This document shows positions 1 through 32,000 of a stretch of 32,000 nt of DNA, piece by piece. The DNA lies in contig CP064993.1 of assembly GCA_016699955.1 (NCBI GenBank), positions 30,001-62,000 on the forward strand. The letters are read 5' to 3'. The notes beneath the pieces were generated by a model. The model worked only from the letters and a program-made list of their open reading frames with translations, was not told the origin of the DNA and did no database searches. Each line of letters opens with the position of its first letter. Positions within the stretch are counted from its first letter, which is position 1. The translations under genes and the position numbers were made by a program. Origin of the DNA: Candidatus Saccharimonadota bacterium (lineage in GTDB: Bacteria > Patescibacteriota > Saccharimonadia > Saccharimonadales > UBA4665).

Positions 1-15
1 ACCGGGGCAATCAGT

Positions 16-666
16 TTAAGCAAGCCGTGCAATCACTCGCTTAAGCTCGGCAACAATAGCCGTCTCTGGTTGCATAACATCAGCTTGTAAACTGGCTATC
101 TCTTGTATTTGGTCTTCAATCCAGTGGTAATGCGTACAACCCAGTACTATTACATCGGCGCCCGCCTCAATCACGGGCTCTATTACCTGCCGCAAGGTGG
201 CTTCGTTTATCTCATTGTGCTCAATAAGCCATGACCAATTAGCGCAATCCGGTTCCAAAACTTTAACGTCGGCGGCATACAGTCGCTTCAACTCCGCATA
301 GCGCGAGCTCGCCAAAGTTGTGGGCGTTGCGCACACCGCTATAATCCCTGTTTTTGTCTGCTCGGCAGCAGGTCTAACCATTGGCTCGGCAGCAACCAGC
401 GGTACCGAAAAATACCCCCGCAAGCGGCCAATAAGCGTCGTGCTCACAGTATTACAGGCAATCACGACTACTTGACAGCCCTCATCCACCAGCGACTGAA
501 CAATCGGTATGGCAAAACTGAAAATTTCGTCGGGAGCTTTTGTGGCATAGGGGAAATGCTCGGGCGTGTCATGACGGAATACGACTTCGTGTCCAGGCAG
601 TGCCCGGTCTATGGCTTGTGCCACGCTGAGACCGCCAATACCAGAATCAAATACACCGATCTTCAT
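16..666 (-). CDS. murI: glutamate racemase
   Basis: 216-aa ORF. It has the N-terminal MKIGVFDSGIGGLSV motif and both catalytic-Cys motifs (VIACNTVS, LGCTHY) typical of MurI. Confidence 0.9.
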   Translation of the reverse strand: MKIGVFDSGIGGLSVAQAIDRALPGHEVVFRHDTPEHFPYATKAPDEIFSFAIPIVQSLVDEGCQVVVIACNTVSTTLIGRLRGYFSVPLVAAEPMVRPAAEQTKTGIIAVCATPTTLASSRYAELKRLYAADVKVLEPDCANWSWLIEHNEINEATLRQVIEPVIEAGADVIVLGCTHYHWIEDQIQEIASLQADVMQPETAIVAELKRVIARLA

Positions 667-735
667 ACTACTTCTTCACGCTGAGCTTATCGGTGCTTTG
701 TAACGGCTTAATAAGGTGTGGAAAGGCGTGAGGAT

Positions 736-1569
736 TCATTTGTCATTCTGTGCGGAGGTCAAGGCCCCTCCTTGGTTTTGTGCAGCGCGAATAGTGTTTT
801 CGAATAGTGCAGAAATGGTCAGTGGGCCGACACCGCCTTTGGTAGGCGTAATAGTCAGATCATCACGTTCGTAAACATCGGGGTCGAGATCACCAACGGT
901 TTTGCCCTTTTCACCAGCCACACCAGCATCTACCACCACCGCACCTTGTTTAATCATAGCTGAGGTTATGAGACCAGCTCGACCGGTAGCCGTGATGATG
1001 ACATCTGCCTCGAGAAGTAATTCTTCTGTGTTTGGCGTTTGACTATGTATGAGAACAAAATTGTAGCCACTTTCGGTGAACATTTTAATTAACGGCGCAC
1101 CGACCAGCTTGCCTCGACCGACAAGTGCAATCCGCGATTTCTCAAGGTTTACGTTGTACCCCGCCAGCAGCCACAAGATAGCCATGGGTGTGGCTGGCGT
1201 AAACGGCGCATGTTCACCTAGGCCATCAACGTCTTTTTCGGGAGCGATTGCATTGACTACCTCATCAGTCTGCGTTGCGTCGGCTAGCGGCAGCTGCACA
1301 ATTATGCCATGGACGCTCGCGTCGGCATTTAGCGTTTCTAGCAACTGAGTTACCTTGCCCTGATCAACAAAATGTACATCAACTGCTGCGCCAATATCTT
1401 CGCCGTATCGTTTTTTCATCCCCATGTAGGTTAGGCTTGGGCCATGTTCGAGCGTGTAGACGATGGCCAGCTTTGGCTGCACGCCGTTTGACTGCTTCAA
1501 GCGCCGCACATCTTTTGCCTGCCGCTCTTTGATAAACCCTGCCAGTTCACTACCGTTTAGTACTTTCAT
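736..1569 (-). CDS. folD: bifunctional methylenetetrahydrofolate dehydrogenase/cyclohydrolase
   Basis: FolD-like motifs are present: DVDGL, VGRGKLVGAPL and GGVGPLTISALFEN. I start at ATG 1569 (MKVLNGSELAGFIKERQ) because the 56 extra codons in the ORF track (to 1737) look like non-coding read-through. Confidence 0.9.
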   Translation of the reverse strand: MKVLNGSELAGFIKERQAKDVRRLKQSNGVQPKLAIVYTLEHGPSLTYMGMKKRYGEDIGAAVDVHFVDQGKVTQLLETLNADASVHGIIVQLPLADATQTDEVVNAIAPEKDVDGLGEHAPFTPATPMAILWLLAGYNVNLEKSRIALVGRGKLVGAPLIKMFTESGYNFVLIHSQTPNTEELLLEADVIITATGRAGLITSAMIKQGAVVVDAGVAGEKGKTVGDLDPDVYERDDLTITPTKGGVGPLTISALFENTIRAAQNQGGALTSAQNDK

Positions 1570-1662
1570 CGCACTTATTGTATCAGTGTTTGATAAAAAT
1601 ACTTGTTGTCGAGGATACATCGCGGTATAGTCGAATAGTACCAAGTAAAAACCGGAGGACAA

Positions 1663-2334
1663 ATGGCGAACGAACAAACTACTGTAACAGAGACAGTACC
1701 AGGCACATGGCCGGGAGCATTTGGGCTGTACAAACACAGTAAGCTAGCCATGAAAACAAACATAGGCACTTACCTTTGGCTGATTGTGCTTACTTTGCTC
1801 ATATCAATTGTAATAAATTCATTTACACCAGAGAAAAATGCCGACGGCACAATGTCTATGACAGGATCGTACGTACTACTGCAAGCTCTTTCACTGCTTA
1901 TTGCCGTCGTTATAAGCACCGCTACAACGGTGGTTGAGCTACGCAATGTTGGACGCACAAAAATTTCGCTGAGCGAATCATTTGACATGGCCAGACCCTA
2001 CATTTTCCCCATGTTAGGTCTTACCATTTTGACTGGCCTAATCCTTACAATAAGTTTTCTAGCGCTCATTATACCGTTTTTCTTTGTCCTGCCGCGCATT
2101 TTACTAGCCCCCTACTACCTTATAGATAAACAACTGGGTGTTATTGATTCATTAAAAGCTAGTTGGGCTGATACAGGGGGGAATGTCGGCAAGGTATGGG
2201 GTATTATTGGTGCTGCCTTGCTCATGGCGCTTCTGATGATTACTATCATTGGCATACCGTTTTCGTTGTACTTCCTATTTATGTATTCTGCTAGCGCATC
2301 GATTCTCTACTTCTGGCAGACGCGCCAGCAGTAA
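1663..2334 (+). CDS. hypothetical polytopic membrane protein
   Basis: 223-aa ORF with several long hydrophobic segments. I recognise no family. Confidence 0.6.
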   Translation: MANEQTTVTETVPGTWPGAFGLYKHSKLAMKTNIGTYLWLIVLTLLISIVINSFTPEKNADGTMSMTGSYVLLQALSLLIAVVISTATTVVELRNVGRTKISLSESFDMARPYIFPMLGLTILTGLILTISFLALIIPFFFVLPRILLAPYYLIDKQLGVIDSLKASWADTGGNVGKVWGIIGAALLMALLMITIIGIPFSLYFLFMYSASASILYFWQTRQQ

Positions 2335-2529
2335 CAAGTTTACCTACCGCCATAAGCAAATCCCATAAAATAGTTACATACAAAAGGATATTAATTCACC
2401 TTCGGCAACCATATTAAAAACCTCGTTTTGTAGGAAGACTTTTATATTGAACTGTCTTGTTCTGTCCATCCCATCCGTAGCTGACTTCGTCAGCAATAAC
2501 ATTGCGGTAAATATTTAACCCAAGCACGA

Positions 2530-2603
2530 TGTAAACACCACACTTTGCGCCTTCTGGATCTAGCGAGCAAGAGCGAAGCCCTCAGGAGTGGGGAGCTTTA
2601 AAC
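2530..2603 (+). repeat. dispersed intergenic repeat, copy A
   Basis: TGTAAACACC...GCGCCTT...AGCGAGCAAGAGCGAAGCCCTC-N5-TGGGG...TTTAAAC. It aligns by eye with 6071-6125 (same strand) and 23874-23940 (opposite strand). Confidence 0.4.
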
Positions 2604-2804
2604 AACTGGTTTATTTCAGCTGTTTAAGCGAGTGGGGTGAGCTCGTATCTTTAGAACTCGGCGCTTACAACGAGTTCAAATAATTAAACTTACCTAAGGC
2701 TAGCCTATAGACTACTTCGCTTTGCTCACTGTGGTGGATATTAAGGCATTCGATAATCCTTATGTGAAAATGAGTGTTATTTAGTTTTGCTATTGCAATT
2801 ATAA

Positions 2805-2844
2805 TGTAACAAGTGTTACACTAATTATTGTAACGAGTGTTACA
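2805..2844. promoter_or_regulatory. two tandem 16-bp palindromes, candidate TetR operators
   Basis: TGTAACaagtGTTACA (2805-2820) and TGTAACgagtGTTACA (2829-2844) lie 24 bp apart. They end 6 bp before the TetR start codon at 2851. Confidence 0.55.
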
Positions 2845-2850
2845 ATAATT

Positions 2851-3438
2851 ATGACAGTAAATACTAAACCTACCATTCTAAAAATATCTAAGCGACTTTT
2901 TGCCGTAAATGGCTATGAGGGTTTCTCTGTGCGTACTCTAGCTAAGGAATCTGGATTTGGAATATCTAGTATTTATCACTTTTTTAAAGATAAAGACGAA
3001 ATTTTGAAAGAAATCTTTGACGCTACCAACAAAGATTTAGGAATCGCAAGAACAAAGCTCTCAAAAACGAGTTCAGCTGAGGCAATGCTTCTAGATAGAA
3101 TAAAATTTCAGTTTCAGCATATTGAAGACGTGGTATTTGTACTTAAGTACTACCTGCACTTCAGACCAAGTTTTTTGAAACTCGATAGCGGATACTTACC
3201 TGCCAAGGGCTATTTACATATTGAAGAAGTTTTAGAGGTTGGTGTTAAGAATGGTGAATTTAATATAAGCAGTTCTGAAATAGCCAAAGAAGCTAAGGTT
3301 ATAGCTCACGCTATCAACGGCTACCTAATAGAGTATTATCCAAATCCACCGACAGATGATGAGCTGAAAGATGTTACTAATTCTATTCATAAGTTTTTAA
3401 TACGAAGCTTAGCTAAAAAGGAGGTAAACATGAATTAG
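2851..3438 (+). CDS. TetR/AcrR family transcriptional regulator
   Basis: The N-terminal HTH region (ILKISKRLFAVNGYEGFSVRTLAKESGFGISSIYHFFKDKDEIL) is a classic TetR_N signature. Confidence 0.85.
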   Translation: MTVNTKPTILKISKRLFAVNGYEGFSVRTLAKESGFGISSIYHFFKDKDEILKEIFDATNKDLGIARTKLSKTSSAEAMLLDRIKFQFQHIEDVVFVLKYYLHFRPSFLKLDSGYLPAKGYLHIEEVLEVGVKNGEFNISSSEIAKEAKVIAHAINGYLIEYYPNPPTDDELKDVTNSIHKFLIRSLAKKEVNMN

Positions 3439-3493
3439 GGGGAAAATTTGGAGGGTAATAAGGAGTGATTCGTAAATAACTGAAGGAGTAAAT

Positions 3494-4081
3494 ATGGAAA
3501 ATAATAATAAAACAACAGCATTGATAGCAGGAATAATTGCCGTACTAGTCATAGGTGGTGGAATATTATGGGCAATGAATAATAACAATGACAATAACGA
3601 AAATAAGGAAACGACAAGTAAGGTGGAGCAGCCTAGCCAGGCAGATCAGCAACAGCCAGGAACAATTGTTACTGTAGCGTCAGAAACACCGAGTTTGTCG
3701 ACATTAGTAACTGCAGTAAAGGCAGCAAGCTTAGTTGACACACTACAGGCTGAAGGTCCCTTCACTGTATTTGCGCCAACCAATGCAGCATTTGACGCAT
3801 TACCAGCAGGCACAGTTGATACGCTACTTATGCCTGAGAATGTAGACCAGCTTAAGTCCATCCTTACCTATCACGTAGTGTCAGGTAAAGTTATGGCATC
3901 TGATCTAAAAGATGGACAGGAAATAACCACAGTTCAAGGTGGTAAGCTAACAGTTTCAATATCTGATGGCAAAGCATATGTCATTGATGCTAAAAGCAAC
4001 AAAGTACTGGTCGAGAAAGCCGATGTAAATGCAGGCAATGGTGTTGTGCATGTCATCGGTGGAGTATTACTACCCAGTTAA
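3494..4081 (+). CDS. fasciclin (FAS1) domain protein with N-terminal membrane anchor
   Basis: A TM helix is followed by the FAS1 motifs TVFAPTNAAFDALP, LTYHVV and NGVVHVIGGVLLP. Confidence 0.85.
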   Translation: MENNNKTTALIAGIIAVLVIGGGILWAMNNNNDNNENKETTSKVEQPSQADQQQPGTIVTVASETPSLSTLVTAVKAASLVDTLQAEGPFTVFAPTNAAFDALPAGTVDTLLMPENVDQLKSILTYHVVSGKVMASDLKDGQEITTVQGGKLTVSISDGKAYVIDAKSNKVLVEKADVNAGNGVVHVIGGVLLPS

Positions 4082-4109
4082 AAATAGGTCACAAATTCCA
4101 AAAATTACA

Positions 4110-4142
4110 AATAGCCCGATCTTGCGATACGGGCTATTTTTG
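4110..4142 (+). terminator. intrinsic terminator after the fasciclin gene
   Basis: AATAGCCCG (4110-4118) pairs with CGGGCTATT (4130-4138), followed by a T-run. Confidence 0.7.
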
Positions 4143-4152
4143 TAATTATGTG

Positions 4153-4346
4153 GATGAGGACTGCCTGTAGCAGTTCGGAAACGAATCTTTTCTTACGAAC
4201 TTGTTTGTAATGATTAAATTCGGGGTGACGTCCGCCAGTCGGCAGATCGCAAGGGAGTCAACTCTTACATACTGGTTTGCAAAGACGTTGCGACGGGTTG
4301 CTGAGAGTGACCGCGCAAGCGTGACCAAGTCCCCGCTGGCCATCTA
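4153..4346 (+). repeat. tRNA-Lys-3'-end-like module, copy Y (repeat or ncRNA of unknown function)
   Basis: It starts GATGAGGACTGCCtgtaGCAGTTCGG (a hairpin) and ends GTGACCAAGTCCCCGCTGGCCATCTA. Positions 4326-4341 are identical to the T-loop/acceptor 3' strand of the tRNA-Lys at 7810-7886. Both ends are homologous to 7617-7733. Confidence 0.45.
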
Positions 4347-4393
4347 ATCAAAATAATTTTAGATTAGTGTTTATATTAATGAATAATGTAGAT

Positions 4394-4858
4394 ATGAGAA
4401 GAAACCAAAACGGCTTCGGAGCCATTGAGATTCTAATATTAATTGCTGTGATTACCGTACTCGCGGTAGCAGGATGGTTGATATACACTGCCAAATACCC
4501 AAGCCCAAGTGGAAAAACGCAAATAAGTCGTAACCCAAGCAATACAGCCACTACACAACCTGACAATTCAGCAGCTCGTACGCTTCAGGACAGTAAAGAT
4601 CAAGTGACTATTGACTTCGCAAAATGCACTGCTGACATAAATAGATTCAACGTAGCTTTTGGTTCAACCACTATTGAAATAAAAGGCAAGGACGCTGACG
4701 TCTGCCTTCTTAATTATGGTGGTGAAACAGAAAACCCAAATTGGGACGGCAAGCTTGATACCTCATGCCGCGTACCAGTTTCAGAAGGTAAAAAACAGTT
4801 TTCAAAAAACAATTACGGCGTTAGTCTTGGCTCAATAGATCAATTTTGCTCAAACTAA
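4394..4858 (+). CDS. type IV pilin-like / pseudopilin protein (prepilin-type N-terminal motif)
   Basis: MRRNQNG|FGAIEILILIAVITVLAV has Gly at -1, Glu at +5 and a following hydrophobic helix. Alternative starts are at 4367 (GTG) and 4379 (ATG). Confidence 0.6.
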   Translation: MRRNQNGFGAIEILILIAVITVLAVAGWLIYTAKYPSPSGKTQISRNPSNTATTQPDNSAARTLQDSKDQVTIDFAKCTADINRFNVAFGSTTIEIKGKDADVCLLNYGGETENPNWDGKLDTSCRVPVSEGKKQFSKNNYGVSLGSIDQFCSN

Positions 4859-5046
4859 ACTTAGGGTATGAAGAGGTCTTTTGCGGTAGTGGTGTTTGCT
4901 AGTTGCAGCTGCTTTACAGCACTTGACATCTTTTGTACTGCAGTACAAACATATCGCGAAATGGGTATACCTTTCATTGTCTAGGTAGATATCACAAATA
5001 GAGTGTATAATATATTTATTGAGACAAGCGGTGGTTCGGAGAAACA

Positions 5047-6048
5047 ATGGAGCAAAATGTCAACTTGAGATACTACGTACACCGCTATCTTTTTACAGGC
5101 TTAGTATTGATTGCATCGGTGATACTAATTTCACTGCTGATATCTACTACCGGTGCGCATACAGTCCTCGACAGACGATCCCCTTCGTACGCAGCCGCAA
5201 CGAGCATAAATACGTATGACTCTCCAAACGCAGTAAGCACTGGCGCTTACAATATGGTTTATTACGCAAAGGTTATTACAATTTCGATTGGAAGTGCTAT
5301 GTTTGATATTAGCCAGTCAGTAAATGCCCTAACAGTTCAGACTGGTAAAAATATTGCGCACTTCGGTCTTGTAACTACTCAGAATATATGGAACGGTACG
5401 AGATGGGTGGTAGGTAGGATAGGTAATGGGATCAGCTCAACGTTAAGCATACCGGGCAAATTAATCGGTACTGGTGGCCGCGGAGGTGTGGTAAGTGCCC
5501 TCGTCAAACCGTCTGGGGAGGCACCGGTTTTAGTCATTGATTCCAAAACTTCTGCGGCAGTACTCGACAACCTAAAAGCACAGCAGAGGCAGGAAATTGC
5601 AAAGCTATTGGCGGATCAGCTAGTCGCCAACCGTGGAATTACCGGTGTCGAACTATCTGGCGACCCAAGCCACGGTGGTTATCCATCGAAATGGGAAAAC
5701 GCAGTGCAAGATAGCCTGATAGATAATTGGGGTATGTACAACCGAGAATGCGTCAGCTATGCAGCTTGGAAAGTATTTCAGACATACGGACATATGCCTT
5801 ACTGGGGTGGCGTAGGGAACGCCAACCAATGGTTACGTAATGCCAAAAATGCCGGTATCCCGACCGGTTCGACGCCCAAAGTTGGCTCGGTAGCTATTTC
5901 TATGAGTGGGTATTATGGACACGCCATGTGGGTCGAAGCCGTCAGAGACAATATGATTTACATTAGCCAATACAACTACGACCTCAATGGCCATTACAGT
6001 GAGATGTGGGTCGATGGAAATAAATTTAGCTACATTTACTTTAATTAA
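5047..6048 (+). CDS. membrane-anchored CHAP-domain peptidoglycan hydrolase
   Basis: It has an N-terminal TM segment. The C-terminal part (NRECVSYAAWKV...GYYGHAMWVEAV...ISQYNY) shows the Cys...His pattern of CHAP amidase/peptidases. Confidence 0.85.
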   Translation: MEQNVNLRYYVHRYLFTGLVLIASVILISLLISTTGAHTVLDRRSPSYAAATSINTYDSPNAVSTGAYNMVYYAKVITISIGSAMFDISQSVNALTVQTGKNIAHFGLVTTQNIWNGTRWVVGRIGNGISSTLSIPGKLIGTGGRGGVVSALVKPSGEAPVLVIDSKTSAAVLDNLKAQQRQEIAKLLADQLVANRGITGVELSGDPSHGGYPSKWENAVQDSLIDNWGMYNRECVSYAAWKVFQTYGHMPYWGGVGNANQWLRNAKNAGIPTGSTPKVGSVAISMSGYYGHAMWVEAVRDNMIYISQYNYDLNGHYSEMWVDGNKFSYIYFN

Positions 6049-6070
6049 CGTGGCTCTGTTTAAAACTGTT

Positions 6071-6125
6071 AGCGCTTCCACGTGCTAACAGGCAAAAGCG
6101 AATCCCTCGAAGCTGGGGCTTAAAC
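6071..6125 (+). repeat. dispersed intergenic repeat, copy B
   Basis: AGCGCTTCC...GGCAAAAGCGAATCCCTC-N5-TGGGGCTTAAAC aligns with copy A at 2548-2603. Confidence 0.4.
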
Positions 6126-6172
6126 TCCACGAAAAACCCCGCCATCTTCAGGATCATCCAGATGTAATTCAA

Positions 6173-6232
6173 GGGGGCAGCGGGGGCTTGGTCAGGTGCC
6201 GCGACCCCGCCTCAGCTCTGTGACGTCTTCGT
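6173..6232 (-). repeat. tRNA-Lys-3'-end-like module, degenerate copy Z
   Basis: The minus strand reads GAAGACGTcacagaGCTGAGgcggggtCGCGgcaccTGACCAAGcCCCCGCTGcCC. Copy Y reads AAGACGTtgcgacgggttGCTGAGagtgacCGCGcaagcgTGACCAAGTCCCCGCTGGCC. Confidence 0.35.
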
Positions 6233-6300
6233 TGGTCTTCAAGTCTCCGAATGCCGATAACTATTTTTCATTGACACTATTAAACGGACGTTTACTATTA

Positions 6301-6582
6301 TCACCTTAAGAAACTAATAATTAGGCCGCCCATTACTATTACTCCGAGTAGTCGCCGAAAATAGTTCACTCCATTTGTTATCTCAAGATAGGCCCAGGTG
6401 AATAAGAATGCTGAGCTTAGTTGTTCCATACCGACCCTTAGATGACCTGCTGGCACTAACATGGACAACACTTTAAAAGCTATCCAACCATAGAGTGGTA
6501 TGTTCGGCCATTGCCAGAGTACAATATTACCCTTTATATCCTTAAAAAAACTTTCATCTTGCAAATTATTTTTACTGTTCAT
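6301..6582 (-). CDS. small hypothetical membrane protein
   Basis: 93-aa ORF with 2-3 hydrophobic segments. I recognise no family. Confidence 0.45.
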   Translation of the reverse strand: MNSKNNLQDESFFKDIKGNIVLWQWPNIPLYGWIAFKVLSMLVPAGHLRVGMEQLSSAFLFTWAYLEITNGVNYFRRLLGVIVMGGLIISFLR

Positions 6583-6809
6583 AAGATAATTTTAAAGCAT
6601 ACCTACTCACTAGTCTGTAACCGCTATCACCATGTAGCTTCGTAACAATACTATAAGCGACTCCCAAAATGCATTTTTTATAACCATGAGCAACTCGGAA
6701 AACCAGCGGGAACTTAGTCAATTTCCGCGGCCCCATACTCAGCTCGTTGACGTTCGTCATCCGGACTTCAACTCTCCGAATAACTCAAGCATTGTAGACG
6801 CAGTTGCAG

Positions 6810-7570
6810 CTAAAATAAATCCGAGTGCTGTTCAGTCCACCTTGCCCGTTTTTCGACTTCCTCTAGGTCACCATTTGCCACCCAATCGGCTTGTGGCTGG
6901 ATACCTCGCTTTGCAATAGATGCCTCAAATTTGCCGACTTCTCGTTGCAAGGCTGCCACCTTCGATACAATATCTTTTATGATTGGCGTTCCGTATGCTT
7001 CTAAGAATATCTTGATACGTCGTTTTCTATCAGGAATTGTCTCGAAGTGATGCCACTGGATTGCAGTTTCGTCACCACGGAATGGTGCTGAATACTCAAG
7101 GGCATAAAGTATGTCGTACTCAGGAGTGTTTGGATGAGCCAAGTCCCAATCAACGATACCAACTGGCTTGCCATCTTTCCAAACTATATTCCAAGGACCA
7201 AAGTCGCCGTGGCAGATTATCTGGCCCGGATTTAGTTTTTTTTGACCGTTTGCCCATTCAAGATTTGACGGTGGTTTATAGCCACCAACGGCATCGTGAT
7301 AGGCTCTTAGTAATTTTGCATAGCTACGGAGACCATCATCGTTAGTAATGTTCTTCCAACCTTCCTTCCCTGATTCGCCCTCTATATGACTCAGTACCTC
7401 TCTGCCCTTGTCATCTACGCCAAAGTGCTCAGGAGAGTAAAATTTACGGAATGTAGATAGTCAAGCAGGTCATGCACAGCTGGCTGCCAAAACTCACTCG
7501 GGCGGTGTACTTTGTCGCCGATACGGACGATTGGGTGCGACGCATTGCCTGTTAATTGTTCTTCTTGCAT
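6810..7570 (-). pseudogene. APH/choline-kinase-like phosphotransferase, frameshifted
   Basis: The N-terminal frame from ATG 7570 (MQEEQLTGNASHPIVRIGDKVHRP...DYLHSVNF) stops soon after 7440. A second frame is open from 7460 to 6810 and carries the kinase core (ICHGDFGPWNIVWKDGKPVGIVDWDLAHPNTPEYD). The two frames overlap at an A4T3 tract (7439-7445). Confidence 0.7.
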
Positions 7571-7616
7571 AACTTAACTATATCACTCACATCTCTGTTT
7601 ATAATCGTGAGTGATT

Positions 7617-7733
7617 TGGAGGGCCAGCGGGGACTTGACCTACCTTCGGCAGGCCCGCAACTTCACGGCAGCTAGCACAGCTTGCTCCGGAAGATTGCCT
7701 TGCGGACTGCCACTGGCAGTCCTCACCCGGACA
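7617..7733 (-). repeat. tRNA-Lys-3'-end-like module, copy X
   Basis: The minus strand reads GGGTGTCCGGGTGAGGACTGCCagtGGCAGTCC...GGTCAAGTCCCCGCTGGCCCTCCA. The last 22 nt (7617-7638) are identical to the 3' end of the adjacent tRNA-Lys including CCA. GGGTGTCCGGG copies its variable-loop/T-stem. Confidence 0.5.
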
Positions 7734-7770
7734 CCCTTTTGGAGTGTTCGGTATCAAGTCCACGCGAACC

Positions 7771-7810
7771 ATAGTAAAAGCCCCGTTCTTGCGAACAAGG
7801 CTTTTACTAT
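7771..7810 (-). other. strong hairpin abutting the tRNA-Lys 3' end
   Basis: A 12-bp stem pairs ATAGTAAAAGCC (7771-7782) with GGCTTTTACTAT (7799-7810). An inner GTTC/GAAC stem closes on a GCAA tetraloop on the tRNA strand. Confidence 0.5.
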
Positions 7811-7886
7811 GGAGGGCCAGCGGGGACTTGAACCCCGGACACCCTGCTTAAGAGGCAGGTGCTCTAACCAGCTGAGCTACTGGCCC
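7810..7886 (-). tRNA. tRNA-Lys (anticodon CUU), CCA encoded
   Basis: The reverse complement folds as a cloverleaf: GGGCCAG/CTGGCCC acceptor, GCTC/GAGC D-stem, CCTGC-CTCTTAA-GCAGG anticodon arm, CGGGG-TTCAAGT-CCCCG T-arm. Confidence 0.9.
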
Positions 7887-7985
7887 GATTGCGGTGACGA
7901 GGAGAAGTGTACCAAAACACCCCTGTTTTTTCAATACGTCGGTCTGCTGCTGGTACGAAGATCTCATGAGTGGTACACTAGATAC

Positions 7986-8747
7986 ATGAAGACAATTACA
8001 ACAAAGTCGCTGAAACAACTAAATATAGCCGCGGGGTTTCTACATCTTGCACAAGGCTTGGCGGTCTTGCTGCTAAGTAAATCCTTTGCGATACCCGTTT
8101 CTGGCAATTATCTTTCGTTTGACAAGGCCAGTGAATCGCTACTCCCCACTACAACGACCCTGTTTGACGTCCAGCTGCCCTGGCTGATTGCCTTTTTCTT
8201 TTTCTTATCCGCACTATTTCACTTTGTAATTGCCACCGTATACAACAAAACCTACACTGCCGACCTCAAGCTAGGCCTAAACAAACTTCGCTGGGTTGAG
8301 TATTCACTTTCGGCCAGCGTCATGATGGTTGCCATAAGTATGCTAGTGGGTATATATGACTTCAGTAGCCTGCTCATGATATTCGGACTTACCGCCATTA
8401 TGAACCTACTTGGGCTGGTCATGGAAGTACACAACCAGACTACAAAACGTACAAACTGGCTCAGTTTCAATCTTGGTACACTAGCCGGTTTGATACCATG
8501 GATCGTTGTTGCGTTCTACATGTGGCTGGGGGCTGCCAACGGCAGCGCCGCACCGACATTTGTATACTGGATATTCGTTTCAATTTTCATCTTCTTCAGC
8601 TGTTTCGCCGGCAATATGATTTTACAATACAAAAAAGTAGGTCTTTGGCGAGATTATATTTACGGCGAACGCGCCTACATTGTACTGAGCCTTGTAGCAA
8701 AAAGTCTGCTAGCATGGCAGGTATTTGCTGGTACGCTTCGCCCATAG
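7986..8747 (+). CDS. heliorhodopsin
   Basis: 253 aa with seven hydrophobic helices. It closely resembles the heliorhodopsin family as I remember it: NIAAGFLHLAQGLAVLLLS, LSALFHF, RWVEYSLSASVMM, GERAYIVLSLVAKSLLAWQVFAGTL, with Lys239 (8700-8702) in the last helix. The ORF-track start at 7611 runs through the tRNA and is rejected. Confidence 0.8.
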   Translation: MKTITTKSLKQLNIAAGFLHLAQGLAVLLLSKSFAIPVSGNYLSFDKASESLLPTTTTLFDVQLPWLIAFFFFLSALFHFVIATVYNKTYTADLKLGLNKLRWVEYSLSASVMMVAISMLVGIYDFSSLLMIFGLTAIMNLLGLVMEVHNQTTKRTNWLSFNLGTLAGLIPWIVVAFYMWLGAANGSAAPTFVYWIFVSIFIFFSCFAGNMILQYKKVGLWRDYIYGERAYIVLSLVAKSLLAWQVFAGTLRP

Positions 8748-8852
8748 GTTTCTACTGTCACTCACAAAACAATTTGTCATCGGTTGCATCACAGCTGCGA
8801 ATCTTTATACTGAATGTTAGGACAACAAAGCGCTGGGAGGTCGCGGCAGTGT

Positions 8853-9869
8853 ATGGTTCACAAAATAACACTTAACCCAGATGATTTATACATCGTAAGT
8901 GGTACTGTACACCCACGGCTGGCCGAAGACGCCGCTGCGGCTATGGGTCTCACGCTTGGGCCACTTACCACAAAGCGTTTTGCCAACAGTGAAATGTACG
9001 TGCAATACCGCGAATCAGTGCGCGGCAAGCACGTTATCATCATTCAGACATTTGCCAACGATTATAAACGAAACCTTTCCGTTAATGATGCACTCATGGA
9101 AACGATGCTACTTATTGATGCCGCCTACCGGTCATCCGCTCGTGAGATTACGGTAGTTATTCCCTACTTGGGCTACAGCCGTCAAGACCGCAAGGCGAAG
9201 GGTCGTGAACCAATTTCTGCAGCAGTTGTCACACACATGCTTCAAACAGCCGGCGCACATCGACTCGTTACTATTGACATGCACTCACCACAAGTCCAGG
9301 GAACGTTCCATGGACCATTTGACCATCTTGTGGCAGAACGTCTCATTCTCGAAGGACTGAAGGAGGAAATGGGCGACCGCGACCCCGAACTATTCGCCAT
9401 CGTTTCTCCTGACACCGGTCGGGCAAAAGACTCAGAACGGGCGGCCGATTTGCTCGGGATTCGTTTGCGCCATCTGCAAAAAACTCGCGACCGTCACGAC
9501 TCAAGCAAGCTCGTTCGCCCCAAACGTTTACAGGGCGTGGAGGGTCGTATATGTTTTATGACCGACGACATGATAGACACGGCCGGAACACTCATTACCG
9601 CGGCCGAAACATTGAAGAAGTCTGGTGCTACTGCCGTCATTGCCAGTGCGACGCATGCTTTACTTTCCGACCCGGCTATCGAACGGCTGCAGAGTAACGC
9701 CATAGACAAACTCATAGTCACCGACACCGTGCCTATCGACTACGCCAAAAAAGTCCTGAGCGACAAGCTCACCGTTCTCCCTGTTGCGCCCATGATTGCC
9801 GCTGCCCTCCACGAAGTTGCCACCGGCGGTTCCGTCTCCGATTTGTTCGAAGGCCGCAATTATTTTTAG
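8853..9869 (+). CDS. prs: ribose-phosphate pyrophosphokinase
   Basis: Prs motifs are present: ANSEMYVQYRESVRGKHV, YLGYSRQDRK and the PRPP loop FMTDDMIDTAGT. I start at ATG 8853, which follows GGAGG at 8836-8840. Confidence 0.9.
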   Translation: MVHKITLNPDDLYIVSGTVHPRLAEDAAAAMGLTLGPLTTKRFANSEMYVQYRESVRGKHVIIIQTFANDYKRNLSVNDALMETMLLIDAAYRSSAREITVVIPYLGYSRQDRKAKGREPISAAVVTHMLQTAGAHRLVTIDMHSPQVQGTFHGPFDHLVAERLILEGLKEEMGDRDPELFAIVSPDTGRAKDSERAADLLGIRLRHLQKTRDRHDSSKLVRPKRLQGVEGRICFMTDDMIDTAGTLITAAETLKKSGATAVIASATHALLSDPAIERLQSNAIDKLIVTDTVPIDYAKKVLSDKLTVLPVAPMIAAALHEVATGGSVSDLFEGRNYF

Positions 9870-9887
9870 GCCACCCTGCCTTGTTTA

Positions 9888-10418
9888 TTGCCAGAACTTG
9901 CAGATAAATTTAAACAGGATATCAGTATGATCCATTGTGAGTTTGAAGATTCGAGTCCCGCGCTGCTGCGTCATGTCACGGTGAATTGCCTAGTGTTAAA
10001 AAATGGAAAAATCTTACTAGGTAAGCGAGCCGCTGGCTTGCTTGAAAGTGGCAAATGGGGACCATTGGGTGGATTTATGAACCGAAACGAAACAACTGCT
10101 GAAACTGCCGAACGTGAAGTCATGGAAGAGTCTGGCTGGCGTATAAAGAACCTTCGTCTGCTTCGGATCAATGACAACCCCAACCGCCCAAATGAAGACC
10201 GACAAAACATAGATTTTGTGTACGTTGCAACTGCGGTCGAACAGACGGGTTCAAAAGACTGGGAAAATGAGGAGATTCGCTGGTTTTCGCTGACCGCCTT
10301 GCCACCATGTGAACAGATTGCATTTGACCACTATGAAAATATTGAGCTGTATAAAACTTACCTTGAGCATTCTTTCAGCCTGCCGATTGTGGGTGCTCTT
10401 CCGTCTCGTAAAGACTAA
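9888..10418 (+). CDS. NUDIX hydrolase
   Basis: It carries the Nudix box GGFMNRNETTAETAEREVMEESG. The start is uncertain, either TTG 9888 or ATG 9927. Confidence 0.8.
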   Translation: MPELADKFKQDISMIHCEFEDSSPALLRHVTVNCLVLKNGKILLGKRAAGLLESGKWGPLGGFMNRNETTAETAEREVMEESGWRIKNLRLLRINDNPNRPNEDRQNIDFVYVATAVEQTGSKDWENEEIRWFSLTALPPCEQIAFDHYENIELYKTYLEHSFSLPIVGALPSRKD

Positions 10419-10433
10419 ACTCGACATACCTAA

Positions 10434-10472
10434 AAACACCCCTCGTAATTTTACTTGGGGGGATGTTTTCTG
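10434..10472 (+). terminator. intrinsic terminator-like hairpin
   Basis: AAACACCCC-tcgtaattttactt-GGGGGGATGTTTT. It is homologous to the hairpin at 11286-11317. Confidence 0.55.
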
Positions 10473-10528
10473 AACAACCAGCAGACAAACTAGGCAGACA
10501 AACCCAGCAGGCTTGCCTCTCACTCTCT

Positions 10529-10614
10529 CACGCATATCGCACCAGACAGCCCGCTCGGCCGGCAGAGCCGAGAAGCACTACTGGCTATTTTACTCTACTT
10601 ATGCGAAATGCTTG
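10529..10614. mobile_element. miniature (86-bp) derivative of the IS at 30786-31870
   Basis: The ends are CACGCATATCGCAC (10529-10542) and ATGCGAAATGCTTG (10601-10614), an imperfect inverted repeat like the IS termini. The interior aligns well with the reverse complement of 14060-14131. Confidence 0.55.
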
Positions 10615-10698
10615 GCTCTCAGAGTTTTCTCATACAGCATGAGTACACTGACCTTACTATCTGCAGCATAGTACCATCAACGTAAACAAGGAAAGCCT

Positions 10699-11268
10699 AT
10701 GAAAAAAACTATTATCGCGGCAAGTATTGCCACTGTTATCGCAGCAACCGGTGTAGCCGGGCTGGCTAGCGCAGCTACCCAAAACGGTACTGGCTCAATG
10801 CCTAGGTCAAGTCTGGCAGGCGCAATCGCAAAAAAATTTAATCTACAAGAAAGTGATGTACAATCGGTTGTCGATGCTGACCGAGTTCAAATGCAAGCGC
10901 AGCGCGAGACAGAAGCAAAAGAGAAGCTCACCCAGCTCGTCAAAGACGGCAAGCTCACTCAAGCGCAGGCTGACCTCATCAACGCAAAACGCGCTGAGCT
11001 ACAAAAAAGCCGTGAGGCAAACCACGCAAGCATGGTTAGCAAAACTGACGCCGAGCGTAAAGCAACGATGGACGCCGAAAGAACAGCATTAGACAAATGG
11101 CTTGCGGATAACAACATCCCGACCGACTATCGCTATCTCGTGCTCGGCGGCTGGCGTGGTCATGGTAGCCATAGTGAATCTGGTGCCCCGCGTGATGGCC
11201 AACGAAACGGTGCTAAACTCGGTTACGGCTCCACCTCGGCTGGTTCCAAAACAACAGACAACCAATAG
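10699..11268 (+). CDS. secreted hypothetical protein (signal peptide plus helical, charged region)
   Basis: It starts MKKTIIAASIATVIAATGVAGLASAAT, preceded by the SD AAGGAAAG. I recognise no family. Confidence 0.6.
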   Translation: MKKTIIAASIATVIAATGVAGLASAATQNGTGSMPRSSLAGAIAKKFNLQESDVQSVVDADRVQMQAQRETEAKEKLTQLVKDGKLTQAQADLINAKRAELQKSREANHASMVSKTDAERKATMDAERTALDKWLADNNIPTDYRYLVLGGWRGHGSHSESGAPRDGQRNGAKLGYGSTSAGSKTTDNQ

Positions 11269-11285
11269 TTTCACCGTGTAGCCCA

Positions 11286-11317
11286 AAACACCCCCAGTAA
11301 TTTTAACGGGGGTGTTT
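11286..11317 (+). terminator. intrinsic terminator-like hairpin
   Basis: A perfect 10-bp stem pairs AAACACCCCC with GGGGGTGTTT around the loop agtaattttaac. Confidence 0.6.
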
Positions 11318-11326
11318 GCTAATTTC

Positions 11327-11345
11327 TCAGGTATAATTCAGGTAT
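11327..11345 (+). promoter_or_regulatory. direct repeats TCAGGTAT x2 at 11-bp spacing, overlapping a TATAAT box
   Basis: TCAGGTAT occurs at 11327-11334 and 11338-11345, and TATAAT at 11332-11337. They lie about 25 bp upstream of the response-regulator gene. Confidence 0.35.
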
Positions 11346-11366
11346 GGTTTTTACACTAGAGGGTCT

Positions 11367-12047
11367 ATGAAACTACTACTCATCGAAGACGAACCCAAGA
11401 TTGCCCATGCTTTAAGGCGCGGGTTAGAACAGGAACATTCAACGGTTGAGGTTTGCTCTGACGGTCCAAACGGGCTTGCCGCAGCACTCGGTGATGAGTA
11501 CGATGCTATCATTCTTGACCGCATGCTGCCTGGCGGAATGGACGGCCTAGAAATCTGTGAAAAAATCCGTTCCCAAGGCGTAAAAACACCAGTTCTTATG
11601 CTGACAGCTCGCGGCCAAGTTCACGACCGTGTCAACGGGCTCAACGCCGGGGCGGACGACTATTTAGTGAAGCCTTTTTCTTTTGAGGAGCTCCTGGCAC
11701 GCCTTCATGCACTCACTCGCCGCCCACATGATGTTAAAAACAGTCTGCTAGCCGCTGGCGATCTTAGACTAGACACCGTAAGCTACGATGTTCGTAGAGC
11801 CAACAAACCAATTACCCTATCGCAAACAGAATATGCGCTGCTTGAGTATTTACTTCGCAATAAAGACCGTGTGCTTTCAAAAGATAACATCATTAACCAC
11901 GTTTGGGATTTCGACGCAGACATCTTGCCAAATACAGTCGAGGCGTACATTGGATACTTGCGCAACAAAGTCGACAAGCCCTTCAAAACAAAACCCCTTA
12001 TACATACCGTGCGGGGGTTCGGCTATAAACTTAGCGAGCTCATATGA
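11367..12047 (+). CDS. OmpR/PhoB-family response regulator
   Basis: The receiver domain (LLIEDE...ILDRMLPGMDG...LTA...KPF) is followed by a winged-helix C-terminus (LSQTEYALLEYLL...TVRGFGYKL). Confidence 0.9.
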   Translation: MKLLLIEDEPKIAHALRRGLEQEHSTVEVCSDGPNGLAAALGDEYDAIILDRMLPGGMDGLEICEKIRSQGVKTPVLMLTARGQVHDRVNGLNAGADDYLVKPFSFEELLARLHALTRRPHDVKNSLLAAGDLRLDTVSYDVRRANKPITLSQTEYALLEYLLRNKDRVLSKDNIINHVWDFDADILPNTVEAYIGYLRNKVDKPFKTKPLIHTVRGFGYKLSELI

Positions 12048-13042
12048 GACATCCGCTGTTCCACTCGGCTACACTTCGTTTGACAGCGTGGTATACGCTG
12101 ATTTTGCTTTTCATTAGCATCGTCTTTAGCTTAATTCTCTTACAGCTCTCTACCCACGAGCTTGGTCGTAGTTACCGGCTGCCCCGCCCCGGCGAAATGC
12201 AGCAAGGACGGCTTGACGATGACTTTCGCGCCTGGCGAGAAGAACGACTAAGTGAAAGTCGGCAGCGCCTGGTAGGCCAACTCGTCCTATTTAACCTCGC
12301 AGTTTTAACATCTGGCGCGCTTGGTAGCTACATTCTGGCACGGCGCACACTACAGCCGGTGGAGGATGCACTCGAAGCACAAACTCGCTTTAGTAGTGAT
12401 GCTGCGCATGAACTTCGCACCCCACTCACCATTATGCAATCAGAAATAGAAGTTAGCTTACGAAGTAAAAACGCAACTAAACAATCTCGTGAGGCACTTT
12501 TACGCAGCAGCTTGGACGAAGTTCAGCACATGCGCACCCTAACCGACCGGCTTCTGTTACTCGCCGATAATAACGACATGCCCCTGGCCCCAAATTTATT
12601 GGAGCCCATTGCTATCGAAGCCGTCAACCGCGTGATTCCACTGGCGCAAGCTAAAAAAATTAGCGTAGACAATAGTGTCGGCGCAATAACCGTGATTGGC
12701 AACGCCGAAAGCCTTACCGATACCCTCATAATACTGCTCGAAAATGCCATAAAATACAGCCCCCCGAAGTCAAAAATTATTCTCAGCGCCAGTGCAAAAA
12801 CAAAGCATGCCGAAATTTGCGTCAGTGACAACGGCTCCGGCATTGCGCCAAAAGACCTACCATACATTTTTGACCGCTTCTACCGCGCCGATACCTCACG
12901 CAGCAGCCAAAATGTCGCCGGCCACGGTTTGGGTCTATCCATTGCTAAACAAATCATAAATGCCCACAATGGTCACATTTCTGCACATAGCAATCCTCGC
13001 GCCAAAGGCACATCGTTCACCATTTCCATCCCTCTCGCTTAA
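12044..13042 (+). CDS. sensor histidine kinase
   Basis: It has two TM segments, the H-box FSSDAAHELRTPLT, and N/G boxes (LLENAIKYS, DNGSGI, GHGLGLSI). Its ATGA start overlaps the regulator's stop. Confidence 0.9.
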   Translation: MRHPLFHSATLRLTAWYTLILLFISIVFSLILLQLSTHELGRSYRLPRPGEMQQGRLDDDFRAWREERLSESRQRLVGQLVLFNLAVLTSGALGSYILARRTLQPVEDALEAQTRFSSDAAHELRTPLTIMQSEIEVSLRSKNATKQSREALLRSSLDEVQHMRTLTDRLLLLADNNDMPLAPNLLEPIAIEAVNRVIPLAQAKKISVDNSVGAITVIGNAESLTDTLIILLENAIKYSPPKSKIILSASAKTKHAEICVSDNGSGIAPKDLPYIFDRFYRADTSRSSQNVAGHGLGLSIAKQIINAHNGHISAHSNPRAKGTSFTISIPLA

Positions 13043-13076
13043 CCCGGCTTACTCTGTAACGTGGTATACTAATGTA

Positions 13077-13946
13077 ATGAAACAAGCAATTCGTCTCTCG
13101 CTGCTTGTAGCGTTGGCTGTGGTTTTGACCGCTTCACCGGCGTTTGCAGCGAGCAAACCATCTTCACCACGTACCGTTTCGCCACTGGGTATAGACATAT
13201 CTTATCCACAGTGCAAAAAGACTGTCCCGAGCAGCCAGGCTTTTGGCATTGTCGGGGTCAATGGAGGCACGGCTGCTAAGCCAAACCCCTGCCTCGCCAA
13301 ACAACTAACCTGGGCAAGTAAATCGACCGGCTATGGCAGTCAAGACAAGATACAGCTCTACGTCAACACCGCCAGCCCCGGCAGCTACATTAGCAGCATC
13401 GACACTTGGCCGACAAGCAATGCCGACCCAAGTAACTTTACACCATTTAACCCATACGGGTCATGCCTTGGTACGGACACTACTGCTTGCGCCTGGCAGT
13501 ACGGCTGGAACCGTGCTTACGCGGCAGTAAATGAATACTTTACGCCCGCCGCCAAACAGGCTGGCATAGACCACGACTCATCGAAATACGTTTGGTGGCT
13601 CGACGTTGAAACGATTAACACATGGCACGACGGGTCTGAATTTGAAGGTTTTGAAAAAAATGTTGCTTCGCTCGAAGGCATGACAAGCTACTACGACGCT
13701 ATCGGTGCGAAGGCTGTCGGGCTTTATTCAACAAATTACCAATGGGGGCTAATTGTCGGTGACGCTGTAGGCGAAACAAGTGTTCTGCAGAACCGTAACA
13801 CCTGGTATGCACTTGGTAGCGCCACAAAAGAAACTGCCAAAGCCGCCTGCACGAGCGACAAATACCATCCCCTGACTAAATCCAGCGCCATTGTCCTCAC
13901 CCAATTTGTGGCGAACAACCTCGACTACAACCACTCCTGCGTGTAA
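13077..13946 (+). CDS. secreted protein, possibly GH25/DUF1906-like glycoside-hydrolase fold
   Basis: A signal peptide (MKQAIRLSLLVALAVVLTASPAFA) is followed by GIDISYPQC...FGIVGVNGG...WWLDVE, which resembles lysozyme-like TIM-barrel families. The family call is tentative. The ORF-track start at 12960 overlaps the kinase gene and is rejected. Confidence 0.55.
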   Translation: MKQAIRLSLLVALAVVLTASPAFAASKPSSPRTVSPLGIDISYPQCKKTVPSSQAFGIVGVNGGTAAKPNPCLAKQLTWASKSTGYGSQDKIQLYVNTASPGSYISSIDTWPTSNADPSNFTPFNPYGSCLGTDTTACAWQYGWNRAYAAVNEYFTPAAKQAGIDHDSSKYVWWLDVETINTWHDGSEFEGFEKNVASLEGMTSYYDAIGAKAVGLYSTNYQWGLIVGDAVGETSVLQNRNTWYALGSATKETAKAACTSDKYHPLTKSSAIVLTQFVANNLDYNHSCV

Positions 13947-13959
13947 TCATTTCAATAAC

Positions 13960-14131
13960 CACGCATTTCGCACTTTAAAGCTTATGTGCATTTTCTCCTC
14001 GAAGCACGGAAGGAGCCGTACTAAGGTACGGCGAGAGAGTACTAAGAAAGGAAAAATGTGCAGGAGCTTAAAGAAGCCAGCAGTGCTTGACGGCTCTGCC
14101 GGCGAGCAGGCTGGCTGTTGCGATATGCGTG
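13960..14131. mobile_element. MITE-like derivative or solo end of the IS at 30786-31870
   Basis: CACGCATTTCGCACTTTAA (13960-13978) is identical to the IS left end at 30786-30804. The opposite end TTGCGATATGCGTG (14118-14131) is an imperfect inverted copy. I see no clear target duplication. Confidence 0.55.
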
Positions 14132-14151
14132 GAAGGATGTAAACTAATCCC

Positions 14152-15003
14152 ATGACTTGGCAAGTATACATTGCTGTTTCTGTCTTATTGCTTTCGGTAG
14201 CCATATTGTTGCAGAGAGTTATTTTGCGCAAACACACTGTAGATGCTGTGGCATTTGCAGGAACTTTTCAGTTGCTCGTTGCCGTCGTAATGCTTCCGTG
14301 GGCGCTCCTAAACGGACTCTCCTTTGAGGGGTACTCCTCACAATTAGTACCAATAATACTTGCGACGCTCGGCTTCGGCATAGGCTCGGTTGTTTACGCA
14401 CAGACGCTCAAACACGTTGATGCATCTGCCTTTTCGGTGCTGTTTGCGACGCAGGCAATATGGATTATGGTCGCCGGTATGTGGCTCTACCACGAGAAGC
14501 TGACTTGGCCACAGGCAGTCGGTGCCTTGTTTATTTTTGGCAGCGTTGTTTTGCTAACAGAAACGCGGAAAGGATTTCGCAGCCAGCGAGGTCTATTGCT
14601 TGGGTTACTCACCGGTTTGTTGTTTGGTATTGGCATTGCTGCTTCCGCCTACATGGTACGTGAAGTTGAACCAATTACGTGGATTTGGTTTTCGTTTATT
14701 TTGGGTGGCCTAGGCTCACTGCTGGTAAAACCAAGTAAAATTCCTCTCTGTAATAAACTCATCCGCGGTAAAATATTCCGCAGCATGCTAGTTCTTTCTG
14801 CCATATACGCACTAGGAACTGCTGCCATGAACTACGCGTATATTGAGGGTCCTTTTAGCCTTGTCGCTCCTATTCGCCAGACGGGTATCATCGTCACCGC
14901 CTTGCTCGCCTTTGCCTTTTTGCGCGATGAACGTAATAACATTGCCCGTAAGCTCGTCGCCGTCGCTATCTGCACCACCGGTGTTGTTCTTCTAGTGGTA
15001 TAA
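14152..15003 (+). CDS. EamA/DMT-family transporter
   Basis: 283 aa with about 10 hydrophobic helices in two similar halves, typical of the drug/metabolite transporter superfamily. Confidence 0.8.
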   Translation: MTWQVYIAVSVLLLSVAILLQRVILRKHTVDAVAFAGTFQLLVAVVMLPWALLNGLSFEGYSSQLVPIILATLGFGIGSVVYAQTLKHVDASAFSVLFATQAIWIMVAGMWLYHEKLTWPQAVGALFIFGSVVLLTETRKGFRSQRGLLLGLLTGLLFGIGIAASAYMVREVEPITWIWFSFILGGLGSLLVKPSKIPLCNKLIRGKIFRSMLVLSAIYALGTAAMNYAYIEGPFSLVAPIRQTGIIVTALLAFAFLRDERNNIARKLVAVAICTTGVVLLVV

Positions 15004-15033
15004 CCTCAAATCTGTTATACTGAACGGTGTTAT

Positions 15034-15110
15034 GCGCCCGTAGCTCAGTGGATTAGAGTACTTGGCTTCGAACCAAGGGGTCGTAGGTTCAAATCCTGCC
15101 GGGCGTACCA
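15034..15110 (+). tRNA. tRNA-Arg (anticodon UCG), CCA encoded
   Basis: Cloverleaf: GCGCCCG/CGGGCGT acceptor, CTTGG-CTTCGAA-CCAAG anticodon arm, GTAGG-TTCAAAT-CCTGC T-arm. Confidence 0.9.
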
Positions 15111-16288
15111 TAAGGTTTTTCTGCTTCTTTCTGTGATTTTATTTTCTAGGAAGAAGTTTTCTATATCTGTAATTGGTTCGAAAATCAGGCTAAGTTCAGT
15201 GGTTCGAAAAGTACGGTCTGAATTTACAAAGATTCCATGCTGGAAAACCATTTTTTGGAACCGCTGCCTGTCTTCCAGATGTGAGCCAGTCCAAAGCCTT
15301 TGAGTATTGGATATGAACCGCACGGCTTCATCAGCAATGCCTTCCTTGTTCTGCTCGGTAATTTTCAGCTTGCTACGCTCATCCTCAAGCTCCAAGCGTT
15401 TTAGCATTATTCGCTCTTCCTGCTGCTGGTAGATGTCTTCGGCGATTCTATCGTCCACAAACTTATCAATAAGCTTATTCTTCCTGTCCTCCAATTCCGT
15501 CAGCTCCCTATCCACCCTGCGACGCCGGTCTTGCACCTCCCTGAACTCGTGATTCCACCTGCGGAGCACAATCTCCCTAAACGCCTTAGAAATCCAGGCT
15601 GCTGGCTGCACCAAGTTCAATAACGGCTCGAACTCGACATGTGGTGCCTGCTCCTGGGATATGCGAACGGTGGCTCCAACAGTTTTCTTGGTACATTTGG
15701 AACAATGATAGGCAGGGTAGCTGCCATTCCTGCCTTTGGAAACGCTTGCAGTCAGAGGGTATTCGCACAAACCACACTTCAAGTATCGCCGTAGTGGAAA
15801 TGTAGTATTACGCCTTTTTTCTGGTGCTACATTCCGCTTTTTGCCAGCCAGCTTCCTAAACTCTTCCACACTGATAATCGTCTGCTCGTTCATGGTTGCC
15901 GCTTTAATACAGCCACAAAATCAGTCAGAAACTGCTGCGGAGTTGGCAAGGAAAAACGCACCGTTAGCTAGTCGTCTGCGGGGTTCGAAAGAGTTGATTC
16001 GTACTTGACTAAATACTTGTTGAGCTTGCGTATGAGGTGCCGACTCTGTGAGTTTTCCAGGTCATTTAGATTGCTGCGAATTATCCATATAAGCTGTTTG
16101 CGTGCCAGCTGCACAACGCTCTTGATGCCGATATGTTCTTTCTCGGAGACAATTGCGAACCTCTCTTTGATTGCACCCTTGAGAAACGACTTCGTATAAA
16201 ACTCGTGCAGCTTCGTTGTGCTGGCAGGGACAACTTTCTTTGCCTTGAGGTCATCAATTGTATGCACCATGTCAGTGTTTTGGAGCAA
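15045..16288 (-). pseudogene. large serine recombinase remnant (recombinase domain, zinc ribbon and coiled coil; catalytic N-terminal domain missing)
   Basis: ORF 15045-15893 carries a zinc ribbon (KCGLCEYPL...YHCSKC) and a long coiled coil. The upstream piece (15968-16288) is in another frame and resembles the recombinase domain. I see no resolvase-type N-terminal domain. The last about 22 codons are the antisense of the tRNA-Arg. Confidence 0.6.
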
Positions 16289-16412
16289 AAACTTGAAGAA
16301 TATGTATCTGCTACTGCCCGTTCCATCAAATCGGTACAGCAGTTCATTGCCACCGTTCCATTACTGCCACGCACGACAAGCACTGCCTGTGCAAAACTAC
16401 CTTAATTATAAT

Positions 16413-16464
16413 TAGTACTTCACAGAGTACCAATAAGGGTATATATTAGTACATTGTAGAGTAC
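16413..16464 (+). promoter_or_regulatory. duplicated 18-bp motif TAGTAC-N8-GTAC, candidate operator/promoter of the ATPase operon
   Basis: TAGTACttcacagaGTAC (16413-16430) and TAGTACattgtagaGTAC (16447-16464) lie 34 bp apart. An AT-rich TATATAT sits between them, and the SD AAGGAGG is at 16481-16487. Confidence 0.4.
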
Positions 16465-16491
16465 TAGAAATTCTTATGCTAAGGAGGTGTT

Positions 16492-17937
16492 ATGAACGAC
16501 CAGCTTACTAGATACATCCAAAGACAGTTACTGTTAGGTGAGTCAATAATGCGTTCCAAGAACAAAAATGGTCGAGGACGCACCCTGCCAACACGAACAA
16601 TGATAGTGCTCGTACAAAAGTACATCCGAGACTTTCTATCGAAAAATCCTGGCACCAAACGATGGGTTATTCTGCCTGGTCTAAGGGGCGTTGGCAAAAC
16701 CACACTACTGGCACAAAGTTACCTCTGGCTAATGAACCAAGCCGATGACAGAATCAACATCATATACGTGTCTCTTGATGAAGTTGTCGAGAAGGTTGGC
16801 TCTGACCTGTCAGCGCTGCTGGACGAGTACGAACGGTTGCTGGGTCAAAGCTTTGAGCAGCTCGATAAACCGACATTCATTTTCATCGACGAGGTACAAA
16901 CCGACCCTAAATGGGCTAGAACACTCAAGTTCTTGTATGACCGAAGCCCAAACATATTCTTGATTTGCTCAGGCTCGTCAGCCGTACACTTACAGATGGA
17001 TGCAGATATTGATGGACGAAGAGCGGTCACGGAAAAACTGTTCCCACTAAGCTTCCCTGAATACCAGGTCTTAGCCAATGATGTTCTACCAGCAAAAGGA
17101 CTCAAAAACCAACTAATCCGCAGCCTCTACTGTAATAAGGACGCTGAGTCGGTATATAAAGACCTGCAAGGTATCAAGCTTGCCGTTGACCAGCAGTGGG
17201 CAAGGTATAACCGAAACTCGGTAACAAAATACCTCCAAACTGGTACGATACCCTTTACGCTCGGCGAGACTGACGTAAGACAGGTTTACTCCGCCATTAA
17301 CGCTATGGTAGATAAAATAATCTCTGTCGACCTGCAAACGCTTAACCAATTCAAGTCTGAAACGGTTGGTGCATTGAAGCGACTGATTTTTGTACTTAGC
17401 GATTGCGATGTCATGACTTATGAAGCGATGGCAAAAGCCGTTGGCGTAAGCCGAGGGCAGATTATCAATATGCTCGATGCCCTAGTCAAGGCAGAGCTGT
17501 TAATAAAAGTTCCAGCTCACGGTAGTAACATTACCGCCACCACAAATCCATCTAAGTATCTTTTCATGAGTCCAGCTATAAGAGCAGCGTTTCATGACAT
17601 CGTAGGCTTGCCAGACACGGTTGCCGCCAGACAAGGTAAGCTGCTAGAAGATGCCGCTGGACTGCACTACTATCGGGAGTTCGTTACTAAAAAAGTTGGT
17701 AGCATTACCCATCCCTTCGATAAGGACGGTGGGCAGTGTGACTTTATCCTGAGAGTCGACAACAGCAGGCAGATTGCAATTGAGTTTGGACTCGGCACCA
17801 AAGGCTATAAGCAGCCACTCACTACGCTCAAGAAATTCGGAGGTAACTATGGGGTGGTATTTTCCGAGAGTCCTCTGGGCATGGACGAAAGCAAAAGCGT
17901 CGTAACAGTACCCCTGGATTACTTCTGGTGCATGTAA
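16492..17937 (+). CDS. AAA+ ATPase of the COG1373 type (AAA_14 plus DUF4143-like C-terminus)
   Basis: Walker A is GLRGVGKT (16678-16701) and Walker B is FIFIDE (16876-16893). The family signature DPKW...GSS...GR...LFPLSFPEY is present. The C-terminal GGQCDFILRVDNSRQIAIEFGLGTK resembles the nuclease-like tail of this family. Confidence 0.85.
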   Translation: MNDQLTRYIQRQLLLGESIMRSKNKNGRGRTLPTRTMIVLVQKYIRDFLSKNPGTKRWVILPGLRGVGKTTLLAQSYLWLMNQADDRINIIYVSLDEVVEKVGSDLSALLDEYERLLGQSFEQLDKPTFIFIDEVQTDPKWARTLKFLYDRSPNIFLICSGSSAVHLQMDADIDGRRAVTEKLFPLSFPEYQVLANDVLPAKGLKNQLIRSLYCNKDAESVYKDLQGIKLAVDQQWARYNRNSVTKYLQTGTIPFTLGETDVRQVYSAINAMVDKIISVDLQTLNQFKSETVGALKRLIFVLSDCDVMTYEAMAKAVGVSRGQIINMLDALVKAELLIKVPAHGSNITATTNPSKYLFMSPAIRAAFHDIVGLPDTVAARQGKLLEDAAGLHYYREFVTKKVGSITHPFDKDGGQCDFILRVDNSRQIAIEFGLGTKGYKQPLTTLKKFGGNYGVVFSESPLGMDESKSVVTVPLDYFWCM

Positions 17938-17965
17938 CAAACTTAGAAAGGAATATAATACAATT

Positions 17966-18847
17966 ATGGCAACAAGAAAACCACAAATACCGCAAGAAAC
18001 TCCTAAGCCTGAACTAACAATCTCTCGGAGTGAAGCTAATGATAAGCTGAGCGACAGAATTAGCCTTGGGAAGAAAATCCATGACACTGACGTGCAGTCC
18101 GAGGGCGAGCTTGATGCCTTGAAGTCAGAACGCAAGAATTGGCATGATTATAACAAGGAGCTTCTCGGCACTATTTTTAGTAATGAAAAAATTGCGAAAG
18201 AATACGAGAGCAACTCTCATGGAGTTATGTTCATGGGCGGAACAAGAAGTCTCGGACAAGAGATTGGCGACTTTCGTGAGAGTATGCAATATAAGCTCAA
18301 CTCCTTGCAATCAATAGTCGGTAGGCTTGAGCTATTTCCTGAAACAGTGCCCAGCCACACTAGCCAGTCACAGCCAACCATTACGAAGCTAGCCGAAGGG
18401 AGTGAGGCTAACATTTTTATCGTGCATGGACATGATAACGAACTAAAAGAGCAGACCGCTAGACTGGTTTCAGACTTGGGGCTCAAACCAATTATCCTGC
18501 ATGAGCAAGAGAACAAAGGTCAGACACTTATCGAAAAACTGGAATCAAACGCTAACAAATCATCGTTTGCCATCGTGCTTCTTACCCCTGATGATTATGG
18601 CTATTCCGTAGAAGATGGGCTCGAAAAAGCAAGACCAAGAGCACGGCAGAATGTAGTATTGGAGCTTGGTTATTTCATTGGTAAACTTGGTCGGTCACGA
18701 ACTTGTGCCCTGTACAAAGGTGTTGATGCTCCAACTGATTTCGATGGCGTTGTTTATACACCAGCAGACGAGGCACAAGCCTGGCGATATACCGTTGCCA
18801 AGGAGCTGAAAGCCGCTGGGTACAAGATAGACATGAATAAACTTTAA
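17966..18847 (+). CDS. protein with C-terminal TIR-like domain (COG4271 / CAP12-Pycsar TIR type) and an unassigned N-terminal helical region
   Basis: Residues about 149-293 read NIFIVHGHD...LGLKPIILHEQ...FAIVLLTPDD...ARQNVVLELGYFIGKLGR...DGVVY...KELKAAGY. This matches the TIR-like family pattern, including the conserved Glu (E233, 18662-18664). Confidence 0.8.
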   Translation: MATRKPQIPQETPKPELTISRSEANDKLSDRISLGKKIHDTDVQSEGELDALKSERKNWHDYNKELLGTIFSNEKIAKEYESNSHGVMFMGGTRSLGQEIGDFRESMQYKLNSLQSIVGRLELFPETVPSHTSQSQPTITKLAEGSEANIFIVHGHDNELKEQTARLVSDLGLKPIILHEQENKGQTLIEKLESNANKSSFAIVLLTPDDYGYSVEDGLEKARPRARQNVVLELGYFIGKLGRSRTCALYKGVDAPTDFDGVVYTPADEAQAWRYTVAKELKAAGYKIDMNKL

Positions 18848-18858
18848 CGGAGCTAAGC

Positions 18859-19206
18859 ATGGATCTCGAACAATTCGTATCAGACGTACTCAGCCAGTTG
18901 GATGCTGCGGTGGAAAAAGTCGACAAGTCCAAAACTCAGTTTGCTATCAATCCAGTAAACGGTATCGACTTCGATGTTGCAGTAACGGTTTCGTCGAAGG
19001 ATGCTGGGACGACGGATAAAGATGCTAGCCTGCGTGTTAAGGTAGTTGGTGCAGGCTTCAAGCTGTCTAACTCATCTGAGACGGCATTGGAAACAAGCTC
19101 ACGAGTAAAGTTCAATGTATCCGCCAGAAAAGTCAGTGAAAAACGGACAGGAGTGGTAAACACCAAACCGCATAAGCCATCCTTTTCTCCTGACACCAGA
19201 TACTAG
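18859..19206 (+). CDS. small trypco2-like protein
   Basis: 115 aa. LEQFVSDVLSQLDAAV...GIDFDVAVTVSS...LRVKVVGAGFKLS...SSRVKFNVS fits my recollection of the trypsin-co-occurring domain 2 pattern. It starts 11 bp after the TIR-like gene, with GGAG upstream. Confidence 0.5.
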   Translation: MDLEQFVSDVLSQLDAAVEKVDKSKTQFAINPVNGIDFDVAVTVSSKDAGTTDKDASLRVKVVGAGFKLSNSSETALETSSRVKFNVSARKVSEKRTGVVNTKPHKPSFSPDTRY

Positions 19207-19211
19207 TTGTT

Positions 19212-19236
19212 AAGGTTCTAATACCATGCGTTACTA
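19212..19236 (+). repeat. possible degenerate copy of the tRNA-Arg 3' end (candidate distal island boundary)
   Basis: AAGGTTCTAATACCATGCGTTACTA compared with the tRNA 3' end AGGTTCAAATCCTGCCGGGCGTACCA. Similarity is patchy and needs gaps. Confidence 0.25.
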
Positions 19237-19442
19237 TATTGCTGGTGCCGACAGTAGTGACTGATTCGCCAGCTCATCCCATCGCAACAGTTCGGACTTG
19301 AGCTGGTTCCAATTAGAAACCCTAAACGCGTACTATTTATAAACAAGTTATCCACATCATAAAATGCTTGTGGTTGCAAATGTTTTTGCGTAAGCATACA
19401 CTACATGTACCATCGTTGAGGTGATCGTTACCGCAAGGTAAC

Positions 19443-21521
19443 GTGTGGGGACTCAGCAATGAGAAACCACTGAAAAAGCCCGGCTTGCCCGGGCTTTTTC
19501 ATAAGTTTGTAGGGGTATTTGGCGTACTCGGCATAGTGACACTGCTCATCACAAAGGCGGCAACTCCGACGGCCGCAGTCGAAACAGAGAACGGAACAAC
19601 CAACGCCAACTGTATAGTTACTGACGCGGCAGCTTCAGGAGGCAAAGCGATTAAATTTGGCAATTCTGGCTGCGGTACGCCTGTTTCGGGTGGCACAGGT
19701 GGGGCATATGGTTCGACGATTCCGGACACCAACTATCCAGTTCCTACAGCCAACGTTATTTTTATGTCGCCGAATGGAGATGATGCAAGCGCAGGGACAT
19801 CACCCAGTGCTCCGGTTAAAACCATTGGCACCGCTGTCAACAAGGCATCATCCGGCTGGACGATTGTCATGCGCGGGGGCATTTACAGAGACAGCCACGC
19901 AAAAGTAGTCAATGGCGCCTACACGAAACTGTCAAAGAACATAACTATTCAGGCATACCCGCACGAACAAGCTTGGTTTGACGGTACAGATGTCGTTACC
20001 AGCTGGACAAGCGACGGTCAGGGACATTGGTCAACTGCGTGGGATACGCCGGATTTTTGTCATGAATGGCAACTTGCAAAATCAGGGGGCTACTATCAAC
20101 AAATCTGGCCATGGAATGGTGGCACGCCATCTGCAGCAGGTCCTTGCGTTCACAAGGACATGTTCGTAACATCCGACCCAAACGCCGACCCCGACCCACA
20201 GATGGCATTTCGTAACGGCACCGCCCTCAAGCAAGTCGGTTCTCTGGCGGCGGTCAGCGCAAATACCTTTTTCTTTGATATTCCAAACAGAAAAATGTTC
20301 ATCGGAACCGACCCCAGCGGCCAAACAATTGAACTCGCCAAGCGGCCAGTTGCGTTTGTGCTAGAAGGCGGAGCAGGCGGCAACATCATCCGCGGCATTG
20401 GTTTTCGTCGTTTTGCAACCAACGAAAAAGTTGAAGGCAGCTACACGCACGGATCGTTGTTTATTAATGTGCCAAACGTAACATTTGAAAATAACACAAT
20501 AGCCGCAAATGCAGGCGCCGGGATTGGCTACGGCACGCCAAAAGGCGCCATTTTTCGAGGAAATATTGTTGCAAACAATGGCTATGACGGCATGTCCGGC
20601 AATGGTTCTGTCATGACGGCAGGTTCAATAGACAATTTACAAATTCTGAACAACGTCTTCTACGGCAACAACGCTGCACTTTTTGGGCTCAACTGCAACA
20701 TATCGTGTGGTCAAGCCGGCATAAAGCTCGCTCACATCGCTGGGTATACTCTGAAGAATAACTTATTTGAAAACCAGATGGGCAGTGCCCACGGCTTTTG
20801 GTGCGATATGGCATGCGTCGATGGTGTCCATGTCAACAACGTTCTGAAAAACAACGGCGGCGCCGGCATCTACTACGAGATATCCGACCGAGGTATAATT
20901 GCCTCTAACCTGGCTATTGGCAATAAGGCATACGGCATAAAAAGCGGCAGTGCAAACACAAAAGTGTACAACAATACATTGGTCAACAACCGAGTCGGTA
21001 TGCTTATCTACGACGACAATCGTTACCCGGGCATGTACACGGCCGCCGATAACCACACCTGGAACGACGCCGGTCCAAGTACCGTCAACATGGAGGTCGC
21101 CAATAACGTCATGTACACAAATGCAACGACAGCGTCCGGCCATATGATTCAGTCGTGGCGTACAAGTAGCGATACGACGAACAATACCGGGCCAAACACG
21201 TTCTACAGCATTTACGATGCAAACTCTTACTACCGGCCAAACGGCGCGTACTACATCGCTGAGTGGCGGGACGGTACTTCTCCTTCATTTACTTCAGTTT
21301 TGGCACTACGAGGAGCTCATCCTTTTGTTGAAACAACAAACGCACAAGACATAAGCGACGGATCAAACCCATTTGCCAACCTGGCAGCGGGTGACTACAA
21401 TATCCGCCCAGGAGCCACCACGGGAGGACGTGCTCTCCCGAGCGACGTTGCAGCCAAAATTGGCGTCAGTGCCGGGGGCACTACCCGCGGCGCCTACAGA
21501 TACTGGCCGAATGGAAACTAA
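19443..21521 (+). CDS. secreted/anchored right-handed parallel beta-helix repeat protein (pectate-lyase-fold)
   Basis: An N-terminal hydrophobic anchor is followed by repeated NN-x-I/V-x-x-N-x-G turns (NNTIAANAGAGIGY, GNIVANNGYDGMSG, NNVFYGNNAALFG, NNTLVNNRVGM). The start is uncertain, either GTG 19443 or TTG 19485. Confidence 0.75.
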   Translation: MWGLSNEKPLKKPGLPGLFHKFVGVFGVLGIVTLLITKAATPTAAVETENGTTNANCIVTDAAASGGKAIKFGNSGCGTPVSGGTGGAYGSTIPDTNYPVPTANVIFMSPNGDDASAGTSPSAPVKTIGTAVNKASSGWTIVMRGGIYRDSHAKVVNGAYTKLSKNITIQAYPHEQAWFDGTDVVTSWTSDGQGHWSTAWDTPDFCHEWQLAKSGGYYQQIWPWNGGTPSAAGPCVHKDMFVTSDPNADPDPQMAFRNGTALKQVGSLAAVSANTFFFDIPNRKMFIGTDPSGQTIELAKRPVAFVLEGGAGGNIIRGIGFRRFATNEKVEGSYTHGSLFINVPNVTFENNTIAANAGAGIGYGTPKGAIFRGNIVANNGYDGMSGNGSVMTAGSIDNLQILNNVFYGNNAALFGLNCNISCGQAGIKLAHIAGYTLKNNLFENQMGSAHGFWCDMACVDGVHVNNVLKNNGGAGIYYEISDRGIIASNLAIGNKAYGIKSGSANTKVYNNTLVNNRVGMLIYDDNRYPGMYTAADNHTWNDAGPSTVNMEVANNVMYTNATTASGHMIQSWRTSSDTTNNTGPNTFYSIYDANSYYRPNGAYYIAEWRDGTSPSFTSVLALRGAHPFVETTNAQDISDGSNPFANLAAGDYNIRPGATTGGRALPSDVAAKIGVSAGGTTRGAYRYWPNGN
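19473..19499. terminator. bidirectional terminator-like hairpin
   Basis: An 11-bp stem pairs AAAAAGCCCGG (19473-19483) with CCGGGCTTTTT (19489-19499) around a 5-nt loop. It lies inside the first 20 codons of ORF 19443. Confidence 0.55.
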
Positions 21522-21522
21522 T

Positions 21523-23385
21523 ATGGGACACATTAATATGCATACAACACAGAAAACAACCGCTATCTCCGTTATTACGGCAGCCATTATTGGTCTCTTG
21601 GTCTTTGCCCTCGTTCAGTTTAGCCCTAGCGCATCCGCTGCATGTGCTGCACAGTCATCAGACTATGGCAGTAGCACTACCACTATCACCGTACCTACTA
21701 CCGGAATGTACCGAGTCTGGAGCAGGATGCAGGTTCCAGACACAATCAATACTTCTTACTTGCTTGAAATCGATGGCGGTAATTGCTATACCGTTAGCGG
21801 GAATAACCTCGTGCCAAATACATGGACTTGGGTCGACTCTCAGAACGGTTCAGTTACAGCCAAAATAGACGTCTCACTTGCCGCTGGTAGTCACACGTTG
21901 AAGGCAATTGGGAACAAATCGGGTGTTGGTTTGGACCGTATTATCTTAACTGGCGATACGGCATGCGTTCCCAGTAGCACGGGCGACAACTGCGCATACC
22001 CGCCAGATACGACCGCACCATCCGTCACTATCACTGCTCCAGCCAATGGGGCTACCGTTAGTGGCACGGTTTCAGTAACCGTTAACGCTGCCGATGACTC
22101 CGGCGGTAGCGGTATCGCAAAAGTTGAGTTGTATGTCGACAGCATACTTAAGGCAACTAGTACGGCCACCCCATATTCCTTAAGCCTCGCCACTGCAAAC
22201 CTCTCAAACGCCTCCCATAGTCTTACGGTCAAAGCCTATGATAAATCCAACAACGTCAGTACCATGTCGCCGGCGGTCAATGTCACCGTTCAGAATGGTG
22301 ATTCAACCTCTCCAACCGTCACTATCACTACGCCGCAAAATGGCACGACAGTAGGTGGCCTAGTAAACGTGGCAGCAACCGCGACTGACAATGTCGGCGT
22401 CACTAAGATAGAGCTGTATGTCGATGGTATGCTTAAAAGCTCAACAAATTCTTACGTCTGGGACACGACTGCTACATCAAATGGCTCACACAGTATCCTT
22501 GCCCGAACCTACGATGCGACCGGCAATAGCGCCACCCAGACCGTACAGGTTACGGTCCAGAACGGTGACACCTCCCCCCCGTCCGCGCCAACCGGTGTGA
22601 CCGCTACTGCGACGTCCTCTGGTCAAATTACCGTTACCTGGCAAACTAGCACGGATAACGTGGGCGTTCACCACTACTGTCTGGCTCGGAACGATGGGAT
22701 GAATATGTGCCCAGGCGGCACTGCGATGAGCTATAACGACACGGCCGTTCTGCCAAGCACAACCTACACGTACCGCCTAACAGCCTTTGACGCTGCCGGC
22801 AACTTCTCTGCGGCTTCCACACCAGCGGCCGCAACAACACCTGCCACACCCGACACAACTGCACCCGCAGTACCCATCGGCGTTACCGCTGTCGCCATAA
22901 GTCCAACTCAGATTAACCTTACCTGGCAAGCTAGCACTGATAATGTTGGCGTAGCTGGGTATGATGTATTTAGGAACGGCACAAAAATCGCCTCTATAAC
23001 CACTACTAGCTACGGCAATACAAATCTCGCCGCCAGCACTTCGTACACTTACACTGTCGTTGCCCGTGATGCTGCTGGCAATAGCAGCTCGCCTTCCGTT
23101 GCCGTTTCTGCAACGACCCTCGTTCAACCGAGCTCAACTGGTACATTGACTGGCGTCGTTTCAGGAGCTAATGGGCTGGTTTCAAATGCCAAAGTAACAT
23201 TTTCTTTCAACGGTGCAAGCCACACTTACTCCACAAACAGCAGCGGGGTATATGTCGCCCCTGACATTCCGTCTGGAACATACTCTGCTCGATATTCAGC
23301 AAAGCGTTACATAACACAGACTAAAACAGTCACCGTAAATGGCGGCGAGATTACTACGCAAAACATAACCCTTGTGAGGAGATAA
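21523..23385 (+). CDS. secreted multidomain surface protein (2 Ig-like, 2 FN3, C-terminal carboxypeptidase-regulatory-like domain)
   Basis: It has a signal anchor, then two TAPSVTITAPANGATVSG...VELYVD-type Ig-like repeats and two FN3 repeats (ITVTWQTSTDNVGV..., INLTWQASTDNVGVAGY...). The tail is GTLTGVV...SGVY...PSGTY. I start at ATG 21523, 2 bp after the upstream stop. Confidence 0.8.
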   Translation: MGHINMHTTQKTTAISVITAAIIGLLVFALVQFSPSASAACAAQSSDYGSSTTTITVPTTGMYRVWSRMQVPDTINTSYLLEIDGGNCYTVSGNNLVPNTWTWVDSQNGSVTAKIDVSLAAGSHTLKAIGNKSGVGLDRIILTGDTACVPSSTGDNCAYPPDTTAPSVTITAPANGATVSGTVSVTVNAADDSGGSGIAKVELYVDSILKATSTATPYSLSLATANLSNASHSLTVKAYDKSNNVSTMSPAVNVTVQNGDSTSPTVTITTPQNGTTVGGLVNVAATATDNVGVTKIELYVDGMLKSSTNSYVWDTTATSNGSHSILARTYDATGNSATQTVQVTVQNGDTSPPSAPTGVTATATSSGQITVTWQTSTDNVGVHHYCLARNDGMNMCPGGTAMSYNDTAVLPSTTYTYRLTAFDAAGNFSAASTPAAATTPATPDTTAPAVPIGVTAVAISPTQINLTWQASTDNVGVAGYDVFRNGTKIASITTTSYGNTNLAASTSYTYTVVARDAAGNSSSPSVAVSATTLVQPSSTGTLTGVVSGANGLVSNAKVTFSFNGASHTYSTNSSGVYVAPDIPSGTYSARYSAKRYITQTKTVTVNGGEITTQNITLVRR

Positions 23386-23387
23386 AC

Positions 23388-23843
23388 ATGTCACAAGAAG
23401 TCATTACTCCTAGCATGCCCGAAACGACCCCTACCAAAACCAAAGCAAGCAAAAGAATAGTCGTGCTCGTAGTCACCGCCCTCGCGTTACTTACTGGGGC
23501 AGGTTATGCGACGCTACAACATAGATCATCCAACCAGACTGAGACCGTGAGCACAGCGACTCGCAAAATTGCCACAAATGTCAGCGTTAATTCGGAGGGC
23601 TTTTCGCCCGCCACTCTCACTATCAAACGCGGACAGAGCGTCATTTGGGAAAATACAGATGACCAGCCCCACCAGATCGCCTCTGACCCCTATCCTCAAG
23701 CAGATGGCCTCCCCGGTCTGACAGCTGATGGCCCCATTCTAACCAATGAAACCTATGCATTCACATTTGATAAAGTCGGAACATTCACTTACTACGACCA
23801 TCTAAACCCAGAAAAGTTTCACGGCACCATAGTTGTAAAGTAA
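23388..23843 (+). CDS. membrane-anchored cupredoxin-fold protein lacking the copper-ligand Cys
   Basis: FSPATLTIKRGQSVIWENTDDQPHQI...GTFTYYDHLNPEKFHGTIVV follows the cupredoxin pattern. Asp sits where the Cys ligand is expected, and the protein contains no Cys at all. Confidence 0.6.
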   Translation: MSQEVITPSMPETTPTKTKASKRIVVLVVTALALLTGAGYATLQHRSSNQTETVSTATRKIATNVSVNSEGFSPATLTIKRGQSVIWENTDDQPHQIASDPYPQADGLPGLTADGPILTNETYAFTFDKVGTFTYYDHLNPEKFHGTIVVK

Positions 23844-23873
23844 CCCCAGATAGGTCCAAACGCCGACAGGCGG

Positions 23874-23940
23874 GCTCGCCCCACCCGTGAAGGCTTCTCG
23901 CTCGCTTGCGTCCAAAGGCGCTAGCAGCGGTGTTTACACC
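23874..23940 (-). repeat. dispersed intergenic repeat, copy C
   Basis: The reverse complement reads GGTGTAAACACC...GCGCCTTTGGA...AGCGAGCGAGAAGCCTTC-N5-TGGGGCGAGCCCGCC, which aligns with copies A and B. Confidence 0.4.
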
Positions 23941-23967
23941 GAACCCGAGATTAAGTAGGTTTTTCGC

Positions 23968-23999
23968 AAAAGAACCAGCTGTGATGCTGGTTCTTTTTT
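23968..23999. terminator. bidirectional intrinsic terminator between convergent genes
   Basis: AAA-AGAACCAGC-tgtgat-GCTGGTTCT-TTTTT. Confidence 0.75.
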
Positions 24000-24012
24000 A
24001 GTCGTAGTGTCT

Positions 24013-24435
24013 TTACTTTTTGGTAATTGCGATTTTTTTGGGTGCCGGGAGCTCTTGGAAAGGCACTGTTACTTTTAAGACGCCATCTTTCATGTCGCCG
24101 ACTATCTTGTCGAGGTCCGCCACCTTGGGAAGTTGTATGCGACGATAGAAGCTACTGCTGCTTTCGCGCACCACGTATTTTTTAGTCTTGTCTTTTTCTT
24201 CCTCATGACGCTCGGCCGAAATGACGAGCATGTTGCCATCCACGTGGACGTCTACGTCTTTTTCGGCGAAGTTTGGCAGGTGCACTTCCACCACCATTTG
24301 TTTATCGTCTTCTGTGTAAACATCGGTGGTCGCGAGCGCCATACGCTTGCTTGGTACCAGCCAGTCATCGCCAAAAAAATTGCGTTGTAAGGCTTGGAGA
24401 TCCGCAAAGGGATCGAACGGAACTAATTGTGTCAT
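24013..24435 (-). CDS. Hsp20/alpha-crystallin small heat-shock protein
   Basis: The alpha-crystallin domain (VYTEDDKQMVVEVHLPNF...VHVDGNMLVISAER...YRRIQLP...GVLKVTVP) is clear. Confidence 0.9.
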   Translation of the reverse strand: MTQLVPFDPFADLQALQRNFFGDDWLVPSKRMALATTDVYTEDDKQMVVEVHLPNFAEKDVDVHVDGNMLVISAERHEEEKDKTKKYVVRESSSSFYRRIQLPKVADLDKIVGDMKDGVLKVTVPFQELPAPKKIAITKK

Positions 24436-24497
24436 AGTTTATTTCCTCCTCTTTACTTCTTATGTGAGCTTTTTCTCACGCATATAGTATACAAAAA

Positions 24498-24524
24498 CTG
24501 GCACTCTAGTGTCAAGAGTGCCAA
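24498..24524 (-). promoter_or_regulatory. CIRCE-like inverted repeat overlapping the hsp20 promoter
   Basis: The minus strand reads TTGGCACTC-N9-GAGTGCCAG, against the CIRCE consensus TTAGCACTC-N9-GAGTGCTAA. It overlaps TTGACA (24510-24515). TATACT (24486-24491) lies 18 nt downstream. Confidence 0.6.
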
Positions 24525-24532
24525 CGCAGTTA

Positions 24533-24985
24533 TCACTGAATTTTGGCGCGTAACGTTCTGTAATCGCTGCGGAGTGTGCCGCTACCATCTATTATCTGGT
24601 GCAGTGTTCGAAGGTCTCGGTGTAGGAGCATATCCCGTATCAGCCGCACGCCAAGCAACGGAAGTGGCGTTCTTACCTGTTCGGTCAAAGTAACTAACCT
24701 ATCGCTAAACACGGCTATGTCGCGCCGCTCGCTTCGACTGAGGGCTTTAGGCGCGAGCATCCGTGCCATTAGTGTACTTAACAACCAGGCAACGCACGCA
24801 ACGAGCATCAAGGCCGTCAGTGCCACAAAGCAAATCACCCACCAACCGCCGTATGTTGTCATAAACCACCCTGTAGCGATTAAAAGACAAGCTGAGACGA
24901 CAGCAGGAACCGCAAACAAACGTGTAACATGCCGAAGGAGCAGCACAGATGCAACTGCTCGTAGCAAGGGAATGTCATTGCGCAT
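24533..24985 (-). CDS. hypothetical membrane protein
   Basis: 150 aa with 2-3 TM segments and an Arg-rich soluble tail. I recognise no family. Confidence 0.5.
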   Translation of the reverse strand: MRNDIPLLRAVASVLLLRHVTRLFAVPAVVSACLLIATGWFMTTYGGWWVICFVALTALMLVACVAWLLSTLMARMLAPKALSRSERRDIAVFSDRLVTLTEQVRTPLPLLGVRLIRDMLLHRDLRTLHQIIDGSGTLRSDYRTLRAKIQ

Positions 24986-25011
24986 GGGTACAGTTCACCA
25001 CATTTTTTGTT

Positions 25012-25524
25012 TTAGCGCTGTGAGCGGGCATACACTTCGTAAGTATACTGTGGCTCCCCTGGCTGCGGTGAGCCGGCCGTGGCGGAGATAAGGCGGAAGT
25101 GCTTGAGCCGTTCGACCACTGGGTAAAATTTGTCGCAATCGTAATTGGCATCGATACGGGTAATATAAACCTCGTCGGGTTCAATTTCAGCAATACTGCC
25201 ATTCCATACATCTTTGCCAGCTGCCTGCATATCCGCAAGAAAGTCATGGAGCGAGTGAACAATTGTGACGCCAGGTTTATTCTCGAGACTGCGAGATGTT
25301 AGTACATACAGATGCCGTCCGGCAGGCGGCCAGGCGCTGACACCCTCGCGCTCGGTCAGTCCTTTCATCATGGCCTCATAGGTACCGCGGCCAATAAGTA
25401 AATTACCGCCGAAACGTTGCGTTTGTTCATGGAAATACGCAATATCTTCTGGGATATTCCACGGCGTAGCCCCGCCCTTTGCCATACCACCGTTTCTGTC
25501 GACTGCCACAATATCCCGAATCAT
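25012..25524 (-). CDS. folA: dihydrofolate reductase-like protein
   Basis: IVAVDRNGGMAKGGATPWNIPEDIAYFHEQT...LLIGRGTYEAM fits the DHFR N-terminal pattern. Its start ATG overlaps the folC stop (ATGA at 25521-25524). The ORF-track start at 25650 is rejected. Confidence 0.7.
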   Translation of the reverse strand: MIRDIVAVDRNGGMAKGGATPWNIPEDIAYFHEQTQRFGGNLLIGRGTYEAMMKGLTEREGVSAWPPAGRHLYVLTSRSLENKPGVTIVHSLHDFLADMQAAGKDVWNGSIAEIEPDEVYITRIDANYDCDKFYPVVERLKHFRLISATAGSPQPGEPQYTYEVYARSQR

Positions 25525-26792
25525 TTTAGCTCCTTGCGACGTTGGCGCAGTTGAGAAATCAGGAAAAAAGAGCCGGTAATAACGCCAATGTCTTTTGTTT
25601 TCTCCAACAAAGCTCGGTACGCCTCTTTTTGGTCGACAATGACATGGCATTTCACCCCATTTGCCTCTAACACGCTGACAATTTCACTTGGCGGCATGGA
25701 GAGAATGGGTAAATCTTGCGCTTTAGTGAAGCTCGTGACTATGATTTCTCCGGCATATTTTTGCAACAACGGCGCAATATCGGTGATTTCTTTTCCCTTT
25801 TTTAGTGCAAATAAAACAGTAGGTTTAGTGCCAGGGAATTTTTCTGAATAACTATGCCAGAACGCCATCATTTTCTGGCCATTGTGCGCACCGTCCATAA
25901 GGATAGTCTTCCCAGCTATATTCCGAATGTCCATCCGTGCAGGTACTTGCAGTTCTTGTGTTTTTTGCAATTGTGTCGCAGTAATAGCAAGCATTCCGTC
26001 GCGTATTGCCAACCATTTATACGCCGCAAACGCGAGTAGCCAGTTGCGTTTTTGGTACTCAGGCATATTTGGTACAAAATCCCCACCGTAAGCATTTTTG
26101 AGTCTGCCTTGTTCAAACACTAGCAACTCGGCATCTTCTTGCTGGCTCGTCCAGTACCGCACAACCTGCATGATTTCAGAATCTTGGCTATACATTAGCG
26201 CTGTATTGCCCTGGTGTATGATGCCTGCTTTTTGGTAGGCAATCTTGCCCAGCGTATCGCCAAGCAGGTCAGTATGGTCAAGACCTATGTCGGTTATTAC
26301 ACACAGCTTGTCCCTGCGCGCTGCGACGTTTGTGCTGTCTTCTAGCCCACCCATTCCGGTTTCGACAACGGCGTAGTCAACTTTTTCGCGGGCAAAAACC
26401 CAGTAGGCAAACGCGATCAGCACCTCAAAACGGCTCGGCGTCTCGGGTACGTCCGCCAGGGTTTCTACAAATTCACCGAAGTATGCGCAGAACTTTTTTT
26501 GGGACAGTGGTCGCCCGTTCAGCTGAATACGCTCGTTCATACTATCGACATATGGTGAGATGGTTAAGCCAACTTTGTACCCTGCGGCCGTGAGCAACGC
26601 AGAAGTGTAATACGCAGTAGAAGTCTTCCCGCTGGTACCGGCTATGTGCACCACGCGAAGCGACTTTTCGGGGTTGTTTATATGCGCCATGAGCCGCTCG
26701 GTACGCTCAAGCGTGATGTGCTGTCCGGTTGTACGTGCCGTTACCTCGTCATACGGCCGTAACGCTTTTTCTACCTCAAGCAAAGTCGTCAT
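25521..26792 (-). CDS. folC: folylpolyglutamate synthase / dihydrofolate synthase
   Basis: It belongs to the Mur-ligase family, with the P-loop HIAGTSGKTSTA, VVETGMGG and DGAHN. I start at ATG 26792 (MTTLLEVEKAL). Confidence 0.85.
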   Translation of the reverse strand: MTTLLEVEKALRPYDEVTARTTGQHITLERTERLMAHINNPEKSLRVVHIAGTSGKTSTAYYTSALLTAAGYKVGLTISPYVDSMNERIQLNGRPLSQKKFCAYFGEFVETLADVPETPSRFEVLIAFAYWVFAREKVDYAVVETGMGGLEDSTNVAARRDKLCVITDIGLDHTDLLGDTLGKIAYQKAGIIHQGNTALMYSQDSEIMQVVRYWTSQQEDAELLVFEQGRLKNAYGGDFVPNMPEYQKRNWLLAFAAYKWLAIRDGMLAITATQLQKTQELQVPARMDIRNIAGKTILMDGAHNGQKMMAFWHSYSEKFPGTKPTVLFALKKGKEITDIAPLLQKYAGEIIVTSFTKAQDLPILSMPPSEIVSVLEANGVKCHVIVDQKEAYRALLEKTKDIGVITGSFFLISQLRQRRKELK

Positions 26793-26850
26793 TTTCACCC
26801 CATTACAGTAGCACACCTCTGTTAGTAATGATATAATTCCACCCGGTTGC

Positions 26851-26927
26851 GCGCCCGTAGCTCAGCTGGATAGAGCGTTGGTTTCCGGTACCAAAGGTCG
26901 GGAGTTCGAATCTCTTCGGGCGTACCA
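26851..26927 (+). tRNA. tRNA-Arg (anticodon CCG), CCA encoded
   Basis: Cloverleaf: GCGCCCG/CGGGCGT acceptor, TTGGT-TTCCGGT-ACCAA anticodon arm, GGGAG-TTCGAAT-CTCTT T-arm. Confidence 0.9.
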
Positions 26928-27239
26928 ATTCCCAGTTTTTGATAATGCAATGACCGCTTCAAACGGTTGCTTAGGTGTAAACTGCAGTTTTTCACCCTTT
27001 AAGGTTGCTTTCGCAAATATAATGTCCGGTAGGTAGCGTTTTTGCTGTACTTTCGTGCTTTCAGCGTTAAGTAATTCTATGGAACGGCTACATACATCAA
27101 ATAAGTAACTTACACTAATAACAAATGACCTATCGCCCGCACTGTAGTCTTGTAAATCATCAAATTGTTTTTTCTGACGCTTTTCGATCTTTTTGACTAT
27201 ACGTTCAAATAAGTCTAGTGGTGTCGTAGCGATGTTCAT
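26862..27239 (-). pseudogene. C-terminal remnant of a second large serine recombinase (tentative)
   Basis: About 100 aa (…ELLNAESTKVQQKRYLPDIIFAKATLKGEKLQFTPKQPFEAV…) align by eye with the tail of the 15045-15893 protein (…RLWTGSHLEDRQRFQKMVFQHGIFVNSDRTFRTTELSLIFEPI…). It reads antisense into the tRNA in the same frame (…WYARR…). Confidence 0.35.
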
Positions 27240-27265
27240 ACTTAACATGGTATGATTTATATATA

Positions 27266-28291
27266 ATGAATGAAATAATAGGTAGTAGTGCTCTTTATGA
27301 CCAGACGCCCGAACACCTAACGCCGTTGGGGGCGGGCAATTTGGGAGATCAAAAATTGCATGAAGGTCAGGAAGCAGCAGAAGCATTGACAGCGGCTTAT
27401 AGGGGATGGCTTGAAAGGCGTGGCATTGACCCAACAAGCATACCTCATTTTACAATGAGACAACGAGAGTTTGATCTGTTCAGAAATGTGCCCCCCAACT
27501 ATATTGGCGATACTCGCGAACTATACCACATACCAAGAGACGATCAAGACGGTTGTCAGTATGCATTAGTAGATATAGAACCTGATGACCCCAACCTGCC
27601 TCCTAAACCCCTGCTAGTGACAGTAGATGAAGTAGATTTTGGAACAGTGATGGATCGTGAACAAATCGATAGTGATTTTCAAAACCCCGACCCTGATCCG
27701 AATAATCCTCTGACACCTAAGTCGGGCGGTGCGTACAGAACAGTCAATATAGCGGAGACTATCTCTACGTCAACGCAAGGACTACAAACGTTTGCGGTAG
27801 AATTAATGAGAGGGAAAACCGTAGACCCTTTAACTAGCCATTACGGAGATATTGGAGTCCGAGCTGGCGGACTTGCAGCTGATCAACAAGATGCATATGT
27901 CTGGACGACCTCACCGTTTGCTAGATCTGTCGAGCTGACAGTAGCCTTCCCTAGCCAGTATGATTCGGTATGTATAGTGCGCGGCCAAAGATGCGAAGCG
28001 GCAAACGGTAAAGCTGGCATGGCTCAAATTGTAAATCCAGAGGTAGTATTCAAGATTGACGGTGAAAATCTAAGAAAGTTGCAGCTAGTATACAAGAGTC
28101 TTTACCTTGAGCCGGACTTTGCGCTGACCGAAGTACAACGACGAGAACGCGACGAGCTTTTTAACAATCACTTGGCTAATCAAATTTCTCATCAAGCAAG
28201 TAACAATAGAGCTAGGAAACAGGAGGAGGAACAACATGCGCGTCGCAGACGGCAACAACCTTTACGAGCGCTTCAAATCCCACGCCCTTGA
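27266..28291 (+). CDS. hypothetical protein (no recognisable family)
   Basis: 341-aa ORF with an acidic, Pro-rich middle and an Arg/Gln-rich tail. A TATATAAT box lies just upstream. Confidence 0.55.
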   Translation: MNEIIGSSALYDQTPEHLTPLGAGNLGDQKLHEGQEAAEALTAAYRGWLERRGIDPTSIPHFTMRQREFDLFRNVPPNYIGDTRELYHIPRDDQDGCQYALVDIEPDDPNLPPKPLLVTVDEVDFGTVMDREQIDSDFQNPDPDPNNPLTPKSGGAYRTVNIAETISTSTQGLQTFAVELMRGKTVDPLTSHYGDIGVRAGGLAADQQDAYVWTTSPFARSVELTVAFPSQYDSVCIVRGQRCEAANGKAGMAQIVNPEVVFKIDGENLRKLQLVYKSLYLEPDFALTEVQRRERDELFNNHLANQISHQASNNRARKQEEEQHARRRRQQPLRALQIPRP

Positions 28292-28460
28292 GACAGGAAC
28301 TGCGAAAACAGGAAAATCTAAAACAATACACAACACAGAGCTGGGTAGCTTGCTTTCTAGCCAAGTTACAGAAGAACGCCCCAAAAAATCCCTGCGGCAG
28401 GGTTACAGTAATGAGTTGAGGATCTATTTCTCAATTTTACTGATAAGTCAGTTGAGGTGA
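28236..28460 (+). CDS. possible small protein overlapping the end of the previous ORF
   Basis: The ATG at 28236 follows a very strong SD, AGGAGGAGGA (28221-28230). It is 74 aa with no recognisable family. Confidence 0.25.
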   Translation: MRVADGNNLYERFKSHALETGTAKTGKSKTIHNTELGSLLSSQVTEERPKKSLRQGYSNELRIYFSILLISQLR

Positions 28461-28725
28461 AAAAAAGCGGATGCTTGCCACAAGGTGTGATTTTTCGCCG
28501 CGAACGCCTTGAGTGAGAATAGGTGGAGGATAGGGCGCAAATGGACACGGCGAGTACAGGACGCACCAACCTGCGTTCGGCAATAACAATCCGCCGCCAA
28601 GATAATCTTTTGCAATGCATAACTCTTTAAAAATCTGAGTAACCGCTTGGTAGCACTCTGTACGTAATGCGTCGGCTAGATGGTACCGAGCCTAAGCTTA
28701 TTGTTTATGATAGAATTATCCTGTT

Positions 28726-29253
28726 ATGACTGAACATAAAAATTACGCTGAAGTAAACACAAGCTATACTGTGTTTTTCCTTCTATCTAGTATGGGGTTG
28801 GGTTTGTTTTTTGGTAGTCTAATCACGGAGACAAGCTATTCGTCTGCAATTATTATAATTTTATACGTACTACTACTGTATTTCATCTGGGACTTAATCA
28901 AACAACTTTACAGCCCCGGGCAGGCCGTGTTTCTGTACGCAACGATATTTATCGTGATGCCCGCTGCGATGAATTTGCTGCTCAATTTTCCTTACGCACG
29001 TCTTGGAACGATCGTACTGCTAGGATCATACTTTACTGCAGGAATTCTAGAATTATTATTCGAAATGATTGTTAAAAAGCGTCTGAGTAAAAACTTGTTT
29101 GTTAGAATAGTGTCTGTTGATAACAAAATTGATAAAAGCATTATCAAAATTAGTAACGAGCAAGTATACCTAACTGAGTATAGGGGATTTGTTTTCGCTA
29201 TTTGTTTAACAGCAGCTTACTTTACTATAGCCTACATACTTTTTCACATTTAG
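28726..29253 (+). CDS. hypothetical membrane protein
   Basis: 175 aa with 4-5 hydrophobic helices, in an AT-rich region. Confidence 0.55.
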   Translation: MTEHKNYAEVNTSYTVFFLLSSMGLGLFFGSLITETSYSSAIIIILYVLLLYFIWDLIKQLYSPGQAVFLYATIFIVMPAAMNLLLNFPYARLGTIVLLGSYFTAGILELLFEMIVKKRLSKNLFVRIVSVDNKIDKSIIKISNEQVYLTEYRGFVFAICLTAAYFTIAYILFHI

Positions 29254-29295
29254 CTTCTAACCTACTTTAGGATGCTGTACCAAGTTGACGATGCG

Positions 29296-30156
29296 TTATT
29301 CAAATGTGTTGCAGGCGGCGGCTTTGCCGGTGTCGTAACCTGTGGTAAACCATTTCACCCGCTGTTCGCTGCTGCCATGTGTCCACGTTTCTGGACTGGA
29401 GCGACCCTGAATTGTTTCTTGGACATGATCATCACCAACCGCCGCCGCGGCGCTGAGGGCTTCTTTGATTTCCTGGTCGTTTTCAAACACACCCAGCTGC
29501 GATATAGACCGAGCCCACACTCCGGCATAACAGTCGGCTTGCAGTTCTAGTTTTACTGAAAGGTCATTTGCCGCACCCGGGTTTTCCTGCTGCTCCGACT
29601 GTACCTGTTCCATAGTACCAGTGAGGTTTTGGACGTGGTGGCCGACTTCGTGAGAAATGACATAGGCCTGTGCAACATCGCCGCTACTGCCGCCAAAACG
29701 CTGCTGCAGTTCGTCAAAAAATGTCTCGTCCAGGTAAATAGTTTGGTCATACGGACAGTAGTGCGGCCCAACCGTAGAACTTGCTGCGCCGCAGGCTGAC
29801 TGGGTGAGCTGACGAAACAACACCAGCTTAGGAGCAGTGTATTCTACTCCCTGCACAGCGAAGATATCTTGCCAAATGTCATTGTTTGAACCAAGTACTT
29901 TTTTGGTGAATGTTTCATACTGGTCGGCGCCCTGAAACTCGGCCGCCTGTTCGCTGGTCTGCGACGTCTGTTGGTTTGTAGCCTGGCCAAGGATTTGTTC
30001 GAGTACACTGCCGTTTTCACCGGTACCGCCGCCCATAAAAGCAAACAGCAGAAATACTACCAGGCCGCCCACGCCAGTTAGCGCAATACCACCTGTGCCT
30101 ATTCCCCGCCGATCTTCTACGTTGCCGGTACTGCCAATCTTATCCCATAACGCCAT
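29296..30156 (-). CDS. YpfJ-family putative neutral zinc metallopeptidase
   Basis: An N-terminal TM segment is followed by CGAASSTVGPHYCPYDQTIYLD...AYVISHEVGHHVQNLTG (HExxH) and a C-terminal part typical of the family. Confidence 0.85.
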   Translation of the reverse strand: MALWDKIGSTGNVEDRRGIGTGGIALTGVGGLVVFLLFAFMGGGTGENGSVLEQILGQATNQQTSQTSEQAAEFQGADQYETFTKKVLGSNNDIWQDIFAVQGVEYTAPKLVLFRQLTQSACGAASSTVGPHYCPYDQTIYLDETFFDELQQRFGGSSGDVAQAYVISHEVGHHVQNLTGTMEQVQSEQQENPGAANDLSVKLELQADCYAGVWARSISQLGVFENDQEIKEALSAAAAVGDDHVQETIQGRSSPETWTHGSSEQRVKWFTTGYDTGKAAACNTFE

Positions 30157-30229
30157 AAGCCAAACTCCTTTGTCCGTTCAGTGTACTACGTTTATGTAAA
30201 CTCTGCATTTTATTATATAATAATGCTTA

Positions 30230-30820
30230 ATGTTGTCTCTTGAAGCAATCCAGCTTGACCCACAATTAAAGCGTGTGCCTAAAAAAGCAATTATCATTGT
30301 CGGTAGCGTAACGCTTGCTTTGTATAAAGAACTAGCGGGGATAGAAAAAGCCGATAGATATCTGTCGATAGACGATTTAGATATATGTGTCGACGAGACT
30401 GTGTACGATGAGCTTTACCTGAACTCAAAACCAAAAGCGCTTATACGCCCAGGTGATGATAGCTGGGTTCAAAACCGTTATCGCAACGTGGAAACGCTTC
30501 GGCGTGAACATAAAGTTGACGGCCTTAAGAGGCTAGTTCAGCTTGATGTTGGTCCAACAGTATTCCGCTGGTCGCACGAGGAAGTGCTGACAGATGCCGT
30601 TATGCGGCCAGGTAAGGATGGAAACGACTACAGCATCCTAAATCCTTTACGACAACTTGCCTGGTACGAAGCACTCGGTCGTAAAAAAGACCAAGTTAAG
30701 ATTGAGATGCTGCGCGATTTAATACTCCCCCGTTTTGCCGACAGAGAAGACCTTACGCTACCAATTCCGCCTGAACTCTCTCATTCACGCATTTCGCACT
30801 TTAACCCCCAACCTGCATAA
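30230..30820 (+). CDS. hypothetical protein, possibly nucleotidyltransferase-fold; 3' end replaced by IS insertion
   Basis: A VGS...(n)...DDLDI pattern near the N-terminus hints at a Pol-beta-type NTase, but weakly. The last 11 codons (SRISHFNPQPA) are encoded by the IS left end. Confidence 0.5.
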   Translation: MLSLEAIQLDPQLKRVPKKAIIIVGSVTLALYKELAGIEKADRYLSIDDLDICVDETVYDELYLNSKPKALIRPGDDSWVQNRYRNVETLRREHKVDGLKRLVQLDVGPTVFRWSHEEVLTDAVMRPGKDGNDYSILNPLRQLAWYEALGRKKDQVKIEMLRDLILPRFADREDLTLPIPPELSHSRISHFNPQPA

Positions 30821-31870
30821 TTAGTAGCAGGGCGTTAGCCCTGCAAAACTAAGCAGGATAAAATAAACATGTCTCGATCAAAATGTTCTCGCGATCTGTA
30901 TTGTGCTTTCTTGGAAGTAACAGCAGATAGATATTCAGCATTGTCACTGAGCGAAGTTGCTCCAGATGGATCGACGCTATCACATGACAGCATCTCTCGT
31001 TGGCTTGCAGACGAAAAGGTACAGCCCAAGGATCTGTGGCAGGCTGCTAAGTCTGAGGTAGCCTCTAAACCTGGTATCCTTGTCTTTGACGATGTAGTCA
31101 TAGACAAAAGTCGTAGTGGTAAGACTGAATTAGTAAACTGGCAGTATGCCGGCTCGAAGCACGACATAACTAAAGGTATTGGTGTAGTTAATGCCTTATG
31201 GCAAACCAGTAAAGAAGACTACATGCCGATGGACTACCGTATATGGAATCCGTCGGAAGATGGCAAGACTAAAAACAACCATTTCAGGGATATGCTGACA
31301 GCTGTAAAACAGCGTCAACTTACGCCTGAAATGGTTGTTGCCGACAGTTGGTATTCCAGTTTAGATAACCTTAAAGCCACTCGCTCTCATGGCTGGGATT
31401 GGGTGATGGGGTTACGTAGTAACCGTTTGGTCAACAAACCACATGTACAGATTAAAACCCTCGAGATACCAGATGAAGGTCTGGTCGTACACCTCAAAGG
31501 ATACGGATGGATCAAGCTATTCCGGTTCGTGACCAAACACGGTCGCACGGATTACATTGGTACTAGCAAGCTCGATCTATCCAGGAGCCAAGTCAAAGAG
31601 TACTTTGAAAGACGTTGGAGCGTCGAAGTGTTGCATCGTGAACTCAAACAAACCTGTGGTTTTACTCGCTGTCTGGCCAACACTGGCCGAGCACAGAGAA
31701 ACCACATTGGGCTCTCTATGCTCACCTGGATACAAAGACACAAGAGAAGATCTCAGGACAGGCTAAACAATATACAAAACAGCATGTACCAACAAAAGTG
31801 GGAGGTCATAAAACCGAGCATCCAGCTAGCGCTGGCTGCTCGTATGCGTGGTTAAGGTGCGAAATGCGTG
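30786..31870 (+). mobile_element. insertion sequence (IS4/IS701-superfamily DDE type), apparently intact
   Basis: The 21-bp terminal inverted repeats are CACGCATTTCGCACTTTAACC (30786-30806) and GGTTAAGGTGCGAAATGCGTG (31850-31870), with one mismatch. They are flanked by the direct repeat TCATT (30781-30785 and 31871-31875). A single transposase ORF fills the element. Confidence 0.8.
30869..31855 (+). CDS. DDE transposase
   Basis: Candidate catalytic motifs are LVFDDVVIDKS, VVADSWYSS and ERRWSVEVLHRELK, the last being the Y/R-E-K signature of the IS4-like superfamily. Confidence 0.85.
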   Translation: MSRSKCSRDLYCAFLEVTADRYSALSLSEVAPDGSTLSHDSISRWLADEKVQPKDLWQAAKSEVASKPGILVFDDVVIDKSRSGKTELVNWQYAGSKHDITKGIGVVNALWQTSKEDYMPMDYRIWNPSEDGKTKNNHFRDMLTAVKQRQLTPEMVVADSWYSSLDNLKATRSHGWDWVMGLRSNRLVNKPHVQIKTLEIPDEGLVVHLKGYGWIKLFRFVTKHGRTDYIGTSKLDLSRSQVKEYFERRWSVEVLHRELKQTCGFTRCLANTGRAQRNHIGLSMLTWIQRHKRRSQDRLNNIQNSMYQQKWEVIKPSIQLALAARMRG

Positions 31871-32000
31871 TCATTTAGCCGAGGAAGTGCTAAATCCTCG
31901 TTAATTTTCAGGCGCCTACAACGGAATATATACTCGACTCAGCACGAGGGCGCTGTGATTACCATCTCACCAGAGTTGACTCACTGACTGTATCGTCCAC

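Follow-up and report, generated by a model that had tools for sequence, protein, structure and literature searches.

Three genes lie head to tail in a 32,000-nt stretch of a Saccharibacteria chromosome (the window) and encode a COG1373-type AAA+ ATPase, a TIR-like protein and a small Trypco2-like protein. Do they form a single conflict system, as a preliminary description proposed, or did separate genes come to be neighbors? The question was addressed through gene integrity, domain assignment, the promoter region, the adjacent element remnant and the distribution of relatives.

Gene content and domain assignments

Genes 1, 2, and 3 are real and intact (Table 1). All are under purifying selection, with dN/dS of 0.036 for gene 1, 0.09–0.13 for gene 2, and 0.035–0.05 for gene 3. 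As previously described, gaps of 28 bp (genes 1 and 2) and 11 bp (genes 2 and 3) separate these same-strand genes, and each has its own Shine-Dalgarno-like sequence: AAGGAGGTG 5 nt before the ATG of gene 1, AAAGGA ahead of gene 2 at the long spacing of 13 nt, and CGGAG ahead of gene 3 at 6 nt. No forward-strand terminator was predicted between the genes, and they are probably co-transcribed by read-through from the gene 1 promoter. The 3′ flank had no Rfam match above threshold. A GC-rich hairpin beyond it was scored on the minus strand by the terminator scan and likely terminates the forward-strand operon. No CD-NTase or cyclase was found in the island or its flanks, and no protease in or near the locus.

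Table 1. Features of the locus, in window coordinates
Feature	Position	Strand	Details
tRNA-Arg (TCG)	15034–15110	+	ARAGORN; Rfam tRNA 68.6 bits; left anchor of integrative-element remnant
Truncated large serine recombinase	15045–15893	-	C-terminal zinc-ribbon and coiled-coil half; catalytic N-terminal half gone
Spacer, recombinase remnant to gene 1 promoter	15894–16410		Holds a 106-aa minus-strand ORF
Operator-like palindrome copy 1, ATTAGTACTTCACAGAGTACCAAT	16411–16434		24 bp; overlaps -35 hexamer
Sigma-70-like promoter, TTCACA-17-TATATT	16419–16447	+	Consensus scan, 10/12 matches; within block conserved with L082
Operator-like palindrome copy 2, ATTAGTACATTGTAGAGTACTAGA	16445–16468		24 bp; overlaps -10 end and likely transcription start
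Gene 1, COG1373-type AAA+ ATPase	16492–17937	+	481 aa; AAA_14, PADLOC PDC-S01; DUF4143 (PD-(D/E)xK-like) C-terminus, below Pfam cutoff
Gene 2 and gene 3 block	17947–19208	+	blastn, 85% identity over 1262 bp to L086
Gene 2, TIR-like protein	17966–18847	+	293 aa; PF10137, PDC-S35, AF2 model, Foldseek
Gene 3, small Trypco2/Pepco-like protein	18859–19206	+	115 aa; borderline Pfam Trypco2
3′ flank	19207–19333		Kept in L082 (blastn range 16363–19333); no gene or RNA recognized
GC-rich hairpin, GAAAAAGCCCGG-CTTGC-CCGGGCTTTTTC	19471–19501		Likely terminator at locus boundary

Gene 1 had been assigned to the AAA_14/DUF4143 ATPases. The AAA_14 part stands (Pfam, E=1.6e-23, over the cutoff); the DUF4143 match scores 23.9 bits, under the 28.1-bit cutoff, and the wHTH region was weakly detected. 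Walker A (GLRGVGK69T), Walker B (FIFID133E134), and the GSS, GRR, and PLSFPEY motifs are present and are invariant or nearly so in 27 homologues, among which K69, D133/E134, D417, and E431xGxGxK437 are invariant. Seven PADLOC PDC-S01 HMMs match gene 1 (best, 6.7e-27). PDC-S01 (COG1373, AAA_14 ATPase with DUF4143 PD-(D/E)xK) is a very abundant single-gene candidate in PADLOC, and published accounts of the family describe the fusion of an ATPase with a PD-(D/E)xK domain (PMC12988326; PMC3424549). Gene 1 resembles it in the invariant C-terminal D...ExGxGxK residues and in the likewise solitary occurrence of its homologues. It differs in the sub-cutoff DUF4143 match, in an acidic/lysine motif that reads ExGxGxK rather than the canonical ExK, and in the conserved dual palindrome upstream of its subfamily.

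Gene 2 encodes a four-helix N-terminal domain (residues ~17–123), a disordered linker, and a TIR-like domain of the CAP12/PycTIR type (149–293). The earlier TIR-like assignment is upheld by a match of residues 149–268 to PF10137 (CAP12-PCTIR_TIR; E=1.1e-37) and by E233, which is invariant in 30 homologues and aligns with the glutamate of the NVVFEFG motif in Cap12 structures. With an AF2 model (pLDDT 79), the top Foldseek matches were the TIR-STING (Cap12) structures 9lmq and 7un8. Five PADLOC PDC-S35 HMMs match residues 36–293 of 293 (best, 2.8e-73). Gene 2 has the same length (~290 aa) and two-domain architecture as more than 100 listed full-length homologues across phyla, and its relatives occur as solitary genes, whereas here it follows a COG1373 ATPase and precedes a Trypco2-like gene by 11 bp. 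No experimental validation of PDC-S35 was found in the literature searched. The preliminary description knew of no named system that combines these genes; this is wrong in detail, as genes 1 and 2 match the catalogued PDC-S01 and PDC-S35, both of them single-gene candidates only.

By sequence and fold, the solved structures closest to gene 2 are 9lmq, 7un8, and 8jsj, and gene 2 keeps the NVVxExG glutamate. By analogy with Cap12 and PycTIR effectors, members of the same TIR-like Pfam family, gene 2 may work as they do. However, its N-terminus is helical and matches no STING, SAVED, or cyclic-nucleotide-binding domain, and the NCBIfam Cap12 equivalogs give it 30 bits against a 450-bit cutoff. 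Together with the lack of a CD-NTase or cyclase at the locus, these differences rule out membership in CBASS or Pycsar. PsyrTA combines a RecQ-like helicase with a COG4271 TIR-like protein, whose domain we take to be of the same broad COG4271/PF10137 type. Gene 2 has no helicase partner, and no PsyrA or PsyrT PADLOC model was among the window matches at E≤1.

Gene 3 had been said to fit the trypco2 pattern. About half of its family matches Trypco2 (16 of 31 members at E<0.01), but gene 3 itself (E=1.6e-4) scores 22.3 bits, just below the 24.2-bit Pfam cutoff. It opens with an amphipathic helix, continues with a pair of conserved beta-strands that flank a Gly-rich segment, and ends in a charged C-tail of 27 aa that contains Pro; the AF2 model (pLDDT 62) has a helix at 3–20 and strands at 36–46 and 77–87. 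Pepco/Trypco2 is an effector that forms a beta-barrel pore once a protease activates it (Kaur et al. 2020; Evans et al. 2025 preprint), and Pepco is characterized as modular (10.1101/2025.11.14.688446). Pepco is similar in size (117 aa) and likewise has an N-terminal amphipathic helix, beta-strands, and an unstructured C-tail that is charged and contains proline, and one gene 3 family member adjoins a Sel1-trypsin protein. However, most gene 3 relatives are not protease-linked, the window locus has no protease nearby, the C-tail varies from 0 to 27 aa among them with no evident conserved Ile cleavage site, and the Pfam score of gene 3 is sub-threshold.

Promoter region and integrative-element remnant

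An 18-bp motif was reported to be duplicated ahead of gene 1. The duplication is present (16411–16430 and 16445–16464, 80% identical, 34 bp apart) and is better framed as two 24-bp palindromes with the consensus ATTAGTAnnCTGTAGnnTACTAAT. The pair occurs with the same 34-bp spacing, at about -81/-47 of the start codon, in all close gene 1 homologues (L121, L125, L130, and L082), which represent four unrelated contexts. A background of 1.1 Mb of other DNA held 9 loose matches, so the pair is far above chance. Because they are kept ahead of all close gene 1 homologues, the palindromes are, on sequence grounds, gene 1's own operator-like element. They would serve as operators for a dimeric HTH protein, the most economical candidate being gene 1 itself, through its wHTH region.

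The trio was also thought to be cargo of a decayed tRNA-linked integrative element, which the adjacent tRNA-Arg and the truncated recombinase support. By tblastn, the remnant is 48% identical to residues 252–523 of the intact 523-aa serine recombinase of locus L086, which occupies the same tRNA; residues 1–251 have no tblastn match in the window. Weak matches to Zn_ribbon_recom, XisF, and CcrA were also found. Both L086 and L082 align by blastn with the window over the tRNA-Arg and the recombinase 3′ end. The mechanical ORF of the remnant extends into the tRNA-Arg. The spacer that follows is absent from L082, and neither tblastn nor tblastx matched it in the loci retrieved; its 106-aa ORF has no Pfam or NCBIfam match.

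Distribution of the three genes

Adjacency surveys covered ~130 loci, with relatives defined as those detectable with the family HMMs. Outside the window, only L082 had the complete trio; this locus belongs to the same lineage and shares 91% nucleotide identity over 16363–19333. L086 encodes genes 2 and 3 (87% and 96% amino-acid identity) and lacks gene 1; there, the two genes sit behind an R-M pair (N6_N4_Mtase and RE_BsaWI), a tyrosine integrase, and the intact serine recombinase. Besides the tRNA and recombinase end, the gene 2 and gene 3 block is the sole nucleotide homology between L086 and the window. It begins 19 bp before gene 2, 10 bp past the stop codon of gene 1. In the comparison of the window with L082, gene 1 has a dS of 0.50, against 0.23 for gene 2 and 0.30 for gene 3, possibly reflecting separate histories of gene 1 and genes 2 and 3.

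Six-frame HMM searches found no gene 1 or gene 3 relatives near the 62–73%-identical gene 2 homologues (L001, L087, L088, and L134–L136). None lie within 6 kb in 80 species genomes with gene 2 relatives, where no neighbor recurs, and an E. coli gene 2 relative has neither partner. An E. coli phage satellite has a gene 2 relative as its only cargo gene, phrog_16442 matches gene 2 over its full length, the family is on 1137 plasmid records, and the L088 homologue is inserted in a ribosomal-protein operon. Gene 1 homologues with 83–85% identity are solitary genes, located in three distinct housekeeping contexts. Gene 3 relatives, surveyed at 32 metagenome loci, are often flanked by opposite-strand genes; their neighbors include GmrSD_N+HNH, PDDEXK_1, PIN_12, Mrr_cat, DUF2726, DUF4145, RelA_SpoT, AAA_15/21, SLFN/AlbA_2, methylases, integrases, and the Sel1-trypsin protein. 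The modules are thus separable, each gene being found without the others in close relatives, and the claim of an undescribed three-gene system loses its footing: homologues essentially failed to co-occur beyond one lineage.

In L090, a 68%-identical gene 1 homologue lies beside a 33%-identical gene 3 relative, in divergent orientation. This second, independent adjacency counts against separability.

Interpretation of the locus

The integrated scheme proposed earlier, in which the ATPase is a sensor or switch, the TIR-like protein an effector, and the trypco2-like protein an adaptor, has no comparative support because trio synteny is absent outside one lineage. We consider it very improbable. 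Contiguous genes behind a single recognizable promoter, without an internal terminator, would suit it, as would their retention under purifying selection in the window and L082 and the gene 1-like and gene 3-like neighbors in L090. However, wherever it occurs, gene 1 comes with an operator-like element and a promoter of its own that do not depend on genes 2 and 3, and the point at which L086 homology starts shows insertion of the block behind gene 1. That block, 1.26 kb long and the only unit common to the window and L086, could instead be a genuine two-gene system with gene 1 as an unrelated neighbor. The TIR-like protein would sense infection and deplete NAD+ or make a nucleotide signal, and the Pepco-like protein would be a second, membrane-permeabilizing effector or a modulator, without a protease. 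The 11-bp gap and Shine-Dalgarno sequence are conserved, gene 3 has a dN/dS of 0.035, TIR_2-domain proteins lie within three genes at two other gene 3-family loci, and the modularity described for Pepco would fit. We regard this version as doubtful: the pairing is confined to one narrow lineage (gene 2 identity at least 87%), gene 3 is absent at all other gene 2 homologues examined (the 62–73% set, the 80 species genomes, and E. coli), gene 3 relatives have varied neighbors and are often monocistronic, and Pepco-like activation without a protease has no known mechanism.

Non-immune roles are another unlikely alternative. The genes would serve the mobile element, by addiction, stabilization, or exclusion of competitors, or act as regulators, with the COG1373 protein as a partition-like ATPase or a regulator that binds DNA, and the TIR-like and Trypco2-like proteins as toxin-like stabilizers. 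Location in an element remnant agrees with this, as does a gene 1 subfamily that has a conserved operator and lies among housekeeping genes in CPR genomes. One PDC-S01 representative gave E. coli no protection against T4, T5, or T7 (PMC12881386), and a defense role is validated for none of the three families. However, gene 2 relatives occupy classic defense-cargo positions (a satellite hotspot and beside R-M systems), R-M, Abi-like, and nuclease genes surround gene 3 relatives, and the nearest known relatives of the TIR-like domain are effectors of abortive infection. Gene 2 lacks an antitoxin-like partner, and its L088 homologue lies within a ribosomal-protein operon, which argues against a constitutive toxin.

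It is reasonably probable that the locus is a small composite defense islet of three independently mobile candidate immune or conflict genes, each functional by itself and placed head to tail as cargo of an immobilized tRNA-Arg element in a Saccharibacteria chromosome. Some observations run against this reading. The tight gaps, the lack of an internal terminator, and the retention of the trio in two sequences also fit a real operon. Genes 2 and 3 co-move in L086 and the window, with gene 3 the better conserved of the two; therefore, their pairing may be functional. The failure of a PDC-S01 representative to protect E. coli also weighs against a defense role.

As three independent modules, the genes would work as follows. 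Gene 1 would come with its own promoter, bracketed by the palindromes that accompany the ATPase subfamily everywhere. Its winged-helix region would bind them and repress its own expression, and gene 1, as a PDC-S01-type protein with a PD-(D/E)xK-like site, would bind DNA and be driven by ATP without a partner. Gene 2 would be a self-contained PDC-S35-type protein, in which trigger sensing or oligomerization through the helical N-terminal domain would assemble the TIR-like active site around E233. This site would hydrolyze NAD+ or a related nucleotide and arrest the infected cell, as in Cap12/PycTIR. With low confidence, gene 3 may oligomerize into a beta-barrel, restrained by the C-tail, whose amphipathic helix acts on membranes. 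Genes 2 and 3, as a block co-moving in a narrow lineage, would have inserted 10 bp downstream of the stop codon of gene 1 and would therefore probably be read through from the gene 1 promoter, making the trio an operon by juxtaposition, not design.

Locus layout and element remnant

The three genes are best explained as a composite mini defence islet, in which separable candidate genes are juxtaposed in a decayed tRNA-Arg-linked element of a Candidatus Saccharibacteria chromosome. They encode a COG1373-type AAA+ ATPase (gene 1), a TIR-like protein of the CAP12/PycTIR type (gene 2), and a small Trypco2/Pepco-like protein (gene 3). Gaps of 28 bp (gene 1/gene 2) and 11 bp (gene 2/gene 3) separate them, and no forward-strand terminator is predicted in between. 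Shine-Dalgarno-like sequences lie 5′ of all three genes; those of genes 1 and 3 are strong, and that of gene 2 (AAAGGA) sits 13 nt upstream. All three are under purifying selection, with dN/dS of 0.036 for gene 1, 0.09–0.13 for gene 2, and 0.035–0.05 for gene 3.

Feature coordinates, in window positions unless a related locus is named
Feature	Coordinates	Strand	Description
tRNA-Arg(TCG)	15034–15110		
Palindrome pair, window	16411–16468		
Gene 1	16492–17937	+	ORF, 481 aa
Gene 2	17966–18847	+	ORF, 293 aa
Gene 3	18859–19206	+	ORF, 115 aa
GC-rich hairpin	19471–19501		strong
Palindrome pair, L121	4924–4981		
Palindrome pair, L125	4920–4977		
Palindrome pair, L130	3891–3948		

The locus has 45–46% G+C, versus 49–51% in its surroundings, and is flanked by ordinary chromosomal genes. 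The left flank holds a two-component system, an EamA transporter, and tRNA-Arg(TCG); the right flank encodes beta-helix and Ig/fn3 surface proteins, a cupredoxin, HSP20, and a Mur ligase. The ORF directly after the tRNA matches a 523-aa serine recombinase in the related locus L086 over residues 252–523 only, with 48% identity. In L086 the recombinase is intact and occupies the same position. The preliminary description had placed the genes in a decayed tRNA-linked integrative element, and this is supported because the remnant covers only the equivalent of residues 252–523, with the catalytic N-terminal half missing; no coding sequence for that half was found at the window locus. A search beyond gene 3 for a direct repeat of the tRNA-Arg 3′ end (attR) was negative: the top local alignment scored 15, and shuffled sequences had a median of 16 and a 95th percentile of 20.

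The ~520-bp spacer that separates the recombinase remnant from the gene 1 promoter (15894–16410) holds a 106-aa minus-strand ORF and is missing from the related locus L082. Neither spacer nor ORF had a family match or similarity to any fetched locus. The spacer was rejected as the source of the lost recombinase N-terminus, as it does not encode that half. Only the tRNA was found by Rfam over 14800–19800, where sub-threshold leader-like matches reflect the putative terminator hairpin. The GC-rich hairpin falls within a mechanically called 692-aa ORF starting at GTG 19443; the real start of this beta-helix surface protein is probably further downstream, near 19510 or later.

Gene 1 and its promoter

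Gene 1 contains an AAA_14 domain (E=1.6e-23; 83.6 bits versus a 27-bit cutoff). DUF4143 scores 23.9 bits, under its 28.1-bit cutoff, PF13635 is present in many close homologues, and residues ~296–340 give weak wHTH-type matches. Across 27 homologues of 43–89% identity, invariant positions include Walker A (G63...K69-T-T), Walker B (D133-E134), the GSS motif, R177, and a C-terminal D417...E431-x-G-x-G-x-K437 (G433 and G435 included). Seven PADLOC models of the single-gene phage defence candidate PDC-S01 match gene 1 (top 6.7e-27), which shares with PDC-S01/COG1373 an AAA_14 domain with intact Walker A and Walker B. DUF4143/COG1373 has been placed in the PD-(D/E)xK superfamily, function unknown (PMC3424549). 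PDC-S01, an ATPase-PD-(D/E)xK fusion, is among the commonest defence candidates and is unvalidated (PMC12988326). In the sole literature test found, one PDC-S01 representative did not protect against T4, T5, or T7 (PMC12881386).

A duplicated 18-bp motif had been noted ahead of gene 1. The duplication is real and forms part of two 24-bp palindromes (consensus ATTAGTAnnCTGTAGnnTACTAAT) at 16411–16434 and 16445–16468, which overlap the −35 hexamer and the −10/+1 region of a TTCACA-17-TATATT promoter. The pair is kept upstream of every close gene 1 homologue, in unrelated genomic contexts; it recurs with identical 34-bp spacing at ~−81/−47 from the gene 1 start codon in the related loci L121–L124, L125–L129, L130–L131, and L082. 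A perfect single copy (4765–4788) lies ahead of the gene 1 homologue in a further locus, L090. Scanning with the consensus gave only 9 loose matches in 1.1 Mb of unrelated loci. As no gene other than gene 1 is shared by all these contexts, we take the palindromes to be putative gene 1 operators, through which gene 1 would autoregulate by means of the wHTH region predicted from its sequence. The pair also marks gene 1 and its own promoter as an autonomous module. Family knowledge suggests that gene 1 would work on its own, as an autoregulated ATPase that carries a nuclease-like domain.

The TIR-like and Trypco2-like genes

PF10137 matches gene 2 over residues 149–268 (E=1.1e-37). The best model of PDC-S35, another PADLOC single-gene phage defence candidate, is PDLC05005 (2.8e-73; residues 36–293, profile positions 12–262 of 264), and four more PDC-S35 models match at 1e-69 to 2.7e-47. 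A literature search found no published mention of PDC-S35. The gene 2 family comprises at least 7995 clusters at E≤1e-5 among 8000 candidates scored, and its members are uniform in length (~290 aa) across phyla. Invariant residues include FxVHG (151–155), T207/D209/D210, RARQNV (225–230), and E233 in the TIR-like part, and W59, N63, and L67 in the N-terminal domain. The AF2 model (pLDDT 79) comprises a four-helix N-terminal domain (~17–123, pLDDT ~90), a disordered linker (129–145), and the TIR-like domain. Its nearest Foldseek matches are TIR-STING (Cap12) structures 9lmq and 7un8, then other bacterial and eukaryotic TIR domains, spanning ~135–150 columns that cover the TIR only; sequence searching also retrieves PycTIR 8jsj. 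E233 aligns with the E of NVVFEFG in 9lmq and 7un8 and is presumably the catalytic glutamate, by analogy with TIR NADases. The public annotation of gene 2 (P0008, NCBI) is 100% identical and N-terminally truncated, at 187 aa. Its start is thus set too far downstream. More than 100 full-length homologues and a dN/dS of ~0.1 support the 293-aa form, in which the conserved N-terminal helical domain is present.

Gene 2 shares a PF10137 TIR-like domain with a conserved glutamate with Cap12 of CBASS and PycTIR of Pycsar. However, the cyclic-(oligo)nucleotide sensor fused to TIR in those systems was not found in gene 2, nor was an adjacent CD-NTase or pyrimidine cyclase found in the island or flanks. 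Residues 1–145 have no Pfam match to a STING, SAVED, or cNMP-binding domain, and the model there is helical. The NCBIfam Cap12 model scores 30 bits versus a 450-bit cutoff. Gene 2 is not a CBASS or Pycsar component, and may by analogy work like a Cap12/PycTIR effector. No helicase, such as the RecQ-like partner in PsyrTA, was found at the locus, and PADLOC matches at E≤1 include no PsyrT or PsyrA model. From family knowledge, gene 2 would be a self-contained sensor-effector whose TIR-like domain would hydrolyse NAD+ or a nucleotide once a trigger induces oligomerisation.

Relatives of gene 2 occur as single genes without obligate partners, as do PDC-S35 proteins. In 80 species genomes with gene 2 relatives, neighbour clustering found no recurrent partner of the full-length form; single-sequence searches and HMMs of the gene 1 and gene 3 families found no relative of either gene within 6-kb flanks. 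Stop-to-stop six-frame HMM searches likewise found no gene 1 or gene 3 relative beside homologues of 62–73% identity (L001, L087, L088, L134–L136). The full-length, 62%-identical homologue in L088 (3017–3889) lies on the same strand inside a ribosomal-protein (spc) operon, with rpsH (S8; 2500–2901) and rplF (L6; 4062–4595) as neighbours. This site is surprising for a putative NAD+-degrading effector and implies tight auto-inhibition. A full-length Escherichia coli homologue (WP_000235578.1), present in 37 of 5426 complete genomes, is the sole cargo gene of a capsid-encoding phage satellite (L133:5500–8627, NZ_AP022222.1). It is located between the satellite integrase/HTH genes and icd, and the satellite interrupts a prophage major capsid gene. 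The gene 2 family matches phrog_16442 over its full length, and TIR-like relatives occur on 1137 plasmid records. At 7 of the 80 loci, distant PF10137 proteins with different N-termini have a conserved small gene (~95–130 aa) just upstream, overlapping the start of the TIR gene or directly adjoining it (L049:5468–5755, L074:5369–5683, L057:5147–5533, and four other loci), a candidate for a separate two-gene arrangement.

Trypco2 (PF19631) scores 22.3 bits on gene 3 (E=1.6e-4; gathering cutoff 24.2) and matches 16 of 31 family members at E<0.01 (top 3.9e-7). Searching 1.84 billion representative proteins with gene 3 gave only 33 matches. Three of these, the giant proteins P0123, P0135, and P0137 with 5–10 matching stretches each, were rejected as relatives because the stretches are YDG, Y_Y_Y, and PKD Ig-like repeats with compositional beta-strand similarity. 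Family members have in common an N-terminal amphipathic helix (MDxExFVxxxLxQI), a GI(D/E)FD(L/V)AVT strand, a Gly-rich middle, and an SR(I/V)KF strand, followed by a C-terminal tail of 0–27 aa. The gene 3 tail (89–115) has, by sequence, 10 charged or His residues in 27 and 3 Pro. A low-confidence AF2 monomer (pLDDT 62) has a helix at 3–20 and strands at 36–46 and 77–87. Foldseek of this model against the PDB returned nothing at E<2, a profile search of PDB sequences and a search of the plasmid collection gave no match, and neither PHROGs nor PADLOC has a family covering gene 3.

Trypco1/2 proteins were recently renamed Pepco; they form SDS-resistant 9–10-mer beta-barrels, and toxicity is released when a protease removes the charged, Pro-rich C-tail (10.1101/2025.11.14.688446). 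Gene 3 is alike in size and predicted layout, with an amphipathic N-terminal helix, beta-strands, and a charged, Pro-containing C-tail. Whereas Pepco has a neighbouring trypsin-like or caspase-like protease, the gene 3 locus has none, and no peptidase was found in the window island or flanks. Protease neighbours at ~26 independent gene 3-family loci amount to one Trypsin_2 and one Peptidase_S8. At 32 metagenome loci, neighbours of gene 3 relatives include GmrSD_N+HNH, PDDEXK_1, PIN_12, Mrr_cat, DUF2726, DUF4145, RelA_SpoT, AAA_15/AAA_21, SLFN/AlbA_2, methylases, integrases, and a transposase, as well as a Sel1-trypsin protein, a subtilase, and two TIR_2 proteins. Most of the Trypco2-like branch in which gene 3 falls lacks a protease link. 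Its relatives are often flanked by opposite-strand genes, which suggests that they are monocistronic. By family knowledge gene 3 would be a Pepco-like barrel-former, with an uncertain trigger. An antitoxin role towards gene 2 was rejected because nearly all gene 2 homologues occur without gene 3.

One system or juxtaposed modules

The preliminary description proposed a single three-gene defence system, and conservation of such a system across genomes was not found. Among about 130 loci surveyed, the complete trio occurs only in the window and in L082, which belongs to the same lineage, given its 91% nucleotide identity over 16363–19333. Each of the three genes occurs without the other two in close relatives, which counts against an integrated system. 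Solitary gene 1 homologues, 83–85% identical, lie in three unrelated housekeeping contexts. Genes 2 and 3 (87% and 96% identical) occur in L086 with the same 11-bp gap and no gene 1; upstream of gene 2 there are an R-M pair, a tyrosine integrase, and the intact serine recombinase. Besides the tRNA and the recombinase 3′ end, the only stretch of the window with nucleotide homology to L086 is 17947–19208, beginning 19 bp before gene 2 and stopping 2 bp after gene 3. This indicates that genes 2 and 3 were inserted as a block immediately after gene 1. A TATAAT at 17954–17959, 6 nt ahead of the gene 2 ATG, is conserved with L086; no convincing −35 hexamer lies beside it, and a promoter scan found no separate gene 2 promoter. 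In the window, transcription from the gene 1 promoter probably reads through into genes 2 and 3. The trio as arranged here is specific to one lineage. Genes 1 and 2 each add a new member to a catalogued, unvalidated candidate family.

It is improbable, in our judgement, that the trio is instead a nascent system in this Saccharibacteria lineage. The PDC-S35 TIR-like protein and a protease-independent Pepco-like pore former would then be a genuine two-effector module, combining NAD+/nucleotide depletion with membrane permeabilisation, under the autoregulated promoter of the COG1373 ATPase. If so, an entire branch of Trypco2-like proteins would work without proteases, beside diverse nuclease and NADase effectors.

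Between the window and L082, dS is 0.50 for gene 1, about twice that of genes 2 and 3 (0.23 and 0.30), which hints at different recent histories for the two parts of the "operon". In L090 (3281–5309), a 68%-identical gene 1 homologue is divergent from an adjoining 33%-identical gene 3 relative across a 269-bp gap, and the pair adjoins a PIN_12 protein. This is a second, independent gene 1/gene 3 adjacency, unaccounted for by the composite-islet reading.

As a system, the locus matters little, being one more defence islet built from catalogued candidate families (PDC-S01, PDC-S35, and Trypco2-like). It illustrates cleanly that genes can come to be spaced as tightly as in an operon when autonomous modules are juxtaposed, and synteny should be checked before multi-gene systems are named. 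PDC-S35-type TIR-like proteins are tolerated solo, including in a ribosomal-protein operon and as phage-satellite cargo, which argues for tightly auto-inhibited single-protein sensor-effectors. The Trypco2/Pepco-like branch occurs in defence islands mostly without proteases, so proteolytic licensing is perhaps not universal for the fold. COG1373 is one of the most abundant uncharacterised ATPase families in archaea and CPR bacteria, and the palindrome pair provides a testable handle, through DNA binding and autoregulation, on the promoter of one of its subfamilies.
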